DNA from: Bacteroidota bacterium
Lineage (GTDB): Bacteria; Bacteroidota; Bacteroidia; 2-12-FULL-35-15
Assembly (NCBI GenBank): GCA_947449315.1
Contig: CANFRC010000012.1
Span: 5,842 to 69,841 of the forward strand
Length of the DNA: 64,000 nucleotides
Direction: 5' to 3'
Positions within the stretch are counted from its first letter, which is position 1, and each line of letters begins with the position of its first letter. The position numbers and the translations under genes were made by a program. Of the stretch, positions 1 through 64,000 are shown in pieces. The notes beneath the pieces were generated by a model. That model searched no databases and had not been told where the DNA came from. It worked only from the letters and a program-made list of their open reading frames with translations.

Positions 1-2203
1 AATCAAGCCCACCATTAACCGCGCTTGTTCCTGAAGCAGTACCATTAGCTTTTCCTGTTGAACTTAATGCTCCAGGGTAGGTTGTTGTTTCATCAATATA
101 ATACGTTGTAGTAGTTCCTATTGTTGGGGTTGTATAACTTGTACCTGTTCCTACTGATGATCCACCTGTTGAAGCAGTGTACCAATTGATAGTTCCACCT
201 GAACCAGCAGCACCTAAATTAAATGAAGCAGGGCCAGGACCCGCAGCGCCAGTTCCAGTTGGAGCAGGAGCCGCTAATATAGAAACTACAGCAGGTGTTG
301 CTGTCCAGTTTTGACAAAGACCTGTAGTCGTTAATGAATAAGTACCTGTAGTTGTAGGGCTAATTGATTGTGTTGTTGCAGTGAACCCGCTTGGGCCTGT
401 CCAGCTATATGCTGATGCAGAAGAGCTTGTCAGTGTCAGTGTTCCTGCACATGAATTAGCGCCTGAAGTTGTTACTGTAGGGGTTTCATTCGGATTCAAT
501 ACTGTTGTTACCATTGGAGAAATGTTTGAACAACCCGCAGCACTTGTAACTTGTACGCTGTAGTTTCCAGTAGTTGATGCAACTAAAGAAGATGTTGTTG
601 CTCCATTGGACCATAAATAAGAAGTGTAACCAGATGCAGCATTTAATGTTACTGAACCTGCAGTACAGAATGCGTATGGTCCAGGTATTACGTTCCCCGT
701 AATAGTACATCCCCCTTCAACCACAGTAACAAATTGATCAGCAATCAAGGAACCTAAATTAGTTACAGTTCCGGAAGGCCAAGTAATAGTTGCAGTTGTA
801 ATACTGGTGTTAGCACCTAATCCAAAATGTACTTGTAATGAGTTAGAAGTGCCATATGTTTCTCCAGATCTAACTTCACGAACCTGAGTTCCAAAAGCAC
901 CTGTAATCGTTACTTTAGCACCTATTGCATTTTGATTACTAGCCACACCCGTTAAATCGAAATTGATAAAGTGGTTACTGTTTTTATTGTTCATCCACAA
1001 TACGTCAGCAGTTCCTGTTGGTGTATTATAAACGTTACCATAAGAAGCAACTAAGTCAACAGCTCCATCATGGTTAAGATCTCCAGTTGCAAATGATAAG
1101 AAAGAAGTCATTCCTCCTCCAAAAACACCGCTAACAGATGTATATGTTCCGTCGTGATTGTTATGATACATTACTAACCCAGGACCAGAAATTAATATAT
1201 CTAACCAGCCATCGTTATCAAAATCCTCAACAACCGATTCAATTGCATCAAAAGATGTGGAAAGACCAGAACCTAAAGTTGCATCTGTGAAAACACCAGA
1301 ACCATTGTTTGTAAAAATTTGACTATTTTCTCCGTGATTGGTTTGTAAAACATCCATATCCCCATCATTATCTAAATCCCCAAAACTAGAAGTCCAAGAT
1401 TGTTTGAAATCTCCAACAGGTTCAATGTTTGTTGATGCTGCGCTTTCTGTGAAAACGCCCGCTCCGTTATTTTTGAATAAACGATCTCTTCTTCTTTGAT
1501 CAGTATAACTAGATGTGGATTGACGGCAATGTGCAATGTATAAATCCAAGTCTCCATCGTTATCAATATCCAACCAAACACTTCCGTAGTTTCCAGAATC
1601 GTATGGGTCACCTCCATAAGTCAAACCTGGATTTATATTCGTGTTGATTAAAGTAGTAGTCAAGGCCAATGTGCCTGTATTGTTTTTGTATATTTTCATG
1701 TAATCGTTGTCATCACAAACAGCCAAATCACACCATCCATCGTTATCAAAATCACCAAACGTGATATTTTGAACGAAGTAAGAACCACTTAATGTGGTTG
1801 TAGTTTTAGCTATTGTGCTTCCTGTCCATGATAATTTTACTAAATACATCACTCCGTTTACTCCCGTTGCAACATCTTTCCAGCCGTTGTGATCAACATC
1901 AGCAACAGCCATACCCCAAACATGCGTTCCGGTAGAAGCTGTAATTAATCCTAAATTGTAATGGGTGTAAGTTCCATTTTGGTTTTGCATTTGAACAACC
2001 AAAGTAGATGCCTGATCCATTTTAACAATGTCATCAAGACCATCATTATTAATATCAGCTACTGAAATTGCGCAACCACTATGCGTAGCGGTTGGTGTTA
2101 AGCTGTTCATGTTTGTAAATGCAAATTGTGCATTGGTGCTAAGTGCGCCTAACACACAAACACAAGCAATTGCAAACGATTTGTAAATTGTAGTTTGTTT
2201 CAT
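1..2203 (-). CDS. Secreted FG-GAP/VCBS beta-propeller + ASPIC/UnbV (CRTAC1-like) protein with Ig-like repeats; runs off the window start, probable T9SS cargo
   Basis: Not in the ORF track; translated by hand from ATG at 2203: signal peptide MKQTTIYKSFAIACVCVLGALSTNAQ. Seven Dx(N/D)x(D/N)G Ca-binding motifs (DINNDG, DVDHNG, DFDNDG, DIDNDG, DLDNDG, DFDNDG, DLNHDG). UnbV-like NAIGAKVTI...QVREVRSG...VHFGLG...ITWPSG. Thr/Ser-rich Ig-like segments (YLWSNG, INWYTASTGG). Confidence 0.85.
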   Translation of the reverse strand, partial: MKQTTIYKSFAIACVCVLGALSTNAQFAFTNMNSLTPTATHSGCAISVADINNDGLDDIVKMDQASTLVVQMQNQNGTYTHYNLGLITASTGTHVWGMAVADVDHNGWKDVATGVNGVMYLVKLSWTGSTIAKTTTTLSGSYFVQNITFGDFDNDGWCDLAVCDDNDYMKIYKNNTGTLALTTTLINTNINPGLTYGGDPYDSGNYGSVWLDIDNDGDLDLYIAHCRQSTSSYTDQRRRDRLFKNNGAGVFTESAASTNIEPVGDFKQSWTSSFGDLDNDGDMDVLQTNHGENSQIFTNNGSGVFTDATLGSGLSTSFDAIESVVEDFDNDGWLDILISGPGLVMYHNNHDGTYTSVSGVFGGGMTSFLSFATGDLNHDGAVDLVASYGNVYNTPTGTADVLWMNNKNSNHFINFDLTGVASNQNAIGAKVTITGAFGTQVREVRSGETYGTSNSLQVHFGLGANTSITTATITWPSGTVTNLGSLIADQFVTVVEGGCTITGNVIPGPYAFCTAGSVTLNAASGYTSYLWSNGATTSSLVASTTGNYSVQVTSAAGCSNISPMVTTVLNPNETPTVTTSGANSCAGTLTLTSSSASAYSWTGPSGFTATTQSISPTTTGTYSLTTTGLCQNWTATPAVVSILAAPAPTGTGAAGPGPASFNLGAAGSGGTINWYTASTGGSSVGTGTSYTTPTIGTTTTYYIDETTTYPGALSSTGKANGTASGTSAVNGGLD

Positions 2204-2271
2204 GTTCAGTTTGTTTTGAGTTATTTTGTAATTAGATACTAGTTTAGAGATAGATAAAGAAAATGATTTTT

Positions 2272-4221
2272 TTATGATTTTACAACTTTTCGGTAGATTA
2301 TTTTTGAGCCGGTTGTTATCCTTAAATAGTATATACCAGAAATTTGAGGCAGATAAAGTGTAATGGCTGACTGATAGCCTAAATTGGTTAATTCTGTTAC
2401 CTGTTTACCTTCCGAATTAAATACTTCTATTGATTTAATTAAGGTACCGTATTCTGCCTCAACCGAAACCCTCCCATCTATAGATAAAGTAGGCCATACT
2501 TTTATTTCCGACTTAGAAACAGTACTGATATTGGTTGCCAACAAAATAGAATTCAAACTGTCGGATGCTACTAGAACAGGGCTTTGATCTGCTGCTTGAA
2601 ACATCGTTTTGAAGGTATTTACTTCCGGTGTTGTAAAGGTGAAAAGGTTATCCACCCACTTAGGTGGAACTGATTGGTAATACACTTTTGTTTTTACATT
2701 GATGTTTCCAACGGCTCCCGCAAGCGGTACTGCAAAATGCAGATAGTCGATACCGCTGCCTTCAACAGTGCCTACTTTATTGAAGTCGGGGTCTGTTTCT
2801 GCATCTGCAGAACTTTTTACGGTATCATAAATAGGAGGGGCAGAGGTGAATCCTACAGGAGGAATTCGGTTATCTTTTAATAAGATGGCAGCACGCTCTA
2901 AAATAGAAGTGAAATTTCCATTGACATCACCCGGAACCAATTCGTAAATTTGAGAAACATTGGATTGGTTGATTGTATTGTGATGTGGCTCATGATCGGG
3001 GTTCTCCCCGATTACTCGGTATTGATTATTGAAGATCCCTGATTTAAATACCGTATCATTATTAGCATCGGTCACTACAAATTGAACAACGGCTCTTCGC
3101 GTTGGATATCCGGAAGGGAATTTATGACCTGCTTTATTCTCTATTTTTACTTTGAAAAATGCCGAATCGGAAGTGATGCTTTCTAAGGTAAGTTTAAAGT
3201 TAATCGATTTTGACTGAAGCATTGCTTTGGATGCAGAAATCGTTGAGTCGAAATGATTATCCGGAACGTTAACGCCTAAGGCCATTTTATTGCTTTTGAT
3301 CAAACTTAACATAAAAGAATTTGCGCCTGCAAACACATGTTGATTAAAAGGGGTGCGAGGTGTTAATCCCGTAAATCCATTTGCAATAATAATTGCATCA
3401 GTAACTTGAGGCATGTGACATGTCTGACATTTTATATTATTACCAGGGTAATTCGAATTTTTATATTCATGAAATGTGGCTTGCTCAGTAAAATATCCTC
3501 CTGTTGAAACACCAAAAGTATCCACTGTTTGTGTGATTAAAGTATGGCAGGCTGAACATAATTTCGATTGGTCCATATGAGGGCTGTACGTAGGTGTAAA
3601 ACCTTCATACAATTGCATAGGACCAACAGAAGGTGCGGTGAACGGACCATATTCTACAAGTGATGTATCGAATGGGATGTTACCAGAAAAAGTAAATCCA
3701 ACATTCGGAGAAATCGTATGGCATGCTGCGCAGGATACACCATCCAGACCTAGCGAATCTGTAACGAGTTCAGCTAGGGTATAATGTGTATTGCCATGAA
3801 ATTTAGAAGTAAAACTTCCTAATGGGGCATGGCAATCCAAACATTTATTTTGAAGGTCGCCTGCATGTGCCGGGTTAACGGTTATTTCCTGACTTACTTT
3901 TGCTCTCCAAAAAGGGTCTTTAGCACTCAATGCCATCATAGAACTTTCCCATCTGTCAACAAGATTTACATCTTCACCTGCTTCATTGATATTCGAGTTG
4001 TGTGCTAAATCGTAACCGTGACAACCTCTGCAGCTGGATGAAGGTAAAAAATATTGACCCGCAGTAATGGGTGCCCGTAAAAGTGTGTCTTGATAAGCCT
4101 TTACCTGTTCCATGGTATGGTAAGTATGGGGAGCGTCTTTTGAAGAAGCTGAATTCAAAAATTTAAATCCTATTGCAAAAGAAACAAGAATACAAATAAT
4201 GGTAATTTTTTTTATGCTCAT
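2272..4221 (-). CDS. Pentaheme c-type cytochrome (c554/c552-like multiheme) with C-terminal T9SS type A sorting domain
   Basis: Five CxxCH motifs (CRGCH, CLDCH, CAACH, CSACH, CQTCH), AGHKFPSG motif, N-terminal hydrophobic signal, C-terminus ...IEVFNSEGKQV...SGIYYLRITTGSKIIYRKVVKS. Confidence 0.85.
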   Translation of the reverse strand: MSIKKITIICILVSFAIGFKFLNSASSKDAPHTYHTMEQVKAYQDTLLRAPITAGQYFLPSSSCRGCHGYDLAHNSNINEAGEDVNLVDRWESSMMALSAKDPFWRAKVSQEITVNPAHAGDLQNKCLDCHAPLGSFTSKFHGNTHYTLAELVTDSLGLDGVSCAACHTISPNVGFTFSGNIPFDTSLVEYGPFTAPSVGPMQLYEGFTPTYSPHMDQSKLCSACHTLITQTVDTFGVSTGGYFTEQATFHEYKNSNYPGNNIKCQTCHMPQVTDAIIIANGFTGLTPRTPFNQHVFAGANSFMLSLIKSNKMALGVNVPDNHFDSTISASKAMLQSKSINFKLTLESITSDSAFFKVKIENKAGHKFPSGYPTRRAVVQFVVTDANNDTVFKSGIFNNQYRVIGENPDHEPHHNTINQSNVSQIYELVPGDVNGNFTSILERAAILLKDNRIPPVGFTSAPPIYDTVKSSADAETDPDFNKVGTVEGSGIDYLHFAVPLAGAVGNINVKTKVYYQSVPPKWVDNLFTFTTPEVNTFKTMFQAADQSPVLVASDSLNSILLATNISTVSKSEIKVWPTLSIDGRVSVEAEYGTLIKSIEVFNSEGKQVTELTNLGYQSAITLYLPQISGIYYLRITTGSKIIYRKVVKS

Positions 4222-4247
4222 AAGCTAACGAAGTAGTAGTTCGATAA

Positions 4248-4255
4248 CAAATATA
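4248..4255 (-). promoter_or_regulatory. Bacteroidota -7 promoter element (TATATTTG) upstream of the cytochrome gene
   Basis: Matches TAnnTTTG, 26 nt upstream of the ATG at 4221. Confidence 0.55.
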
Positions 4256-4293
4256 ACTAATTAACATTAAATTAAAAAGGAAAGTGTATTAAG

Positions 4294-4322
4294 AAAAAAG
4301 TCCCGCTTTTAGCGAGACTTTT
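4294..4322 (-). terminator. Intrinsic terminator after dsbD
   Basis: Minus strand AAAAGTCTCGCT-AAA-AGCGGGACTTTTTT: hairpin plus U-tract. Confidence 0.75.
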
Positions 4323-4327
4323 ACTAA

Positions 4328-6445
4328 TTATTTGCCTGTTCGTTTTTTGAATTCTGTAATTGCATCATTCATCCAATTGGCGTATTCTTTAATATCTGGC
4401 TTGTATCCTCTAATAGGAGCGAGAAGTTTTTCATCGTTGTCTAAAAGAACATATAATGGTTGAGCTAACTGCTTATATAATGTCTCTTCAGAATATTTGA
4501 ATTTGTCACCAATAGTAGTTATTTGACGTTTTTCTCCATACCAAAAAACATCCATATAGTCTTTAGGGTCTAATTCCCTTTTATCATCTACATATAAAGA
4601 AACAAGAACAACATCGTTATTTAATTTACTTGTTATTTCAGGATCAGGCCAAACATAATCTTCTGTTTTTCTGCAGTTAGCGCAAGCATGTCCTGTGAAG
4701 TCTACCAATAATGGTTTCCCAACTTTTTTTGCATAAGCTAATGCATGTGCATAATCATTTTTGAATAGTACAATTCCGTTTTTATTTACTTCTATATAAG
4801 CAGCAAATTCTGGGTCAAATGAATTGTTTTGATTTGAATTTGCTGAGCTAGTTGAACCAAATCCATGCGGAGATTCAGAGTATTCAAGTGGCGGAAGTAT
4901 TCCACTGAATAATTTTAATGGAGCACCCCATAATCCTGGTACTAAATAAAGTGTAACTGATAGGAAAAGGGTAGCGATAAAAATTCTGGTTACAGATAAA
5001 TGTTTTATTTCACTGTCGTGTGCTGTTTTAAATCCACCTAGTAAATAGATAGAGGCCAAGCCAAATATAACAACCCATAAAGTGATAAATACTTCTCTTG
5101 TTAAAATACCTAATTGGTAGGTAAGGTCAACGTTAGAAGCAAATTTGAATGCTAATGCAAGTTCAAGAAAACCTAAAACAACTTTTATTGAATTGAGCCA
5201 TCCACCACTTTTAGGCATCGAATTAAGCATTGAAGGGAAAAAGGCAAACAGTCCGAAAGGGAATGCTAGTCCTGTGGAGAATCCAAGCATCGCCCAAAAT
5301 GCTCCAGCTTTATTCCCTGAATTAGAGGCGGCTACCAATGCGTTTGATACCATTGGACCTGTACAAGAAAATGAAATAACCACTAGGGCAAGTGCCATAA
5401 AAAATATTCCTAAAAATCCTCCTCTGTCGCCTTGCGCGTCAATTTTATTTACAAATGAAGAAGGCAGGGTAATTTCAAATGCACCAAGAAATGATGCTGC
5501 AAAAACTAAAAGCAAAATAAAAATCGCCAGGTTGAAAGGAGCACCTGTGGAAAAGGAATTTAGTTTGTTTCCTATAAGCAATCCAAGTACAACAAAAATG
5601 ACGATGATAGAAAAGGAGTATAATAATGCGTTTATTTTACCCTTCGCTTTTGTTTTACTTCTTTTTAAAAAGAAACTTACATTCATTGGAATCAAAGGGA
5701 ATACGCATGGTGTGAACAATGCTAAGAAACCCCATATTAAACCGGTAATAAATATTGACCACCAAGGTTTTCCTTCAATTGCAGTCTCATCATTAGATGT
5801 TGAAAATGTTTTAGCTTTCGAAGTAGATTCAACTTTATTTGATGAATCTACTTTTATTTCTGAAGTTGACTTTTTTGAATTAAAGGCTTTCGCAACAGCT
5901 TCGGAATCGATTGTTAATTGCGTGGCTGCTGTATTTGTTTCAACAGGAACTAATTTTACACCTTTACCAAGGCAATCTGCAGTACCTTTAAATTTGAATT
6001 CAAAAGGTGTAGCAGGAGGAAATATACATTTCTCTTCAGTGCATGTTTGATATTCGTATTTACCTTTTACTGTAATCTCCTTATTCGCATTTAATTTTAT
6101 TTTTTGTTTAAAAACAACTGTTTTTTCAAAATAGGCAACCTCCATTTCAAAAACTTTGTCAAAGGTTTTGATTGGCTTTCCTTCTGTTGGTTTTCCTTCA
6201 GCAGAATAATCAGGGCTTTTATCAATGAAGATATTTGCGGGCATTGGGCCGTCGTCGCCTTTCTTTGTTAACGAGTACACATGCCAGTTTTCTTGAATAG
6301 TGCCTGTGAATTGTAATTCGTATTCACAGTCGCTTAATTTTTTGCTCGATAATTTCCAGGTAACAGGATTATCAATTTGGGCAATGGCATTCGTGAAAAT
6401 AATGCTACCAATAAACAATAAAAACAATTTGAAAATATTCTTCAT
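4328..6445 (-). CDS. dsbD: Thiol:disulfide interchange protein DsbD (N-terminal domain + CcdA-like membrane domain + thioredoxin domain)
   Basis: CTEEKC pair in the N-domain, TPCVFP and SCTGP membrane cysteines, PKSGGWLN motif, DFTGHACANCRK thioredoxin CxxC. Confidence 0.9.
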   Translation of the reverse strand: MKNIFKLFLLFIGSIIFTNAIAQIDNPVTWKLSSKKLSDCEYELQFTGTIQENWHVYSLTKKGDDGPMPANIFIDKSPDYSAEGKPTEGKPIKTFDKVFEMEVAYFEKTVVFKQKIKLNANKEITVKGKYEYQTCTEEKCIFPPATPFEFKFKGTADCLGKGVKLVPVETNTAATQLTIDSEAVAKAFNSKKSTSEIKVDSSNKVESTSKAKTFSTSNDETAIEGKPWWSIFITGLIWGFLALFTPCVFPLIPMNVSFFLKRSKTKAKGKINALLYSFSIIVIFVVLGLLIGNKLNSFSTGAPFNLAIFILLLVFAASFLGAFEITLPSSFVNKIDAQGDRGGFLGIFFMALALVVISFSCTGPMVSNALVAASNSGNKAGAFWAMLGFSTGLAFPFGLFAFFPSMLNSMPKSGGWLNSIKVVLGFLELALAFKFASNVDLTYQLGILTREVFITLWVVIFGLASIYLLGGFKTAHDSEIKHLSVTRIFIATLFLSVTLYLVPGLWGAPLKLFSGILPPLEYSESPHGFGSTSSANSNQNNSFDPEFAAYIEVNKNGIVLFKNDYAHALAYAKKVGKPLLVDFTGHACANCRKTEDYVWPDPEITSKLNNDVVLVSLYVDDKRELDPKDYMDVFWYGEKRQITTIGDKFKYSEETLYKQLAQPLYVLLDNDEKLLAPIRGYKPDIKEYANWMNDAITEFKKRTGK

Positions 6446-6501
6446 AACCTATAATTAAAAATAGAATTAATAATCCTTTTTCTTTGACTTGGTGTAAATA
6501 T

Positions 6502-6535
6502 AAAAAAATAGCCCCAAAATCTAGGGGCTATTTTT
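6502..6535 (-). terminator. Intrinsic terminator after the 98-aa gene
   Basis: AAAAAAATAGCCCC-loop-GGGGCTATTTTT inverted repeat with A/T tails. Confidence 0.7.
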
Positions 6536-6567
6536 ATAGTATTATTAGCAATTGATGTTAATTCATG

Positions 6568-6864
6568 TTAAACCTTCACCTCAAGGATACGATGGATTGG
6601 AATAACAACACCTTGTTTTAAGATCACTCTTTTGTCCGTTACGCCCCATACAGTGGTGTCCACCTGCTTTCTCCCTTCAGTATCCTCGAAAATTATTTTT
6701 ATTTTGTTATGTTCCAGATTTCCTAGTTTTAGGGCTCTTTCTAAATGTATTGCCCGCATTTTTATGTCATCATTGGATTTTAAAACATCCGTATCTGGGA
6801 ATTTTAATCCACTTATGTTTTCTTTATCAATGGAGATCGCTTGTGGTTGAGTATTATTTGTCAT
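6568..6864 (-). CDS. Conserved small hypothetical protein of Bacteroidota
   Basis: 98-aa ORF with its own terminator; LGNLEHNKIKIIFED...TTVWGVTDKRVILKQG pattern recognisable from Bacteroidota hypotheticals. Confidence 0.75.
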   Translation of the reverse strand: MTNNTQPQAISIDKENISGLKFPDTDVLKSNDDIKMRAIHLERALKLGNLEHNKIKIIFEDTEGRKQVDTTVWGVTDKRVILKQGVVIPIHRILEVKV

Positions 6865-6955
6865 GGTGGGAATGATTTATTAATAAATAATATAAATACA
6901 TTCTACTTCTACGATCAAAAATAAATTCAGTTACAAAAAAATCAAAATTGCAGCA

Positions 6956-7492
6956 TCACTGGTTCTTAGGGGTTAAGCAAGTTAAAATGTTGAATAGCTC
7001 ATCTGCTTTTTGACTGCCTATGCGGTATTTGAGCCCGTCTTTGTCTGTAAGTTCCAGGGCATCGTTCCCTTGAGTAAAAAACCGTATTTTATTTTTAAAG
7101 TGTAAGTTATAGACGGGCCGATTCAATAAATATTTGCTGTATTTTACTTTTTTAATTTCTACGATGCTTCCCAGGTCGATCTTCACTTTTCGGGAGGTCC
7201 ATAACCCTTCTAGGATTAGGCTGTTTCCAATAACTTTCGTGTGAATATGCAAAACAAAGATTAACAATAAAGAAAGAAACATTAAAATGATTCCCATCAA
7301 AAAGAACAATTGTCCTGAATCTTCACCAACAGGCGAAGAGGGGATTTCTATTACAGAAACATCTACCGGTTTTGGATTTTCACTCCAATAATATAATATA
7401 AAACAGAACATGGCTAAAACCGTTCGCCAGATGATCGCCCACTTATTATTGCCAATATATTGTTTTTCCTCAAAAAGTATTTCGTCTTGCAT
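6956..7492 (-). CDS. Hypothetical membrane protein (two TM helices + possible bacterial PH-like domain)
   Basis: LFEEKQY start, two hydrophobic stretches, C-terminal YRIGSQKADEL; TAACTTTG promoter box at 7500-7507. Confidence 0.7.
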   Translation of the reverse strand: MQDEILFEEKQYIGNNKWAIIWRTVLAMFCFILYYWSENPKPVDVSVIEIPSSPVGEDSGQLFFLMGIILMFLSLLLIFVLHIHTKVIGNSLILEGLWTSRKVKIDLGSIVEIKKVKYSKYLLNRPVYNLHFKNKIRFFTQGNDALELTDKDGLKYRIGSQKADELFNILTCLTPKNQ

Positions 7493-7512
7493 CTGACTTC
7501 AAAGTTAAACTA

Positions 7513-8847
7513 CTAAACCTGTTCTACAAAATATATTTTCTTTGTTTTTTCAGTTATTTTAAAACGTTCATCAAGCCTTAATCCAATGATCCAAACAATT
7601 TTACCTTTTGAAATCAATAAGTTGGTGTTTTCTTTCTGGAAGAGCGATAATTTTTTGTCTATAAAAAAATCACTTACTTTCTTTTTTCCTTTCATACCCA
7701 ATGGATAAAAGACATCTCCTTTTTCCCATTTCCTGATTTCAAGAGGGAACTGAAGTTTATCGAAGTCGATTTGTGCAATGTTATTAGAAGTTTGCAACTC
7801 GTAGTTAGCAGCGCCTATTTTAAATCCCAGTGTTACCGAATCGTTAGAGAATTTTTTTGCGTTTTTTTTGATCAGATAGTTTACTTCTGACGTTTTATTT
7901 TTTATTTCGGGCGGACGATTTTCTATTAGCAAAAATGCTCTGTCTTTTATCAGTCTGTGTGTGGTAGAAAAAAACTGTTTCCCTGATACACTATCTAATA
8001 CTGAAAGAATCTCTTCAGCAGTGGCTGCATTAAACTGAAAAGGTTTTAAAAATTCATAGAGATAGGTATTGATAGGGCTTAGCTTTTTCAGTTTTTGAAT
8101 AGAAATAGAGACGCCTCCTTTTTCAGTTTTTGAAATTTTTGCAAACGCTTTTGCGATTTCAGAGCGGTATATCAACTCTACGTTTTTTAATCGCTCCATG
8201 TCTTTCGTGATCGTGTTTTCCAGATTAGGATTTAACGCTTTCAGTAAAGGGATTATTTGATGGCGGATTTTATTTCTCGTGTATTTATCAGATGCGTTGC
8301 TGCTGTCCTCTCGGTGTTTTAATTGATTCTTTTTGGCAAAAATTTCAATTTCATTTTTTGTGCTGAATAGAAGTGGTCGAACAATTTTACCATGCTTGGC
8401 TAAGATTCCATGCAATCCTGAAATCCCTGTTCCTCTAATCAGATTGATAAAAAATGTTTCTATAGAATCATCTTGGTGATGGGCGGTTGCGATGTAATTA
8501 TATTCAAATTGTGATCTGATTTCTTCAAACCATTGATATCGTAATTCTCTTGCAGCTAGTTGTATGGATAGTTTCTTCTTTTTAGCAAAAGCGGAGGTGT
8601 CGAATGATATGGAATGGAATTGCACATGGTATTTTTCAGCAAGCTGTTCCACGAAAAGTTCATCCGCATCACTTTCTTTGTTTCGCAATTGAAAATTGCA
8701 GTGGGCTATTCCAAACTTGAATCCTGCATTGTGAAACAACTCACACATGACAATAGAATCGATTCCACCACTCACAGTGAGGAGAATTTTTTCTGTTTTT
8801 TTGAACAGCTTTTCTTTTTGGATATAGGATAGTAATGCTTTTTGCAT
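7513..8847 (-). CDS. tilS: tRNA(Ile)-lysidine synthetase
   Basis: PP-loop SGGIDS, AARELRY, TAHHQDD, EDSSN, RNKIRH, TilS C-terminal domain. Confidence 0.95.
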   Translation of the reverse strand: MQKALLSYIQKEKLFKKTEKILLTVSGGIDSIVMCELFHNAGFKFGIAHCNFQLRNKESDADELFVEQLAEKYHVQFHSISFDTSAFAKKKKLSIQLAARELRYQWFEEIRSQFEYNYIATAHHQDDSIETFFINLIRGTGISGLHGILAKHGKIVRPLLFSTKNEIEIFAKKNQLKHREDSSNASDKYTRNKIRHQIIPLLKALNPNLENTITKDMERLKNVELIYRSEIAKAFAKISKTEKGGVSISIQKLKKLSPINTYLYEFLKPFQFNAATAEEILSVLDSVSGKQFFSTTHRLIKDRAFLLIENRPPEIKNKTSEVNYLIKKNAKKFSNDSVTLGFKIGAANYELQTSNNIAQIDFDKLQFPLEIRKWEKGDVFYPLGMKGKKKVSDFFIDKKLSLFQKENTNLLISKGKIVWIIGLRLDERFKITEKTKKIYFVEQV

Positions 8848-8851
8848 AGCG

Positions 8852-8859
8852 CAAAGATA
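8852..8859 (-). promoter_or_regulatory. -7 promoter element (TATCTTTG) immediately before tilS
   Basis: TAnnTTTG match 4 nt from the ATG. Confidence 0.55.
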
Positions 8860-8860
8860 A

Positions 8861-10234
8861 TTAATTGGTGGTCGCTAATACTTCGAATAATGCTTTCGCT
8901 TTTAATAAACATTCTTCATACTCTTGTTCAGCAATTGCTTTGTCGGTAATGGCACTTCCTACCATAAAGGATAAATACGTGTTTTCTGAATTGTATAGGA
9001 TACTTCTGATGACGACATTGAAATCGAAGTCGCCATTGGGAGAAATATATCCGACTGCTCCAGAATATAATCCGCGTTTCGTACTTTCAAATTCCTCGAT
9101 TAATTTCATAGCACTTATTTTTGGCGCACCTGTCATAGAACCCATAGGAAATGTGCTTCTCAGAACATCAGTAAAAGAGATGTTCTCTTTCACTTCACAA
9201 CTTATTGTAGATATCATTTGGTGCACCTGCTTGAAACTATAGATGGTTTGTAGTTCATCTACTTTTACAGTTCCACGTTTGGCAATATGCGATAAATCGT
9301 TACGGACCAAATCGACAATCATCACATTTTCGCTTTTTTCTTTAAGGTTATTGCTGAGCTCGGTTTTCAGTTGTTCATCTTCCAGTTTATTGTCGGAGCG
9401 TTTGGCTGTGCCTTTTATTGGTTGAGAGATTAATTTGTTTCCTTTTTTTTGTAAATAACGCTCAGGGCTTGCACATAATAAAAAAAACTTCCCAAATTTT
9501 GAAAAGGCAGAGAATGGAGCTGCTGAAATGCTATTTAATTTTTCAAAAACAGCAACGGGGTCTATCGTTGTTTTTTCGGAGAAAAATTCCTGGCAAAAAT
9601 TTACTTCGTAGATATTTCCTTTTCGGATATGCTGCTTCAGTTGGTTTACAGCTTTTATATACTCTTTCTTTGTGATTTTCTGTTGGAGAAGGGTGTTTTG
9701 TTGTAATTCATTTTTAGGAGGAGGAGTAGATAAAGTAAATAAATAAATTTCCTCCGCTTGGTCCTTTGAAATAAATGCATCATCATAGAAAATGAACGCA
9801 TTCTTATTTTCTATTTGAATGACAACTTTTGGTGAAAAAAAATGAAGCAATGGAAGCTGAAGTCCATCTTCATTGTTTGATTCTAGATGCTCAATTTCAT
9901 TTTTAAGATCATAGGTTAAATATCCAAAAAGCCATCCTTTTCGAGAATCACAGAAACGCTGTAATTCTTCTAATCCTTTTTTTGATTTGGTTATTGTGAG
10001 TTCTTCACTGGAATCGATTGCAATTATTTTTGAAGACTGCAGATGTTTGTTGCTATTGGAAGCAGTATTAGAGTCAAAAACACAGGCATGTTGATACCGG
10101 TTATTTAGCCCTTCAATATTGATTTTGAAGCTTTGATTCGAAATTGTATTTGTTATTTTTTGAAACACATACAAACCTACATATTTTTTTTCTTCAAGGT
10201 TAATTAATGTCTGAGAATGGAAATAATCAATCAT
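8861..10234 (-). CDS. pabB: Aminodeoxychorismate synthase component I / anthranilate synthase component I family
   Basis: Chorismate-binding motifs SPERY, PIKGT, ENVMIVDLVRNDLS, FPMGSMTGAPK, RGLYSG; PIKGT favours PabB. True start may lie downstream. Confidence 0.8.
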   Translation of the reverse strand: MIDYFHSQTLINLEEKKYVGLYVFQKITNTISNQSFKINIEGLNNRYQHACVFDSNTASNSNKHLQSSKIIAIDSSEELTITKSKKGLEELQRFCDSRKGWLFGYLTYDLKNEIEHLESNNEDGLQLPLLHFFSPKVVIQIENKNAFIFYDDAFISKDQAEEIYLFTLSTPPPKNELQQNTLLQQKITKKEYIKAVNQLKQHIRKGNIYEVNFCQEFFSEKTTIDPVAVFEKLNSISAAPFSAFSKFGKFFLLCASPERYLQKKGNKLISQPIKGTAKRSDNKLEDEQLKTELSNNLKEKSENVMIVDLVRNDLSHIAKRGTVKVDELQTIYSFKQVHQMISTISCEVKENISFTDVLRSTFPMGSMTGAPKISAMKLIEEFESTKRGLYSGAVGYISPNGDFDFNVVIRSILYNSENTYLSFMVGSAITDKAIAEQEYEECLLKAKALFEVLATTN

Positions 10235-10458
10235 TTTTTTATCAATCAGCTTAAAATGGATTTTCCATCTGAATGTGGTAAGTTTTTAGCATTGTGTTTT
10301 TTTCCCACCTAATCAAAAATCAGATAACGATTCTTTTTTATTTTTTATGAATCATATTAAAATAGCCTTGTTTGGGCCTATTTTAATTTTATTTGAAGTA
10401 AAAAAATTGCACAGATTTCGGCCATTCCGATGTTCAAAATTGGAAAGTTTTCAACAAA

Positions 10459-10488
10459 GTGGTAAATTGTGGTAAAAAGTGGGAAAAT
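10459..10488 (+). promoter_or_regulatory. MraZ-binding repeats (three GTGG boxes at 10-bp period)
   Basis: GTGGTAAATT-GTGGTAAAAA-GTGGGAAAAT directly upstream of mraZ; matches the GTGG-N6 repeat operators known for MraZ. Confidence 0.8.
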
Positions 10489-10524
10489 TCTTATTATTTT
10501 TACGGCTTAAAGAATAAAACCCCA

Positions 10525-11010
10525 ATGGATAGTTTGTTTGGAGTATATGAGTGTAATGCAGATGCGAAAGGACGCGTAATGCTTCCTGTTGCATTTAAAA
10601 AGCAGCTCACCAAAGAGTTGAAAGCTGGATTTGTGATGAAGCGGAGCATATTTAGTAAGTCGCTGGAACTTTACCCTCTAGCAACTTGGAATAATATGGT
10701 GAAAGAGGTGAATAAGCTGAACAAGTTTGTGAAGAAGAATGTAGAGTTTATCCGCATGTTCAATTATGGTGTAGTTCCAGTTGATTTGGATGCATCAGGC
10801 CGATTGTTGATCTCCAAGGATATGATGACGTTTGCTGGGATGACTAAAAATGTTGTGATGGCAGCTGCTGGAGATCGAATAGAGATCTGGGACAAAAAAG
10901 CATACGAGAAATTTATTAATAGTGGTACTGTCAACTTTGAAAAATTGGCTGAAGATGTAATGGGTGGAATCACTCCTTCAAACAACGATAACAAAGATGG
11001 AGTATCATAA
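10525..11010 (+). CDS. mraZ: Transcriptional regulator MraZ
   Basis: DAKGRV and DASGRL repeats, IEIWD; start moved to ATG 10525, downstream of the operator. Confidence 0.95.
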   Translation: MDSLFGVYECNADAKGRVMLPVAFKKQLTKELKAGFVMKRSIFSKSLELYPLATWNNMVKEVNKLNKFVKKNVEFIRMFNYGVVPVDLDASGRLLISKDMMTFAGMTKNVVMAAAGDRIEIWDKKAYEKFINSGTVNFEKLAEDVMGGITPSNNDNKDGVS

Positions 11011-11893
11011 CCCCGTTCTTTTAAAAGAGTGTATTGATGGCTTGAACATTAATCCTGAAGGGATTTATGTTGATGTAACCTTTGGTGGTGGTGGACATTC
11101 CAGAGAGATTTTAAGGCATTTGACAACTGGTAAGTTGTATGCGTTTGATCAGGATGATGATGCCGTTAAAAATAAGATCGATGATGAGCGCTTTGTATTG
11201 ATCAAACAAAATTTCAGGTACCTGAAAAATTTTTTGAAAATGTATAATGCATTACCCATTGATGGTTTGCTTGCTGATCTTGGAGTTTCCTCCCATCAGT
11301 TTGATGAAGCGGAAAGAGGTTTCTCTATTCGTTTTGATGCAAAACTTGATATGAGGATGGATCAAAATGCAAAGCAAACAGCTGCCGATGTTTTGAACAC
11401 GTATAGTGAAGAAGATCTGAAACGAATTTTCAAATTGTATGGTGAAGTTGACAATGCAGGTTATTTAGCTTCTATCATTTTTCACAATAGAAAAGATAAA
11501 GCCATTCAGACAGTGAATGACCTGAAAGTGATGATCACTAAATGTGTGAAGAGAGGAAAAGAGAATCAATATTACGCCCAGGTGTTTCAAGCCTTGCGAA
11601 TAGAGGTAAACAAGGAAATGGATGTATTGCAGGAATTGCTTTTGCAAAGTCTAGATGTTTTGAAACCCGGTGGAAGGCTGGTTGTGATCTCCTATCATTC
11701 GTTAGAAGATAGATTGGTTAAAAACATCATGAGAAGTGGAAAGTTTGAAGGGGAAGTAGAGAAAGATTTTTTTGGTAATCAATTGACGCCTTTTAAGCAG
11801 ATATCAAAAAAGCCAATTGTGCCAAGTGATGAAGAGAATAAAATAAATAGCAGAGCTAGAAGTGCAAAATTAAGAATTGCAGAAAAAAAATAA
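10997..11893 (+). CDS. rsmH: 16S rRNA m4C1402 methyltransferase
   Basis: HNPVLL, DVTFGGGGHS, DLGVSSHQFD, SYHSLEDRLVK, RARSAKLR; start moved to ATG 10997. Confidence 0.97.
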   Translation: MEYHNPVLLKECIDGLNINPEGIYVDVTFGGGGHSREILRHLTTGKLYAFDQDDDAVKNKIDDERFVLIKQNFRYLKNFLKMYNALPIDGLLADLGVSSHQFDEAERGFSIRFDAKLDMRMDQNAKQTAADVLNTYSEEDLKRIFKLYGEVDNAGYLASIIFHNRKDKAIQTVNDLKVMITKCVKRGKENQYYAQVFQALRIEVNKEMDVLQELLLQSLDVLKPGGRLVVISYHSLEDRLVKNIMRSGKFEGEVEKDFFGNQLTPFKQISKKPIVPSDEENKINSRARSAKLRIAEKK

Positions 11894-12310
11894 ATGGGAA
11901 ATAAGTTCAAAGAAGAACCAAAAGCTGAAGAACCTCAAAAGCCTAAAACTCCTGCGAGAGAAAATAAGGTGGTTCGTTCTGTTGCAAATGTTGTGAGTGG
12001 AAGTTTTCTATCAAAAGATACAACAGTAAAAAATTTACCATTCATTTTTTTCTTGTCATTTCTAGCTATATGCTACATCGCAAACGGTTATTATGCTGAT
12101 GATCAAGTAAGAAAAGTGAACAGATTAACAAACGAAATAAAGGAGTTGCGAACGCAATACATTGTTGTAAAAGATTCTTTAGTTGTAAAAAGCAAACAAA
12201 CAGAAGTAGCGAAAGCATTAGCAAAAAAAGAAACAGGAATAAAGGAGTCGGTGGTGCCTCCTAAGAAAATACTAGTACAAACAGTTAACACAACTACCCA
12301 AAAAGATTAA
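11894..12310 (+). CDS. ftsL: FtsL-like cell division protein
   Basis: Lies between rsmH and the PBP gene; single TM helix, YIAN motif, coiled coil. Confidence 0.8.
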   Translation: MGNKFKEEPKAEEPQKPKTPARENKVVRSVANVVSGSFLSKDTTVKNLPFIFFLSFLAICYIANGYYADDQVRKVNRLTNEIKELRTQYIVVKDSLVVKSKQTEVAKALAKKETGIKESVVPPKKILVQTVNTTTQKD

Positions 12311-12315
12311 GAACC

Positions 12316-14436
12316 TTGGAAATTAGAAAAGACATACTGTGGCGTGTATATCTCATATATTTTATTATATGCCTTTTCGGTGTCGCTATTATTTCCAAAA
12401 TATGTATCATCCAATTTTCTGAAGGAGATAAGTGGAGAGCTCAGGCAGAAAGTTTCTCAACCAAGATTTTTGAGATTGAAGCTGTTCGTGGTAATATCTA
12501 CGATGCAAATGGTAGTTTGTTAGCAACATCTCTGCCTTATTTTGAAGTGGGTATGGACGTAAATACGGATGCGATCACCAAAGAAATATTTAATGATAAT
12601 GTTGATTCACTATCCATTTGTCTTGCTAATTTATTTCAGGATAAAAGTTGGAAAGATTATAGAAAATGTCTTGTGAAAGCTCGCAGAGATGGCGATCGTT
12701 GGGTTGTTCTTCAACGCGATGTTTCATATACTGATCTTCAGAAGATGAAAAAATTTCCAATCCTGAAAAGAGGTAAAAATCGTGGTGGTTTCATTTATCT
12801 GCAAACAAACAAACGCGAGCGTCCTTTCCAAGGGCTAGCTGCAAGAACCATAGGTAAACTTAATGAGAACGGAACAGGAAAGTCGTATGGTTTAGAATCT
12901 GCCTTCGATAGTATTCTGGTTGGAACGACAGGAGAAAGGACCATGCAAAAGATTGCAGGAAATGTTTGGCGTCCAATCACCGATGATAATCAGATCGACC
13001 CTCAAGATGGAGATGATATTCTTTCAACGATTGATATCAATGTGCAGGATGTTGCTGAAAATTCGCTGATGAATTGTTTAAAAAAGCACGGTGCCGATCA
13101 TGGATGTTTGATATTAATGGAGATCAAGACAGGTGAAGTAAAAGCAATTGCAAATCTGAAACGCAACGGAAAAGATACTTCTCAATATTTAGAAAATCTG
13201 AATTATGCTGTTGGTGTTGCAACTGTTCCTGGCTCCACATTCAAACTTCCCTCTCTTGTTGCTGCAATGGAAGATTTCAATGTGAGTCTGAATGAGATAG
13301 TTGATATAGGCGAGGGAACATGTTTTTATAGCGATGCAAAAGTGAGTGATTCACACCATCCTGCAAAAAGTAGAATAACAGTGAAGGAGGTATTCGAGCA
13401 GTCTTCCAATGTTGGAGTTACAAAAATAATTACAAAATACTATGCTAAACAACCGCAACAATATATTGATCGTTTATATAAAATGAATTTGAATGATCCT
13501 TTAAACATTACGATTCCAGGTGAAGCGAAACCTTATATAAAAAACACAAAAGATAAAACTTGGTCAAAAATTTCTTTACCATGGATAAGCTACGGATACG
13601 AAACTCGTATTACTCCATTGCAGATCCTGAATTTTTATAGCGCTGTTGCAAATAATGGAAAAATGATGCGCCCCATGTTTGTAAAAGAAATTCGTAATCG
13701 AGGGAAAACAAAAAAAGCATTCCAGCCGGAAGTGATAAATGAATCCATCTGTTCTCAAGCAACGGTTAAAAAGGCAAAAGAGATGATGGAAGGTGTCGTA
13801 TTACGAGGGACAGGAAAAAGCTTAGCAGCATCAAATTATCAGATTGCTGGAAAAACCGGGACAGCACAAATGGGAATCGTGAATGGTAAAATGACTTATC
13901 AAGCTTCCTTCGTTGGTTATTTTCCTGCTGATAATCCGAAGTATTCTTGCATTGTTGTAGTTAGTGCACCAAGTGGTGATTCTTATTATGGAGGTGCTGT
14001 AGCAGGCCCAGTGTTTAAGGATGTAGCCGATAAAGTATATTCAACAAGCCTAGAGATTCATAAAGAAATTAATTCTGTACAACCTCAATTTTCTTCAAAG
14101 GCCCCTTCAGTAAAATGCGGCTATCAGCCCGAAATTGAAACGGTACTAACTACATTAAAAGTGAAGAACAGTACGAATGATGCTAAAGCAGAATGGGTTT
14201 CTTCTTCAACAAAAGATTCTGTCTCAGTCAGCCTTTTTTCAAACAAAACTGAAGCAGAATTAAAACGAGGCATTGTTCCAAACTTAGTTGGAATGACAGC
14301 AAGGGATGTTTTATATCTATTAGAGAATAACGGAATGAGAGTAAAGTTAATTGGCAGTGGTGCTGTTGCTACTCAGTCGATTAGTGCGGGAGCAACCTTT
14401 ATAAAAGGAACACAAATAATCTTGCAATTGATTTAA
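12316..14436 (+). CDS. ftsI: Penicillin-binding protein 3 (division transpeptidase) with C-terminal PASTA domain
   Basis: RGNIYD, PGSTFK (SxxK), SSN, KTGTAQ, VPNLVGM PASTA; TTG start. Confidence 0.93.
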   Translation: MEIRKDILWRVYLIYFIICLFGVAIISKICIIQFSEGDKWRAQAESFSTKIFEIEAVRGNIYDANGSLLATSLPYFEVGMDVNTDAITKEIFNDNVDSLSICLANLFQDKSWKDYRKCLVKARRDGDRWVVLQRDVSYTDLQKMKKFPILKRGKNRGGFIYLQTNKRERPFQGLAARTIGKLNENGTGKSYGLESAFDSILVGTTGERTMQKIAGNVWRPITDDNQIDPQDGDDILSTIDINVQDVAENSLMNCLKKHGADHGCLILMEIKTGEVKAIANLKRNGKDTSQYLENLNYAVGVATVPGSTFKLPSLVAAMEDFNVSLNEIVDIGEGTCFYSDAKVSDSHHPAKSRITVKEVFEQSSNVGVTKIITKYYAKQPQQYIDRLYKMNLNDPLNITIPGEAKPYIKNTKDKTWSKISLPWISYGYETRITPLQILNFYSAVANNGKMMRPMFVKEIRNRGKTKKAFQPEVINESICSQATVKKAKEMMEGVVLRGTGKSLAASNYQIAGKTGTAQMGIVNGKMTYQASFVGYFPADNPKYSCIVVVSAPSGDSYYGGAVAGPVFKDVADKVYSTSLEIHKEINSVQPQFSSKAPSVKCGYQPEIETVLTTLKVKNSTNDAKAEWVSSSTKDSVSVSLFSNKTEAELKRGIVPNLVGMTARDVLYLLENNGMRVKLIGSGAVATQSISAGATFIKGTQIILQLI

Positions 14437-15900
14437 ATGAAATTACTAAAGGACATATTATACAAGGCTGGTTTGGTTGAGGTTGTTGGTTCTACCAATG
14501 TAGCGATCATGTCAATCACGTTCGATTCTAGAAAAATTGAGAAGGATAGCTTGTTTGTAGCCGTAAAAGGCTCCTTAAGTGATGGTCATAAATATATCGA
14601 TGATACAATTTCCAAAGGCGCAATTGCTATTTTATGCGAAGAAATTCCTGAAAATTTAAATGAGAAGATCACTTACATAAAAGTAAAAGATACAACCGCT
14701 GCTTTAGGAGTAGTTGCAAGTAATTTTTACGGTAACCCCTCTGAAAGTTTAAAATTAGTTGGTGTTACAGGAACAAATGGCAAAACGACTACAGTTACTT
14801 TATTGTTCAATTTGTTTAAAAAATTAGGATATAAAGTTGGATTACTTTCTACCGTTAAGAATCAGATCAATAACGATGTGATTCCCGCAACACATACAAC
14901 ACCAGATGCAATTCAATTAAATGCATTGCTTCGTCAGATGGTTGATAAGGGGTGTACGCACTGTTTTATGGAAGTAAGTTCTCATGCAGTAGTTCAAAAC
15001 AGGATTGCAGGAATTCATTTTCAAGGTGGCGTTTTTTCAAACATTACACACGATCATTTAGATTATCATAAAACATTCGAAGAATATATCAAGGCAAAAA
15101 AGAAGTTTTTTGATATGTTGGGAAGTGATGCATTTGCGCTCACCAATAAAGATGATGCAAATGGAGATGTAATGTTGCAGAATACTAAAGCAACAAAAAA
15201 AACATATTCATTGCGTTCGATGGCTGATTTTAAATGCAAAGTGGTGGAGAATCAATTCAGTGGTCTTCTGTTGAATATAGATAATAATGAAGTTTGGACA
15301 AAATTGATAGGAAGCTTTAATGCTTATAATCTGCTTGCTGTGTATGCAACAGCAGTTTTATTGAAAGAAGACAAAACAAATGTGTTAACCACATTGAGCT
15401 CCTTGAGTTCAGTGGAAGGTCGTTTTCAATATGTAAGAACAGATAATGGGATAATTGGAATTGTTGATTATGCTCATACTCCTGATGCATTATTAAATGT
15501 ATTGAAAACAATTGCAGACATCAGATCAGGAAATGAGCAGGTGATAACTGTTGTTGGATGTGGTGGAGATAGAGATGCTGCAAAACGCCCTGTAATGGCA
15601 AAGATAGCTTGTGAGCTCAGCAACAAAGTAATTCTTACTTCCGACAATCCAAGAAGTGAAGATCCGGAAGCAATAATAAAAGAAATGCAGGCAGGTGTTG
15701 ATGCAGTAAATAATAAAAAAACAATCTCCATTACGGATAGAAGTGAAGCTATAAAAACAGCTTGTTCATATGCAAAGCAGGGCGACATTATCCTTGTTGC
15801 TGGTAAAGGACACGAGAAGTATCAGGAGATAAAAGGAGTGAAGCATGATTTTGATGACATGATTGTGCTGCAGGAAAATTTAAAATTATTTGAAAAATAA
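14437..15900 (+). CDS. murE: UDP-MurNAc-L-Ala-D-Glu--meso-DAP ligase
   Basis: [33 protein letters not shown] (DAP-specific), AGKGHE. Confidence 0.97.
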
Positions 15901-15917
15901 CTAAAACAGATCATAGA

Positions 15918-17198
15918 ATGTTCTACTATTTATTTGATTTTTTAGACAAGCAGTTTGATTTTCCCGGAGCGGGAGTGTTTCATTATATCTCTTTCCGTGC
16001 CGCTATGGCTTTGATTGGGTCACTCTTAATTTCGATGGCATTCGGAAAACGTATTATTCAGTTATTACATAAAAAACAGGTTGGAGAAACTGTTCGTGAT
16101 CTGGGTTTAGAGGGCCAGATGGAAAAAAAAGGAACTCCAACCATGGGAGGTTTAATTATTCTCTCTGCAATCGTTGTCCCTACGTTGTTGTTTGCAAAAC
16201 TTCATAACGTATATATTATTTTAATGTTACTGTCCACCGTATGGCTTGGTGCAATAGGTTTTTTGGATGATTACATCAAAGTATTTAAAAAAGATAAAAA
16301 AGGATTAAAAGGAAAATTTAAAGTATTAGGACAAATCGGTATAGGGTTGATTGTAGGGATCACACTGTATTGTAATGACGAGGTTGTAGTAAAAGAAAAG
16401 TTAACGAATAGTGTTTCTGTATTTACACCATTGGGTGCAAATGCAGATGTAGTACATGGTTCAGAAGCTGCTCCTCAGATGGCAAAGTGGGCGAATAAGG
16501 AAACAAAGTCGATGAAAACGACTATTCCATTTGTAAAAAATAATGAATTTGATTATTCATCATTGCTTTCATTTATTGGACCAGGATATAAAAAATGGGC
16601 ATGGATAATTTTTATTCCTATTGTAATCATAATTGTTACTGCAGTATCTAACGGAGCAAATATCACGGATGGAATTGATGGTTTAGCAACGGGAACTTCC
16701 GCTATCATAGGAGTTGTATTAGGAATACTTGCTTACGTTTCCGGTAATACCGTTTTCGCTGATTATTTAAATATCATGTATATCCCTAACTCTGGGGAGT
16801 TGGTAATTTTTATAGCTGCTTTTGTTGGAGCTTGTGTCGGATTTTTATGGTACAACTCTTATCCGGCTCAAGTATTTATGGGTGATACAGGTAGTTTGGC
16901 GCTAGGCGGAATAATCGCGGTGTTTGCGATCGCAATCAGAAAAGAACTATTAATTCCAATTCTCTGTGGTGTATTCTTAGTCGAAAATGTTTCGGTAATG
17001 CTGCAGGTTGCTTACTTCAAACGAATGAAGAAAAAATTCGGAATTGAATATGCTCGTGAACATCGTTTATTTAAAATGGCTCCATTACATCATCATTATC
17101 AAAAATTAGGAATGCATGAAGCAAAAATAGTTTCACGCTTCTGGATCATTGGGATCATGTTAGCAGTTTTGACAATTGTAACATTGAAGTTGAGATAA
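15918..17198 (+). CDS. mraY: Phospho-MurNAc-pentapeptide transferase
   Basis: [37 protein letters not shown]. Confidence 0.97.
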
Positions 17199-18539
17199 AT
17201 GAAACGCTTGGTAATACTTGGCGGTGGAGAGAGTGGTGTGGGTAGCGCAGTGCTAGCACAAAAAAAAGGATTTGAAGTTTTTCTTTCTGATAAAGGAAAA
17301 TTAAAAGATAAGTACAAAAACGTTCTTTCAAAATATGGAATTGAGTGGGAGGAAGAAAAGCATTCTGAACACTTGGTATTAAATGCGGATGAAGTTGTGA
17401 AAAGTCCTGGTATTCCTGACACTGCAGATTTAGTAAAAGCATTGAAAGCAAAAAATATTCCTGTGATATCGGAAATAGAATTTGCTGGACGATATACAAC
17501 TGCAAAAAAAATATGTATTACAGGAAGTAATGGAAAAACGACCACCACCTTACTTATTTATCACATGATGCAAAAAGGGGGTTTTAATGTAGGGCTTGGA
17601 GGGAATGTAGGAAAGAGTTTTGCAATGCAGGTAGCAGAGAATGATTTTGATTATTATGTTTTAGAGCTAAGTAGTTTTCAGCTAGATGGCATGTTTGAGT
17701 TCAAAGCTGATATTGCGATTCTGCTAAACATTACTCCAGATCATTTGGATAGATATGATTACAAGTTGGAAAACTATGCGAATTCAAAATTTAGGATTAT
17801 TCAAAACCAAACAGTGAACGATGCATTTATTTATTGTATGGATGATGAAGAGACAATGAAAATTCTTCAATCAAAAAAAATCAACGCAAAACAATATCCT
17901 TTCTCAATAAAGAAAAAAGTTGAACAAGGAGCATTTTTAAACGAAAACAATCAACTAGAAATAAATACTAATAACACAAATCCCTTATTTATGACAATTC
18001 AAGAACTGGCCCTTCAAGGCAAACACAACATTTACAATTCAATGGCTGCTGGTGTAACAGGCAAACTAATTGAGATGAGAAAAGAATCAATTCGCGAGAG
18101 TCTTTCTGATTTTCATAACATCGACCACCGTTTAGAATTGGTAGGAAATGTTCATGGAATTGAATTTATTAACGATTCAAAAGCCACGAATGTTAATTCT
18201 ACATGGTATGCTTTGGAAAGTATGAATAACCCTGTTATTCTTATTCTTGGAGGAGTTGATAAAGGAAATGATTATTCGATGCTTTCAGATCTTGTAAAAG
18301 AAAAAGTAAAAGCAATTATCTGTTTGGGAACGGATAATAAAAAGATCATCAAATCTTTTGGGGGAGTAGTTGAAACAATTGTAGAAGCGAAATCAGCTAA
18401 AGAAGCGGTAGCGCAGGCCTATAAGATCGGTAAGAAAGGGGATACCGTTCTTTTATCTCCGGCATGTGCTAGTTTTGATTTGTTTGAAAATTATGAAGAT
18501 CGCGGAACTCAGTTTAAGCAAGCGGTTCGTGCACTTTAA
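17199..18539 (+). CDS. murD: UDP-MurNAc-L-Ala--D-glutamate ligase
   Basis: GGGESG, ITGSNGKTTT, ELSSFQL, PDHLDRY, HRLE, NDSKATN, SPACASFD. Confidence 0.97.
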   Translation: MKRLVILGGGESGVGSAVLAQKKGFEVFLSDKGKLKDKYKNVLSKYGIEWEEEKHSEHLVLNADEVVKSPGIPDTADLVKALKAKNIPVISEIEFAGRYTTAKKICITGSNGKTTTTLLIYHMMQKGGFNVGLGGNVGKSFAMQVAENDFDYYVLELSSFQLDGMFEFKADIAILLNITPDHLDRYDYKLENYANSKFRIIQNQTVNDAFIYCMDDEETMKILQSKKINAKQYPFSIKKKVEQGAFLNENNQLEINTNNTNPLFMTIQELALQGKHNIYNSMAAGVTGKLIEMRKESIRESLSDFHNIDHRLELVGNVHGIEFINDSKATNVNSTWYALESMNNPVILILGGVDKGNDYSMLSDLVKEKVKAIICLGTDNKKIIKSFGGVVETIVEAKSAKEAVAQAYKIGKKGDTVLLSPACASFDLFENYEDRGTQFKQAVRAL

Positions 18540-18572
18540 TTAGTTGATTGGTGTTATTACAATAAATAAGAG

Positions 18573-19082
18573 ATGTCAGAAGTGAATAAAATAAAAAATT
18601 ATCACGACAAACTAAACCCGTCTTTGGTTTCCCGCGAACGCGTGAGATCTTCAGAAGACGATCATCAACTTGAATTTGTTGATGAGATAAATGGTGTTTT
18701 ATACATCAACGATTCAAAATCCATCCGAGTAACATCAACACGTTATTCTTTGGAAGCAATTGAAACACCTGTGTTGCTTATACTTGGAGGTGATGACAGA
18801 GAAAATGATTATTCTTTGCTCGGGCAACAGATCAAGCAAAAGGTAATAGCTGTCATTTATTTAGGAGAGAGTAGTGATAAGTTTTTAAAGTATTTCGCGG
18901 AACAAAAAATGTTTTTTGCGAAAGCAACAAGTATTCGTGAGTCAATACAAATAGCATCTGCCTTCGCTCGTTCAGGTGATGCAGTTTTGTTTTCTCCTGC
19001 ATGTCCGAGTTATCAGGAACGTGATAATTATAAAAGCAGAGGAAACGATTTTAAATCAGTAGTTAAAAGTCTAAAAGCATAG
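18573..19082 (+). CDS. Stand-alone MurD C-terminal-domain paralogue (lacks the UDP-binding and ATPase domains)
   Basis: Aligns by eye with the last ~145 aa of the adjacent MurD: HQLEFV/HRLELV, INDSKSIR/INDSKATN, LILGGDDRENDYS/LILGGVDKGNDYS, GDAVLFSPACPSY/GDTVLLSPACASF. Confidence 0.85.
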   Translation: MSEVNKIKNYHDKLNPSLVSRERVRSSEDDHQLEFVDEINGVLYINDSKSIRVTSTRYSLEAIETPVLLILGGDDRENDYSLLGQQIKQKVIAVIYLGESSDKFLKYFAEQKMFFAKATSIRESIQIASAFARSGDAVLFSPACPSYQERDNYKSRGNDFKSVVKSLKA

Positions 19083-19085
19083 CAA

Positions 19086-20237
19086 TTGAATCTATTTAAA
19101 TACATAAAAGGAGATAAGGTTATTTGGACAATAGTATTGCTACTTTCCCTATTATCTATTTTAGTTGTTTACAGTTCAGTCGTTGCCTTGGCCTATCGAT
19201 ATAAAAATGGTGATACGGCGTCTTATTTGATCAAACATATTTTTATTGTTGGTTCTGGAATATTTTTAATGTATTTAGTTCACAAAGTAAAATATTCTTA
19301 TTTCTCAAGGATCTCACAAATTGCGATAATTCTTGCAGCTCCTTTATTGTTATACACACTCATGAAGGGGGTGAGTGCTGGTGAAGCATCTCGTTGGTTG
19401 GCCATTCCGGGCACATCATTGACATTTCAAACATCTGATTTTGCGAAACTGGCCTTGATCATATACGTTGCTCGAATGCTTTCAATAAAGCAAGATGTGA
19501 TAAAAGATTTCAAACAAGCGTTTTTACCAATTGTAATTCCAGTAGGAATTATTTGTGCATTAATTTTTCCTGCAAATTTTTCTACCGCAGCTTTGTTGTT
19601 TTTAACATGCCTGGTTTTAATGTTTGTTGGACGAATGAATGCAAAACATTTACTCCTTCTTGTCGGTTCGGCTATTGTCTTTGGTGTGTTGTTAATTGTT
19701 TTGATATTTAATTTCCCTACGATTGTAAAACGAGGTGAAACCTGGAAAGCGCGTATCGAAAATTTCAGTAAAGGGGATAGTGAAAGTAATTTTCAGGCAG
19801 AGCAGGCAAAAATTGCAATCGCTACAGGTCGTGTTTTTGGGAAAGGGCCTGGCAATAGTATGCAACGAAATTTTTTACCCCAAGCATCTTCCGATTTTAT
19901 CTTTGCTATTGTGATTGAAGAATGGGGTTTAATTACTGCTATTCTTATAGTTTTTTTATATATAGTCCTCTTGTTTCGTGGTGTACGTATCGCCAATAAA
20001 AGCGAGCGCACTTTTGGTAGTTTACTTGCCATTGGCTTAACATTCAGTTTGGTTTTTCAGGCAATTATTAATATGGCTGTTGCAGTCAATTTATTTCCTG
20101 TTACCGGACAACCATTGCCTTTAGTCAGCATGGGTGGAACATCAATTTGGTTTACAAGTATTGCAATCGGAATTATTTTAAGTGTCAGTCGCGAAACAGA
20201 AATTGCTGAGGAAGGGGGGTCGATTGAAGCCGCTTAA
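19086..20237 (+). CDS. ftsW: SEDS peptidoglycan polymerase FtsW
   Basis: ASRWL, FQTSDFAK, SDFIFAIVIEEWG, PVTGQPLPLVSMGGTS; TTG start. Confidence 0.95.
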   Translation: MNLFKYIKGDKVIWTIVLLLSLLSILVVYSSVVALAYRYKNGDTASYLIKHIFIVGSGIFLMYLVHKVKYSYFSRISQIAIILAAPLLLYTLMKGVSAGEASRWLAIPGTSLTFQTSDFAKLALIIYVARMLSIKQDVIKDFKQAFLPIVIPVGIICALIFPANFSTAALLFLTCLVLMFVGRMNAKHLLLLVGSAIVFGVLLIVLIFNFPTIVKRGETWKARIENFSKGDSESNFQAEQAKIAIATGRVFGKGPGNSMQRNFLPQASSDFIFAIVIEEWGLITAILIVFLYIVLLFRGVRIANKSERTFGSLLAIGLTFSLVFQAIINMAVAVNLFPVTGQPLPLVSMGGTSIWFTSIAIGIILSVSRETEIAEEGGSIEAA

Positions 20238-21339
20238 GATAATTGTTAGCGGAGGTGGAACGGGAGGGCATATCTTTCCAGCTATCGCTATTGCAAATGC
20301 CATTAAAGCCTTAAGACCCGATACGGAATTTCTGTTTGTTGGTGCTGAAGGAAAAATGGAGATGGAAAAAGTGCCGGCTGCAGGATATAAGATTGAAGGA
20401 CTTTGGATATCGGGTTTTCAAAGAAAAATTTCTATGTCAAACTTAGCTTTCCCTTTTAAAGTGATCAGCAGTTTGCTAAAAGCTAAAAAAATATTTAAAA
20501 CATTTAAACCTGATGCTGTAATTGGTACAGGAGGATTTGCTAGTGGACCAATGTTGCAGGTTGCAGCAAAAAATGGTGCTGTCACTCTAGTTCAGGAACA
20601 AAATTCATATCCTGGTATCACAAATAAAATTCTTTCTAAAAAAGTTGATAGAATATGTGTTGCCTATGCTGGAATGGAGAAATATTTTCCGAAACAAAAA
20701 ATATTGCTGACTGGAAATCCTGTAAGACAGGATATTTTGAGTTTGGATGGAAAGCGTGAAAGAGGCTTAGAATACTTTGGATTGAATGGCAACAAAAAAA
20801 TAATCCTTGTGATTGGTGGAAGTTTAGGAGCAAGAACAATCAATGAAAGTATTGTTAATTGTTTGCATGAATTCGAAAAAAACAACATTCAATTGCTATG
20901 GCAAACCGGAAAAGGATTTTTCGATACAGCAAAACAAGCGGTTTCAAAATATGAAGAAAAAGGAATAAACGCTTTCGATTTTATTCAAAAAATGGATTAC
21001 GCTTATGCTGTTGCCGATATTGTTATTTCAAGAGCAGGTGCAAGTTCAGTTTCAGAATTATGTTTGGTAAAAAAGCCTTGCATATTGATCCCTTCACCAA
21101 ATGTTGCAGAAGATCATCAGACAAAAAATGCGATGGCGCTTGTGACACATAATGCCGCTGTCATAATTAAAGATGTTGATTCCAGAGAAAAGTTGTGTTC
21201 TGAGACATTAGCGTTAATATATAATGAAACACAGTGTTTGAAGTTGTCCGAAAATATTGGACGATTAGCGTTTCAGGATTCAGCAACAGTAATTGCCAAT
21301 GAGGTCTTGAGTCTGATAAATAAAAAGGGTAATAAATAG
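20224..21339 (+). CDS. murG: Undecaprenyl-PP-MurNAc-pentapeptide GlcNAc transferase
   Basis: GGGTGGHIFP, QEQNS, GGSLGA, SRAGA, DHQTKNA; TTG 20224 is the likely start. Confidence 0.96.
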   Translation: MKPLKIIVSGGGTGGHIFPAIAIANAIKALRPDTEFLFVGAEGKMEMEKVPAAGYKIEGLWISGFQRKISMSNLAFPFKVISSLLKAKKIFKTFKPDAVIGTGGFASGPMLQVAAKNGAVTLVQEQNSYPGITNKILSKKVDRICVAYAGMEKYFPKQKILLTGNPVRQDILSLDGKRERGLEYFGLNGNKKIILVIGGSLGARTINESIVNCLHEFEKNNIQLLWQTGKGFFDTAKQAVSKYEEKGINAFDFIQKMDYAYAVADIVISRAGASSVSELCLVKKPCILIPSPNVAEDHQTKNAMALVTHNAAVIIKDVDSREKLCSETLALIYNETQCLKLSENIGRLAFQDSATVIANEVLSLINKKGNK

Positions 21340-21340
21340 A

Positions 21341-22753
21341 ATGGATTTACATAAACTAAAACATATTTATTTCTTAGGCATAGGCGGCATTGGCATGAGC
21401 GCACTTGCTCGCTATTTTAAAGCGATGGGGAAAGAAGTAAGTGGTTATGATAAAACTTCGACCAAACTTACGGATGAACTTATAGCAGAAGGAATTGATA
21501 TTCATTTTGAAGATCATATCAGCAATATTCCTAGTTCAATTAAGGAACTTCCATACGCTATCAATTCTATTTTAATAGTTTACACGCCTGCCGTTCCAAT
21601 AGACCACAGCGAGTATGTTTTTTTTAATTTAAATGGGTTTAACATTAAAAAACGTGCTGAAGTATTGGGAATGATTACAGAAACTGCACATACTGTCGCT
21701 GTGGCTGGAACGCATGGTAAAACAACTACATCATCATTGATCGCGCATATTTTTTTAACTGCAGGATTAGATCCTTCTGCTTTTTTAGGTGGCATTACAC
21801 AAAATTACAACACGAATTTATTGTTAAGCTCCAATCTTAAAGCCATCAAAAACCATTCAACAACTCCAAATGTAATTGTTGTGGAGGCAGATGAGTACGA
21901 CCGCTCGTTTTTAACGCTTCATCCCGAAATGGCTGTTATCACTTCTGTTGATGCCGACCACCTGGATATCTATGGCGATAAAAAATTTGTGGAGGAGTCG
22001 TATTCTTTGTTCGCACGTCAGGTAAGATCAAAATTGATTCTTAAAAAGAATATTGTTTCTAAAGTGGATTCTGGAAAACAGGCCATCACGTATTCCGTAA
22101 ATGATGATACGGCAGACTTTTTTGCACAGGAAATTAAAATTGAAAATGGAGCTTATCACTATGAAATAGTTACTCCAACAACTATTTTTAGTAATATGAC
22201 ATTGGGTCTGCCGGGCTTACACAATGTAGAAAATTCTATTGCTGCAGTTGCAATAGCTTGTCAAATGAATATTCAGGAAGAAATAATTCGTAAGGCATTC
22301 GCATCTTTTCGCGGTGTTAGAAGACGTTTTGATTATCATATTAAAACAGATAAGTTGGTATATATCGATGATTATGCGCATCATCCGGAAGAGTTGAAAG
22401 CAACCATCAGTTCGGTAAAAGAGATGTATCCAGGAAAAAAAATTACTGGAGTATTTCAACCTCATTTGTTTTCCCGTACACGTGATTTTGCTGATGACTT
22501 TGCGCGTAGTCTAGATTTATTAGATGAATGTATTTTGATGGAAATTTATCCCGCAAGGGAATTACCAATTGAAGGAGTTACATCTCAATTATTATTAGAT
22601 AAAATGAGATCAACTCATAAAACAATTTGTCAGAAAACCGATTTGGTTAAAGAAATAAGTAGTCGTCAGTTAGATGTTCTGATCACATTAGGAGCCGGAG
22701 ACATCGACACATTTGTTGACCCTATTACGAAAGCATTAAATAGTAAAAATTGA
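21341..22753 (+). CDS. murC: UDP-MurNAc--L-alanine ligase
   Basis: GIGGIGMS, GTHGKTTT, EADEYDRSF, DDYAHHP, FQPHLFSRT. Confidence 0.97.
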   Translation: MDLHKLKHIYFLGIGGIGMSALARYFKAMGKEVSGYDKTSTKLTDELIAEGIDIHFEDHISNIPSSIKELPYAINSILIVYTPAVPIDHSEYVFFNLNGFNIKKRAEVLGMITETAHTVAVAGTHGKTTTSSLIAHIFLTAGLDPSAFLGGITQNYNTNLLLSSNLKAIKNHSTTPNVIVVEADEYDRSFLTLHPEMAVITSVDADHLDIYGDKKFVEESYSLFARQVRSKLILKKNIVSKVDSGKQAITYSVNDDTADFFAQEIKIENGAYHYEIVTPTTIFSNMTLGLPGLHNVENSIAAVAIACQMNIQEEIIRKAFASFRGVRRRFDYHIKTDKLVYIDDYAHHPEELKATISSVKEMYPGKKITGVFQPHLFSRTRDFADDFARSLDLLDECILMEIYPARELPIEGVTSQLLLDKMRSTHKTICQKTDLVKEISSRQLDVLITLGAGDIDTFVDPITKALNSKN

Positions 22754-23583
22754 AAAAGTTCAAAAAAATAGCATTTATTTCCATTTGGGTAATCCTAATC
22801 ATAGGGTTGTTGGTGAGCATGGGCTTTGTAAACAAAGCGCAAGATTCATTGTTATGCAAAAAAATTGATGTGACAGTGAACCAGGATGGCGATCTTTATT
22901 TTCTTGATAAGATGGATGTGGAGCAGTTGATAAAAGACAGAGGTAATCCTATTGTTGGGCAGCCTAAATCATTTGTTAATGTTCCTGAAATAGAAAAGTC
23001 GTTAAATAGCCACGCAGCTATTGCAAACGCAGAAGTATACATGACCATTGATGGCGATTTGAAAGTAGACGTAAAGCAACGTAATCCTGTTGTTCGATTG
23101 ATTAATTTGGATGGAGACAGCTATTATATTGATGATAATGGAGAACTGATGCCACTTTCAGATAAATATACAGCAAAAGTTTTGGTAGTAAATGGATTTA
23201 TTTTGGAACCGTTCGCATCCCGTTACAAATATTCGATTGATGATATTGGAAAAGATAGTTTGTTGAATGCAACAAGTATGTTAGGGCAGATCTATGCCAT
23301 GGCGAATTATATCAATGCCAATGAATTCTGGAAGTCTCAGGTTCAGCAGATTTATATCAATAAGGATAAAGACATGGAAATTGTTCCAATGGTTGGAGAT
23401 CAGAAAATCATTTTCGGCGATACGACAGCAATGGATGAGAAATTTAAAAAACTCCTCACCTTTTATCAGCAAGGTTTAAATACAACAGGTTGGTGGGATA
23501 AATATTCAACAATAAATTTAAAGTTTAAGAATCAGATTGTTTGTACAAAAAAAGAATTACTCAAAGTCAATAAAATAAATTAA
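22750..23583 (+). CDS. ftsQ: Cell division protein FtsQ
   Basis: Lies between murC and ftsA; N-terminal TM helix, POTRA-like region, INLKFKNQIVC C-terminus. Confidence 0.88.
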   Translation: MKKFKKIAFISIWVILIIGLLVSMGFVNKAQDSLLCKKIDVTVNQDGDLYFLDKMDVEQLIKDRGNPIVGQPKSFVNVPEIEKSLNSHAAIANAEVYMTIDGDLKVDVKQRNPVVRLINLDGDSYYIDDNGELMPLSDKYTAKVLVVNGFILEPFASRYKYSIDDIGKDSLLNATSMLGQIYAMANYINANEFWKSQVQQIYINKDKDMEIVPMVGDQKIIFGDTTAMDEKFKKLLTFYQQGLNTTGWWDKYSTINLKFKNQIVCTKKELLKVNKIN

Positions 23584-23642
23584 ATAATTAATCAATCGGA
23601 TTTTCCTTTTAGGAAATTCAGAGGGTAAATAAATTCAGCACA

Positions 23643-24920
23643 ATGGAGCCATCAGAAATCGTAGTAGGTTTAGACATCGGAACAACAAAAATTGTAGCCA
23701 TCGTTGGTCGCAGAAATGAATTCGGAAAAATAGAAATCCTGGGGATGGGAAAATCCGAATCGTTTGGCGTAGCCCGAGGTGTTGTTCAGAATATTGATCA
23801 AACTGTTCAATCTATTCAAACGGCTGTTGCCGAAGCGGAAGCGAAATCAGGAGTCGATATTAAAGTTGTTAATGTTGGAATAGCGGGTCAACATATCAGA
23901 AGTATGCAGCATCGTGGTATTAAAACAAGAGCAAGTAATGAACTGGAAATATCTCAGAATGATATCGATTCATTAATAGATGATATGTTCAAACTGATGA
24001 TGGCTCCGGGCGAAGAAATTATTCATGTCTTGCCTCAGGAATATATTATTGATAACGAGTCGGGAATAAAAAATCCTATAGGTATGTCAGGAAACCGACT
24101 GGAAGCAAACTTTCACATCATCACCGGTCAAATTGCTGCTGCAAGAAATATTTATAAATGTGTTCAGAAAGCTGGGTTGGAAGTTTCTGAATTAACATTA
24201 GAACCTTTGGCTTCAGCAGATGCCGTATTAAGCAATGAAGAAAAAGAAGCAGGTGTTGTATTGGTAGATATTGGAGGTGGTACAACAGATGTTGCAATTT
24301 TTCAGGATGGAATTATTCGTCACACTGCAGTTATTCCATTTGGAGGTAATGTCATCACAGAAGATGTGAAAGAAGGTTGTACGATCATTAAAAGTCAGGC
24401 AGAATTATTGAAAATAAAATTCGGTTCTGCATTGGCAAGTGAGAATCAGGAGAATGAAATTGTTTCTATTCCTGGTTTAAGGGGGCGTGCACATAAAGAA
24501 ATTTCTGTCCGAAATTTATCAGCAATCATTCAAGCAAGAATGGAAGAGATCATTGAGCATGTGTATTATGAAATAAAACATTCTGGTTACGAGAAAAAAT
24601 TAATTGCAGGAATTGTGGTTACAGGAGGTGGTGCACAATTGAAACATGTATCTCAATTGGTAGAGTATATTACAGGAATGGATACGCGTATCGGTTATCC
24701 AAATGAGCACCTTGCCAAAGGCAGTGAAGAAGTCACTAGCCCTCTTTTTGCTACATCTGTAGGTCTTGTTATGAAAGGGTTGCAAACATTGGATAAGCAG
24801 AATACGAAAATGTCATCGACAGAAGCACCTTCAAAAATTAAAGGACATTCTAAGGAAAGAACAACAGGTTTCTTTGATAAATTAAAAAGTTTTTTTGATG
24901 AAGATGCGGCTTCGAAATAG
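23643..24920 (+). CDS. ftsA: Cell division protein FtsA
   Basis: GLDIGTTK, DIGGGTTD, TGGGAQL. Confidence 0.97.
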   Translation: MEPSEIVVGLDIGTTKIVAIVGRRNEFGKIEILGMGKSESFGVARGVVQNIDQTVQSIQTAVAEAEAKSGVDIKVVNVGIAGQHIRSMQHRGIKTRASNELEISQNDIDSLIDDMFKLMMAPGEEIIHVLPQEYIIDNESGIKNPIGMSGNRLEANFHIITGQIAAARNIYKCVQKAGLEVSELTLEPLASADAVLSNEEKEAGVVLVDIGGGTTDVAIFQDGIIRHTAVIPFGGNVITEDVKEGCTIIKSQAELLKIKFGSALASENQENEIVSIPGLRGRAHKEISVRNLSAIIQARMEEIIEHVYYEIKHSGYEKKLIAGIVVTGGGAQLKHVSQLVEYITGMDTRIGYPNEHLAKGSEEVTSPLFATSVGLVMKGLQTLDKQNTKMSSTEAPSKIKGHSKERTTGFFDKLKSFFDEDAASK

Positions 24921-25071
24921 TTCTAATCATGGCGCGAAATTAACAAGCCATAGTTAGTAACTAACAAGTTAAGTGTTAATTCTACATTAAAAAAAGAAGC
25001 AATTTTAGGGCATTATTAAAATAGGTTTGCTTGAATTGCAATAATATCAAACATTTTAAATACAAAAAGCA

Positions 25072-26742
25072 ATGATGAAATTTGATTTATCTAGTGACAA
25101 CTCTTCAATAATTAAAGTTATTGGAGTTGGTGGTGGCGGAAGTAACGCTGTTAACCATATGTATAAACAAGGAATAAAAGGAGTTGATTTTATTGTTTGC
25201 AATACAGATCAGCAAGCATTGGATATCAGCCCTGTTCCCTTAAAAATAGTTTTGGGTGCAAGTTTAACAAGAGGACGTGGTGCAGGATCTTTACCTGAAG
25301 TGGGTAAAAATGCAGCAATCGAAAATATAGAAGAAGTAAAAGCATTGTTAGCAAATAATACCGAAATGGTATTTATCACTGCTGGATTAGGTGGTGGTAC
25401 AGGTACAGGTGCAGCTCCGATCATTGCCAAAGCTGCGAAAGAAATGGGCATCTTGACAGTAGGTATTGTTACTATTCCTTTCGGATTTGAAGGTAAAAAA
25501 CGTAAAGCACAGGCTGACGAAGGTTTAGAAGCCTTAAAAGCAAATGTAGATACCTTGCTTGTTATTAGCAACGATAAATTGCGTGAGATCTATGGTAATT
25601 TAAAAGTAACAGAAGCTTTTGGTCATGCCGATGATATCCTAGCAACTGCTGCCAAAGGGATCGCTGATATTATCACAACTACTTTGCAAATCAATACCGA
25701 TATCAATGACGTAAAAACCGTTATGAAAGAAAGTGGTGTCGCAATTATGGGTTCTGCCATGGCTAGTGGCGAACAAAGAGCATTACGTGCCGTTGAACAA
25801 GCAATGTCATCTCCATTATTAAATGATAGTAACATCAAAGGTGCGCGTTATGTATTGGTGAATGTTACTTGTGGTGAGGACGAAATCACAATGGATGAAT
25901 TAGGTGAAATCACCGATTTTATTCAGGATGCTGCTGGTATGACTGCTGAAGTCATCAAAGGATATGGCGTTGATTTGTCTTTGGGTGATAAAGTAAATGT
26001 TACTATCATTGCTACAGGCTTTAATTCGAAAGCAGATGTTGGTATTCAGATCGATAGAGCTCCTGCTAAAATTGTACATAAATTAGTGGAAGATGTTAAA
26101 CAAGAAGAAACTCCTGTTGTACCATTTGCTTTTGTTGCTCCAAAAACAGAGGAGATTATCTCTTTTGATCAACAAGAAGAAATAACATCTTATATTAAAG
26201 AAGAAGAGGTAAAGGCAATAGTAATAGAAGATGTTGTTGCTGAAACTACTGAAATAACAGAAGAATTTGTTGAAGAGCCTTTTATGTTCATTCAGGAAAC
26301 AGAAGCCCCAATTGCTCAACTAGAAGAAGTAAAAGAAGAAGAAAGACAAGTTACATTTGAATTCGAAATAACAAATAACAATGTAGTTTCGGAAGAGCCA
26401 TTTGTAATAAATACTAGTGCGGAAGAGCCTGTAATGAAATCAGATACGTTTGTTGAAAGCGTTGAAGAAAACAGTTTCGTTTCAAAAGTTCAGGACGATG
26501 AACAATTGAAAAAAGCTCAAGACCGTGTTGCTAAATTAAAGGAATTAAGTTTTAAATTAAAATCTCCTAATGGTCTTTCGGAGTTGGAGAATGAGCCTGC
26601 ATATAAAAGAAGAAATATAAATTTGGACGCTACACCGCATTCTTCAGAATCGCAAGTGTCTCGTTATACTTTAACTGAAGGAGATGATAAGAAAGTTGAG
26701 ATCAAGCCGAACAATTCTTTTTTACATGATAATGTAGACTAA
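25072..26742 (+). CDS. ftsZ: Cell division protein FtsZ with long acidic linker
   Basis: GVGGGGSNA, GGGTGTG tubulin signature, C-terminal EPAYKRR...FLHDNVD. Confidence 0.98.
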   Translation: MMKFDLSSDNSSIIKVIGVGGGGSNAVNHMYKQGIKGVDFIVCNTDQQALDISPVPLKIVLGASLTRGRGAGSLPEVGKNAAIENIEEVKALLANNTEMVFITAGLGGGTGTGAAPIIAKAAKEMGILTVGIVTIPFGFEGKKRKAQADEGLEALKANVDTLLVISNDKLREIYGNLKVTEAFGHADDILATAAKGIADIITTTLQINTDINDVKTVMKESGVAIMGSAMASGEQRALRAVEQAMSSPLLNDSNIKGARYVLVNVTCGEDEITMDELGEITDFIQDAAGMTAEVIKGYGVDLSLGDKVNVTIIATGFNSKADVGIQIDRAPAKIVHKLVEDVKQEETPVVPFAFVAPKTEEIISFDQQEEITSYIKEEEVKAIVIEDVVAETTEITEEFVEEPFMFIQETEAPIAQLEEVKEEERQVTFEFEITNNNVVSEEPFVINTSAEEPVMKSDTFVESVEENSFVSKVQDDEQLKKAQDRVAKLKELSFKLKSPNGLSELENEPAYKRRNINLDATPHSSESQVSRYTLTEGDDKKVEIKPNNSFLHDNVD

Positions 26743-26759
26743 TATTAATTTTATTGTAT

Positions 26760-26794
26760 AAAAAGTCCCGTTAGTTTTCTAACGGGACTTTTTT
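26760..26794 (+). terminator. Intrinsic terminator of the dcw operon
   Basis: AAAAGTCCCGTTAG-TTTT-CTAACGGGACTTTTTT. Confidence 0.85.
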
Positions 26795-26915
26795 ATTGAA
26801 ATCTAAGTATAAAACAGCACACGCTTTAATATCTTTTATTTAACTTTAACCTCAGGAATTTTTATCGAAAAGATTTCTACTGAACAATATATAATTTTTA
26901 AAATTTTAATATAAA

Positions 26916-27359
26916 ATGGCTTTAGAAGAAAAAATTAATGCAGATATCAAATCAGCTATGTTGGCTAAAGATGCTGCTAAATTAGAGGCCTTGCGTGCCG
27001 TTAAATCAGCAATATTATTATTAAAGACTTCTTCAGAAGGATTGAATGATGATACTGAAATGAAAGCCTTGCTAAAAATGGTGAAGCAACGTAAAGAAAC
27101 CGCAGAACTATATGTTTCTCAGAATCGGAAAGATTTGGCAGATGTAGAATTGTCGCAAGCAGCAGTTATTGAAGCATACTTGCCACAACAAATGTCTGAA
27201 GCTGATGTGAAAGCTGAAGTGGCGAATATTATCTCTAGTTTAGGCGCTACGTCTCCTGCTGATATGGGAAAAGTGATGGGAGTTGCATCCAAACAATTAG
27301 CTGGTAAGGCAGATGGTAAACTAATTTCTACAATTGTAAAAGAACTGTTGAGTAAATAA
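26916..27359 (+). CDS. yqeY: GatB/YqeY domain protein
   Basis: IKSAMLAKD, KQRKE, YLPQQMSE, DMGKVMG, GKADG. Confidence 0.92.
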   Translation: MALEEKINADIKSAMLAKDAAKLEALRAVKSAILLLKTSSEGLNDDTEMKALLKMVKQRKETAELYVSQNRKDLADVELSQAAVIEAYLPQQMSEADVKAEVANIISSLGATSPADMGKVMGVASKQLAGKADGKLISTIVKELLSK

Positions 27360-27371
27360 TATTTTAGAAAT

Positions 27372-27409
27372 AAAAAAAGCCTCGTGTAATAGTTACACGA
27401 GGCTTTTTT
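27372..27409. terminator. Bidirectional terminator between yqeY and groEL
   Basis: AAAAAAAGCCTCGTGTAA-TAG-TTACACGAGGCTTTTTT between convergent genes. Confidence 0.88.
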
Positions 27410-27425
27410 ATACTGGTATTTATAA

Positions 27426-29078
<1,653 letters not shown>

Positions 29079-29179
29079 TTAAATATTTATTAATTAGTTG
29101 ATTTGAAAATTCTGTGAAGTTTATTTTTGACTTGAATTATAGGTGCTTTGTAGCATTTTTAAATGGCTACATTTTCAAA

Positions 29180-29482
29180 TCAGACAATCGCAAAGATGTC
29201 ACTTTCACGCATGATTAAAAGATCTTTTCCTTCAACCTGAACTTCTGTGCCGGCGTATTTACCATACAATACGGTATCGCCTACTTTCACTTCTGGTTTG
29301 TTTCCTTTATCATCCTTTTCACTCACAGCGATAACTTTACCTCTTTGTGGTTTTTCTTTCGCTGTATCAGGAATAATGATTCCACTCGCTGTTTTTTCTT
29401 CTGCTGGTGCAGCTTCAACAACTACTCTGTTTTGAGTACCTGCAACAGGTTTGATGTTTACTTTAGAACTTGTTTTTGCCAT
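29180..29482 (-). CDS. groES: Co-chaperonin GroES
   Basis: [18 protein letters not shown] mobile loop, [17 protein letters not shown]. Confidence 0.97.
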
Positions 29483-29543
29483 TGCTGTTTTATTTGAATG
29501 TTTAACTTATTTTTTTCCATTTTATATTCGCGACAACCTGTTG

Positions 29544-29559
29544 TCAGAAATTATACCAA
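29544..29559 (-). promoter_or_regulatory. Candidate sigma54-type -24/-12 promoter for groES-groEL
   Basis: Minus strand TTGG-TATAATTTCT-GA: GG-N10 spacing is correct but -12 reads GA rather than the canonical GC. Confidence 0.4.
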
Positions 29560-29609
29560 TTGGCTTTAAATGTTATTAATGGACAATTTTGCAGATTAAC
29601 CATTGTTTG

Positions 29610-29652
29610 AAAAAAAAATGTCAGAATGTGTGTGACACTCTGACAATTTTTT
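29610..29652 (-). terminator. Intrinsic terminator after secG
   Basis: Minus strand TGTCAGAGTGT-CACAC-ACATTCTGACA followed by a T run. Confidence 0.75.
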
Positions 29653-29670
29653 AATGTATTAATTGTTCGG

Positions 29671-30030
29671 TTATTTTTTTTCTGTTCCTGGCGTTGGAGC
29701 AGCAGGAGTTGCATTATTTGCAGGTGCCGCAGGCGCAGGAGTTGCATTTTCAGAACTGCCGGCCATATTACGAGTTGTTGATGTTGTTCCCGTAGCTGTT
29801 CCTTCCGTTGTTTTGTTTAATGAAGTTGAAATGATACATAATACCAATAACGAAGCCGCTAAGGTCCATGTTGCTTTTTCTAAGAAGTCAGCTGTCTTTC
29901 GAACACCCATTACTTGATTTGAAGATGAAAATGAAGAGGCTAGTCCACCACCTTTAGAATTTTGTACCAATACAACTAAGATTAGAAGTATACAAACAAT
30001 TATTATTAATATTGAAATGATAGCTGCCAT
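29671..30030 (-). CDS. secG: Preprotein translocase subunit SecG
   Basis: VLVQNSKGGGL, FLEKATW, two TM helices. Confidence 0.95.
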   Translation of the reverse strand: MAAIISILIIIVCILLILVVLVQNSKGGGLASSFSSSNQVMGVRKTADFLEKATWTLAASLLVLCIISTSLNKTTEGTATGTTSTTRNMAGSSENATPAPAAPANNATPAAPTPGTEKK

Positions 30031-30036
30031 TGTTAA

Positions 30037-31173
30037 TTATTGCTTTTGTTGATTAATTAGTTTTCTTAAATTTTTAATTTGGGATGCAAAGTAAAGTCTT
30101 TTTTCTGGATATTTCAAGCGTAAATTTTCATATGCGAGTATCGCCTTCGCATAATTTCCCTGCAAAACGTATATTTTAGCCAAAGTTTCGCTTACAAAAG
30201 TAATGTCATCCGCTACACTTTGCTTGGCTTTGTTAATTGGGCTAAAAAACTCCGTTTTAGGCCTAGATATTTTCGGCTCCTCCCGTATGAATTTGTCTAT
30301 CAACTCAAATGGATCAAGCACTTGACCTTCTTTTTTAAATTCTTTTCTTTCTTCTGATTTTTGAGGTGTTTGTCCATCCGAACTTAAATGCTTCAGCCAA
30401 TCGGTAAACGATAGCGATTCGGTATCAATTTTAGTATCAATTGACAGACTTTGTTCAATTACAGGTGCAGCAATATCGTTTCCTAAGTTCAAAACAAAAT
30501 CCGACGCTATTGATTCCGTTTCTTGGTATTCTTCTGTTGTTTGATCTTTGAAAATACCTGTATGCAGCATTTCTAGTTCAACACTGGCATTTACAGCCTC
30601 AGAAATATATTCCTGCTCAAATTCTTTTATTTTTTCTTCCTCATTTTTTAGACTAGCCGATTCATCTTCAAGAATTTGTTCAAATACTTTTTCTTCGGCT
30701 AGTTCGATAGGGGATGTCTCTATTTCCGCGTTCTTATCTGGCAAAATAGAAGAATTTTCAACAATTTCTTCTTTCGTTTCTGTTGTTACACTTTTTGTGT
30801 CTGAAATTTCCTCTATAACGCTTGGGATAATTTGTTCCTTATCGTCCTCGTTAACAACTTTTTTTACCTGCTCGTCAATTCTTTTATCCTCAACATATGA
30901 TTCTATTTCTCGGGAAATGGAGTGATGTGTTTCTGATTCGGTCCTTTTCGTTATTAGTTTGTGAAGCACCTTCCTATCCGTTGCATATGCTGCTGTAATT
31001 TTTAATTGATTGTTATAGTGGATGCTATTTTGATTGTGCAAACTCTTTGAATAAAGTAAATGTGCCGTCTGAAAATAGGGGAAGTTTTTTAATAGTTCTA
31101 ACAGTTGTATACTATCGTTACCCGACATTTTATCGGGAGTTTCCATAAATGATATGAACTGTGTTTTATTCAT
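30037..31173 (-). CDS. Conserved hypothetical protein (helical/TPR-like ends, acidic disordered middle)
   Basis: FPYFQTAHLL near the N-terminus; SETLAKIYVLQG...YPEK..YFA at the C-terminus; usual position between lptE and secG in Bacteroidota. Confidence 0.8.
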   Translation of the reverse strand: MNKTQFISFMETPDKMSGNDSIQLLELLKNFPYFQTAHLLYSKSLHNQNSIHYNNQLKITAAYATDRKVLHKLITKRTESETHHSISREIESYVEDKRIDEQVKKVVNEDDKEQIIPSVIEEISDTKSVTTETKEEIVENSSILPDKNAEIETSPIELAEEKVFEQILEDESASLKNEEEKIKEFEQEYISEAVNASVELEMLHTGIFKDQTTEEYQETESIASDFVLNLGNDIAAPVIEQSLSIDTKIDTESLSFTDWLKHLSSDGQTPQKSEERKEFKKEGQVLDPFELIDKFIREEPKISRPKTEFFSPINKAKQSVADDITFVSETLAKIYVLQGNYAKAILAYENLRLKYPEKRLYFASQIKNLRKLINQQKQ

Positions 31174-31710
31174 TTACCAATCGTTCAATGCTCTGTTAAA
31201 AATATCCTGTACCAATTGATCATTAATATCGTGTATCAAACCATCTTCAACGGAAGTTAAACTTTGAGCACTGGTGTAATCTGCATATCGGGTAAATGAT
31301 TGATCAAAATTCTTCTTTTCATCAAACGAACATGTGTATTTTACATTTACAGTAATTGTCAATCTGTTCAAGGCTGCTTGATCTGTGCTTTGGATGGCTA
31401 TAGGAGAGGTTGCATAACCAGTAATACTGCCTTCAAAACTAAGATCTCCACCTTTTGTTGTAAGGCTTAAATGTGATTGAGAACTCAGCTTATCACGCAA
31501 CGCTTCTGTGAAAGTTTGGCTCAGAGTAGGAGGTGCCAAAGAAGCATTGTTTTGAAAATATTGAACAGAGATGGTTTTTGCTTCGGGTGGAATGCTCGCC
31601 CCACTGAATGAATAATGGGTTTTGCAACTTGATAAAAGGGAAATGAGACAAGCGATAACTGCTAGGTTATGCTTTACTTTATAGTTGAATATGAAATTTA
31701 ATAAGCTCAA
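31174..31710 (-). CDS. lptE: LptE-family lipoprotein
   Basis: Lipobox LLSSC, YSFSGASI, FQNNA, NRLTITVNV, C-terminal W; exact start uncertain. Confidence 0.8.
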   Translation of the reverse strand: MSLLNFIFNYKVKHNLAVIACLISLLSSCKTHYSFSGASIPPEAKTISVQYFQNNASLAPPTLSQTFTEALRDKLSSQSHLSLTTKGGDLSFEGSITGYATSPIAIQSTDQAALNRLTITVNVKYTCSFDEKKNFDQSFTRYADYTSAQSLTSVEDGLIHDINDQLVQDIFNRALNDW

Positions 31711-31769
31711 TTAATTTTTATTTTTAATCGTGAAGAATACCTCTTTTTCCGCTATTGTTTTATGTGATC

Positions 31770-33005
31770 CTACTTGATGCTGTACTCGTTTATTTTTCTG
31801 TAGAGTGTTCGTTCCGAGATCCCTAATTCTTTCGCTGCATTTTTGCGTTTACCTTTATGCTTTGTTAGCGCTTTTTTGATCATGTCTTCTTCAATGTCTT
31901 GGAGTGATAGTGATTCCTCAACAACTTCATGTAAAGGTATCTGGTCATTCGTTTTAATTGGAGAAGCAGTGTTGTTATATCCTAATTGTATTGGTGTTTC
32001 AGGTGTTCCAACTTCTTGATATAATTTCTTTATGAGTGAAGCATTGTCAGGATGAAAATCCTGATTTAATTGATTATCATTTTCAATTAGATCCACTACA
32101 ATTTTTTTTAGATCGGTCAGATCTTTTTTCATATCAAATAAAACCTTGTATAACAAATCGCGCTCGCTGAAATCATTTCCCCCTTGCGCCGAATTGCTAA
32201 CAATCATTGGTAATTGAGATGTTTGTTGTTGTGGCAAATAGGTTCGCATAATATCTGCGGTAATATCTCTTTGCTTTTCAATCACGGAAATTTGTTCCGT
32301 AATATTTTTCAATTGACGAACATTTCCTTGAAAATAATAATCTGTCAATAGTTGCTGCGCCTCAGCATCTAATTTGATGGATGGCATTCTGTATTTTGAT
32401 GAAAAATCAGCTGCAAACTTTCTGAATAATAAAAAGATATCTTGTTTCCGCTCTCGCAATGGCGGCACCATAATAGGAACAGTATTCAAACGGTAATAAA
32501 GATCTTCTCTGAATTTCCCTTTTTCAATGGCTTGCTGAATATTTACATTTGTTGCAGCAACAACACGTACGTCCGTTTTTAAAACTTTAGATGACCCAAC
32601 TTTGATAAATTCTCCACTTTCTAAAACACGCAATAAACGTGCTTGAGTTGCCAATGGCATTTCTGCAACCTCATCTAAGAAAATTGTTCCTCCGTTGGCA
32701 ACTTCAAAATACCCTTTGCGCGCCTCATGTGCACCTGTGAACGAACCTTTTTCATGACCGAATAATTCTGAATCAATTGTTCCTTCAGGAATTGCACCGC
32801 AATTTACAGCGATGTATTGACCATGTTTTCGTGCACTTAATGCGTGAATAATTTGCGGAAAAACTTCCTTCCCAGTTCCGCTTTCTCCTGTGACCAATAC
32901 GGTCAGGTCGGTTGGAGCTACTTGCTTAGCAATGTCAATTGCTCTGTCAAGCACTGGGGATCCTCCAATGATGCCAAATCGATTTTTTAGTTCTTGAATT
33001 GTCAT
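31770..33005 (-). CDS. Sigma54-dependent AAA+ enhancer-binding protein with Fis-type HTH; no N-terminal sensor domain
   Basis: GESGTGKE, SELFGHEKGSFTGA, FLDEV, FREDLYYRL, GNVRQL, LGISERTLYRK. Confidence 0.93.
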   Translation of the reverse strand: MTIQELKNRFGIIGGSPVLDRAIDIAKQVAPTDLTVLVTGESGTGKEVFPQIIHALSARKHGQYIAVNCGAIPEGTIDSELFGHEKGSFTGAHEARKGYFEVANGGTIFLDEVAEMPLATQARLLRVLESGEFIKVGSSKVLKTDVRVVAATNVNIQQAIEKGKFREDLYYRLNTVPIMVPPLRERKQDIFLLFRKFAADFSSKYRMPSIKLDAEAQQLLTDYYFQGNVRQLKNITEQISVIEKQRDITADIMRTYLPQQQTSQLPMIVSNSAQGGNDFSERDLLYKVLFDMKKDLTDLKKIVVDLIENDNQLNQDFHPDNASLIKKLYQEVGTPETPIQLGYNNTASPIKTNDQIPLHEVVEESLSLQDIEEDMIKKALTKHKGKRKNAAKELGISERTLYRKINEYSIK

Positions 33006-33017
33006 TTTCTATATTGC

Positions 33018-34448
33018 TTATATGGCCTTGCCAATTAACGTACCACCCGTACATCTGTCAGCTAATACAGTTACGTAATCCCCTATTTTGAAATTTTCTT
33101 TCGGAAAAACGACAACAGTACTTTGAGAGTTTCTTCCAAACAATTCTTCTTTCGATTTTTTTGATATTCCTTCCACTAAAACTCGGTGGACTTTTCCAAC
33201 GCCTTCTTTCGTTCGTTCCGCGGAATGCTTTAATTGCAGTTCTACAATCTCCGCCAATCTTCTGCTTTTTATTTCAGCTGGAACATCATCTTTGTATTTG
33301 CGTTCTGCCAATGTTTTAGGGCGCTCGCTGTATGCAAACATATATCCAAAGTCATATTTTACCGTTTCCATCAACGAAAGTGTATCTTGGTGCTCTTCCT
33401 CTGTTTCAGAACAGAATCCGGTAATAATATCCATGGATATCCCACAATCTGGAATAATTTTACGAATAGCATCTATTCTGTTCAAATACCATTCACGGGT
33501 ATAACCGCGATTCATCATTTCTAAAATACGTGAGTTTCCTGATTGAACCGGTAAATGGATATAACTACAGATATTTTCGTATTTCGCGATTGTGTAAAGT
33601 ACATCATCATTCATATCTTTTGGATGAGAAGTGCTGAAACGTACGCGCAGATCGGGATTTACCAAAGCCACTTTTTCAAGTAATTGAGAAAAAGTAGTTG
33701 CATTATTTAACTCTTCATGGGATAAATTATCTTTTTTTAACCCGCCTCCTGTCCACAAATAGGAATCTACGTTTTGCCCAAGCAGCGTTACTTCGCGATA
33801 GCCTTCTGCAAATAAATCTTGTGCTTCTTTTACAATTGTTTCAGGATCACGACTGCGTTCTCTTCCTCTTGTAAATGGAACCACACAAAATGCGCACATA
33901 TTATCACAACCGCGTGTGATGCTGATGAATGCCGTTACTCCATTTGAACCTAATCTAACAGGGGCAATGTCTGCGTATGTTTCTTCCTTCGAAAGAAGCA
34001 CATTGATTGCATTTTGTCCTGTTTCTGCAATTTCAATTAATTCCGGTAAGCTACGATAGGCGTCCGGCCCCACAACAATATCAACTAGTTTTTCCTGTTC
34101 CAAAAATTGCGACTTTAGTCGTTCTGCCATACAGCCCAAAACGCCCACAATTAGATCTGGATTATTTTTTTTTGCTCTTTTGAAGTCAGTTAAACGTTTA
34201 CGAACACGTTGTTCAGCCCCTTCGCGAATGGCACATGTATTTACAAAAATAACATCTGCTTCATTAAAATCTTGTGTTGTTGTAAACCCCTTGTCTTTCA
34301 AAATGGAAGCTACAATTTCGCTATCTGAAAAATTCATGGCACAACCATAACTTTCCAAAAACAATTTTTTTCCGTTCGAAACAACGGGTTGCTCAATCAT
34401 GAAGGCTTCGCCTTGCTTACTTTCATCAATTACTTTATGCTCGCTCAT
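33018..34448 (-). CDS. miaB: tRNA methylthiotransferase MiaB
   Basis: [18 protein letters not shown], radical-SAM [12 protein letters not shown] domain. Confidence 0.96.
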
Positions 34449-34499
34449 TTTTAATTTTATATTTACGCCCGATTAGATGCAATGCAAAAAATCGAATTG

Positions 34500-34507
34500 C
34501 AAAGGTA
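34500..34507 (-). promoter_or_regulatory. -7 promoter element (TACCTTTG) for the miaB operon
   Basis: TAnnTTTG match about 50 nt upstream of miaB. Confidence 0.6.
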
Positions 34508-34570
34508 ATCAAAATAAATGGGTGACAAAATGGCGTATTTTGATTTATTTTAAATTATTTTGAAAAATCT

Positions 34571-34592
34571 TATATATATATTTATATATATA
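34571..34592. repeat. (TA)5-TT-(TA)5 self-complementary tract in the miaB/topA divergent region
   Basis: TATATATATA-TT-TATATATATA read directly. Confidence 0.8.
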
Positions 34593-34721
34593 CTAACTGA
34601 CATTTCCAAATTTAATTTGCAAATATCGTTTTGATTTATTTTCCTTTGCAACGAATTTCGAGAAAATGGCATCTCGACCAATATTAATTTTCATTTACAT
34701 CTAAAACAAATTAGCTAGCGT

Positions 34722-37208
34722 ATGAGCAAAAATTTAGTGATAGTGGAGTCCCCTGCAAAAGCGAAAACAATAGAAGGGTTTTTAGGAGAAGGATTTACAG
34801 TGAAATCAAGTTACGGGCACGTTCGCGACTTAGCAAAAAAAGGGTTTGGTGTAGATATAGAAAATAATTTTGCTCCGAATTACGAAGTCTCGCCAGATAA
34901 GGCAAAAGTAGTAAATGAGTTAAAGTCTCTTGCAAAGAAAGCCCAAGTGGTTTGGTTAGCAACCGATGAGGACCGAGAGGGGGAAGCTATTTCTTGGCAT
35001 TTATTTGAGGCCCTGAACTTAAATGATAAAAATACGAAACGTATCGTTTTTCACGAGATTACTAAACCTGCAATTCAAAATGCAATTGCACACCCTCGCA
35101 CCATAGACAAACATTTAGTTGATGCTCAGCAAGCAAGGAGGATTTTAGATCGTTTGGTTGGTTTTGAATTATCTCCAATTCTTTGGAAAAAGGTGCGCCC
35201 TTCATTGTCTGCTGGTCGCGTTCAATCTGTGACCGTTCGGTTGATCGTAGAACGTGAACGTGAAATTGTGGGTTTTAAAAGTACATCATCTTACAAAGTT
35301 GTTGCAAATTTTATTGCTGGAAACGCTAATGTAAAAGCAGAACTTTCAACTAAATTTAAAACTTTGGACGAAGCTCGCGCCTTTCTGAAAAAGTGTGAAA
35401 ATGCGAATTATTCAGTAGATAGCGTTGAAACCAAGCCAACAAAAAAATCACCATCTGCGCCTTTTACAACGTCAACTTTGCAACAAGAAGCAAGCCGTAA
35501 GCTAGGTTTTTCTGTTGCACAAACAATGGTTGTTGCTCAACGATTGTATGAAAGCGGTAAGATCACATACATGAGAACAGACTCCGTGAACCTTTCTGAA
35601 ACAGCTATTAATCAAGCGAAAGAAGCAATCACAGGCAATTACGGAGCTAAGTATTTAAATATTCGTCAATATAAAACCAAATCAAAGGGAGCACAAGAAG
35701 CGCATGAGGCTATTCGCCCAACATATATTCAAAATCAAACAATTGAGGGGGATGCCGCTGATAAACGTTTGTATGATCTGATCTGGAAACGTACCATTTC
35801 ATCACAAATGAGTGATGCCGAATTGGAGAAAACAACTGTTGTTATAACCCCGTCAGGTACAACGGAGAAATTTATTGTTCAAGGTGAGGTATTGAAATTT
35901 GATGGATTTTTGAAAGTTTATTTGGAAGGAACAGACGATGAAGAGGATGAAAATCAAGCAGGAATGTTGCCTCCAATGAAAGTAGGCGAAGTGTTAAAGG
36001 TAAATGAAATTACTGCGATGGAACGGTTTACGCATCATCCAGCAAGATATACGGAAGCTAGTTTGGTAAAAAAATTAGAAGAGCTCGGCATTGGACGCCC
36101 TTCTACTTATGCACCAACTATTTCAACTGTTCAAAAACGGGAGTATGTTGTAAAAGAGGATAGAGAAGGGGTTCAACGAAGTTTCAATGTGCTTTCGTTA
36201 AAAGCAGGGAAGATCTCAGATGAGTTAAGATCAGAAGGTACTGGTGCTGAAAAATCAAAGTTGTTTCCAACAGATATCGGAATGGTTGTCAATGATTTTT
36301 TGCTGAAAGAATTTCCTCAAATTATGGATTTCAATTTCACAGCAAAAGTTGAAGAGGAATTTGATGAGATCGCAGAAGGAAAGATTCAATGGACAAAAAT
36401 GTTGTCTGATTTTTATAAGCCGTTTCATAAAAACGTTATGGATACTTCAGAAAATTCTGAACGTGCATCAGGAGAACGTTTGTTAGGCGTTGATCCGGTT
36501 TCAGGAAAAAATCTCTATGTTCGTATCGGTCGATTTGGTCCAATGGCACAGTTGGGTGAAGGAAATGATGAAAATAACAAACCGAAATTTTCCAGCTTAA
36601 GAAAAGATCAGCGTTTGGATACGATTACTTTTCAGGAGGCTCTGGATCTTTTTAAATTACCCAGAGTTGTTGGAATGTTTGAAGATAAAGAAATGGTTGT
36701 GGCGGTTGGTCGATTTGGTCCTTATGTCCGACACAACAGTATATTCGTTTCTCTGAAAAAAGAAGATGATCCTATGACCGTATCTGCTGATCGTTGCGTC
36801 GAATTGATTCTCGCTAAACGTCAAGCAGAAATTGATAAATATATTAAAACCTTCTCTGAACGGCCAGAAGTTCAATTGTTGAATGGGCGCTGGGGTCCCT
36901 ACCTGGTGATGGATGGTAATAATTTCAAATTACCAAAAGGTACAGATGCTCCATCCTTAACTTTGGAAGAGTGTTTGGCAATTGCCGCAGAACCAAAGAA
37001 TGCGAGCAAAGGTAACCGTTTCAAGAAGAAACAAACGGAGAAAAAAACATTTAAAGTTGCTGTAGCCAAAAAGAAAGCCGCTCCCAAGAAAGCGCTTAAA
37101 AAAGTTGTTCGCCCTGCTTTGAAAACAGCAGCAGTAAAACCTGCCCGTCCAGCAGGCGGGAAGGCTTTAAAGAAAACGGCCGCTAAAAAAACTGCTAAGA
37201 GAAAATAA
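34722..37208 (+). CDS. topA: DNA topoisomerase I with C-terminal repeats and Lys/Ala-rich tail
   Basis: IVESPAKAK, ATDEDREGE, SAGRVQ, ITYMRTDS (catalytic Tyr), GRFGP repeats. Confidence 0.98.
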   Translation: MSKNLVIVESPAKAKTIEGFLGEGFTVKSSYGHVRDLAKKGFGVDIENNFAPNYEVSPDKAKVVNELKSLAKKAQVVWLATDEDREGEAISWHLFEALNLNDKNTKRIVFHEITKPAIQNAIAHPRTIDKHLVDAQQARRILDRLVGFELSPILWKKVRPSLSAGRVQSVTVRLIVEREREIVGFKSTSSYKVVANFIAGNANVKAELSTKFKTLDEARAFLKKCENANYSVDSVETKPTKKSPSAPFTTSTLQQEASRKLGFSVAQTMVVAQRLYESGKITYMRTDSVNLSETAINQAKEAITGNYGAKYLNIRQYKTKSKGAQEAHEAIRPTYIQNQTIEGDAADKRLYDLIWKRTISSQMSDAELEKTTVVITPSGTTEKFIVQGEVLKFDGFLKVYLEGTDDEEDENQAGMLPPMKVGEVLKVNEITAMERFTHHPARYTEASLVKKLEELGIGRPSTYAPTISTVQKREYVVKEDREGVQRSFNVLSLKAGKISDELRSEGTGAEKSKLFPTDIGMVVNDFLLKEFPQIMDFNFTAKVEEEFDEIAEGKIQWTKMLSDFYKPFHKNVMDTSENSERASGERLLGVDPVSGKNLYVRIGRFGPMAQLGEGNDENNKPKFSSLRKDQRLDTITFQEALDLFKLPRVVGMFEDKEMVVAVGRFGPYVRHNSIFVSLKKEDDPMTVSADRCVELILAKRQAEIDKYIKTFSERPEVQLLNGRWGPYLVMDGNNFKLPKGTDAPSLTLEECLAIAAEPKNASKGNRFKKKQTEKKTFKVAVAKKKAAPKKALKKVVRPALKTAAVKPARPAGGKALKKTAAKKTAKRK

Positions 37209-37345
37209 TTTAATAACCACTGTATCTATTTTTTAGTTTGATGTTATAGTTGTAACCCAACGAAAAAGATTCTTGATTTTTGTTGGTAGCATAAAGCAAT
37301 CAAATTTTTTTGCGTCATTCAAAAAATTAGATCGGAATATAAAAA

Positions 37346-38521
37346 TTGTTCATGCAAGAATTTTTTACACCAATCGATTTAAACAATTTTAACGGAGCTA
37401 CTAAATATCCGGCCACTTCATATGGTAAAATAATTAATACCTACACCGTTGGTACTGATTTTCCCAGTTTGGAAGGTGTTCAATTGGCCATAATTGGTGT
37501 GGAAGAAGATAGGAAAGCCTTGAATAACGAAGGTTGTGGCTTAGCTGCTGACTATGTTCGTGAGAACTTATACAAATTATATCAAGGGAACTACAATTCT
37601 AAAATTGTTGATCTTGGAAATATTAAAAAAGGCAATTCTATTGAAGATACCTATTTTGCTGTCACAGATGTATTGGCTGTTTTGCTGAAAAAAAATATCG
37701 TTCCTGTAATTATTGGTGGTTCTCAAGATTTAACATATTGCAATTATCTTGCGTATCAAAAAATGGAACAAACCATAAATATTGTTGCTATTGACTCTTC
37801 TTTTGATATTGGCGATGGTGATAAAGAACTCAATTCTCAAAGCTATTTGAGTAAAATAATTTTACATAAACCCAATATTCTTTTTAATTTCAGTAATGTC
37901 GGGTATCAAAGTTATTTTGTTGAACAAACATCAGTAGAGTTGATGAAAAAACTATATTTTGATGCGCATAGATTGGGACAGGTTAGAAAAAAAATGGAGG
38001 ATGTGGAGCCAATTGTGAGAAATGCCGATTTAGTAAGTTTTGATGTTTCAGCCATTCGACAAAGTGACGCACCGGGAAATGGAAATGCTTCCCCAAATGG
38101 GTTTTACGGAGAAGAAGCTTGCCAGATAACACGCTATGCCGGTTTAAGTGACAAGCTTTCCTCAATAGGGTTTTATGAAATCAATCCAGCTTTTGATACA
38201 AACAAGCAAACAGCGCACCTAGTGGCACAAATGATTTGGTATTTTATTGATGGCTTTTATAACCGAAAACAGGATTATCCGATAGTTGATAAGTTGGAAT
38301 ATACGAAGTATCGGGTCTCAATCAAGGGGCATGAGCATGAAATAGTGTTTTATAAGAGTAATAAGAGTGATCGCTGGTGGATGGATGTGCCATATCCGGT
38401 AAACCATCAGATAAAATTTGAGCGTCATCACATGGTTCCATGCTCTTATAGCGATTACGAGACTGCCTGTAGTGACGAATTGCCTGATAGCTGGTGGCAA
38501 ACCTATCAGAAATTAGGCTAA
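37346..38521 (+). CDS. Arginase/formimidoylglutamase-family protein with degenerate metal site
   Basis: DLGN, GGSQD, SFDVSAI, SPNGF, YEINP; C-terminal RWW...PCSYSDY extension; start may be ATG 37352. Confidence 0.85.
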   Translation: MFMQEFFTPIDLNNFNGATKYPATSYGKIINTYTVGTDFPSLEGVQLAIIGVEEDRKALNNEGCGLAADYVRENLYKLYQGNYNSKIVDLGNIKKGNSIEDTYFAVTDVLAVLLKKNIVPVIIGGSQDLTYCNYLAYQKMEQTINIVAIDSSFDIGDGDKELNSQSYLSKIILHKPNILFNFSNVGYQSYFVEQTSVELMKKLYFDAHRLGQVRKKMEDVEPIVRNADLVSFDVSAIRQSDAPGNGNASPNGFYGEEACQITRYAGLSDKLSSIGFYEINPAFDTNKQTAHLVAQMIWYFIDGFYNRKQDYPIVDKLEYTKYRVSIKGHEHEIVFYKSNKSDRWWMDVPYPVNHQIKFERHHMVPCSYSDYETACSDELPDSWWQTYQKLG

Positions 38522-38652
38522 TTAATACGCTCATTTTGTATAATGAACAATAAAATGTTTAAAAAATTTGTTTTTATTAAACTATTATTTAATTTAGCGT
38601 CCTAACTTTAGGAAAAAGCGACAAATGTTTGTTAACTTTTAAGAGGTAAAAA

Positions 38653-39636
38653 ATGAAAAAAACCCTTATTCTAATTGCATTCTCTATTACTGGTTTGGTT
38701 ACTTTTGCTCAGCAAGATGCCCAGTTCAGTATGAATATGTTTAATCGTTTGGCTGTGAATCCGGGTTATGCGGGTACCAATCAGGCATTATGTGCAACAT
38801 TGTTGTATCGCGATCAGTGGGACAAGTTTCCAGGGGCTCCTAAAACAGGGTTATTAAGCATCGATTACGGCGAATTTTTCAATGGGCATGCCGGAGCAGG
38901 TTTAACTGTTGACCAAGATCTTATCGGATTTGATAAAACGTTAAAAGCCAAAGCGGCATTTTCTTATCATTTGCCGTTGGGTACTGGAGGTATATTGGGT
39001 ATTGGATTAGACGCTGGAATGATTAGTAAATCATTGTCAGGAAATTTTATTGCTCCTGATGGAACTTCCAGAGATACTGGGGGAGGAACTGATAACGCTA
39101 TTCCATGGTCTGGTGCTTCTGCTACGACTTATGATGTTGGATTCGGATTGTATTATACGAGCAAGAATTTATATGTCGGTTTGTCTTCTTTGCATTTGCC
39201 ACAACAAACATTGACAAAAGCTGATGGTACAAAACCTGCAACGGCTACAATAAATTCAAAATATTATGATTTTACATATGAAGTGGCTCGTCACTATTAT
39301 GTTATGGCAGGGTATACATTTCATTTAAATCCACAATTCGAGTTAACGCCTTCTATATTAACTAAATCGGACGCATCCTCTACACAGTTAGATATTAATT
39401 TGATGGCTAAGTGGAATAGAATGGTGTTTGTAGGAGCTTCTTATCGATTGACAGACGCAATTCCTGTTTTTGCAGGCGTTGAATGGAATGGGTTTAAATT
39501 AGGTTATGCTTACGATATAACCCTGTCTAATATTAAATCATATAGCAGTGGAACGCATGAATTAATGTTAGGATATTGTCATAAATTCATACCACCTGTC
39601 CATAAAACAGGCCATATGAACGTGAGATTTATATAA
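38653..39636 (+). CDS. porP: T9SS outer-membrane barrel, PorP/SprF family
   Basis: AQQDAQFS, NPGYAG, YRDQW, GYAYD, GTHELMLGY; directly upstream of gldK. Confidence 0.92.
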   Translation: MKKTLILIAFSITGLVTFAQQDAQFSMNMFNRLAVNPGYAGTNQALCATLLYRDQWDKFPGAPKTGLLSIDYGEFFNGHAGAGLTVDQDLIGFDKTLKAKAAFSYHLPLGTGGILGIGLDAGMISKSLSGNFIAPDGTSRDTGGGTDNAIPWSGASATTYDVGFGLYYTSKNLYVGLSSLHLPQQTLTKADGTKPATATINSKYYDFTYEVARHYYVMAGYTFHLNPQFELTPSILTKSDASSTQLDINLMAKWNRMVFVGASYRLTDAIPVFAGVEWNGFKLGYAYDITLSNIKSYSSGTHELMLGYCHKFIPPVHKTGHMNVRFI

Positions 39637-39762
39637 AATAATCATTTTTTTGTAACCTTAAATTTTTAGTCTCGTTTAAGCTACTCTATTTGCTCTCAGA
39701 ATCATCATACTCAGGTGTGATGATTTTCTAACAAAAAGGGGTTTAATATAAAAACAACAAAT

Positions 39763-41214
39763 ATGAAAAAGTTGCTCTTGTTAAGTTCTATCGTTGCTCT
39801 CTTTAGTATGACCAGTTGTACTAAAAACACTGGTGAACTTTTAGGTGTTCAGCGACGTGCTGAGTGGTTCGATATCGATCCTTTTGGTATGTTGTACATT
39901 CCAATGGGAAGTTACAATATGGGACCAAGTGATGAGGATACTCCTTATGCTCACACTACCAAGTCTAAAACAGTTTCTGTTCAAGCATTTTACATTGATC
40001 AGACTGAAATTTCAAACAATGAATATCGTCAGTTTGTTTATTGGGTGAAAGACTCCATTGCTCATCGTGCTTTATTTGAAGATGGAAGAGCCGAGCATGG
40101 GATTGAAACGGATGACTATGATCAGCCAATTGATCCTCCATTGGTAAATTTTGACGAGAATATCGGTTATGATGAAACAGATGTGCGTGAGGTTCTTGAG
40201 TTTATGTACTTACCAGTAGAAGAAAGATTCTACAAGCGCAGAGAAATTGACTCCCGTAAATTAAATTTTGAATACTATTGGATCAATTTGCGCTTAGCGG
40301 CTCAGAAATCGAATCGTTTCAAACCTTCAAAATCTCCAGATGATAAAGGCCGCGATTTTATCAATGGCTACCAAAATACTAGTGTTGGCGACAATAAAAC
40401 ATTGGGTCACTATGACGTAAAAGATGGTGTTTCTGATGGAAACGGTAACTACAGCACTCGTGAACAAAAAGATAAAGACAGAAGCGTGTTTATTGTAAAA
40501 GATGTGATCAATGTTTACCCAGATACTTTGGCTTGGGTGCATGATTTCACATACTCTTTTAACGAGCCTATGACGAATATGTATTTCTGGCACCCTGCTT
40601 ACGATGATTACCCTGTGGTTGGTGTTAGCTGGAAACAAGCAAGATCATTTTGTATATGGAGAACTCAATTATTTAACAATTGGTTGGTTGGAAATGGCCA
40701 ATCCTACCTAAATGATTTTCGTTTGCCTACTGAATCAGAATGGGAATATGCTGCTCGAGGCGGAAATGCTTTAAGCCCTTACCCTTGGGGAGGTCCTTAT
40801 ATCAGAAATGCTCTTGGGTGTTTCTTAGGAAACTTCAAACCAATGCGCGGTAGTTATATTGATGACGGAGGTTTTCATACTGTGAAAATTGCAGCGTATA
40901 ATCCAAATGATTACGGTTTATATTGTATGGCAGGTAATGCAGCTGAATGGACCAGCAATGCTTTTGATGAGTCAGCGTACGACTTTAGTCACGATTTAAA
41001 CCCCGATTACGTTTATGAAGCTCAAGATAATGAAGCGAATGTTTTGAAACGTAAAGTTATCAGAGGAGGTTCTTGGAAAGATGTTGGTTATTACTTGCAA
41101 ACAAGTACTAGAACTTATGAATATCAAGATACAGCAAAATGTTACGTTGGGTTCCGTTGTGTTCAAACATATCTTGGTCGTAACATGGGTGATGCCCCAG
41201 GCGAAGGATTTTAA
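39763..41214 (+). CDS. gldK: T9SS/gliding lipoprotein GldK (PorK)
   Basis: Lipobox MTSC; FGE-sulfatase fold (YPVVGVSW, RLPTESEWEYAARGG, RGGSW, GFRCV); YFWHPAY. Confidence 0.95.
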   Translation: MKKLLLLSSIVALFSMTSCTKNTGELLGVQRRAEWFDIDPFGMLYIPMGSYNMGPSDEDTPYAHTTKSKTVSVQAFYIDQTEISNNEYRQFVYWVKDSIAHRALFEDGRAEHGIETDDYDQPIDPPLVNFDENIGYDETDVREVLEFMYLPVEERFYKRREIDSRKLNFEYYWINLRLAAQKSNRFKPSKSPDDKGRDFINGYQNTSVGDNKTLGHYDVKDGVSDGNGNYSTREQKDKDRSVFIVKDVINVYPDTLAWVHDFTYSFNEPMTNMYFWHPAYDDYPVVGVSWKQARSFCIWRTQLFNNWLVGNGQSYLNDFRLPTESEWEYAARGGNALSPYPWGGPYIRNALGCFLGNFKPMRGSYIDDGGFHTVKIAAYNPNDYGLYCMAGNAAEWTSNAFDESAYDFSHDLNPDYVYEAQDNEANVLKRKVIRGGSWKDVGYYLQTSTRTYEYQDTAKCYVGFRCVQTYLGRNMGDAPGEGF

Positions 41215-41265
41215 TTTGTATTCTCTAAACTAAACAATAATAAATTAAATTTTAAACTTAAAATT

Positions 41266-42045
41266 ATGGGTGGTAAAAAATGGAAAAGTTTCATGGCCAA
41301 ATTGTATGGATTTGGTGCAGCAATCGTTATCGTTGGAGCGATGTTTAAAATTATGCACTGGCCTGGTGCAGGACCGATGCTTGTTGTTGGTCTATCTACA
41401 GAGGCCGTAATCTTCTTTTTCTCCGCGTTTGAGCCACCACATGAAGAGGTGGATTGGAGTTTGGTGTATCCTGAATTAGCAGGTATGCACGGTGAAGAAG
41501 GTGATCACGCAGGAATTGAAGACAAAGGTACCTTAACAGAACAATTAGATACAATGCTTGAAGATGCTAAGATTGGGCCGGAATTAATTGCTAGTCTTGG
41601 TGCAGGTATGCGCAGTCTTAGTGATCAAGCAGGAAAATTAAATAATATTACTGACGCTTCAGTCGCTACAAGTGATTATGTATCCAGTGTAAAGTCTGCA
41701 TCTAAAAACGTAGATTCATTGTCAAATGCATATTCTAAAGCAGCTGAATCTTTGATGGGTCTTGCTGTTAGCGGTGATGATAGCTCAAATTTGGGTGATC
41801 AAATCAGCAAAGTAGCGAAAAATCTTTCTGCGTTGAATGCTTCATACGAATTGCAATTGCAAGGTTCTGGTGAGCATTTGAAAGCTACATCTAGATTCTA
41901 CGGTGGACTTGAAGAATTGATGAAAAATCTTAACGACTCAGTAGATGATACTAAGAAGTATAAAGATCAAATCTCTCAACTTTCTTCTAATTTAGAATCG
42001 TTGAATACAATTTACGGTAACATGCTTACCGCAATGAGAAAATAA
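41266..42045 (+). CDS. gldL: T9SS/gliding motor subunit GldL (PorL)
   Basis: YGFGAAIVIVGAMFKIMHW, TEAVIF, DWSLVYPEL, YGNMLTAM. Confidence 0.96.
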   Translation: MGGKKWKSFMAKLYGFGAAIVIVGAMFKIMHWPGAGPMLVVGLSTEAVIFFFSAFEPPHEEVDWSLVYPELAGMHGEEGDHAGIEDKGTLTEQLDTMLEDAKIGPELIASLGAGMRSLSDQAGKLNNITDASVATSDYVSSVKSASKNVDSLSNAYSKAAESLMGLAVSGDDSSNLGDQISKVAKNLSALNASYELQLQGSGEHLKATSRFYGGLEELMKNLNDSVDDTKKYKDQISQLSSNLESLNTIYGNMLTAMRK

Positions 42046-42097
42046 TAGTTCCTACGAACTATTAGGTTTCAATAATGGAGAGTAATCTCCATTATTG
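42043..42097 (+). other. Two tandem RNA hairpins in the gldL-gldM spacer
   Basis: TAATAGTTC-CTAC-GAACTATTA and CAATAATGGAGA-GTAA-TCTCCATTATTG; no U-tract follows. Confidence 0.7.
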
Positions 42098-42139
42098 CTC
42101 ATTTAATTAATATTAATCTAAAAAAACTAATATAACAAT

Positions 42140-43768
42140 ATGTCAGGAGGCAAAGAAACCCCAAGGCAGAAGATGATTGGTATGATGTACCTGGTGTTAA
42201 CAGCACTTTTGGCGCTAAACGTATCAAAAGAGATTCTGAATGCCTTCGTTATCGTTGAGAGTGGTTTGAATAATACCAACGATAACTTCGATGGAAAAAA
42301 TGGAGTATTATATTCCAAGTTTGAGAAGGCAATGGCTGATAATAAAGTGAAAACAGAACCTTGGTACAAAAAGGCTTTGGAAGTAAAAAAATCGGCTGCT
42401 GAACTTTGTAAAATGGTTGATGATATCCGATCTGAATTATACTTAGAAGTTCAAAAGCTTCCTGATAAATCAGTGGCTGATACCTTTAAATTAGCGCAAT
42501 TAGACAGTAAAGATAACTATGACATTCCTACCCATGCTTTACTAGGTGCAACACCTGAAGAGCCAGGTGCGGATGCAAAAATTATTCCTTTGAAAAAAGC
42601 GATAATTGCTTTCAGGCAAAAAATGATGGATATAGTTCCTGCGAAAGAAAAAGCTGGTCTTAAATTAGGTTTAAGTACAGAGGATGTATATTCACTTAAT
42701 GATGAGAAAAAAGTTTCTTGGGAGTATAACAACTTTGACCATACCACTATGGCTGCTGATATGTGTATTTTTGCAGGTATCAAAAATGACATTAAAAATG
42801 CAGAAAGTGATGTTGTTGGAATCTTGTTAAAAGCAATCACTGCAGAGGATTTTTCTTTTGATGCTGTAGAAGCAAAAGTGGTGGCAAATGCGAACTACGT
42901 AACTGCTGGTGAAGATTACACAGCAGACATATTTGTTTCGGCTCACAGTTCCACTCAAAATCCTGAAATTGTTATTGGAAATGTTGATACAACTACAAAA
43001 GATGCTAAACTTGTTGGTACCGGAACACCAGTTCCTGTTACTGCGGGTGTCGGAAAATATGTTGTTCATACAGGTTCTGAAGGAGATCAAGAGTATAGTG
43101 GTGTTATCAATGTGAAAGCACCGGACGGTTCTGTAAAACCATATCCATTTCATGGTAAATATACAGTTGCTAAACCATCTATGGCAGTTTCTCCAACTAA
43201 AATGAATGTGTTTTATATTGGTGTAGACAATCCGGTAGATATTTCAGTGGCAGGAACTGCTCCAATGGATGTTTCTGCAACGTTGAGTGGCGGAAGCGGT
43301 ACGATTAAGTCCTTAGGCGGCGGACACTACATTGTTAGCGTAAAGTCTGGTGATGCAAAAGGAATGATTAATGTGAACGTTTCTAAGAAAACAAAAGATG
43401 GTAATAAATCTGCTGGTCCTCCTATGGTTTTCCGTGTTAAAAAAGTACCAAGTCCTCAAGCTTCATTTGCTGGAGTGGTAGGTGATGGAAAAGTAAGTAA
43501 AGGAGAAATCATGAGTGCAGGTGGTGTGATTCCAAAATTGGAAGATTTCGTTTTCGATTTAAAATTCCCAGTAGTTTCTTGGAATATGTCTGTATTTGTG
43601 AATGGTGTATTCGTTGATTATACCGCTCAAGGTGCTAGTTGTACTGGAGCAATGAAGGAGATTATGGCTAAGGTGAAAACGGGTCAAAAAGTGTTGATCG
43701 AGGAAGTGAAGGTTCAGTGTCCTGATGGAGTTAGGAAAATTGTTGGTTGTGTTCTAAAAATTAAATAA
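42140..43768 (+). CDS. gldM: T9SS/gliding motor subunit GldM (PorM)
   Basis: PRQKMIGMMYLVLTALLALNVS, KMNVFYIGVDNP. Confidence 0.96.
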   Translation: MSGGKETPRQKMIGMMYLVLTALLALNVSKEILNAFVIVESGLNNTNDNFDGKNGVLYSKFEKAMADNKVKTEPWYKKALEVKKSAAELCKMVDDIRSELYLEVQKLPDKSVADTFKLAQLDSKDNYDIPTHALLGATPEEPGADAKIIPLKKAIIAFRQKMMDIVPAKEKAGLKLGLSTEDVYSLNDEKKVSWEYNNFDHTTMAADMCIFAGIKNDIKNAESDVVGILLKAITAEDFSFDAVEAKVVANANYVTAGEDYTADIFVSAHSSTQNPEIVIGNVDTTTKDAKLVGTGTPVPVTAGVGKYVVHTGSEGDQEYSGVINVKAPDGSVKPYPFHGKYTVAKPSMAVSPTKMNVFYIGVDNPVDISVAGTAPMDVSATLSGGSGTIKSLGGGHYIVSVKSGDAKGMINVNVSKKTKDGNKSAGPPMVFRVKKVPSPQASFAGVVGDGKVSKGEIMSAGGVIPKLEDFVFDLKFPVVSWNMSVFVNGVFVDYTAQGASCTGAMKEIMAKVKTGQKVLIEEVKVQCPDGVRKIVGCVLKIK

Positions 43769-43788
43769 CCATAATACGGAGGTATACC

Positions 43789-44661
43789 ATGCAAAAAATT
43801 AAAATTCTTTTATTAGTATCTTTTGTTGCTTTAGCAACAATTGATATCTATGGTCAGGAAGTAATGAGACCACCAAAATATCATGAAGATGGTGTGTACA
43901 AAAAAGAAAACACTCATTCAAGAAAACCTGTTTCTTATCCTACATTGCGTGAAGCAGATGTTATGTGGAGTAAGCGAGTTTGGCGTACGATTGATTTGCG
44001 TGAAAAAATTAACTTCCCTTTGTATTATCCGGATGCTGAAATTGCGGATAGAAAAAGTTTATTTGATGTGATCATTGAGGCTGCAACCAAAACAGGAACA
44101 ATCACTTGTTTTGCTCAACCTGCAACGGATGATGAATTTCATTACGACATGACGAAGAGTGAGGTAGAAGGCATGCTTGTTAAATGGGATTCAACTCATC
44201 AAACGGAAGATCCGAATAGTCCTGGAACAATGATAACAGCTCCAACAAAAAATGTGACTTCCACTGATAAGGTTTGGCAATATTGGATAAAAGAAGATTG
44301 GTTTTTTGATAAGCAGCGTTCTGTTTTAGATGTTCGTATCATTGGTTTATGTCCATTGATTGAGAAGAAAACAGAGTCTGGTGAGTCAACAGGTGCTAGT
44401 ACTCCTTTGTTCTGGATATACTTCCCTGATGCAAGACCTATCTTTGCAAATAATGAGGTGTACATGAGACATAATGATGCTGAGAGAAGAACGTTTGAAG
44501 ATATTTTCTACAAAAGGATGTTCTCTAGTTATGTTCGAAAAGAAAGTAACGTTTATGATAGAGGTATTTATGATTACAAAACAGGCTTAGACCAGTTGTT
44601 GGAATCTGAACGAGTAAAAAATGATATTTTTACTTTTGAGCACGACTTGTTTCATTTCTAA
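43789..44661 (+). CDS. gldN: T9SS/gliding protein GldN (PorN)
   Basis: READVMWSKRVWRTIDLREKINFPLYYP, KEDWFFDKQRS, LFWIYFP. Confidence 0.95.
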   Translation: MQKIKILLLVSFVALATIDIYGQEVMRPPKYHEDGVYKKENTHSRKPVSYPTLREADVMWSKRVWRTIDLREKINFPLYYPDAEIADRKSLFDVIIEAATKTGTITCFAQPATDDEFHYDMTKSEVEGMLVKWDSTHQTEDPNSPGTMITAPTKNVTSTDKVWQYWIKEDWFFDKQRSVLDVRIIGLCPLIEKKTESGESTGASTPLFWIYFPDARPIFANNEVYMRHNDAERRTFEDIFYKRMFSSYVRKESNVYDRGIYDYKTGLDQLLESERVKNDIFTFEHDLFHF

Positions 44662-44677
44662 ACAAGAAACTATTTTT

Positions 44678-44713
44678 AAAATCCCCTTTATTTTAATAAA
44701 GGGGATTTTTTTT
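44678..44713. terminator. Terminator after gldN (probably bidirectional)
   Basis: AAAATCCCCTTTATT-TT-AATAAAGGGGATTTTTTT. Confidence 0.85.
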
Positions 44714-44801
44714 GTTTTTATTTGTTCAACATTGTGAGTAAAATAATAAGGAACGAGTGAAAGTGATTTATCGCATTATGTAGTCATAAAAGCTGTTTGT
44801 T

Positions 44802-45473
44802 TTAATCACACGCTCTTCTTAAAAATAGATTTAATGGATACATGGATTTCATCACTTCAGAACATTTTTTTATAAAATCTTTAGAGAGCACTTCAGTATC
44901 TTTAAAAGAATGGATTATAATATAGCTTCTGTATTTTAGCAGTTCAATTTCTGGATGTGTTTTGTCATATCCTTTTGGAACCGTTTTTAATTTATCTTCT
45001 TCCGATAGTTTTCCGAATTGTTTTATGAAGTCTTTAGCCGATATGATCTTTTTAAATTCTTCAGGATGGTAGTCAATTTCCTGACGGATCGCATTAATTT
45101 GCGGAGACGGTGGTTGCCACATGCCCCCGGCAATAAATGATTCCCCCGGCTGAATCTGGATATAGTAGCCGGCTGAAAAAGATTTTTTCCCTCCAGGAGA
45201 AAGTATCGCACCCAAATTGTTTTTATAGGGATCTTTATTCTTTGAAAAACGAACATCACGGTTGATTCTGAAAATACAGTTTTTAGATTCTAGATCTTTT
45301 ATGGAAGGATCAAACGTTGAAGTTGAAATTAAAACAGAATCTATGAATTCCTTGAAATTATATTTAGCATGATCATAGTTATCACGGTTCTTTACAAACC
45401 AGTCCTTGTTATTGTTTTTGCTCAGATTCCGTAGGAATTCAAGTGTCGATTTTTCAATCATGTGATGTTGCAA
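44802..45473 (-). CDS. DUF2461 family protein
   Basis: NNNKDWF, FRINRDVRFSKNKDPYK, GGMWQP, LKTVPKGY. Confidence 0.9.
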   Translation of the reverse strand: MQHHMIEKSTLEFLRNLSKNNNKDWFVKNRDNYDHAKYNFKEFIDSVLISTSTFDPSIKDLESKNCIFRINRDVRFSKNKDPYKNNLGAILSPGGKKSFSAGYYIQIQPGESFIAGGMWQPPSPQINAIRQEIDYHPEEFKKIISAKDFIKQFGKLSEEDKLKTVPKGYDKTHPEIELLKYRSYIIIHSFKDTEVLSKDFIKKCSEVMKSMYPLNLFLRRACD

Positions 45474-45479
45474 TATTAA

Positions 45480-46589
45480 TTATTTTTTTTCTTCCAGTTT
45501 AGAGGTTAGTTTTTGTATTATTTTAAAATTATTTAAAAATTCTTTCGCAATAATTCTAAGAATAGTATAAACCGGAATAGCTACAATCATACCACCAATT
45601 CCGGCTAGGGTGCCTGCAATAAGAATGACAATAAATATTTCTAAAGGATGAGCCTTAACAATGTTTGATATGACGAGAGGTTGAAAGACCATTGCATCCA
45701 ATAATTGTATGATTAGAAAAGAGGTTGCTATTTTATATATTAGCGGAAGCAATTGCGTGTGAAAATCTAGTCCGATGTTAGCTGTAACACCTATTAAAAT
45801 ACCAAAGGTGGCTCCCATAAGCGGACCGACATAAGGAATTACATTTACTAGGCCAGCAAACATGCCGATCAAAAGGGCGTTCCTTACTCCTAATAAGCTT
45901 AATGAAATTGTTGTTAGTGCAGCTACGAAAAGCATATCAAATAAAATGCCTATAAAATAGCGCGTTAGCAAACGTTTGGTGTCCCGCATAATATCTTTGA
46001 TAGCTTCCGTATATTTAGGAGGAGTCAATAATAAAATAATATCATAAATCAAATGCTCGTCTTTCATAAAGAAGAAGGCCATAAATAGTATTGCAAATGT
46101 CCCTCCGAAAATACTCCCCGTAAAACTTAACATCCCCTTGGCATAAGAGGAAACATCTTGGAATCCAATGATAGAAGACAATTCAGCTGCTAGGATGTTT
46201 TCTAAGTTTTCGCCATTTCCATGACTGATTTGGTATTTTTGAAGCGTGTAATTTAAATTTGATAGAGGTTCTTTAAATGCCGTTAAAATGTCATTTGGGT
46301 TTATCTTTTCAATAATTTTTCCTTCTTCAATTAATAGAGGAATAAACATGGAGATAAGAAAAATTAATGCAAATAAAATTGTTAGCAGCGCCAAAAAAGC
46401 AGAAAACCCTTTTGGAAGTTTAAACTTTTTTATTTTTATAGAGGAGAAGAACCTTACGAGCGGCTGGCCAATCAACGAAATTATAATTGCAATGGAAACA
46501 TAAATTACAATGGTTTTTAAATACCAAGCAGTTATACAAATTAGTGTGATTGCGAGTCCGATAAGTAGGTATTTAGGTTTAGATTGCAT
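45480..46589 (-). CDS. AI-2E family transporter
   Basis: Multi-TM; NVIPYVGP, QP...HPLEI, GMIVAIP. Confidence 0.9.
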   Translation of the reverse strand: MQSKPKYLLIGLAITLICITAWYLKTIVIYVSIAIIISLIGQPLVRFFSSIKIKKFKLPKGFSAFLALLTILFALIFLISMFIPLLIEEGKIIEKINPNDILTAFKEPLSNLNYTLQKYQISHGNGENLENILAAELSSIIGFQDVSSYAKGMLSFTGSIFGGTFAILFMAFFFMKDEHLIYDIILLLTPPKYTEAIKDIMRDTKRLLTRYFIGILFDMLFVAALTTISLSLLGVRNALLIGMFAGLVNVIPYVGPLMGATFGILIGVTANIGLDFHTQLLPLIYKIATSFLIIQLLDAMVFQPLVISNIVKAHPLEIFIVILIAGTLAGIGGMIVAIPVYTILRIIAKEFLNNFKIIQKLTSKLEEKK

Positions 46590-46668
46590 GGTGGTAATTT
46601 ATGTTATAAAGGTATAGATTAGATTGTAATAAAAACTATTCTGCTGTATATTTGTCCAATATTAGATT

Positions 46669-47679
46669 ATGGATTCACTTACTCATATTGTATTAGGGGC
46701 CGCTATTGGGGAAGCTGTGTTAGGGAAAAGGATCGGCAGAAAAGCCATGTTAATTGGAGCTCTGGCAGATACAATTCCTGATTTTGATGTCTTTGCTTCC
46801 CCCTGCTTCAGTGATGCTCAGCAGTTGTTAGTTCATCGTGGTATAACACATTCCTTCTTTTTCATTCTTTTAACGGCACCATTTTTTGGTTTTTTCTTAG
46901 GCAAATTGATGAAAACGACAGAAGTATCCTGGAAAAGGTACGCCTGGCTTTTTCTTCTTGGAATGCTAAGTCATATCTTGTTAGATTCAATGACAGCATA
47001 TGGAACAGGATGGTTTGAACCATTCAGTTCATATAGGGTGGCATTTGATTCCATATTTGTTGCGGATCCATTTTATACATTACCTTTTTTAATTTGTGTG
47101 CTCATTGCTTTTGTCGCAAAAAATGGATCTTCCACTCGAACGAAATGGAATAATATAGGCTTATGGGTTAGTTGCTTATACCTCCTTTTTACAATAGCAA
47201 ATAAGAACCATGTTCATTCAATTGTAAAGGAGTCTTTTTCAAAAAAAACAAATTTATCTGTTGATTTTGTTACTACACCAACGCCATTAAATAATTTTTT
47301 ATGGATGTCATACGGAACAGATAAATCAGGCTATTGGTTCGGCTATTACTCTATTTTTGATAAGAATAGGAATATTGAATTTTATCATATAAATAGAAAG
47401 GATTCATTGTTAAAGTCATTTGAAAATAATGAATCAATAAAAATTTTAAAGCAGTTCTCAAAAAATTATTATGTGATGTCGCAACATGATTCAACAATCT
47501 ACTTTAATGATATTCGTTTTGGTCAATTAGGCGGCTGGAATGGACCTGATTCAGCTTTTGTTTTTTCTTTTAAGCTCAATAAGAATTCAGATAATTTTGC
47601 AGCGCTTAGTAGAACAAAGTTTAAAACATCTTTTTCTGATGCACTTGCATCATTAGTGATTAGAATTAAAGGGAAATAA
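46669..47679 (+). CDS. Membrane metal-dependent hydrolase (YdjM/DUF457-like)
   Basis: MDSLTH, PDFD, HRGITHS, HILLD, YGT, DPFYT. Confidence 0.88.
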   Translation: MDSLTHIVLGAAIGEAVLGKRIGRKAMLIGALADTIPDFDVFASPCFSDAQQLLVHRGITHSFFFILLTAPFFGFFLGKLMKTTEVSWKRYAWLFLLGMLSHILLDSMTAYGTGWFEPFSSYRVAFDSIFVADPFYTLPFLICVLIAFVAKNGSSTRTKWNNIGLWVSCLYLLFTIANKNHVHSIVKESFSKKTNLSVDFVTTPTPLNNFLWMSYGTDKSGYWFGYYSIFDKNRNIEFYHINRKDSLLKSFENNESIKILKQFSKNYYVMSQHDSTIYFNDIRFGQLGGWNGPDSAFVFSFKLNKNSDNFAALSRTKFKTSFSDALASLVIRIKGK

Positions 47680-47684
47680 GTAGG

Positions 47685-48065
47685 TTAATCCTTTTTAAAT
47701 TGTTTGTATTTTACAAATATGTTGATGTATGCTAGCCTGGAGATTCTATAAAATACAGGCATTAGCAGTACTTGCAAAATTGCAAAAGTGATGATGAACA
47801 GCATGGTATCCAGATTAAAAAGGACGCATAGAAGAATAAATAAGCCAACCCCAAAAGCAACTGTTAGTCCGTAACTAACATACATTGCACCATAATAAAA
47901 CCCTATCTCAGGCTCAAATTGCGCATCGCAAACAGAACAGTGAAGATTCATTTTGTCGAATTTTTTTAAATGATAAGGGTTGTTGTCCTCAAAAAAATTT
48001 CCTTCATGACAACGAGGACATTTGTTATTTAAAATGCTGAAAAGGCGAGTTTGGTTGAACGACAT
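47685..48065 (-). CDS. DUF983 family membrane protein (Zn ribbon + two TM helices)
   Basis: CPRCHEG...CSVC, EIGFYYGAMYVSY. Confidence 0.85.
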   Translation of the reverse strand: MSFNQTRLFSILNNKCPRCHEGNFFEDNNPYHLKKFDKMNLHCSVCDAQFEPEIGFYYGAMYVSYGLTVAFGVGLFILLCVLFNLDTMLFIITFAILQVLLMPVFYRISRLAYINIFVKYKQFKKD

Positions 48066-48218
48066 AATAGTAGATTATTTGTTAAGCAAAGTTATGTTTT
48101 ATTGAAATGTGAAACTAAAATATTAGGCGATTAATACGTATTTGAATACCAAATTTTGCCTGTTTTAAAGCAAAAGGAAGCTGAAATTTGATTATATTTG
48201 CAGCCTTAATTTTTTTAA

Positions 48219-50150
48219 ATGATCTCAGTAAATTCAGTTACAGTATCTTTTGGCGGCTATGATTTGTTTGATAACGTAAGTTTTTTGGTAAATCCGAAAG
48301 ATCGAATAGGGCTTGCGGGTAAAAATGGAGCAGGGAAGTCAACCATGTTAAAGCTATTGTCGGGCTTGCAGAATCCAACAAAAGGGGAAATCTCAAAACC
48401 AAATGATTTCAGAATAGGGTATTTGCCACAAGATATGATTCATCAGCATGGGCGAACTGTATTTGAAGAGACAGCTACAGCATTTGAAGAAATTCAAAAG
48501 TTAGAGGCTCGTTTAAATGTTGTTACCCACGAATTGGAAACGCGTACAGATTATGAAAGTGACGCGTACATGAATCTAATTACAGAATTAACGGACATTA
48601 ATACGCGGCTTGACATTATTGGGGCAGCCAATAGAGAGGAAGAAATAGAGAAAATATTAAGAGGATTAGGTTTTGAACGAACAGATTTTCACCGTCAAAC
48701 AGCTGAATTTAGTGGTGGCTGGAGAATGCGGATTGAATTAGCAAAAATTCTTTTACAGAAACCTGATATTTTATTGTTGGATGAACCTACCAATCACTTG
48801 GATATTGAATCTATTCAATGGTTGGAAGAAACTATGCAAACGTTTTCCGGTTCTGTGATGTTAATTTCTCACGATAGGCAATTTTTGGATAATGTTACAA
48901 CACGTACTATTGAAATTTCCAATCAGAAAATATACGACTACAAAACCAACTATTCGCGTTACTTGGTTTTGCGTCAAGAAAGAAAAGAACAACAAGAGAA
49001 TGCTGCAAAAAATCAACAAAAAGTAATTGATCAGACCGAAGCGCTTATTGATAAATATCGCGCAAAGGCAAGTAAAGCAGCTTTTGCACAATCATTGATC
49101 AAGAAGTTGGACCGAATGGATATTGTTGAAGTTGACGAAAGTGATACGGCAGCAATGGCATTTCGTTTTCCTCCGCCCGCTCTTTCAGGGAAAATTGTTG
49201 TTACAGTTGAAGATGCAGGAAAAGTGTATGGTGAAAAACGTATTTTTAAAAACGCCAATTTTATTTTAGCTAAAGGTGAAAAAATCGCTCTAGTTGGAAG
49301 AAATGGCGAAGGAAAGAGTACGATGATGAAAATGATTGCTCAGCAAATTGATTACGAAGGAACTGTTCAATTAGGACACAATGTAATGATGGGCTATTTT
49401 GCGCAAGATCAAGCGGAAAAGTTGGATCCTAATAAAACTGTATTTGAAACTATTGATGAGCTTGCAGTGGGTGATGTTAGAAAACAAGTTCGCACCATGT
49501 TAGGCTCATTTCTGTTTGGTGGTGAAGATATTGATAAAAAAGTACGTGTATTAAGTGGAGGAGAGCGCGGGCGTTTAGCATTATGTAAATTGTTGCTTCA
49601 GCCATATAATCTATTGGTGTTGGATGAGCCAACGAATCATTTGGATATTCGAAGTAAAGAGGTTTTAAAAAAAGCCGTGCTTGCCTATGAAGGAACTGCA
49701 ATTATAGTATCTCATGATAGAGATTTTTTAGCAGATTTAACGGAGAAAATGTATGAGTTCAGAAATGGCGAAGTTCGAGAGCATTTAGGAGGCATTAACG
49801 AGTTTATGGAAAAGTTGAAGATGTATCGTTTGGAAGAAATGAATACTTCTAAAAACCCTTTTCAAAAGGCAAAACCTGAAGTAGTAAAAGAAAAGCCAAA
49901 AGAAGATACTCAGAATGATGAGCGCTTAAAAGAATTGAAATTGATCAATAGTCAGATTATGAAATCTGAAAAAGAGATCTCTCGTTTAGAAGTAGAAATA
50001 AAAGTTTTTGATGATAAACTCTCAGACCCTTCACACTACCAAATAGTCGTGAATGATAAAGAGGCATTTGCAAAGTATGAAGCATTGAAAAAAATGCTGG
50101 ACATAGAAATGCAAAATTGGGAAACCTTACAAGCGAAGTTAGAAAAATAG
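48219..50150 (+). CDS. ABC-F family ribosome-associated ATPase
   Basis: Two ABC domains (GKNGAGKST, FSGGW, LLDEPTNHLD; GRNGEGKST, LSGGE), no TM segments, coiled-coil C-terminus. Confidence 0.95.
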   Translation: MISVNSVTVSFGGYDLFDNVSFLVNPKDRIGLAGKNGAGKSTMLKLLSGLQNPTKGEISKPNDFRIGYLPQDMIHQHGRTVFEETATAFEEIQKLEARLNVVTHELETRTDYESDAYMNLITELTDINTRLDIIGAANREEEIEKILRGLGFERTDFHRQTAEFSGGWRMRIELAKILLQKPDILLLDEPTNHLDIESIQWLEETMQTFSGSVMLISHDRQFLDNVTTRTIEISNQKIYDYKTNYSRYLVLRQERKEQQENAAKNQQKVIDQTEALIDKYRAKASKAAFAQSLIKKLDRMDIVEVDESDTAAMAFRFPPPALSGKIVVTVEDAGKVYGEKRIFKNANFILAKGEKIALVGRNGEGKSTMMKMIAQQIDYEGTVQLGHNVMMGYFAQDQAEKLDPNKTVFETIDELAVGDVRKQVRTMLGSFLFGGEDIDKKVRVLSGGERGRLALCKLLLQPYNLLVLDEPTNHLDIRSKEVLKKAVLAYEGTAIIVSHDRDFLADLTEKMYEFRNGEVREHLGGINEFMEKLKMYRLEEMNTSKNPFQKAKPEVVKEKPKEDTQNDERLKELKLINSQIMKSEKEISRLEVEIKVFDDKLSDPSHYQIVVNDKEAFAKYEALKKMLDIEMQNWETLQAKLEK

Positions 50151-51011
50151 TTATTGTGTTTTTGTCATACTTTCTGGTGTGCAAATAATATAATCTGCCA
50201 TCGCAACAGCATCTTTTGCAAGTGTATCAACTGCAGCTTGCTCTGTTGACCCAATTGTGAAAATTTTCAAATTAGGATTTTCTAGTTTTAGGTACCACTC
50301 AATCCCTTCATGATTATTGCTGTGATACGAGCCGTTGAAATGAATGAAGGTTTTTCCCTTATCGTAGTTTTTTAATATAAAATAGGCCATTGTTGCATCT
50401 TTGATTGCTTGAGATTTAGGTAAATTTTCACCACCGTGCCCTCCAGCCGATTCGTAGATATCTTTGTAACATTTTAATGTCCCGTCATATTTCATGGGTA
50501 ATGGACAGATCCATTTTTTTGCTTCCGAATCTAAACTGTCGAGTCTGCCAAGCCCTTTTGAATAAACCATATTTGCGTATCGTCTAGGGATATTATCGGC
50601 AATAAAAGGTAAATGGTTTGTTTTCGCAAAGTCAAGCAAAGGTTTGTAATCGGTTGGGAAATTAGGCCATAGTTTTACTTCATCCTTTAATGTTTTATCC
50701 GATATTTTTCCTTGCAGGTATTCTGTTAATGCAATTTGGTCATCCGATTCAAACATCTCCGCACCTAACATTAAATTTACTTTTTTCGATTCATAGAGGT
50801 CTTTTGTTAGTTCAAGTTGTAACCAATGACAAATGGGGTTGTCGTGTAATTCACCAAAAAGGATTATATCTGCATCTTTCGCATCTTTAAGTAATTTTTC
50901 GTAACTACTTTCTTTGCCTTTGCTATCGTATATTTGGTAAGCAAGTTTATCACCTTTAAAAGCTAATAGTGTTAATAAGATGAGTAATGCAACTATTTTA
51001 TTTGGTTTCAT
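50151..51011 (-). CDS. ChaN-family (heme/iron-uptake-associated) exported protein
   Basis: FGELHDNP, GAEMFE, WPNF..DYKPL, NIPR, Q.IKDATMA, NGSYHS. Confidence 0.85.
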   Translation of the reverse strand: MKPNKIVALLILLTLLAFKGDKLAYQIYDSKGKESSYEKLLKDAKDADIILFGELHDNPICHWLQLELTKDLYESKKVNLMLGAEMFESDDQIALTEYLQGKISDKTLKDEVKLWPNFPTDYKPLLDFAKTNHLPFIADNIPRRYANMVYSKGLGRLDSLDSEAKKWICPLPMKYDGTLKCYKDIYESAGGHGGENLPKSQAIKDATMAYFILKNYDKGKTFIHFNGSYHSNNHEGIEWYLKLENPNLKIFTIGSTEQAAVDTLAKDAVAMADYIICTPESMTKTQ

Positions 51012-51175
51012 AGTGAGTATGTTTCTACCAAAGTTAAGTAAAATTCATGCATGATTCATGAAAGAAAAAAGAAGCCATCAGAAAAATTCTAGGCTACATC
51101 TTTTTTATCAAAACGTTAATATGTATGTTTGGAATGGATATTTAAGAGGCGATAAAAGAGCGCGCATACTTATTA

Positions 51176-52057
51176 TTAACTGAGGTATCCAAAGCGTTTT
51201 AATTGAGTGTCACTGTCGCGCCAGTCTTTGTTCACTTTTACAAAAAGTTCTAGAAACACCTGCTTGCCGAAAAAGCCTTCAATGTCTTTACGAGCTTCTG
51301 TTCCAACTTTTTTTAACGCTTTGCCTTGATGTCCAATGATAATGCCTTTTTGTGAATCACGCACAACAATTATCTCAGCTCTTATTTTTATTATTTTTTC
51401 CTCATCTTTGAATGATTCAACGATTACTTCAACAGAATAAGGGATTTCTTTTTTGTAGTTAGTCAATATTTTTTCTCGGATGATTTCAGAAACAAAGAAT
51501 TTTTCAGGTTTATCTGTCAATTGGTCTTTGTCATAAAATCCAGGTCCTTCTGGTAAGCAAGCTAATATCCTGTCAAAAATATAATTCACATTAAACTTTT
51601 CAAGAGCAGAAACAGGAATAACTTCCGAATTTGGAACTTCATTTTTCCAATAAGCTACTTTTTCTTCTAGTTTTTCCTGTGTAGCTAAGTCAATCTTATT
51701 TATAAGCAATAGAACTTTAGCTCCAGCATTTTTTATTTTATTTAATATTTTTTCTTCAATCTTTATATCCTCATAAATATCTGTTACAAATAGAATTACA
51801 TCGGCATCTGTCAGCGCTGTATGCACAAATTCCATCATGGATTCCTGTAATTTATAATTTGGCTTTAAAACACCAGGAGTATCGGAATATACAATTTGAA
51901 AATCTTCCCCATTTACTATACCCATTATGCGATGACGGGTAGTTTGGGCTTTTGAAGTAATAATAGAAAGGCGTTCTCCAACCAAAACGTTCATTAGCGT
52001 TGATTTTCCAACATTCGGACTCCCTATGATATTCACAAAACCTGCCTTGTGCGCCAT
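51176..52057 (-). CDS. era: GTPase Era
   Basis: GSPNVGKST, QTTR, DTPG, NKID, KH domain SQKGIIIG. Confidence 0.98.
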   Translation of the reverse strand: MAHKAGFVNIIGSPNVGKSTLMNVLVGERLSIITSKAQTTRHRIMGIVNGEDFQIVYSDTPGVLKPNYKLQESMMEFVHTALTDADVILFVTDIYEDIKIEEKILNKIKNAGAKVLLLINKIDLATQEKLEEKVAYWKNEVPNSEVIPVSALEKFNVNYIFDRILACLPEGPGFYDKDQLTDKPEKFFVSEIIREKILTNYKKEIPYSVEVIVESFKDEEKIIKIRAEIIVVRDSQKGIIIGHQGKALKKVGTEARKDIEGFFGKQVFLELFVKVNKDWRDSDTQLKRFGYLS

Positions 52058-52081
52058 TTAAAAAAATGTTAATAAGATTTA

Positions 52082-52113
52082 TTTGCAGTACAAAGAAACA
52101 AAATATATCTTTG
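52082..52113 (+). promoter_or_regulatory. Bacteroidota sigma-A promoter for the tRNA (-33 TTTG, -7 TATCTTTG)
   Basis: TTTG at 52082-52085, 20-nt spacer, TATCTTTG at 52106-52113. Confidence 0.75.
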
Positions 52114-52178
52114 CACCGCAATTTAAAAAGGTTGAGAGCCTTTTTTGTCCTTTAAGACAGTTAAAAACCAAGATATAT

Positions 52179-52251
<73 letters not shown>

Positions 52252-52255
52252 CTAC

Positions 52256-52285
52256 AAGCCGATACATTATTGTGTCGGCTTTTTT
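52256..52285 (+). terminator. Terminator after the tRNA
   Basis: AAGCCGATAC-ATTATT-GTGTCGGCTTTTTT. Confidence 0.8.
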
Positions 52286-52343
52286 GTTCTCCCTAAGCTG
52301 TGATTTCAAGGTAATTATCTATCAAAAAACTTAAAAAATGTAG

Positions 52344-52351
52344 TACCTTTG
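52344..52351 (+). promoter_or_regulatory. -7 promoter element (TACCTTTG) for the rpe-CBS operon
   Basis: TAnnTTTG match 28 nt upstream of the TTG start. Confidence 0.6.
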
Positions 52352-52379
52352 CATCTGTTTAAAATTTAATAGAATTCCT

Positions 52380-53384
52380 TTGAAAATATCAGCATCAGTA
52401 TATTCCAACAAAACAAAAGGACTTGAATCGCTCGTTAAAGAGCTCGATGTCTTTAATGTGGATTTGTTTCATATCGATTGCAATGATGACCTTTCTGTTT
52501 TTGATGATATTGAGGCCATTCAAAAAATAAGTAATACCCCCATCGATCTTCATATTATTTCTTCAGATCCTGAAAAATTTTATCCGGGACTGTTGAAGCT
52601 GGATGTTGATTTTGTAACATTTCAATATGAGAATTTAAATTCTCCCTTGAAATTGCCTAAAGAGATAAAATCTAAATTCGGTTTGTCAATCGTTTCAGAA
52701 ACTCCCATTTCAGTTTTTGAAGAATACAAAGATGTGATGGATTTTATATTATTCATGACAACAACTCCAGGACAAAGCGGTGGAAGTTTCAATAAAGAAA
52801 ATTTTAAAAAGATAAGAGATTTCAAAAAAATCTATTCCGATAAAAAAATTCATGTTGATGGTGGCGTGAATGATGAAGTATCGTTTGTGTTGAGAAGTAT
52901 GGGCGTTTATTCTGTTGTTTCGGGTTCTTATTTAGTGAATGCGAACATCATTGGAAACGCTTTGCATAACCTAAGAAGCAACAGTATTGAATCGCATATT
53001 TCCATTCGCGATTTTATGATGACAAAAGAAGAGCTGCCCATATTGTCCGGAACAACAACTGAATTTTCTGACGTGTTGCAAAGCATCGAAAATTACAGCT
53101 TGGGTTTCACTATGTTGGTGAGTGAATCAGGAAAGTTGGAAGGCATCATAAGTAATGCGGATATTCGTAAAGGACTTATCAAAAGAATTCATAATCTGAA
53201 TAGCATTTCTGTTAAAGATGTTACGAACACACATCCAATAAAAATAAATAGTAAATTAACTGTTTCGGAAATGCTTGCGTTCGTTAAGAATTTACGAATC
53301 CCGATTTTGTATCTTCCAGTTGTAGATGAAAACAATATGCTGGAAGGAGCATTGATGTTTAATAATTTAATTAAAGGAGAATAA
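52380..53384 (+). CDS. Ribulose-phosphate 3-epimerase-like TIM barrel fused to a CBS domain pair
   Basis: KISAS, FHID, IDLH, MTTTPGQSGG, VDGGV, VSGSY (Rpe motifs), then DFMMTKEELPIL...GKLEGIISNADIRK...LPVVDENNMLEG (CBS pair). Confidence 0.85.
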   Translation: MKISASVYSNKTKGLESLVKELDVFNVDLFHIDCNDDLSVFDDIEAIQKISNTPIDLHIISSDPEKFYPGLLKLDVDFVTFQYENLNSPLKLPKEIKSKFGLSIVSETPISVFEEYKDVMDFILFMTTTPGQSGGSFNKENFKKIRDFKKIYSDKKIHVDGGVNDEVSFVLRSMGVYSVVSGSYLVNANIIGNALHNLRSNSIESHISIRDFMMTKEELPILSGTTTEFSDVLQSIENYSLGFTMLVSESGKLEGIISNADIRKGLIKRIHNLNSISVKDVTNTHPIKINSKLTVSEMLAFVKNLRIPILYLPVVDENNMLEGALMFNNLIKGE

Positions 53385-53385
53385 T

Positions 53386-54387
53386 ATGATCATTCATTTA
53401 AAACCAGAAGTAAACAAAGAGAAAGCTGAAGAACTCGGAAAAGAGCTTAGCGCAGTGGTATTGCCTAGAAATGGATTTTTCGCATTAATTACTCCTAATA
53501 AATTAAAAGCTGTAGAAGATAAATATAAGTCGTTAGTGACTGAAAGTTTTCCATTTGATGATGATATGCAATTGGCAAGTAAAAAATACATGTCAAGCGT
53601 TCGTGAGATAAAAATTGCTGATGGTTTATCCATCGGTGGAAACACTAACAATACGATCATGATTACAGGGCCTTGTTCTGTAGAATCGGAAGAGCAGATA
53701 GAGCAAGCTTCGGAATTGTGTGTTGAGTTAGGCGTAAAAGTTTTGCGTGCAGGAGCATTTAAACCACGTACCACACCGTATGCTTTTCAGGGAATGGGAT
53801 TGGAAGGGTTGAAGTTGCTGGACAAAATGCGAACAAAACATGGATTGAAGATCATTACTGAAATTCGTGATTCTACCCATGTTAGTGAAATTATTGAGTA
53901 CGCAGATATTTTGCAGATTGGAGCAAAAGCGATGTATGATCATGGTATTTTAAGAGCTTGCGGTAAATCTGGAAAGCCTGTTTTATTAAAAAGGGGATTT
54001 GGTGCCACGTTGCAAGAGTTTGTTCAAGCAGCAGAATTTATATTATCAGGCGGTAACGATCAGGTGATTTTATGTGAAAGAGGGATCAGAACGTTTGAAA
54101 CAAAAACACGTTTCACCTTAGATCTTTGCGGTGTAGCTTATTTAAAACAGCATACAAATTTACCAATCATATTAGATCCCAGTCACGCGATAGGTTTTGC
54201 GTACGGTGTCCCTGATCTTTCTAGGGCATGTGTGGCAATGGGCGTTGACGGACTATTAATTGAAACGCATCCGAACCCTGCTGTTGCAAAATCCGATGCA
54301 GCACAACAATTAAACTTTAAAGAATTCAGAGAATTGTATGCTAACTTAGTTCCTATAGCCAAAGCGGTAGGAAGAAAAATGGTTTAA
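53386..54387 (+). CDS. Type I-beta DAHP synthase / KdsA-family PEP aldolase with N-terminal ferredoxin-like domain
   Basis: GPCSVES, GAFKPRT, LLKRG, CERGIRTF, DPSH, ETHPNP...SDAAQ. Confidence 0.88.
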   Translation: MIIHLKPEVNKEKAEELGKELSAVVLPRNGFFALITPNKLKAVEDKYKSLVTESFPFDDDMQLASKKYMSSVREIKIADGLSIGGNTNNTIMITGPCSVESEEQIEQASELCVELGVKVLRAGAFKPRTTPYAFQGMGLEGLKLLDKMRTKHGLKIITEIRDSTHVSEIIEYADILQIGAKAMYDHGILRACGKSGKPVLLKRGFGATLQEFVQAAEFILSGGNDQVILCERGIRTFETKTRFTLDLCGVAYLKQHTNLPIILDPSHAIGFAYGVPDLSRACVAMGVDGLLIETHPNPAVAKSDAAQQLNFKEFRELYANLVPIAKAVGRKMV

Positions 54388-54395
54388 TCAGTATC

Positions 54396-54872
54396 ATGTC
54401 AGAAGCAAATAAAAATATAAAATTCTTAGTGCTGGATGTCGATGGTGTGATGACAGACGGTGGAATGTACTATTCTAATTCAGGTGATGAATTTAAAAAA
54501 TTCAACACAAAAGATGGAATGGGAATTAAATTGGCTATTAAACAAGGAATCAAAATTGGTTTTTTAAGCAACGGTAAAAATGATGCGTTGATTAATAACC
54601 GTGCGGCATTACTGGGTGTTGAGTTTGTGTATGTTGGCTTCGATAATAAAATGAAGATACTGAATGAGTGGATGACTCAGCTGAATTTAGAGTATAATCA
54701 TATTGCATATATCGGAGATGACATTAATGATGCGGAAGTAATTTCGCATGTTGGTTTATCTGCTTGTCCGGCAGATGCAATAAAAAGTATAAAAGAAAAA
54801 GTGAACATTATTCTTACTAGTAAAGGTGGAGAAGGGTGTGTGAGAGAGTTTATTGATAATTATCTTTTGTAA
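54396..54872 (+). CDS. KdsC/YrbI-family HAD phosphatase (3-deoxy-ulosonate phosphate phosphatase)
   Basis: DVDGVMTDG, KKFNTKDG, YIGDDIND, GGEGCVRE. Confidence 0.9.
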   Translation: MSEANKNIKFLVLDVDGVMTDGGMYYSNSGDEFKKFNTKDGMGIKLAIKQGIKIGFLSNGKNDALINNRAALLGVEFVYVGFDNKMKILNEWMTQLNLEYNHIAYIGDDINDAEVISHVGLSACPADAIKSIKEKVNIILTSKGGEGCVREFIDNYLL

Positions 54873-54884
54873 GAATTTAAGAAA

Positions 54885-56189
54885 ATGGCAAACATTTTAG
54901 CAATAGTAGGAAGACCCAATGTAGGGAAGTCAACGCTTTTTAACCGTTTAACAGACAGTAGAAAAGCAATTGTTGACTCTGAATCGGGAGTAACACGTGA
55001 CCGACATTACGGAAAATCGGAATGGAATGGGATGGAATTTTCTGTCATCGATACCGGTGGTTATGTAAAAGGCTCTGAAGATATTTTTGAAGGGGAAATC
55101 CGGAAACAAGTGCAGCTGGCTATTGACGAGGCGAATGTGATCTTGTTTGTTGTAGATGTTGCAGATGGAATCACCGATGATGACAAGGTTGTTGCCAATA
55201 TTCTAAGAAAATGCAAAAAGAAAGTTTTTCTTGTTTCAAACAAGGTTGACAATTTCGTCCGCCAAGGTATGTCTGGCGAGTTTTACGCTTTAGGATGTGG
55301 TGAACCGTACAACCTTTCTGCGATTAGCGGAAGTGGTACCGGTGAACTTTTGGATGATGTTGTTAAGGCTTTAGATGCAGATGCTGTTGTAGAAGAATTA
55401 GATATTCCAAAATTTGCAATCGTTGGCCGTCCTAATGTTGGAAAGTCATCTTTGATAAATACCTTGTTAGGAATAGAAAGAAATATTGTTACTCCAATAG
55501 CTGGAACAACGCGTGATTCTATCAATACTCGTTACACCGCATTTGGTCACGATTTTCTCTTGATAGACACTGCAGGGATTCGCAGAAAAACAAAAGTTGA
55601 GGAAGATTTGGAATTTTATTCCGTAATGCGCTCTATTCGTGCTATTGAGGATTGCGATGTTTGTATTTTATTGATTGATGCCACCTTAGGATTGGAAGCG
55701 CAAGACATCAATATTTTTCATTTGGCAGAGAAGAACAGAAAAGGAATTGTGATTGTTGTAAATAAATGGGACCTTGTTGAAAAGACGACCAATTCAACAA
55801 AAGAATACGAGGAGAAGATCAGAGAGAAATTAGCTCCTTTTAATGATGTTCCAATTGTATTTACGTCAGCATTGACAAAGCAACGTGTTTTGAAAGCGAT
55901 TGAAGTAGCAGAAAAAGTAAATACAAATCGTACTAGGTCTATTAAAACAAGAGAACTGAATGATGTGATGTTACCGATCATCGAACATTCTCCACCGGCA
56001 GCGATTAAAGGAAAGTATGTAAAGGTTAAATTTATTACTCAATTGCCAACTCATGCTCCAACATTTGCATTTTATTGTAATCTTCCTCAATATGTAACAG
56101 AATCATATATGCGTTTTTTGGAAAACAGATTGCGTGAAAATTTCGATTTTATGGGTGTTCCTATTCAGCTGTTTATGAGAAAAAAATAA
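54885..56189 (+). CDS. der: Ribosome biogenesis GTPase Der (EngA)
   Basis: Two GRPNVGKS P-loops, GVTRD/GTTRD, DTGG/DTAG. Confidence 0.98.
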
Positions 56190-56205
56190 TTGCTTAGTAA
56201 GCTAT

Positions 56206-56240
56206 AAAAAAAACCTTCACAGAAATGTGAAGGTTTTTTT
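56206..56240. terminator. Bidirectional terminator
   Basis: AAAAAAAACCTTCACA-GAAA-TGTGAAGGTTTTTTT between convergent genes. Confidence 0.88.
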
Positions 56241-56265
56241 ATGTTGCGAATGCGCTGGTGATCCT

Positions 56266-57723
56266 TTATTTTCTTACAATTTTAATTGTAGCACTTTTAC
56301 CTTCTTTGCTCGTGATGGTAGCAAAATAAACCCCTTTGTTTAAATTGGAAATGTCGACAGACTGAGCTTGAGTACTCAAAGAAGTAGTCATTATATTTTG
56401 ACCAACAACGTTAACAAGAGTAAGAACAGGGTTGCTGTTGATGCTGAAATTATGATTCACTGTAATTGTTGCATCAGCAGGATTTGGAAAAATGCTTATA
56501 GCGTTTGCTTTTGCAGATTCTGTAATCGATGTTGGTGCTAATGGATCGTAATGTGAACGGATATAAATTGTTTTAGAAGTTTCCTGAGCAGGTGTTCCGT
56601 TATCAGTTGCTTTTATTGTTACAGTATGCATTCCTGTAGCTAAGCCAACTAATGAAAATACACAATCAAATTGTTTGTATGTTGCTAAGTTGATGGTTGG
56701 TGTAATCGTTAATGCAGCTGCATCAGGGCTAGAGATGATTATGCTAACCGTTTGGTCTGGTTCAGGAGTAGAAGCGCCAATTGTAAATGTTGCAAAATCG
56801 TAAATTGGTGAATGTGTTGTATCTCCGGTATATACATCAATTGTGTCACAAATATTATTGTTGATGATGACAGGAGGAATATTTCCTGCAATTCCTGTAT
56901 TAAAATACATTGCTTGATTGTCTAACCAATCAACTTGATCATTAGATCCGTAAGGGCCGTCAAAAGCGACACCGGCAGTATCAAATCGTCCTACCTGAAA
57001 ATAACTTACACCATCACCAAAATTTGTTCCGACCGTTGCTGGTGTTCCACCAAATCCGCCTACACCTGATGAAGCAGATCCTGTAGTCCAGTTCATATCT
57101 CCATAACAAAATGATACATTGTTTCCAGCAGGTAATATAGGGTCGGTGCCATCCGTAATGATCAATTGAAACGTATTTAATTTGTCTGTCATCGTACTAA
57201 AATATCCTACGGAATCCCATTTAACAATTATGGATGTAGGTGTAATTTTATAAGAAACAACACCCGCGCCACGTGTATCTACATCAGCCCAAAAAGGTGC
57301 AATCATACTATACGTTGAGTCTGGAAAAGGGGATGCAGTAAATGTTCCGTAAGGGGATGAAAATGAAATGTTCCCATTATTATTTATATAAAGAGACGTA
57401 TAATTGACACCATAAAAATTAAATGTGAACGGAATAGTAATTACGCCGGTTGATCCATCATCGTTGGGTGCCATTGCTAAAGAAAAGGTTGTATCTAATG
57501 GAATCATACAGCTGCATAGGGAGCTTGGTGCTTTTCCAATTGCCTTTTTTGAAGGTTTGTATGAGGGTGCTTTAGAAAGATCGTTCAGGATGTAATTTTT
57601 AGAACGATCCAGTTGATTACTTAGTTTTAATGCTTCATACTGCTGTGCAGATATATCAATATTTTTTTGTGCCGTTGAAACGACTGAAGTAAAACACGTA
57701 ATGGCAAGTAAAATTTTTTTCAT
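56266..57723 (-). CDS. Nidogen-like (NIDO) domain protein with T9SS type A sorting domain
   Basis: NDDGST, FNFYG, INNNGNISF, IAPFWADVD, NTFQ; CTD IFPNPA...KGVYF...KIVRK. Confidence 0.87.
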   Translation of the reverse strand: MKKILLAITCFTSVVSTAQKNIDISAQQYEALKLSNQLDRSKNYILNDLSKAPSYKPSKKAIGKAPSSLCSCMIPLDTTFSLAMAPNDDGSTGVITIPFTFNFYGVNYTSLYINNNGNISFSSPYGTFTASPFPDSTYSMIAPFWADVDTRGAGVVSYKITPTSIIVKWDSVGYFSTMTDKLNTFQLIITDGTDPILPAGNNVSFCYGDMNWTTGSASSGVGGFGGTPATVGTNFGDGVSYFQVGRFDTAGVAFDGPYGSNDQVDWLDNQAMYFNTGIAGNIPPVIINNNICDTIDVYTGDTTHSPIYDFATFTIGASTPEPDQTVSIIISSPDAAALTITPTINLATYKQFDCVFSLVGLATGMHTVTIKATDNGTPAQETSKTIYIRSHYDPLAPTSITESAKANAISIFPNPADATITVNHNFSINSNPVLTLVNVVGQNIMTTSLSTQAQSVDISNLNKGVYFATITSKEGKSATIKIVRK

Positions 57724-57799
57724 TTTGGAGCAGGTTGGTTTCCTTTTCTTGTTAGACGTATTTCAGAAGAGGATAGTTGCATAATAAAGGGTTTGTTTT

Positions 57800-58429
57800 T
57801 CAATTTATTCGTTTTTTCTTCCAAACATCAATATCTATTCTTAATTCCACGGTAATCAGGTGTCGATAGTGGTTATCTGTTTCAAAAGAGGCCAGGGCGG
57901 GCCGGTAAATAGCAGCAACAGAGTAATTGTTGTCGAAACGATACTCTAATCCAATGGTCATTCCTAACGTATTATCTGTTTTTATATAGCTTCTGATACT
58001 GTCATTGCCACTAGAAAAATGAAAATTATAACTGCTGAAATTAAACCCTCCTATAAAGTGTATGCTCTGATAAATCGGACGATGATACAACAACTCTCCA
58101 AAGGAGCTTCCAATATTAGTTTGCGGACCTGTTTTTGTATAATTAATCTGAGCAATGGGTGAGGCCAGATCATCTGTTGTACTTACATTAAAAGATATTT
58201 TAGTTGATCCTGTTTTATAATATAGACCTAATCCGATTCCAAAAAATCCGAATTTTTTTGCCTCTTCTCTTTTTTGATAATCAACATAATGGTAATAATT
58301 TAACCAGGGAAATAAAAAAGTAATGCCTGCTTTCTCATTATTCATTTCAGTTTGGTTTTGGCCTCTACTTGGCAGAATAAATACAGATAAAAAAAACAGA
58401 ACTAGCAATACTCTCATGAAATCTAACAA
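57800..58429 (-). CDS. Hypothetical exported protein, possibly a small outer-membrane beta-barrel
   Basis: Signal peptide (start possibly ATG 58417); alternating aromatic/Gly strands (GIGLGLYY, GLEYRF). Confidence 0.6.
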   Translation of the reverse strand: MLDFMRVLLVLFFLSVFILPSRGQNQTEMNNEKAGITFLFPWLNYYHYVDYQKREEAKKFGFFGIGLGLYYKTGSTKISFNVSTTDDLASPIAQINYTKTGPQTNIGSSFGELLYHRPIYQSIHFIGGFNFSSYNFHFSSGNDSIRSYIKTDNTLGMTIGLEYRFDNNYSVAAIYRPALASFETDNHYRHLITVELRIDIDVWKKKRIN

Positions 58430-58467
58430 TGTATATGTTCCTCTAAAAGTAATGAAAATTACTAAAT

Positions 58468-58507
58468 AAAAAACGCCTCCTTCTAATTTTAGAAGGAGGC
58501 GTTTTTT
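58468..58507 (-). terminator. Terminator after metK
   Basis: AAAAAACGCCTCCTTCTAA-TT-TTAGAAGGAGGCGTTTTTT. Confidence 0.88.
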
Positions 58508-58521
58508 ATGGTTGTATTTGC

Positions 58522-59775
58522 TTATTTAATTTTAAATGCAGCTTTTACTTTAGAAACATAATCTAATTTTTCCCATGTGAACAATTCTACTTTCATAGTT
58601 TTTGTTTTTCCATCAGGAGATTTAAATGTTTTTGTAACTACTTCATTTTTTCTTCCCATGTGTCCGTATGCAGCTGTTTCGCTGTATATAGGAGTACGTA
58701 ATTTAAAACGTTGTTCAATGAAGTATGGACGCATATCAAATACCGACTCAACGACTTTCGCAATTTGTCCATCTGTCATTTTTACTTTTGCTGTTCCATA
58801 AGTGTCAATAAAAATACCCATTGGTTTAGCAACTCCAATAGCATATGATACTTGAACCAGAACTTCAGTGCAAACGCCTGCAGCCACTAAATTTTTTGCA
58901 ATATGACGAGTAGCATAAGCAGCAGAGCGGTCCACTTTTGAAGGATCTTTTCCTGAGAATGCACCGCCACCATGTGCGCCTTTTCCACCATAGGTGTCTA
59001 CAATAATCTTACGTCCTGTTAATCCTGTATCTCCATGTGGCCCTCCAATTACAAATTTACCAGTTGGGTTAATGTGGTAACTGATTTTGTTGTTAAACAA
59101 GTGAGCATATTTTGGATACTTCTTTTTAACGCGAGGGATTAAAATATCAACGATATCTTTTTTGATCTTCGCTAACATTTTTGGCTCTGCATCAAAATCA
59201 TCATGTTGAGTAGAAACAACAATTGCATCAATACGAACAGGTACATTGTTATCGTTGTATTCTAATGTTACCTGAGATTTTGCGTCCGGGCGCAAATATT
59301 TTATTTCTTTATTCTCTCTGCGAAGTGCTGCTAATTCTAAAAGGATACCATGAGCTAGGTCTAAAGCTAAAGGCATGTAGTTAGCCGTTTCGTTCGTTGC
59401 ATAGCCAAACATCATCCCTTGGTCACCTGCACCTTGCTCCTCTTTTTTCTTACGATCAACTCCTTGGTTGATGTCTGCTGATTGCTCATGAATAGCTGAT
59501 AAAATACCACATGAGTTCGCTTCAAACATATATTCTGATTTTGTGTATCCGATTTTACGGATCACTTCCCGCGCAATTTCCTGAACGTCTAGGTAAGCTT
59601 TTGATTTTACTTCACCGGCAAGTATTACTTGACCTGTAGTAACTAATGTTTCGCAAGCTACTTTCGATTGCGGATCAAAAGCTAAAAAGTTATCAATTAA
59701 AGCATCAGAAATTTGATCTGCTACTTTGTCGGGGTGTCCTTCCGACACTGATTCAGAGGTGAATAAATATCCCAT
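58522..59775 (-). CDS. metK: S-adenosylmethionine synthetase
   Basis: [28 protein letters not shown]. Confidence 0.99.
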
Positions 59776-59906
59776 CTATATATTATTTAAGATTTAGTTT
59801 TTAAATTAACGAGCGCTAAAATACAATTTATTAATCAATTGGGAAACCTGTTTTTGTGAAAAGTTTCCCTCCTCCATGTTCTTTAAAAATCTGATCAGTT
59901 CTTTGT

Positions 59907-59941
59907 AAAAAGATCCTTTTCTTTTTTAGTGAGAAGGATCT
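59907..59941 (-). terminator. Probable terminator after the M13 peptidase
   Basis: Minus strand AGATCCTT...AAGGATCTTTTT. Confidence 0.55.
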
Positions 59942-59967
59942 ATTTTAAGGTGAAATTTGGAGCGTCA

Positions 59968-62019
59968 TTACCAGATTTTTACTCTGATATTATCTGCACG
60001 ATACATGTTGTCTCCTGGTTTAATGTCAAATGCTTTATAGAATTCAGGAATATCTGAAAGTGGACCATTCACTCTGAAAGGTGCAGGTGCGTGTTCATTA
60101 CTCATCACTTGTTTTGCCAAAGAGGCGTCTGTCGTATTCACCATCCATGCATAGGCGTATGCTAGGAAATACCGCTGGTCAGGTGTGTAGCCTCCAATCT
60201 TTTCATCTGATTGACCTTGCTTGGTTTTTTTGAATGCTTCATATCCCATAATTACTCCGCCAAGATCTGCGATGTTTTCTCCTTGCGTATTTGCACCTTT
60301 TATATGAAGGCTATCCAACACTACGTAATTGTTGAATTGATCAACGATTAGTTTTGTTTTTGAAACAAATTTTTCTCTGTCTTCTTTAGTCCACCAGTCC
60401 TTTAAGTTTCCGTTTTCATCATATAAACTACCCTGGTCATCAAAACCATGTGTAATTTCATGACCAAACGTTGAGCCACCAATAATTCCATATAAAATGG
60501 CATCGTCTGGCATTCGGCCTTCAAATCCGGGAACTATGATATTGCAGGCGGGAACAACTATTTCGTTGCTTGCCGGATTGTAATAAGCATTATATGTTTG
60601 TGGATACATATCCCATTCAGTTGGATCAACAGGGTTTCCATATTTACTTAGCATATAATTATATTCCCATTTTCCAACGTTAATAACATTCTGTAAATAA
60701 TTGGAACGGCTGATCTCAATGCTCGATAAGTCTTTCCATTTATCAGGATAACCCACCTTCATTACAATTTTATTTAGCTTGCTTAATGCTTTTTGTTTGG
60801 TGACATCGCTCATCCAATCCAAAGTTTTTATATGTCCGGCATACACTTCACGAATATTGTTTCCAATTTCCAAAAGTTTTTCTTTTGTGCCTTTAGGTAA
60901 ATATTCATCAACATATACTTGTCCAATCAATTCCCCTAAGGAGCCATCTGTGTTTTCTACAATTTTTTTCCAACGAGGTTTTTGCTCTTTAACGCCATCT
61001 AATATTGTTGAATAAAAATGGAAATGTTCGTATTCCATTTTTTTGTTTGCATAGTTTGCATAACGATTTACCAGTGTCCATTTTAAATAAGCTTTCCAAT
61101 CAGTAAGGTTGGTCTTTTTTAAATTGGTTTCTAATGCGGAAATTACTTCCGGTTGTCCTACAACAATTGAGTCAATGTTTTTTAATCCGAAGTTCAATAA
61201 TGTTTGATTCCAATTAATAGAAGGCGTAAGTTTGCCCACTTGTTCGACAGACATTTTGTTGTAATTCTTATAAGGGTCGCGCAAATCTTCCATTTTTCTG
61301 TTAGTCTTTGCTATGGTCGTTTCCAGCTTCATGATCGATTTGCTGTTTTCCTCTGCGGTCTTTTCATCAGCCCCCATTAACTGAAAAATATTTTTAATGT
61401 GTTTTACATATTCATTTCTGATATTCGTTGTGCGGGCGTCTGTGTTGAAATAATAGTCGCGTTCAGGAAGTCCCAAACGATTCTGGCCAAGATATACAAT
61501 GTATTTTGCACTGTTTTTATCATCTCTGGTTACCCCAAACCCGAACATACAGGGTACGTCAATCGAATATAAATGTGTAACAGCATTTGTTAGTTCCGGA
61601 ATTGATTTTACGGCATTAATTTTATTTAACTCTTCGGCTAATGCGGATATACCATTTTTTTCAATGCTTACAGTGTCCATTCCGCTAAAATAAAAGTCTC
61701 CTATTTTTTGTTTGTTACTTCCTTTAGGAGCTTTATCATCATTAGCCGAATTTTCACATATTTTTTTTATTGACTCATTGATGGTATCCTGAATGGTTCT
61801 GAAGATACCATTGCTTTTTTCAGACGAAGGGATTGGGTGTTGTTTAAACCAATTGTTATTGGCGAAAAGAAAAAAATCTTTACCAGGTGAAATGGATGTA
61901 TCGATATGTTCAGAAATAGGATCTTTTATATTTGTTTCTGATTCTGACTTATTTTCAGGAGTGTTGCAAGTATAAAATGTGAAGGCTGTTAATACGGATA
62001 ATAGAATTTTTTTTTTCAT
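59968..62019 (-). CDS. M13 (neprilysin/PepO) metalloendopeptidase, probable lipoprotein
   Basis: NAYY, GHEITHGFDDQG (HExxH), GENIADLGG; Cys at the end of the signal peptide. Confidence 0.95.
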   Translation of the reverse strand: MKKKILLSVLTAFTFYTCNTPENKSESETNIKDPISEHIDTSISPGKDFFLFANNNWFKQHPIPSSEKSNGIFRTIQDTINESIKKICENSANDDKAPKGSNKQKIGDFYFSGMDTVSIEKNGISALAEELNKINAVKSIPELTNAVTHLYSIDVPCMFGFGVTRDDKNSAKYIVYLGQNRLGLPERDYYFNTDARTTNIRNEYVKHIKNIFQLMGADEKTAEENSKSIMKLETTIAKTNRKMEDLRDPYKNYNKMSVEQVGKLTPSINWNQTLLNFGLKNIDSIVVGQPEVISALETNLKKTNLTDWKAYLKWTLVNRYANYANKKMEYEHFHFYSTILDGVKEQKPRWKKIVENTDGSLGELIGQVYVDEYLPKGTKEKLLEIGNNIREVYAGHIKTLDWMSDVTKQKALSKLNKIVMKVGYPDKWKDLSSIEISRSNYLQNVINVGKWEYNYMLSKYGNPVDPTEWDMYPQTYNAYYNPASNEIVVPACNIIVPGFEGRMPDDAILYGIIGGSTFGHEITHGFDDQGSLYDENGNLKDWWTKEDREKFVSKTKLIVDQFNNYVVLDSLHIKGANTQGENIADLGGVIMGYEAFKKTKQGQSDEKIGGYTPDQRYFLAYAYAWMVNTTDASLAKQVMSNEHAPAPFRVNGPLSDIPEFYKAFDIKPGDNMYRADNIRVKIW

Positions 62020-62067
62020 TGTTTTTAGATTTAGTACTGTTATTCAAAATAACATGAGCATTATAAT

Positions 62068-62976
62068 TTATTTTGTTAAATATTTAAATACATCTTCTAA
62101 GCGTTGTTCTTCTTTGTGAAGAGTAAGTACTGCTAATCCATTTTTTACAGCAAATTGAAAAATTTCAGGACGGATGTCTTTATCGGTATGCGCCTCAATT
62201 TGCCAGCTATTGTCTTTTATATTTATCGCATCAAACACCCCTTCGATATTCTTAATGGAGTTTTTTGTTGTGGCTTTATCAAATTCAACAGAGATGAATT
62301 GTTTGTTAAAGTTTTGTGAATTTTGAAGTACAGATGTGATATCGTTGGCAACAATTTGCCCGTTATTAATAATAATCACTCTGTCGCAAACAGCTTCCAC
62401 TTCCTGCATAATATGAGTAGAAAGCATTACTGTTTTCTGTTTTCCAACTTGAATGATTAGATTACGAATTTCCTCTAATTGATTAGGGTCCAGTCCGGTT
62501 GTGGGTTCATCTAAGATTAATACTTTAGGGTCGTGAATAAGTGCTTGGGCGAGTCCCACACGTTGGCGATATCCTTTAGAAAGAGCACCAATTTTCTTTT
62601 TTTGTTCCACTTGCAAACCGGTCATCTCAATCATTTCGCTTATGCGCGATTTTACATTTTTCAAATGATGAAGTCCGGAGATGAATTCCAGGTATTCCTT
62701 TACATACATGTCCAGATACAATGGGTTGTGTTCAGGCAGATACCCCACATTTTTTCTAACTTCTAAACTTTCTTCAGAAATGTCGAAGCCACAAACAGAA
62801 GCTGTTCCGGATGTTTGCGGAATAAAACATGTCAAGATTTTCATCATCGTTGATTTTCCTGCCCCGTTAGGCCCAAGAAAACCAGCTATTTCACCCGTAT
62901 TCACTTCAAATGAAATATCCTTCAGTGCATTTTGTTCACCGTATGTTTTAGATATATTATTAACTTTAATAGACAT
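62068..62976 (-). CDS. gldA: Gliding motility ABC transporter ATP-binding subunit GldA
   Basis: GPNGAGKST, GYLPEHNPLYLDMYV, LSKGYRQRVGLAQA, DEPTTGLDPNQ. Confidence 0.88.
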   Translation of the reverse strand: MSIKVNNISKTYGEQNALKDISFEVNTGEIAGFLGPNGAGKSTMMKILTCFIPQTSGTASVCGFDISEESLEVRKNVGYLPEHNPLYLDMYVKEYLEFISGLHHLKNVKSRISEMIEMTGLQVEQKKKIGALSKGYRQRVGLAQALIHDPKVLILDEPTTGLDPNQLEEIRNLIIQVGKQKTVMLSTHIMQEVEAVCDRVIIINNGQIVANDITSVLQNSQNFNKQFISVEFDKATTKNSIKNIEGVFDAINIKDNSWQIEAHTDKDIRPEIFQFAVKNGLAVLTLHKEEQRLEDVFKYLTK

Positions 62977-63098
62977 TGTGACTGGGATTAAGCTGTATTC
63001 AAATTTGTAAATTTGTATTCAATTGTAATTTGTACCTACAAAGCTAATTCTTTTTGATAAATTTGATGCTCAAAAAATGTTAAACGGTAAAATATAAA

Positions 63099-64000
63099 AT
63101 GCAAGGTGTAGTCATAAAATCGACGGGTAGCTGGTATACTGTTTTAACAGATGCGCAAACTATTATTGAATGTCGGATTAAAGGAGTTTTTCGCATCAAG
63201 GGAATAACAACTACAAATCCGATTGCTGTTGGTGACAATGTGAAATTTGAAATGGAAAACGATGGGAGAGGAGTTATCCATGAAATCGCGGACCGTAAAA
63301 ATTACATCATCAGAAAGTCGATAAACCTTTCCAAACAATCTCATATTCTTGCCGCAAATGTTGATCAGGCTTTTTTAATTGTAACCCTCGCTTTTCCTAG
63401 AACATCGGCTGGTTTTATTGATCGTTTTTTATTAACGGCAGAGGCGTATCATATTCCTACAAAAATAATTTTTAACAAGGTTGACCTGTTTGAAGGGGAC
63501 TCTTTGTTAATGCAGGAATTGGATGAATTTATCGCAATTTACGAAAGGGTCGGTTACACATGTTTTAAGGTATCTGCCACTAAAGAAACAGATATTGAAA
63601 TGCTGAAAGAGCTATCGAAAAATCAAATTACATTAATATCAGGGCATTCTGGTGTAGGAAAATCCACCTTGGTGAATGCAATGGATGCCAACCTGAATTT
63701 GAAAGTAGGAGAAATATCCGATGCGCATAGCAAAGGAAAGCATACTACCACTTTTGCAGAAATGCATCCGTTAAGTTATGGTGGATTTATTATTGATACT
63801 CCAGGAATAAAAGAATTGGGATTAGTGGATATGGAGAAGGATGAGATCTCTGGCTATTTCCCGGAAATGTATGTTTTGAAAAATCAATGCAAGTTTAATA
63901 ATTGTATTCATCTGAACGAGCCCAAATGTGCGGTAATAGAGGCTGTTGAAAAAGGTGAGATTGCCCCTTCTCGATACGCAAGTTATTTAGGAATTATGAA
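63099..64000 (+). CDS. rsgA: Ribosome small subunit-dependent GTPase RsgA (truncated by the window end)
   Basis: Not in the ORF track; translated by hand: MQGVVIKSTGSWY, AANVDQ, FNKVD, GHSGVGKST, KGKHTTT, IDTPG, CKFNNCIHLNEPKC zinc site. Confidence 0.95.
   Translation, partial: MQGVVIKSTGSWYTVLTDAQTIIECRIKGVFRIKGITTTNPIAVGDNVKFEMENDGRGVIHEIADRKNYIIRKSINLSKQSHILAANVDQAFLIVTLAFPRTSAGFIDRFLLTAEAYHIPTKIIFNKVDLFEGDSLLMQELDEFIAIYERVGYTCFKVSATKETDIEMLKELSKNQITLISGHSGVGKSTLVNAMDANLNLKVGEISDAHSKGKHTTTFAEMHPLSYGGFIIDTPGIKELGLVDMEKDEISGYFPEMYVLKNQCKFNNCIHLNEPKCAVIEAVEKGEIAPSRYASYLGIM

Follow-up and report, generated by a model that had tools for sequence, protein, structure and literature searches.

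The locus described here raises the question of whether T9SS can carry a heme-loaded cytochrome out of the cell. Extracellular multiheme cytochromes are familiar from metal-respiring Proteobacteria and Desulfobacterota, which rely on lipoprotein export and porin-cytochrome conduits. Bacteroidota are usually viewed as aerobic polymer degraders, and the characterised cargo of T9SS consists of hydrolases, adhesins and motility proteins. The window, i.e. the whole stretch of 64,000 nucleotides that was analysed, comes from a freshwater Bacteroidota genome and codes for a pentaheme cytochrome that ends in a T9SS sorting domain (CTD), followed by a second gene with a CTD of its own. The features on which the analysis is based are collected in Table 1.

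Table 1. Positions in the window of the cytochrome gene, its parts, its surroundings and the T9SS core
Feature	Position	Strand	Basis
Pentaheme cytochrome with T9SS CTD, 649 aa	2272..4221 (incl. stop codon)	(-)	ORF list, translation, family searches
Putative signal peptide, residues 1-25 (KK, hydrophobic core, small-residue c-region)	4147..4221	(-)	Read from sequence; modelled helix 3-25
Five-heme helical 'cap', residues ~50-330	3232..4074	(-)	Invariant motifs, Pfam, alignment to 5ZE8
CxxCH motifs of the cap	4018-4032, 3829-3843, 3718-3732, 3544-3558, 3415-3429	(-)	Translation
Ig-like beta-sandwich 'stem', residues ~331-560, long insertions relative to c552	2542..3231	(-)	AlphaFold pLDDT 93.1; VIA matches
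Loop GHKFPSGYPTRR, residues 365-376, superfamily hallmark; Y372 at the MccSep U325 position	3094..3129	(-)	HMMER alignments to 9wt8, 5ze8
T9SS type A CTD, residues ~573-649	2275..2505	(-)	TIGR04183, orthologues, 8glk_D profile match, model strands
Spacer, cytochrome stop to partner start, 68 nt, no terminator-like hairpin	2204..2271	(-)	Sequence, scan
Partner gene, 5' part, 734 of 960 codons, runs off the window	1..2203	(-)	Pfam, NCBIfam; full gene G000:C12:5162-8044
Candidate -7 box TATATTTG, 27-34 nt upstream of the ATG	4248..4255	(-)	Sequence; lead only
Terminator-like hairpin, 12 pairs and a T run, after DsbD-like gene	4296..4322	(-)	Scan, sequence
T9SS core porP, gldK, gldL, gldM, gldN, unlinked to the module	38653..44661	(+)	TIGR03519, TIGR03525, TIGR03513, TIGR03517, TIGR03523, all above cut-offs

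The ORF list and the translation show an intact reading frame with an ATG start. The five CxxCH motifs reported in the earlier note are present in it, at C64, C127, C164, C222 and C265, and all five are invariant in 128/128 aligned members of the family. Beyond the signal peptide, the protein has cysteines solely in these motifs. Chance is ruled out as the origin of the count, since only 3 of the 5362 six-frame ORFs (at least 60 aa) of the 2.6-Mb genome contain five or more CxxCH. The earlier note had also mentioned additional His and Met residues as possible axial ligands, and the alignment shows six conserved candidates: M202, H366 and H413 (each 128/128), H295 (127), M96 (123) and H215 (116 of 128). 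This conservation would predict four hemes with bis-His ligation and one with a Met ligand, either M96 or M202. Two Pfam families match the protein, PF22113 with 33.8 bits and PF14522 with 29.3 bits.

Homology of the cytochrome core (residues ~50-560) extends to the pentaheme c552 of Thermochromatium tepidum and, at a greater distance, to the polysulfide reductase MccSep/ExtKL. An AlphaFold model of residues 27-575, built on the 128-row alignment, has a pLDDT of 93.1 and a pTM of 0.90; a first run on 30 rows of close relatives gave a mean pLDDT of 52 in the heme domain, which the larger alignment cured. With this model, Foldseek retrieves 5ze8 at E 7.3e-18 (TM 0.74 on the target), and VIA aligns 347 of 385 residues to 5ZE8 with a Z score of 26.9, an rmsd of 2.6 A and 25% identity, compared to Z 7.7 for the second-best match. 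This alignment spans model residues 27-532, and Ig-like sandwiches match residues 310-538. The family profile also recovers 5ze8 (E 1.9e-12) and MccSep 9wt8 (E 3e-6). The cytochrome is a variant within the recognisable c552/PHC/MccSep fold family, in which a helical cap with five hemes sits on an Ig-like stem, and the suggested link to c554/c552 was thus half right.

The hallmark loop of this superfamily is retained, with G365, H366, P369, G371, P373 and R375 invariant in 128/128 members and K367 in 126/128. Position 372, which corresponds to the selenocysteine of MccSep, is occupied among the 128 members by Y (82), F (29), I (15) or H (2), and by C in none; in a wider set, the loop motif is found in 242 of 271 proteins, and C at the Sec position in 0 of these 242. 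The MccSep/ExtKL model NF040886 gives a partial match of 31.1 bits to the cytochrome, against an equivalog cut-off of 250, and the same partial match appears in 27 of 30 orthologues and 69 of 78 distant representatives. E246-Q247, invariant in 128/128, align with C239-C240 of MccSep in a HMMER stretch of low score.

The two ends of the protein point to export. By eye, the N-terminus displays plausible n-, h- and c-regions, and the AlphaFold model contains a helix at residues 3-25. At the other end, the type A CTD claimed in the earlier note is borne out, as the last 55-75 residues score with TIGR04183 (30.7 bits over residues 594-648, curated cut-off 23; 36.7 bits in the six-frame genome search), the match starting after model position 18 and leaving the first 18 positions unmatched. 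The score ranks 79th among the 91 TIGR04183 matches in the genome, and one of two CTD models is passed, PF18962 giving 18.2 bits, under its cut-off of 27. Of 30 orthologues, reaching down to 55% identity, 29 also match TIGR04183 at E <= 0.001. The CTD chain of a T9SS cargo, 8glk_D, is recovered by the family profile at E 0.0012-0.0027, and residues 574-648 form seven strands in the first AlphaFold model (pLDDT ~79-89). The host T9SS is complete: the porP-gldKLMN core lies within the window, as the earlier note had stated, with every component past its NCBIfam cut-off, and the genome, which is 99.8% complete, also encodes SprA, PorV and PorU. A search of the genome for ResB (PF05140) found no match; heme attachment is supported instead by a neighbouring pair of Cytochrom_C_asm frames (806 and 227 aa). 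The literature search agrees with the earlier statement that no characterised example is known: it found no paper linking T9SS to multiheme cytochromes or to extracellular electron transfer, and no redox example of T9SS cargo with covalently bound heme.

The cytochrome does not stand alone. The conserved pair of the cytochrome and an FG-GAP/UnbV (CRTAC1-like) propeller is the probable functional unit, which is absent from the earlier note. The partner comprises an FG-GAP propeller, UnbV_ASPIC, Ig_7 repeats, a conserved C-terminal domain and a T9SS type A CTD, and is matched by the CRTAC1 structure 9etn at E 5.7e-15; it also contains an invariant HCRQ motif (C226). Its CTD scores 46.7 bits and is present in 37/37 partner orthologues scanned. 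The partner gene lies directly 3' of the cytochrome gene in 69 of 80 related loci, where any other neighbour is common to at most 6. Cooperation between the two proteins is suggested by this arrangement, and a complex prediction from the alignments of partner residues 26-505 and cytochrome residues 50-561 (score 0.02, mark 0.32) is neutral on binding. An apparent natural fusion of the two (P0272, 1556 aa) was rejected, as it retains the internal CTD and the signal peptide of the partner, which marks it as a read-through gene call across the adjacent pair. Pairing outside Bacteroidota was also considered and rejected: in metagenomes, a partner-like ORF accompanies CTD-less relatives at only 5 of 80 loci, 2 of these ORFs scoring as closely related to the partner in the window, and any other neighbour is common to no more than 12.

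The surroundings of the two genes were counted toward one transcription unit, on the basis of the terminator-like hairpin 5' of the cytochrome gene and of the hairpin-free spacer between cytochrome and partner. The upstream hairpin divides the DsbD-like gene from the cytochrome gene; owing to this hairpin, and to its upstream position in only 4 of 80 loci, the DsbD-like gene was rejected as part of the module and is merely a local neighbour. The candidate -7 box fits the sequence TAnnTTTG, which we take to be the Bacteroidota consensus. A scan for sigma-70 promoters is uninformative, because it returned 24 sites where 24.3 are expected. Both genes are covered by contigs from a lake metatranscriptome (X19), of which one (record 9) bridges the spacer with window positions 1-2385 and four more extend up to 4037; the library may include DNA, and its contigs reveal neither strand nor level. 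No X19 contig was found on the DsbD gene (window 4124-6076), a missing cover that carries no weight.

Of the 401 genomes sampled from the phylum, only 19 have the pentaheme gene, which is thus not a general trait. A second heme-bearing T9SS cargo (G000:C13:43414-45081) was considered as a linked component and rejected for want of co-occurrence, as it is found in 20 of the same genomes and together with the pentaheme protein in 3, which include the genome of the window and a congener. A collection of 185,579 species, each represented by one genome, yielded at least 595 confirmed matching stretches; the family forms 520 clusters at 50% identity (E <= 1e-30) and is present in lake metagenomes from nine studies. 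The T9SS tag is carried by about half of the sequence diversity of the family, as the CTD is matched at E <= 0.001 in 36 of 78 distant representatives and 42 are without it. Relatives from other lineages are fused to extracellular-type modules: of nine long representatives scanned, three carry GSDH, one of these also F5/8 type C, a fourth combines a dockerin with TSP_3, and a fifth has a sub-cut-off match to a proprotein-convertase P-domain.

We consider it probable that the c552/PHC-fold cytochrome is exported by T9SS, co-transcribed and co-exported with the propeller, as an extracellular electron-transfer module. The cytochrome would be synthesised with a Sec signal peptide, be loaded with heme in the periplasm by the cytochrome c maturation proteins of the genome, and be passed by its type A CTD to T9SS and on to the cell surface or the medium, and the CRTAC1-like FG-GAP/UnbV propeller-on-a-stalk would be co-transcribed and co-exported with it. 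Outside the cell, the cytochrome would serve as a module of electron transfer and not as a polysulfide reductase of the MccSep type, because the Sec/Cys and the heme-ligating Cys of MccSep are replaced. The cytochrome would thus leave the cell as a holo-protein, take up a redox role at its extracellular location and may perform extracellular electron transfer. Neither the window nor the conserved neighbourhood nor one co-occurrence test revealed a donor or acceptor of electrons or a route linking the exported protein to the cell. A porin-cytochrome or other conserved redox neighbour was likewise not found among the 80 loci, and the literature search yielded no localisation or experimental data on any family member. 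A further step is put forward tentatively, by analogy with relatives in other phyla whose cytochrome core is joined to propellers of PQQ-type sugar dehydrogenases (GSDH) and to carbohydrate-binding modules: the cytochrome might be the relay of its propeller, and the two might form a self-contained extracellular redox module of aerobic freshwater and soil Bacteroidota, allowing electron transfer to or from substrates beyond the outer membrane with no porin-cytochrome conduit.

The cytochrome may alternatively be an enzyme, extracellular or periplasmic, in which the counterpart of MccSep heme 2 acts on a small substrate (e.g., peroxide, an S or N oxyanion or a metal ion) within a pocket bounded by the GHK..P.G.P.RR loop together with the invariant Glu-Gln pair. 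MccSep, to which the family is homologous, forms its active site from the two corresponding elements, and the residues concerned are strictly or nearly strictly kept (E246-Q247 and R375 in 128/128, K367 in 126/128). Moreover, the conserved ligand candidates number six and the hemes five, which would allow for one heme with a different ligation. The proposed equivalence of E246 and C239, however, comes from a single low-scoring HMMER stretch and is accordingly provisional, and since Y, F, I and H all occur at the Sec position, the residue there is not catalytic. The T. tepidum c552 offers no known enzymatic function either, being called 'of unknown function' in one preprint (10.1101/2023.11.21.568154). 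An enzymatic role is thus regarded as rather doubtful.

The location can also be read differently, such that the holo-cytochrome would work in the periplasm despite its CTD, being retained or exported in minor amounts, as for MccSep and c552. MccSep, the closest characterised relative, is placed in the periplasm by its description (10.1101/2025.11.18.688581), and both the modest CTD score of the cytochrome and the 42 of 78 distant representatives in which no T9SS CTD is seen at E <= 0.001 are in line with such a location. It is nevertheless improbable, given the presence of the CTD in nearly all orthologues and in 36 of the 78 distant representatives, the strong CTD of the partner, and the unlikelihood that a functionless tail of 75 residues would be kept in hundreds of species. 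More improbable still is that the protein, once exported, assembles as a polymer into heme filaments outside the cell ('nanowires'). Such assembly would draw on the proposed relationship of the c552/PHC fold to the archaeal nanowire AvECN, as given in PMC11976967, which cites Baquero et al. 2023, and on the homotetramer of MccSep; yet nanowire chains are absent among the 50 VIA matches listed, and the bulky Ig-like stem and the sorting domain are retained.

If the export of this heme-loaded cargo is real, T9SS would be able to carry cofactor-bearing redox proteins, and electron-transfer chemistry would be placed on the Bacteroidota surface. If the cytochrome is the relay of the propeller, the module would moreover have a part in the oxidative attack on polymers or in metal or oxygen chemistry at the cell surface. 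The conserved two-gene module is in any case a compact system open to direct testing.

Each part of the cytochrome has a counterpart in known systems. The C-terminal beta-sandwich sorting domain is shared with the CTDs of the Flavobacterium johnsoniae endonuclease (8GLK) and of gingipains, the gingipain profile match being weak. The low-potential pentaheme c552 (5ZE8) has the same fold, its five CxxCH in equal order and, where the Ig-like domain begins, the H..P.G.P.R loop. It is nevertheless a protein of 435 aa from a purple sulfur bacterium that lacks a sorting domain, whereas the core of the cytochrome is ~160 residues longer and is followed by the T9SS CTD; M96 of the cytochrome occupies a His position of c552. 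MccSep/ExtKL of Geobacter sulfurreducens (GSU2937-2936, 9WT8) is a pentaheme selenoprotein polysulfide reductase, described as a periplasmic homotetramer, and shares with the cytochrome the cap-plus-Ig-stem architecture and the GH..P.G.P loop. The two differ in key residues: the cytochrome has neither Sec nor Cys at the U325 position nor the heme-ligating Cys of MccSep, Sec325 being replaced by Y372 and the heme-2 ligand Cys239, according to the low-scoring alignment, by E246. The decaheme MtrC/OmcA proteins of Shewanella resemble the proposed cytochrome in being multiheme c-type proteins displayed outside the outer membrane. They are of another fold family, absent among the 50 VIA matches listed, which 5ZE8 heads; PF22113 (MtrC/MtrF domains II/IV) barely passes on the cytochrome (cut-off 30), and TIGR03507 (MtrC/OmcA) gives 14.4 bits against a cut-off of 209.3. 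The hemes number five here, compared to ten in a staggered cross in MtrC/OmcA. MtrC and OmcA are lipoproteins that leave the cell by type II secretion and are connected through MtrAB as parts of a porin-cytochrome conduit, whereas the cytochrome described here, with no conduit gene nearby, is proposed to be exported by T9SS.

The cytochrome described in the earlier note stands as an intact frame with five CxxCH motifs (C64, C127, C164, C222 and C265) and a C-terminal sorting domain, and its only Cys outside these motifs lies inside the N-terminal hydrophobic stretch. Across the 2.6-Mb genome, three of the 5362 six-frame ORFs of at least 60 aa contain five or more CxxCH motifs. None of the five motifs varies in the 128-row family alignment, and the candidates for distal ligands are M202, H366 and H413 (conserved in all 128 members), H295 (127), M96 (123) and H215 (116). 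Taken with the alignment of M96 to a His of pentaheme cytochrome c552, this conservation suggests that four hemes may have bis-His ligation and the fifth a Met ligand.

A profile built from the 128 diverse members matched the Thermochromatium tepidum cytochrome c552 (5ze8; E 1.9e-12) and the multiheme selenoprotein MccSep (9wt8; E 3e-6). The AlphaFold model of residues 27-575, made with the 128-member alignment, is confident (pLDDT 93.1, pTM 0.90); a 30-row alignment of close relatives gave a poor heme domain (pLDDT 52). Foldseek matched the model to 5ze8 at E 7.3e-18 (TM 0.74 on the target), and VIA at Z 26.9 (rmsd 2.6 A, 347 of 385 residues), the second-best Z being 7.7. Together, the profile, Foldseek and VIA matches indicate that the core, as modelled, consists of a helical cap for five hemes set upon an Ig-like stem; of the c554/c552 profiles proposed earlier for comparison, it is c552 that is matched. 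The cap-on-stem architecture is described for MccSep in a preprint (10.1101/2025.11.18.688581), and has been grouped with ExtKL and Gsu2801 as the 'PHC' family (PMC11976967).

Coordinates of the features discussed (G000, the genome under study; C, its contigs; L, individual loci; other positions refer to the window)
Feature	Position	Strand and location	Description
Cytochrome ORF	2272-4221	(-)	single intact ORF, 649 codons
Partner gene	G000:C12:5162-8044; exits window at base 1	(-), downstream of cytochrome	960 aa full length; FG-GAP repeats, UnbV_ASPIC, Ig_7 repeats, conserved C-terminal domain, strong T9SS type A CTD
Partner residues 224-238	about 1490-1534	(-), in propeller	conserved His, invariant Cys-Arg-Gln (C226-Q228), D235, R237-R238
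DsbD-like gene	4328-6445	(-), directly upstream of cytochrome	705 aa; DsbD_N, DsbD_TM, thioredoxin-like
Terminator-like hairpin	4322-4296	after DsbD-like gene	12 pairs (hairpin scan)
TATATTTG box	27-34 nt upstream of cytochrome ATG		candidate promoter element (sequence)
porP-gldKLMN	38653-44661	within window	T9SS core
T9SS-tagged protein	G000:C12:1222-3255	just beyond window	677 aa
Cytochrom_C_asm frames	G000:C1:57976-60298		two adjacent, 806 and 227 aa
Heme-motif T9SS cargo	G000:C13:43414-45081 = L166:3418-5082	(-), outside window	555 aa
Seven-CxxCH protein	G000:C1:179147-181174 = L083:9148-11175	(-), outside window	675 aa
Class I cytochrome c neighbour (example)	L132:1896-3035	(+)	beside a CTD-less relative

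The cytochrome gene is accompanied by a partner whose propeller resembles human CRTAC1 (9etn, E 5.7e-15) and whose CTD scores 46.7 bits with TIGR04183 and 60.3 bits with PF18962; the CTD is present in all 37 partner orthologues scanned. In 69 of 80 loci the gene directly after that of the cytochrome is partner-like; of the other 11, eight offer hardly any sequence downstream, or none, and three (L037, L040 and L073) have full flanks. All-against-all clustering of 849 neighbouring ORFs left the partner as the only family common to more than six loci, and the gene pair is predicted to be the functional unit. The DsbD-like gene was considered as a conserved member of this unit and rejected, being common only to the four closest of the 80 loci and followed by a terminator-like hairpin. 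The TATATTTG box upstream of the cytochrome gene is one which we take to match the Bacteroidota -7 consensus. Since a hairpin precedes the cytochrome gene, none was found by the scan in the 68-nt spacer between the two genes, and only the partner is kept nearby, the module looks like one transcription unit that may shift between genomic contexts. The conserved pattern at C226-Q228, D235 and R237-R238 of the partner resembles a functional site rather more than it does a structural repeat.

A total of 2808 family proteins were recovered at E <= 0.001 among 7999 candidates scored. A search of clusters at 50% identity gave 2747 at E <= 0.001, of which 520 reach E <= 1e-30; as a lower bound, at least 595 of 600 pattern matches were confirmed in a collection with one genome per species. 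The best 120 matches are of about 650 aa, and the few with a name bear 'T9SS type A sorting domain-containing protein', 'cytochrome c family protein' or 'hypothetical protein'. The best 80 loci lie in metagenome-assembled genomes, and their labels are, with few exceptions, Bacteroidota, Bacteroidia, Chitinophagales, Flavobacteriales or Saprospiraceae; the label Bifidobacteri-, on two of them, seems to be an error. The survey across Bacteroidota that the earlier note had proposed found a homologue at E <= 1e-30 in 19 of 401 genomes and 16 of 179 genera, sampled evenly over the phylum, and the pentaheme gene is a patchy trait. Among distant representatives (the first 78 of 88 with five CxxCH motifs, the loop motif and 500-720 aa), 36 carry the T9SS CTD and 69 a partial ExtKL match.

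Beside the CTD-less relatives the FG-GAP partner is not kept, occurring in 5 of 80 metagenome loci. In 12 of these 80 the neighbouring gene, mostly upstream and on the same strand, codes for a cytochrome c domain of class I and, after it, about 250 residues that match no Pfam family; their alternating sequence pattern brings to mind an outer-membrane barrel and with it a putative fused cytochrome-porin. In three of nine longer representatives, from other organisms (P0222, P0182 and P0237), the pentaheme core is fused behind a glucose/sorbosone dehydrogenase (GSDH) propeller at the N-terminus, and in one of these an F5/8 type C domain separates the two. Others of the nine include one with DUF642, TSP_3 and dockerin, one with a TauE membrane domain and one with a proprotein-convertase P-domain below the cut-off (19.6 bits vs 21). 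The GSDH fusions suggest that the core may act as electron acceptor for an extracellular PQQ-type dehydrogenase, and such fusions to extracellular-type modules and propeller dehydrogenases in other lineages form the basis for the boldest, rather doubtful reading, in which the cytochrome would be the electron relay of an extracellular propeller.

The genome (99.8% complete, 27 contigs) codes for SprA, PorV and PorU, in addition to the T9SS core that had already been recognized in the window. In six frames there are 91 TIGR04183 matches, 90 of which exceed the cut-off; for a genome of 2.6 Mb this secreted repertoire is very large. Another tagged protein lies just beyond the window. The two Cytochrom_C_asm frames, with no match to ResB in the genome, would fit heme maturation of the CcmF/CcmC type (system I) rather than the ResB/CcsA type. 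Two further proteins with heme motifs were observed. The 555-aa T9SS cargo (PF18962, 39.1 bits) has one CxxCH near its N-terminus, weak cytochrome c matches and a middle domain akin to copper type II ascorbate-dependent monooxygenases (language-model look-alikes at 0.81-0.86, a lead only). Its co-occurrence with the pentaheme protein is not supported: of 401 genomes, 20 have the cargo, 19 the pentaheme protein and three both. Seven CxxCH motifs, TPR repeats at the C-terminus and a lipoprotein-like N-terminus mark the 675-aa protein, which matches the decaheme models GSU2203 and DmsE in part and is a further candidate for an electron carrier of the envelope; its neighbours (MltG and phosphoglucosamine mutase) look unrelated. 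Lake and freshwater metagenomes from nine studies contain near-identical DNA; four of the runs may themselves be the assembly source. In the lake metatranscriptome X19 one contig covers window positions 1-2385, crossing the gene junction, and four more pieces extend as far as 4037, with parts of the partner gene also represented in a second library, X20. These libraries may contain DNA and their contigs show neither strand nor level, and they give a hint of module transcription, no more.

The export model, which we consider probable, if with some reserve, builds on observed domains, homology, synteny and machinery. The cytochrome would enter the periplasm via Sec and acquire its five hemes there, whereupon its CTD would be recognized and the protein passed through the SprA translocon, to lie either on the cell surface or in the medium beside its co-exported propeller-on-a-stalk partner and pass electrons there; holo-protein export, location, redox function and cooperation with the partner are all what we infer. 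The weak point of the model is that no electron donor, acceptor or link to the cell was found: the conserved neighbourhood contains only the partner, and the co-occurrence test with the 555-aa cargo was negative. A periplasmic protein in spite of its T9SS tag is improbable. The C-terminus (residues 594-648) scores 30.7 bits with TIGR04183, the model named in the earlier note, over a curated cut-off of 23, and 18.2 bits with PF18962, below its cut-off of 27. TIGR04183 is matched in 29 of 30 cytochrome orthologues, the family profile hits 8glk_D, the CTD of a cargo whose structure was determined together with the translocon (E 0.0012 and 0.0027), and the first AlphaFold model has residues 574-648 as a seven-stranded unit (pLDDT about 79-89). 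That the cytochrome forms a secreted heme filament is very improbable; that it is an extracellular enzyme whose pocket sits at the counterpart of heme 2 is possible, if rather doubtful.

The pentaheme fold family and the T9SS sorting domain are each already known, and homologues already carry a T9SS label in public annotation. In keeping with the earlier remark that no characterised example was known, no paper discussing T9SS together with multiheme cytochromes was found in the literature searched: T9SS with 'extracellular electron transfer' gave only what is, by its title and the start of its abstract, a review on outer membrane vesicles of oral bacteria, and 'type IX secretion' with 'c-type cytochrome' gave papers unrelated by title. 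As for MccSep, its polysulfide reduction is attributed in the preprint to selenocysteine U325 and the heme-2 ligand C239, aided by R83 and K372 (10.1101/2025.11.18.688581). In the HMMER alignment U325 corresponds to Y372 of the cytochrome, within the invariant loop GHKFPSGYPTRR, a position occupied among 128 members by Tyr (82), Phe (29), Ile (15) or His (2) and never by Cys; C239-C240 correspond, in a low-scoring stretch, to E246-Q247, which are present in all 128. The ExtKL equivalog model scores 31 bits on the cytochrome, against a cut-off of 250. Judged by these residues, the cytochrome, which is predicted to share the fold of MccSep, is not an MccSep enzyme.

What the first reader, a model, noticed from the sequence alone, without database searches (positions are those of the whole stretch)
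52380..54872. Kdo-pathway look-alike built from different parts: candidate pathway to a non-canonical 3-deoxy-ulosonic acid
Seen: three genes separated by 1 and 8 nt, behind their own promoter box, encoding Rpe-CBS, a DAHP-synthase-like aldolase and a KdsC-like phosphatase. Known: Kdo synthesis uses KdsD (SIS + CBS pair), KdsA (PEP aldolase) and KdsC, whereas the shikimate pathway never hydrolyses DAHP to the free sugar acid, so a phosphatase partner makes no sense for aromatic synthesis. Inference: the cassette follows the same logic (precursor, condensation, dephosphorylation) but swaps SIS for an epimerase and KdsA for a KPRT-type enzyme that should take a four-carbon aldose phosphate. Rpe inverts the carbon next to the carbonyl, and erythrose-4-P has the same carbonyl-to-phosphate spacing as ribulose-5-P. 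Epimerisation would therefore give D-threose-4-P, and condensation with PEP would give 3-deoxy-D-lyxo-heptulosonate-7-P. That is a seven-carbon Kdo analogue and a plausible precursor of Dha, whose biosynthesis I do not know to be established. Alternatives are an unusual route to Kdo or to free DAH. No CMP-transferase gene is in the window.
Basis: partly seen in the sequence, partly recalled or inferred. Interest (0 to 1): 0.88.

Follow-up and report, generated by a model that had tools for sequence, protein, structure and literature searches.

The report
Replacement Kdo pathway from borrowed enzymes
Three adjacent genes (an epimerase-like enzyme, an aldolase of the aromatic-pathway type and a phosphatase) seem to stand in for the standard enzymes that make Kdo, the essential outer-membrane sugar, in many bacteria that lack those enzymes.

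Summary
52380-53384 encodes an Rpe-like barrel fused to a CBS pair, 53386-54387 a type I-beta DAH7P-synthase-like aldolase, and 54396-54872 a KdsC-family phosphatase, with gaps of 1 and 8 nt.

The trio is a conserved module. The aldolase follows Rpe-CBS in 69 of 74 loci and the phosphatase follows in 59 of 65, in Bacteroidota and in Gammaproteobacteria.

The main result is phyletic. None of 64 Rpe-CBS genomes has a canonical KdsA, and none of 256 KdsA genomes has Rpe-CBS. KdsD is over cut-off in 1 of 50. This genome keeps a normal rpe, a DAHPS-chorismate-mutase fusion, a second KdsC, a true KdsB and WaaA. In gammaproteobacteria the trio lies beside kdsB-kdsC-lptCAB.

Best reading (0.6): a horizontally mobile substitute for KdsD and KdsA that makes Kdo.

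The seven-carbon analogue is not excluded (about 0.15). The aldolase keeps the DAH7PS substrate-binding residues. In one KdsA-bearing genome and nine trio genomes it is the only candidate DAH7P synthase found, so it may act on more than one substrate.

No description was found in five literature searches.

The parts
52348..52375 (+). Promoter-like site (TTTGCA, 16 nt, TAGAAT) between the tRNA-Met terminator and the first gene. Weak evidence only.
   Evidence: scores it 9 of 12, and the number of such sites in the region is no higher than in shuffles. Sequence read. A terminator-like hairpin at 52256-52281 precedes it.
52380..53384 (+). Rpe-CBS gene (334 aa): a proposed new arabinose-5-phosphate-forming enzyme that takes the place of KdsD.
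   Evidence: A large family of constant length, about 335 aa. AlphaFold model with pLDDT 87.4. Found only in genomes that lack KdsA and KdsD.
52383..52934 (+). Rpe-like (beta/alpha)8 barrel, residues 2-185. H31, D33, H58 and D160 align with the metal and catalytic residues of ribulose-phosphate 3-epimerases.
   Evidence: PF00834 at 95.6 bits. Alignments to RPE structures 7b1w, 1rpx and 1tqj. These four residues are invariant down to about 25% identity. Foldseek TM 0.76-0.81 to RPE and to AlsE 3ct7.
52992..53381 (+). CBS pair of the KdsD/KpsF type, residues about 205-334.
   Evidence: Best NCBIfam CBS match is kpsF (6.7e-13) and then KdsD. Best PDB matches are the CBS pairs of arabinose-5-phosphate isomerases: 4o9k at 3.3e-8 and 3fna at 2.1e-5. 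KpsF queries hit this stretch as their best match in the whole genome. Distant family members carry ITDGDIRR.
53386..54387 (+). Trio-type aldolase (333 aa), derived from type I-beta DAH7P synthase. Proposed Kdo-8-P synthase that takes the place of KdsA, and possibly still a DAH7P synthase.
   Evidence: It forms its own clade of 72 sequences (support 0.86) beside ordinary DAH7PS I-beta. It is 58-94% identical within the clade and at most 47% identical outside it. It is the best and only KdsA-like match in KdsA-less genomes.
53386..53610 (+). N-terminal extension of the aldolase, about 75 aa, of the kind that is regulatory in PRK08673-type DAH7P synthases.
   Evidence: NF006421 aligns from residue 1, while the Pfam barrel starts at residue 83. 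The extension is present in all 70 full-length clade members, which are 331-333 aa as a rule. Its ligand is unknown.
54396..54872 (+). KdsC-family HAD phosphatase (158 aa). Proposed Kdo-8-P phosphatase of the module.
   Evidence: TIGR01670 at 149.5 against 106.95. Equally near KDN-9-P phosphatase (159.7, below its cut-off of 180). It follows the aldolase in 59 of 65 loci. It is the only KdsC-family gene found in 18 of 50 trio genomes.

Best explanation
The three genes form a self-contained, horizontally transferred module. It replaces the first two enzymes of the Kdo pathway (KdsD and KdsA) and brings its own KdsC-type phosphatase.

Proposed steps:
1. The Rpe-like barrel, fused to a KdsD-type CBS pair, makes D-arabinose-5-phosphate from a pentose phosphate. 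The likely chemistry is a metal-bound 1,2-enediolate, giving either 2-epimerisation of ribose-5-P or isomerisation of ribulose-5-P.
2. The DAH7P-synthase-derived aldolase condenses arabinose-5-P with PEP to give Kdo-8-P.
3. The phosphatase releases Kdo, which the host's ordinary KdsB and WaaA put on lipid A.

Shown: the conservation of the module, its strict complementarity with KdsA/KdsD, and its LPS gene neighbourhood in gammaproteobacteria.

Inferred: the substrates, the chemistry of each step, and that the product is Kdo itself.

The aldolase probably still accepts erythrose-4-P as well, because in some genomes it is the only candidate DAH7P synthase found. My confidence that the module supplies the KdsB/WaaA substrate is about 0.85. 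My confidence that the product is authentic Kdo made by these steps is about 0.6.
For: 1. Own genome (2.61 Mb, 99.8% complete).
- No KdsA: the best TIGR01362 match is the window aldolase at 122 bits against a cut-off of 314.
- tblastn with 3 KdsA proteins hits only the window aldolase and the DAHPS-CM fusion.
- No KpsF/KdsD: only CBS fragments match. The one SIS-only protein is GmhA (295 against 265).
- KdsB is a true equivalog (TIGR00466 230.8 against 155.2), and WaaA is present.

2. Phyletic complementarity.
- KdsA over cut-off in 0 of 50 genomes that carry Rpe-CBS. KpsF over cut-off in 1 of 50.
- Phylum sample of 301 genomes at least 90% complete: KdsA in 219 and Rpe-CBS in 4.
- Of the 75 same-class genomes, 71 have a KdsA-level match (E at most 3e-101) and no Rpe-CBS, 4 have Rpe-CBS and no KdsA, and none has both or neither.
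- Gammaproteobacterial order of 57 genomes: 37 with KdsA only, 19 with Rpe-CBS only, 0 with both, 1 with neither.
- The six families of the phylum sample with no WaaA match (0 of 64 genomes) have no Rpe-CBS either; two of them (53 genomes) have no KdsA-model match at all, and in the other four the listed genomes show only matches at the level of an ordinary DAH7P synthase.

3. Synteny. The aldolase lies directly after Rpe-CBS in 69 of 74 loci, and the phosphatase comes next in 59 of 65.

4. Context in 12 gammaproteobacterial loci: KdsB in 10, LptB in 11, LptC in 9, LptA in 8 and a YrbG-like exchanger in 7. This is the classical kdsD-kdsC-lptCAB neighbourhood without kdsD (gene order in E. coli recalled).

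5. The CBS pair is specifically of the KdsD type.

6. The Rpe metal and catalytic residues are invariant across the family.

7. Plug compatibility.
- Trio proteins are 52-69% identical between the two phyla, whereas KdsB is about 40% identical.
- The window genome's KdsB is closest to that of a KdsA-type genome: 61% against 57% and 54%.
- There are 0 fixed differences between 13 trio-type and 3 KdsA-type KdsB sequences.

8. In genome G168 a trio-type aldolase, with all 24 signature positions identical, sits directly downstream of canonical kdsA-kdsD.

9. The DAHPS-CM fusion is the characterised aromatic-pathway enzyme in the Bacteroidota species Prevotella nigrescens (PMC8408635, abstract seen). 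The window aldolase is therefore not needed for aromatic synthesis in this genome.
Against: - By sequence the aldolase is a DAH7P synthase. NF006421 is over its cut-off. It scores 275 bits against the A. pernix enzyme and about 100 bits against Kdo8P synthases.
- KPRT and the metal ligands are kept in 71 of 71 clade members, and no KdsA-type motif is present. The residues listed as E4P-binding in PMC6362186 (passages read) are all retained.
- G168, rated 100% complete, has KdsA, KdsD and a trio-type aldolase. It has no other PF00793 member and no type II enzyme, yet it has chorismate synthase. There the aldolase most simply acts as the DAH7P synthase.
- In 10 of the 38 non-gammaproteobacterial trio genomes the trio aldolase is the only PF00793 member, and 9 of those 10 have chorismate synthase. 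The completeness of these MAGs was not given.
- No Rpe-family enzyme is known to me (recalled) to make an aldose phosphate.
- A second, canonical KdsC is kept in 32 of 50 trio genomes. This makes the module's own phosphatase look redundant and leaves room for a different substrate.
- One Rpe-CBS genome (G148) showed no WaaA match.
- Nothing here is biochemical, and no LPS sugar analysis of a carrier was found.
Confidence: 0.6

Rival explanations
1. Rpe-CBS epimerises erythrose-4-P to D-threose-4-P. The aldolase condenses it with PEP to 3-deoxy-D-lyxo-heptulosonate-7-P, and the phosphatase frees the seven-carbon Kdo analogue. In the light of the new data, this analogue would then replace Kdo as the substrate of KdsB and WaaA.
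For: - The aldolase keeps KPRT and all residues listed as E4P-binding.
- It seems to be the only DAH7P synthase in G168 and in about 9 trio genomes, so it very likely takes four-carbon aldose phosphates.
- The carbonyl-to-phosphate spacing of erythrose-4-P equals that of ribulose-5-P, so the Rpe fold would need little change (inference).
- The module's phosphatase is additional to a canonical KdsC in 32 of 50 genomes and scores as near to KDN-9-P phosphatase as to KdsC. It may therefore have a different substrate.
- DAH7P synthases accept D-threose-4-P in vitro (recalled, not checked; a search for 'threose 4-phosphate' found 0 papers).
Against: - It requires that KdsB, WaaA and later core enzymes of many unrelated recipients in two phyla accept the analogue. 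Yet KdsB shows no trio-specific change and is vertically inherited, and it passes the kdsB equivalog cut-off.
- Canonical KdsC is retained.
- The CBS pair is of the KdsD type.
- In G168 the aldolase follows a true arabinose-5-P isomerase gene.
- Rpe-CBS never co-occurs with KdsA (0 of 64 and 0 of 256). This fits functional equivalence better than an extra sugar.
- No LPS with such a sugar in place of Kdo is known to me (recalled).
Confidence: 0.15
2. The aldolase is the Kdo-8-P synthase of these genomes, but Rpe-CBS is not the source of arabinose-5-P. It could be a regulator or an ordinary or other sugar-phosphate epimerase, with arabinose-5-P coming from a side activity of another isomerase.
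For: - No Rpe-family member is known to make an aldose phosphate (recalled).
- In G168 the same type of aldolase works beside a normal KdsD without Rpe-CBS.
- In 5 of 74 loci Rpe-CBS is not followed by the aldolase.
Against: - KpsF/KdsD is missing in 49 of 50 Rpe-CBS genomes, and Rpe-CBS occurs only where KdsD and KdsA are missing.
- It carries the KdsD-type CBS pair and occupies the position just upstream of the aldolase that kdsD holds in G168.
- Its catalytic residues are invariant, which argues for an active enzyme.
- A housekeeping rpe exists as well.
Confidence: 0.1
3. An ordinary second DAH7P synthase for aromatic or secondary metabolism that merely has two unrelated neighbours. On this view the absence of KdsA and KdsD has another cause.
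For: - NCBIfam names it 3-deoxy-7-phosphoheptulonate synthase, over the cut-off.
- It has the N-terminal extension typical of feedback-regulated enzymes.
- It has a sole-DAH7PS role in some genomes.
Against: - The three-gene order is conserved across two phyla.
- It shows perfect complementarity with KdsA in 64 plus 256 genomes.
- It neighbours kdsB-kdsC-lptCAB or kdsA-kdsD.
- A phosphatase of the KdsC family has no role in the shikimate pathway.
- KdsB and WaaA are present without any other source of their substrate.
Confidence: 0.05

Closest known systems
Canonical Kdo pathway KdsD-KdsA-KdsC-KdsB (E. coli type)
   Same: - The logic is the same: make an aldose phosphate, condense it with PEP, dephosphorylate.
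- The phosphatase family is the same (TIGR01670).
- The first enzyme has the same kind of CBS pair.
- In gammaproteobacteria the neighbourhood is the same, with kdsB, kdsC and lptCAB.
- The module depends on the ordinary KdsB and WaaA.
   Different: - The SIS catalytic domain of KdsD is replaced by an Rpe-like barrel.
- KdsA is replaced by a member of the DAH7P synthase I-beta branch that has KPRT, an N-terminal extension and no KdsA motif.
- Canonical KdsA is absent from all 64 carrier genomes and canonical KpsF/KdsD from 50 of the 51 searched for it.
Type I-beta DAH7P synthases with an N-terminal regulatory domain (PRK08673 type; structures 1RZM, 1VS1, 1ZCO)
   Same: - NF006421 is over its cut-off.
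- It scores 240-275 bits against these structures.
- The metal ligands, KPRT and most PEP ligands are kept.
- It probably still has DAH7P synthase activity.
   Different: - It forms a separate clade.
- Changes are fixed in 71 of 71 members: GARNMQN to GAKAMYD, TRNTLD to TRFTLD, and HPxGRR to HA.G..YG, among others. The PEP-binding Arg that PMC6362186 calls completely conserved is Lys here.
- Its gene partners are Kdo-pathway genes, and its phyletic pattern complements KdsA.
- Substrate ambiguity of the P. furiosus enzyme towards arabinose-5-P is recalled, not checked.
Ribulose-phosphate 3-epimerase (Rpe) and D-allulose-6-phosphate 3-epimerase (AlsE)
   Same: - Same fold (Foldseek TM 0.76-0.81).
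- The His/Asp/His/Asp positions and the phosphate-binding glycines are the same.
   Different: - About 25% identity, far below the equivalog cut-offs.
- The beta1-alpha1 loop is shorter by 6 residues.
- Two of the three methionines beside the active site are replaced (the role of these Met residues is recalled; the positions are).
- It is always fused to a CBS pair.
- A true rpe is present elsewhere in the genome.
KdsC / KDN-9-phosphate phosphatase family (HAD type C0)
   Same: It passes the YrbI subfamily cut-off and has the DVDG motif at residues 14-17.
   Different: - It is below both equivalog cut-offs: KdsC 149.9 against 208, and KDN-9-P phosphatase 159.7 against 180.
- A canonical KdsC is often present as well.
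- In 38 of 59 loci the phosphatase domain begins at least 60 nt after the aldolase gene; in those inspected the gene encodes a longer protein with an N-terminal helix-turn-helix-like extension of about 75 aa, which the window copy lacks.

Membership tests
Ribulose-phosphate 3-epimerase (Rpe) | Sequence passes the family models | tested here: inconclusive
   Pfam PF00834 is passed (95.6 against 21.1). NCBIfam rpe equivalog TIGR01163 is not (85.6 against 212.6), and neither is subfamily NF004076 (103.7 against 165).
Ribulose-phosphate 3-epimerase (Rpe) | Metal-binding and catalytic His, Asp, His, Asp, and the (beta/alpha)8 fold | tested here: met
   H31, D33, H58 and D160 align with the corresponding residues of RPE structures. 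They are invariant in the family. The fold is confirmed on the model.
Ribulose-phosphate 3-epimerase (Rpe) | Interconverts ribulose-5-P and xylulose-5-P as the cell's pentose-phosphate-pathway enzyme | not testable with these tools
   A canonical rpe (279 against 212.6) exists on C9, so this role is already filled. The activity itself needs an assay.
KdsD / KpsF arabinose-5-phosphate isomerase | SIS catalytic domain | tested here: not met
   The kpsF model matches only its positions 157-267, the CBS part. KpsF queries align only over their residues about 196-330.
KdsD / KpsF arabinose-5-phosphate isomerase | C-terminal CBS pair of the KdsD kind | tested here: met
   The best PDB matches by sequence and by fold are isomerase CBS pairs 4o9k, 3fna and 3k2v. 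Distant family members carry ITDGDIRR.
KdsD / KpsF arabinose-5-phosphate isomerase | Supplies arabinose-5-P for Kdo. Expected to be present wherever Kdo is made. | tested here: inconclusive
   The phyletic pattern fits a replacement: KpsF in 1 of 50 carrier genomes, and Rpe-CBS only where KdsA is missing. The activity was not measured.
DAH7P synthase type I-beta | Sequence model, KPRT motif and Cys/His/Glu/Asp metal site | tested here: met
   NF006421 at 365.8 against 335. K126-P-R-T129, C97, H267, E293 and D304 are kept in 71 of 71.
DAH7P synthase type I-beta | The GAR arginine that binds the phosphate of PEP, called completely conserved in PMC6362186 | tested here: not met
   Lys in 71 of 71 clade members, against Arg in 9 of 9 comparison DAH7P synthases.
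DAH7P synthase type I-beta | [quoted passage not shown] | tested here: inconclusive
   It is not required in this genome, which has the DAHPS-CM fusion. It is the only candidate in G168 and in 9 to 10 trio genomes that have chorismate synthase.
Kdo-8-P synthase (KdsA) | Sequence model and KdsA-type substrate loop | tested here: not met
   TIGR01362 at 122.8 against 314. The loop reads KPRT as in DAH7PS. It is 29-32% identical to KdsA.
Kdo-8-P synthase (KdsA) | Functional role: the only source of the KdsB/WaaA substrate | tested here: inconclusive
   Complementary distribution in 64 and 256 genomes, plus Kdo/LPS gene context. No assay was done.
KdsC (Kdo-8-P phosphatase, YrbI subfamily) | Subfamily model and HAD nucleophile motif | tested here: met
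   TIGR01670 at 149.5 against 106.95. DVDG at residues 14-17.
KdsC (Kdo-8-P phosphatase, YrbI subfamily) | Equivalog-level match, or specificity for Kdo-8-P | tested here: not met
   NF007019 at 149.9 against 208. Specificity is not testable here.

The most novel reading that the evidence does not exclude
In hundreds of species of Bacteroidota and Gammaproteobacteria the inner-core sugar of LPS is not Kdo but its seven-carbon analogue, 3-deoxy-D-lyxo-heptulosonate. It would be made from erythrose-4-P through D-threose-4-P, by an Rpe-derived 2-epimerase and a single aldolase that also feeds the shikimate pathway. Old colour tests for Kdo may not have told the two apart (recalled).
Probability: 0.15. 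Interest if true: 0.95.

Novelty: new variant of a known kind. Interest (0 to 1): 0.8.

Why it matters
- Kdo synthesis is treated as a near-universal, essential trait of bacteria with LPS, and KdsA and KdsD are used as markers and as drug targets. Here at least 64 genomes from two phyla lack KdsA (and, of the 51 searched for it, 50 lack KdsD), while keeping KdsB and WaaA in those where these were looked for (WaaA in 3 of the 4 searched). About 460 matching stretches were found among species-representative genomes.
- Automatic annotation calls the replacement genes 'CBS domain-containing protein' and 'DAHP synthase'. Metabolic reconstructions of these mostly uncultured organisms would therefore wrongly report a broken LPS pathway.
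- If the reading is right, it adds a new reaction to the Rpe fold: making an aldose phosphate.
- It would give a natural example of a DAH7P synthase taken over for Kdo-8-P synthesis, and perhaps serving both pathways at once. That bears on the long-standing idea of an ancestral aldolase that acted on more than one substrate.
- It is also a clear case of pathway steps displaced by a mobile three-gene module.
- Everything is directly testable with three small soluble proteins and existing E. coli K-12 mutants.

Tried and rejected
- **Other arabinose-5-P isomerase candidates in this genome.** A single-SIS-domain isomerase was considered. The only SIS-only protein (C12, just upstream of the window) is GmhA, over its equivalog cut-off. 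The 489-aa CBS protein on C7 is IMP dehydrogenase.
- **The second CTP_transf_3 gene** lies beside PseC, so it belongs to a pseudaminic-acid-type cluster and not to this pathway.
- **KdsA-less genomes of other classes in the phylum sample.** They turned out to have only ordinary DAH7P synthases, 46-50% identical, and no WaaA. They are Kdo-less lineages, not further carriers.
- **Metagenome scan with distant family members.** This was meant to find hybrid operons. It mostly pulled in ordinary KdsD genes through the shared CBS motif. Only 1 of 80 loci (L119) was a full-length relative, and it was another standard trio.
- **Literature.** Five searches found no description of this module or of KdsA-less LPS producers. 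'Threose 4-phosphate' gave 0 papers. Only open-access text is searched. Supplements were not consulted and are unlikely to matter here.
- **Residue-level inference of aldolase specificity.** The open literature read (PMC6362186, passages) lists only R, T of KPRT and the metal Asp as E4P ligands, and all three are kept. The roles of the clade-specific substitutions remain unknown.
- **Not attempted:** ligand docking, complex prediction, expression data, and identifying cultured carriers.
- **Limit on counts.** One search lists at most 150 matches. 'KdsA-level' for the 71 same-class genomes therefore rests on their E-values (at most 3e-101), not on printed bit scores for each.

Full report
**What is in the window.**
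One search confirms three + strand ORFs at 52380-53384 (334 aa, TTG start), 53386-54387 (333 aa) and 54396-54872 (158 aa), separated by 1 and 8 nt. Upstream lie era on the other strand, tRNA-Met (52179-52252) and a terminator-like hairpin (52256-52281). Downstream, der starts 12 nt after the third gene. A TTTGCA/TAGAAT pair at 52348-52375 could be a promoter, but such matches are no more frequent here than in shuffled sequence.

Pfam and NCBIfam give:
- an Rpe-like barrel plus a CBS pair, which passes Pfam but lies far below the rpe equivalog cut-off;
- a type I-beta DAH7P-synthase-like protein, with NF006421 at 365.8 against 335 and the Kdo-8-P synthase model at only 122.8 against 314;
- a KdsC/YrbI-subfamily phosphatase at 149.5 against 106.95.

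**What the rest of the genome holds.**
The assembly is 2.61 Mb and 99.8% complete. It has:
- a canonical rpe on C9 (279 against 212.6);
- a second PF00793 protein on C8, a DAHPS fused to chorismate mutase. This is the form characterised as the aromatic-pathway enzyme in Prevotella nigrescens (PMC8408635, abstract seen);
- a second KdsC on C1;
- a true KdsB on C3 (TIGR00466 230.8 against 155.2);
- WaaA on C5;
- chorismate synthase.

It has no KdsA. The best match to the KdsA model is the window aldolase itself. Three KdsA proteins from related genomes find only that gene and the DAHPS-CM fusion by tblastn.

It has no KpsF/KdsD. Only CBS fragments match. Five KpsF/KdsD-length proteins, three of them verified as KpsF, hit nothing with their SIS domains. 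For four of the five the best hit in the genome is the CBS pair of the window's Rpe-CBS. The only SIS-only protein is GmhA.

So the genome can activate and transfer Kdo but has no recognisable way to make it, other than these three genes.

**The trio is a conserved module.**
- The Rpe-CBS architecture is common. A word-indexed search found 2802 proteins at E at most 1e-3, and the best 120 all carry both domains.
- An exhaustive search of 50% representatives found 109 clusters at E at most 1e-30. Full-length members of about 335 aa reach down to about 25% identity.
- Among species-representative genomes, 460 stretches encode a relative.
- The 80 best loci come from many Bacteroidota lineages and from 12 Gammaproteobacteria with titles such as Thioalkalispiraceae, Ectothiorhodospiraceae and Halorhodospira.
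- In 69 of the 74 loci with enough downstream DNA, the aldolase follows Rpe-CBS directly (median gap 3 nt). In 59 of 65 the KdsC-like gene comes next.
- The exceptions are three loci where the phosphatase follows Rpe-CBS directly and two where Rpe-CBS stands alone. In the three of these genomes that were searched, the aldolase lies elsewhere.

**Complementarity with KdsA and KdsD.**
- In 50 of 50 carrier genomes no KdsA reaches the model's cut-off. The best matches, 104-136 bits, are the trio aldolases. KpsF is over its cut-off in 1 of 50, on a small contig of a MAG.
- In a sample of 301 genomes of the phylum, all at least 90% complete, KdsA is over cut-off in 219, WaaA is present in 222 and Rpe-CBS in 4.
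- Among the 75 genomes of the window's class, 71 have a KdsA-level match and no Rpe-CBS. Four, the window's genome included, have Rpe-CBS and no KdsA. None has both or neither.
- The six families with no WaaA match (0 of 64 genomes) have no Rpe-CBS either. Two of them (53 genomes) have no match to the KdsA model at all. In the other four the listed genomes show only matches of about 1e-33 to 1e-37, which in the four genomes checked are ordinary DAH7P synthases. They appear to be Kdo-less lineages.
- The pattern repeats independently in the gammaproteobacterial order around one carrier. Of 57 genomes, 37 have KdsA only, 19 have Rpe-CBS only, none has both and one has neither. Ten of those 19 were already known to me. 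The sample itself was everything held for that order at 85% completeness or more.
- Altogether KdsA was over cut-off in 0 of 64 Rpe-CBS genomes, and Rpe-CBS was found in 0 of 256 KdsA genomes.

**Gene context.**
- In the gammaproteobacterial loci the trio is divergently adjacent to kdsB, a canonical kdsC, lptC, lptA and lptB. A YrbG-like exchanger often lies on the other side.
- Across the 12 loci, KdsB occurs in 10, LptB in 11, LptC in 9, LptA in 8 and the exchanger in 7.
- That is the textbook kdsD-kdsC-lptCAB neighbourhood (recalled for E. coli) with kdsD itself missing.
- In Bacteroidota nothing beyond the trio is conserved around it, as expected of a mobile unit.

**The first enzyme.**
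- The AlphaFold model (pLDDT 87.4) is an Rpe-type barrel plus a CBS pair. Foldseek puts the barrel on ribulose-phosphate 3-epimerases and AlsE (TM 0.76-0.81, about 25% identity). It puts the CBS pair first on the CBS pairs of arabinose-5-phosphate isomerases 4o9k, 3k2v and 3fna.
- Sequence searches agree. 4o9k (3.3e-8) and 3fna (2.1e-5) lead, ahead of generic CBS proteins.
- I recall that 4o9k holds CMP-Kdo. Its title is cut off in the output, so this is unverified.
- H31, D33, H58 and D160 align with the metal and catalytic residues of Rpe and are invariant even in members only 25-30% identical. Those distant members also carry an ITDGDIRR motif in the CBS part.
- The simplest history is a KdsD whose SIS domain was exchanged for an Rpe-like barrel while the regulatory CBS pair was kept.
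- The chemistry is inferred. An Rpe-type two-base, metal-assisted enediolate mechanism applied to C1-C2 of a pentose phosphate would turn ribose-5-P or ribulose-5-P into arabinose-5-P. The required carbonyl-to-phosphate distance equals that handled by AlsE.

**The aldolase.**
- It is 57% and 52% identical to the A. pernix and P. furiosus DAH7P synthases (275 and 251 bits), and scores about 100 bits against Kdo-8-P synthases.
- The 70 full-length copies next to Rpe-CBS are 58-94% identical to it. Ordinary DAH7P synthases reach at most 47%, the CM fusions about 35% and KdsA 29-32%.
- They form one clade (support 0.86) beside ordinary I-beta enzymes, with KdsA as outgroup and the gammaproteobacterial copies nested among Bacteroidota ones.
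- The clade keeps the metal ligands, KPRT and most PEP ligands. It has substitutions fixed in 71 of 71: R181K, Q184Y and N185D (GARNMQN to GAKAMYD), N243F, S248C and H258N. The two arginines after the metal histidine are lost (HAIGFAYG), among other changes.
- Column 184 is the position of an arginine in KdsA.
- The residues that PMC6362186 lists as E4P ligands are all kept (passages read). The sequence therefore does not say that the enzyme has given up erythrose-4-P.

**Results that complicate the picture.**
- One KdsA-bearing genome of the window's class, G168 (rated 100% complete), has a trio-type aldolase that is 57% identical, has all 24 signature positions and lies inside the clade.
- That aldolase sits immediately after canonical kdsA and kdsD on the same strand, in the place where Rpe-CBS would otherwise be. 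This ties the aldolase to a true arabinose-5-P isomerase and supports arabinose-5-P as a substrate.
- G168 has no other PF00793 member and no type II enzyme, although its relatives G124 and G280 have the CM fusion and G168 has chorismate synthase. There the aldolase is the only visible DAH7P synthase.
- Likewise, in 10 of the 38 non-gammaproteobacterial carrier genomes it is the only PF00793 member, and 9 of those 10 have chorismate synthase. These are MAGs of untold completeness.
- Eleven of the 12 gammaproteobacterial carriers have a separate second match; in 10 it is complete and high-scoring, in one it is cut at a contig end.
- The most economical reading is an aldolase that takes both erythrose-4-P and arabinose-5-P. 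I recall this being shown in vitro for the P. furiosus enzyme.

**Why I still favour Kdo.**
- The module has moved between phyla. Its proteins are 52-69% identical between Bacteroidota and Gammaproteobacteria, whereas KdsB is about 40% identical and follows the host.
- The window genome's KdsB is closest to that of a KdsA-type genome.
- There is no position fixed differently between 13 trio-type and 3 KdsA-type KdsB sequences. With so few KdsA-type sequences this is a weak test.
- A module that plugs into unchanged KdsB, WaaA and core enzymes of unrelated hosts most simply makes the same sugar.
- Canonical KdsC is kept in 32 of 50 carriers, while in 18 the module's phosphatase is the only one found.
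- The CBS pair is of the KdsD kind.
- Rpe-CBS is never found together with KdsA. This suggests redundancy rather than a second product.
- None of this is biochemical proof. I put the seven-carbon analogue at about 0.15.

**Known or new.**
Five full-text searches found no paper describing an Rpe-CBS enzyme in Kdo synthesis, a DAH7PS-type Kdo-8-P synthase, or LPS producers without kdsA/kdsD. I rate it a new variant of a known pathway: the same logic and the same downstream enzymes, with two different catalysts. It is widespread and directly testable.

Noticed in passing
L061:7003-7689, L028:7009-7689 and others: In 38 of the 59 loci with a KdsC-like gene, the phosphatase domain begins at least 60 nt after the aldolase gene. 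In the loci inspected the gene encodes a 211-247-aa protein with an N-terminal extension of about 75 aa that looks like an XRE/HipB-type helix-turn-helix. The NCBIfam hits are weak. The window copy (158 aa) lacks the extension. A DNA-binding domain fused to a sugar-phosphate phosphatase would be unusual.
   Followed up: partly
L199:3834-6601 (genome G168, contig C6): A hybrid operon: canonical kdsA, canonical kdsD, then a trio-type aldolase. The genome has no Rpe-CBS, no DAHPS-CM fusion and no type II DAH7P synthase, but it has chorismate synthase. It is either an intermediate stage in the replacement, or a case where the aldolase serves the shikimate pathway.
   Followed up: yes
phylum sample, families f18, f23, f26, f27, f28, f30 (64 genomes): These families have no WaaA match and no Rpe-CBS. 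Two of them have no match to the KdsA model at all, and the listed genomes of the other four have only DAH7PS-level matches. They seem to be lineages of the phylum without Kdo.
   Followed up: partly
genome G148: It carries Rpe-CBS and the trio aldolase, but no PF04413 (WaaA) match at E at most 1e-10, although it is rated 100% complete.
   Followed up: no
genome G026, contig C141:697-2057: A gammaproteobacterial MAG with the trio also has a canonical KpsF-KdsC pair on a small contig, but no KdsA. This is either contamination or a natural KdsD-plus-trio state.
   Followed up: no
window 52179-52281: tRNA-Met (CAT) is followed at once by an 11-bp terminator-like hairpin and a T run.
   Followed up: no
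L016 (own genome, contig C7:50421-54020): The second CTP_transf_3 gene sits beside a PseC-type aminotransferase (460.7 against 423.5). This points to a pseudaminic-acid-type nonulosonate cluster in the same genome.
   Followed up: no
genomes G012, G022, G023, G028, G038, G039, G042: Some carriers have, besides the trio aldolase, a second full-length I-beta DAH7P-synthase-like gene (219-247 bits to PF00793, 339-379 aa) and sometimes the CM fusion as well. Which of these is the aromatic-pathway enzyme was not sorted out.
   Followed up: no
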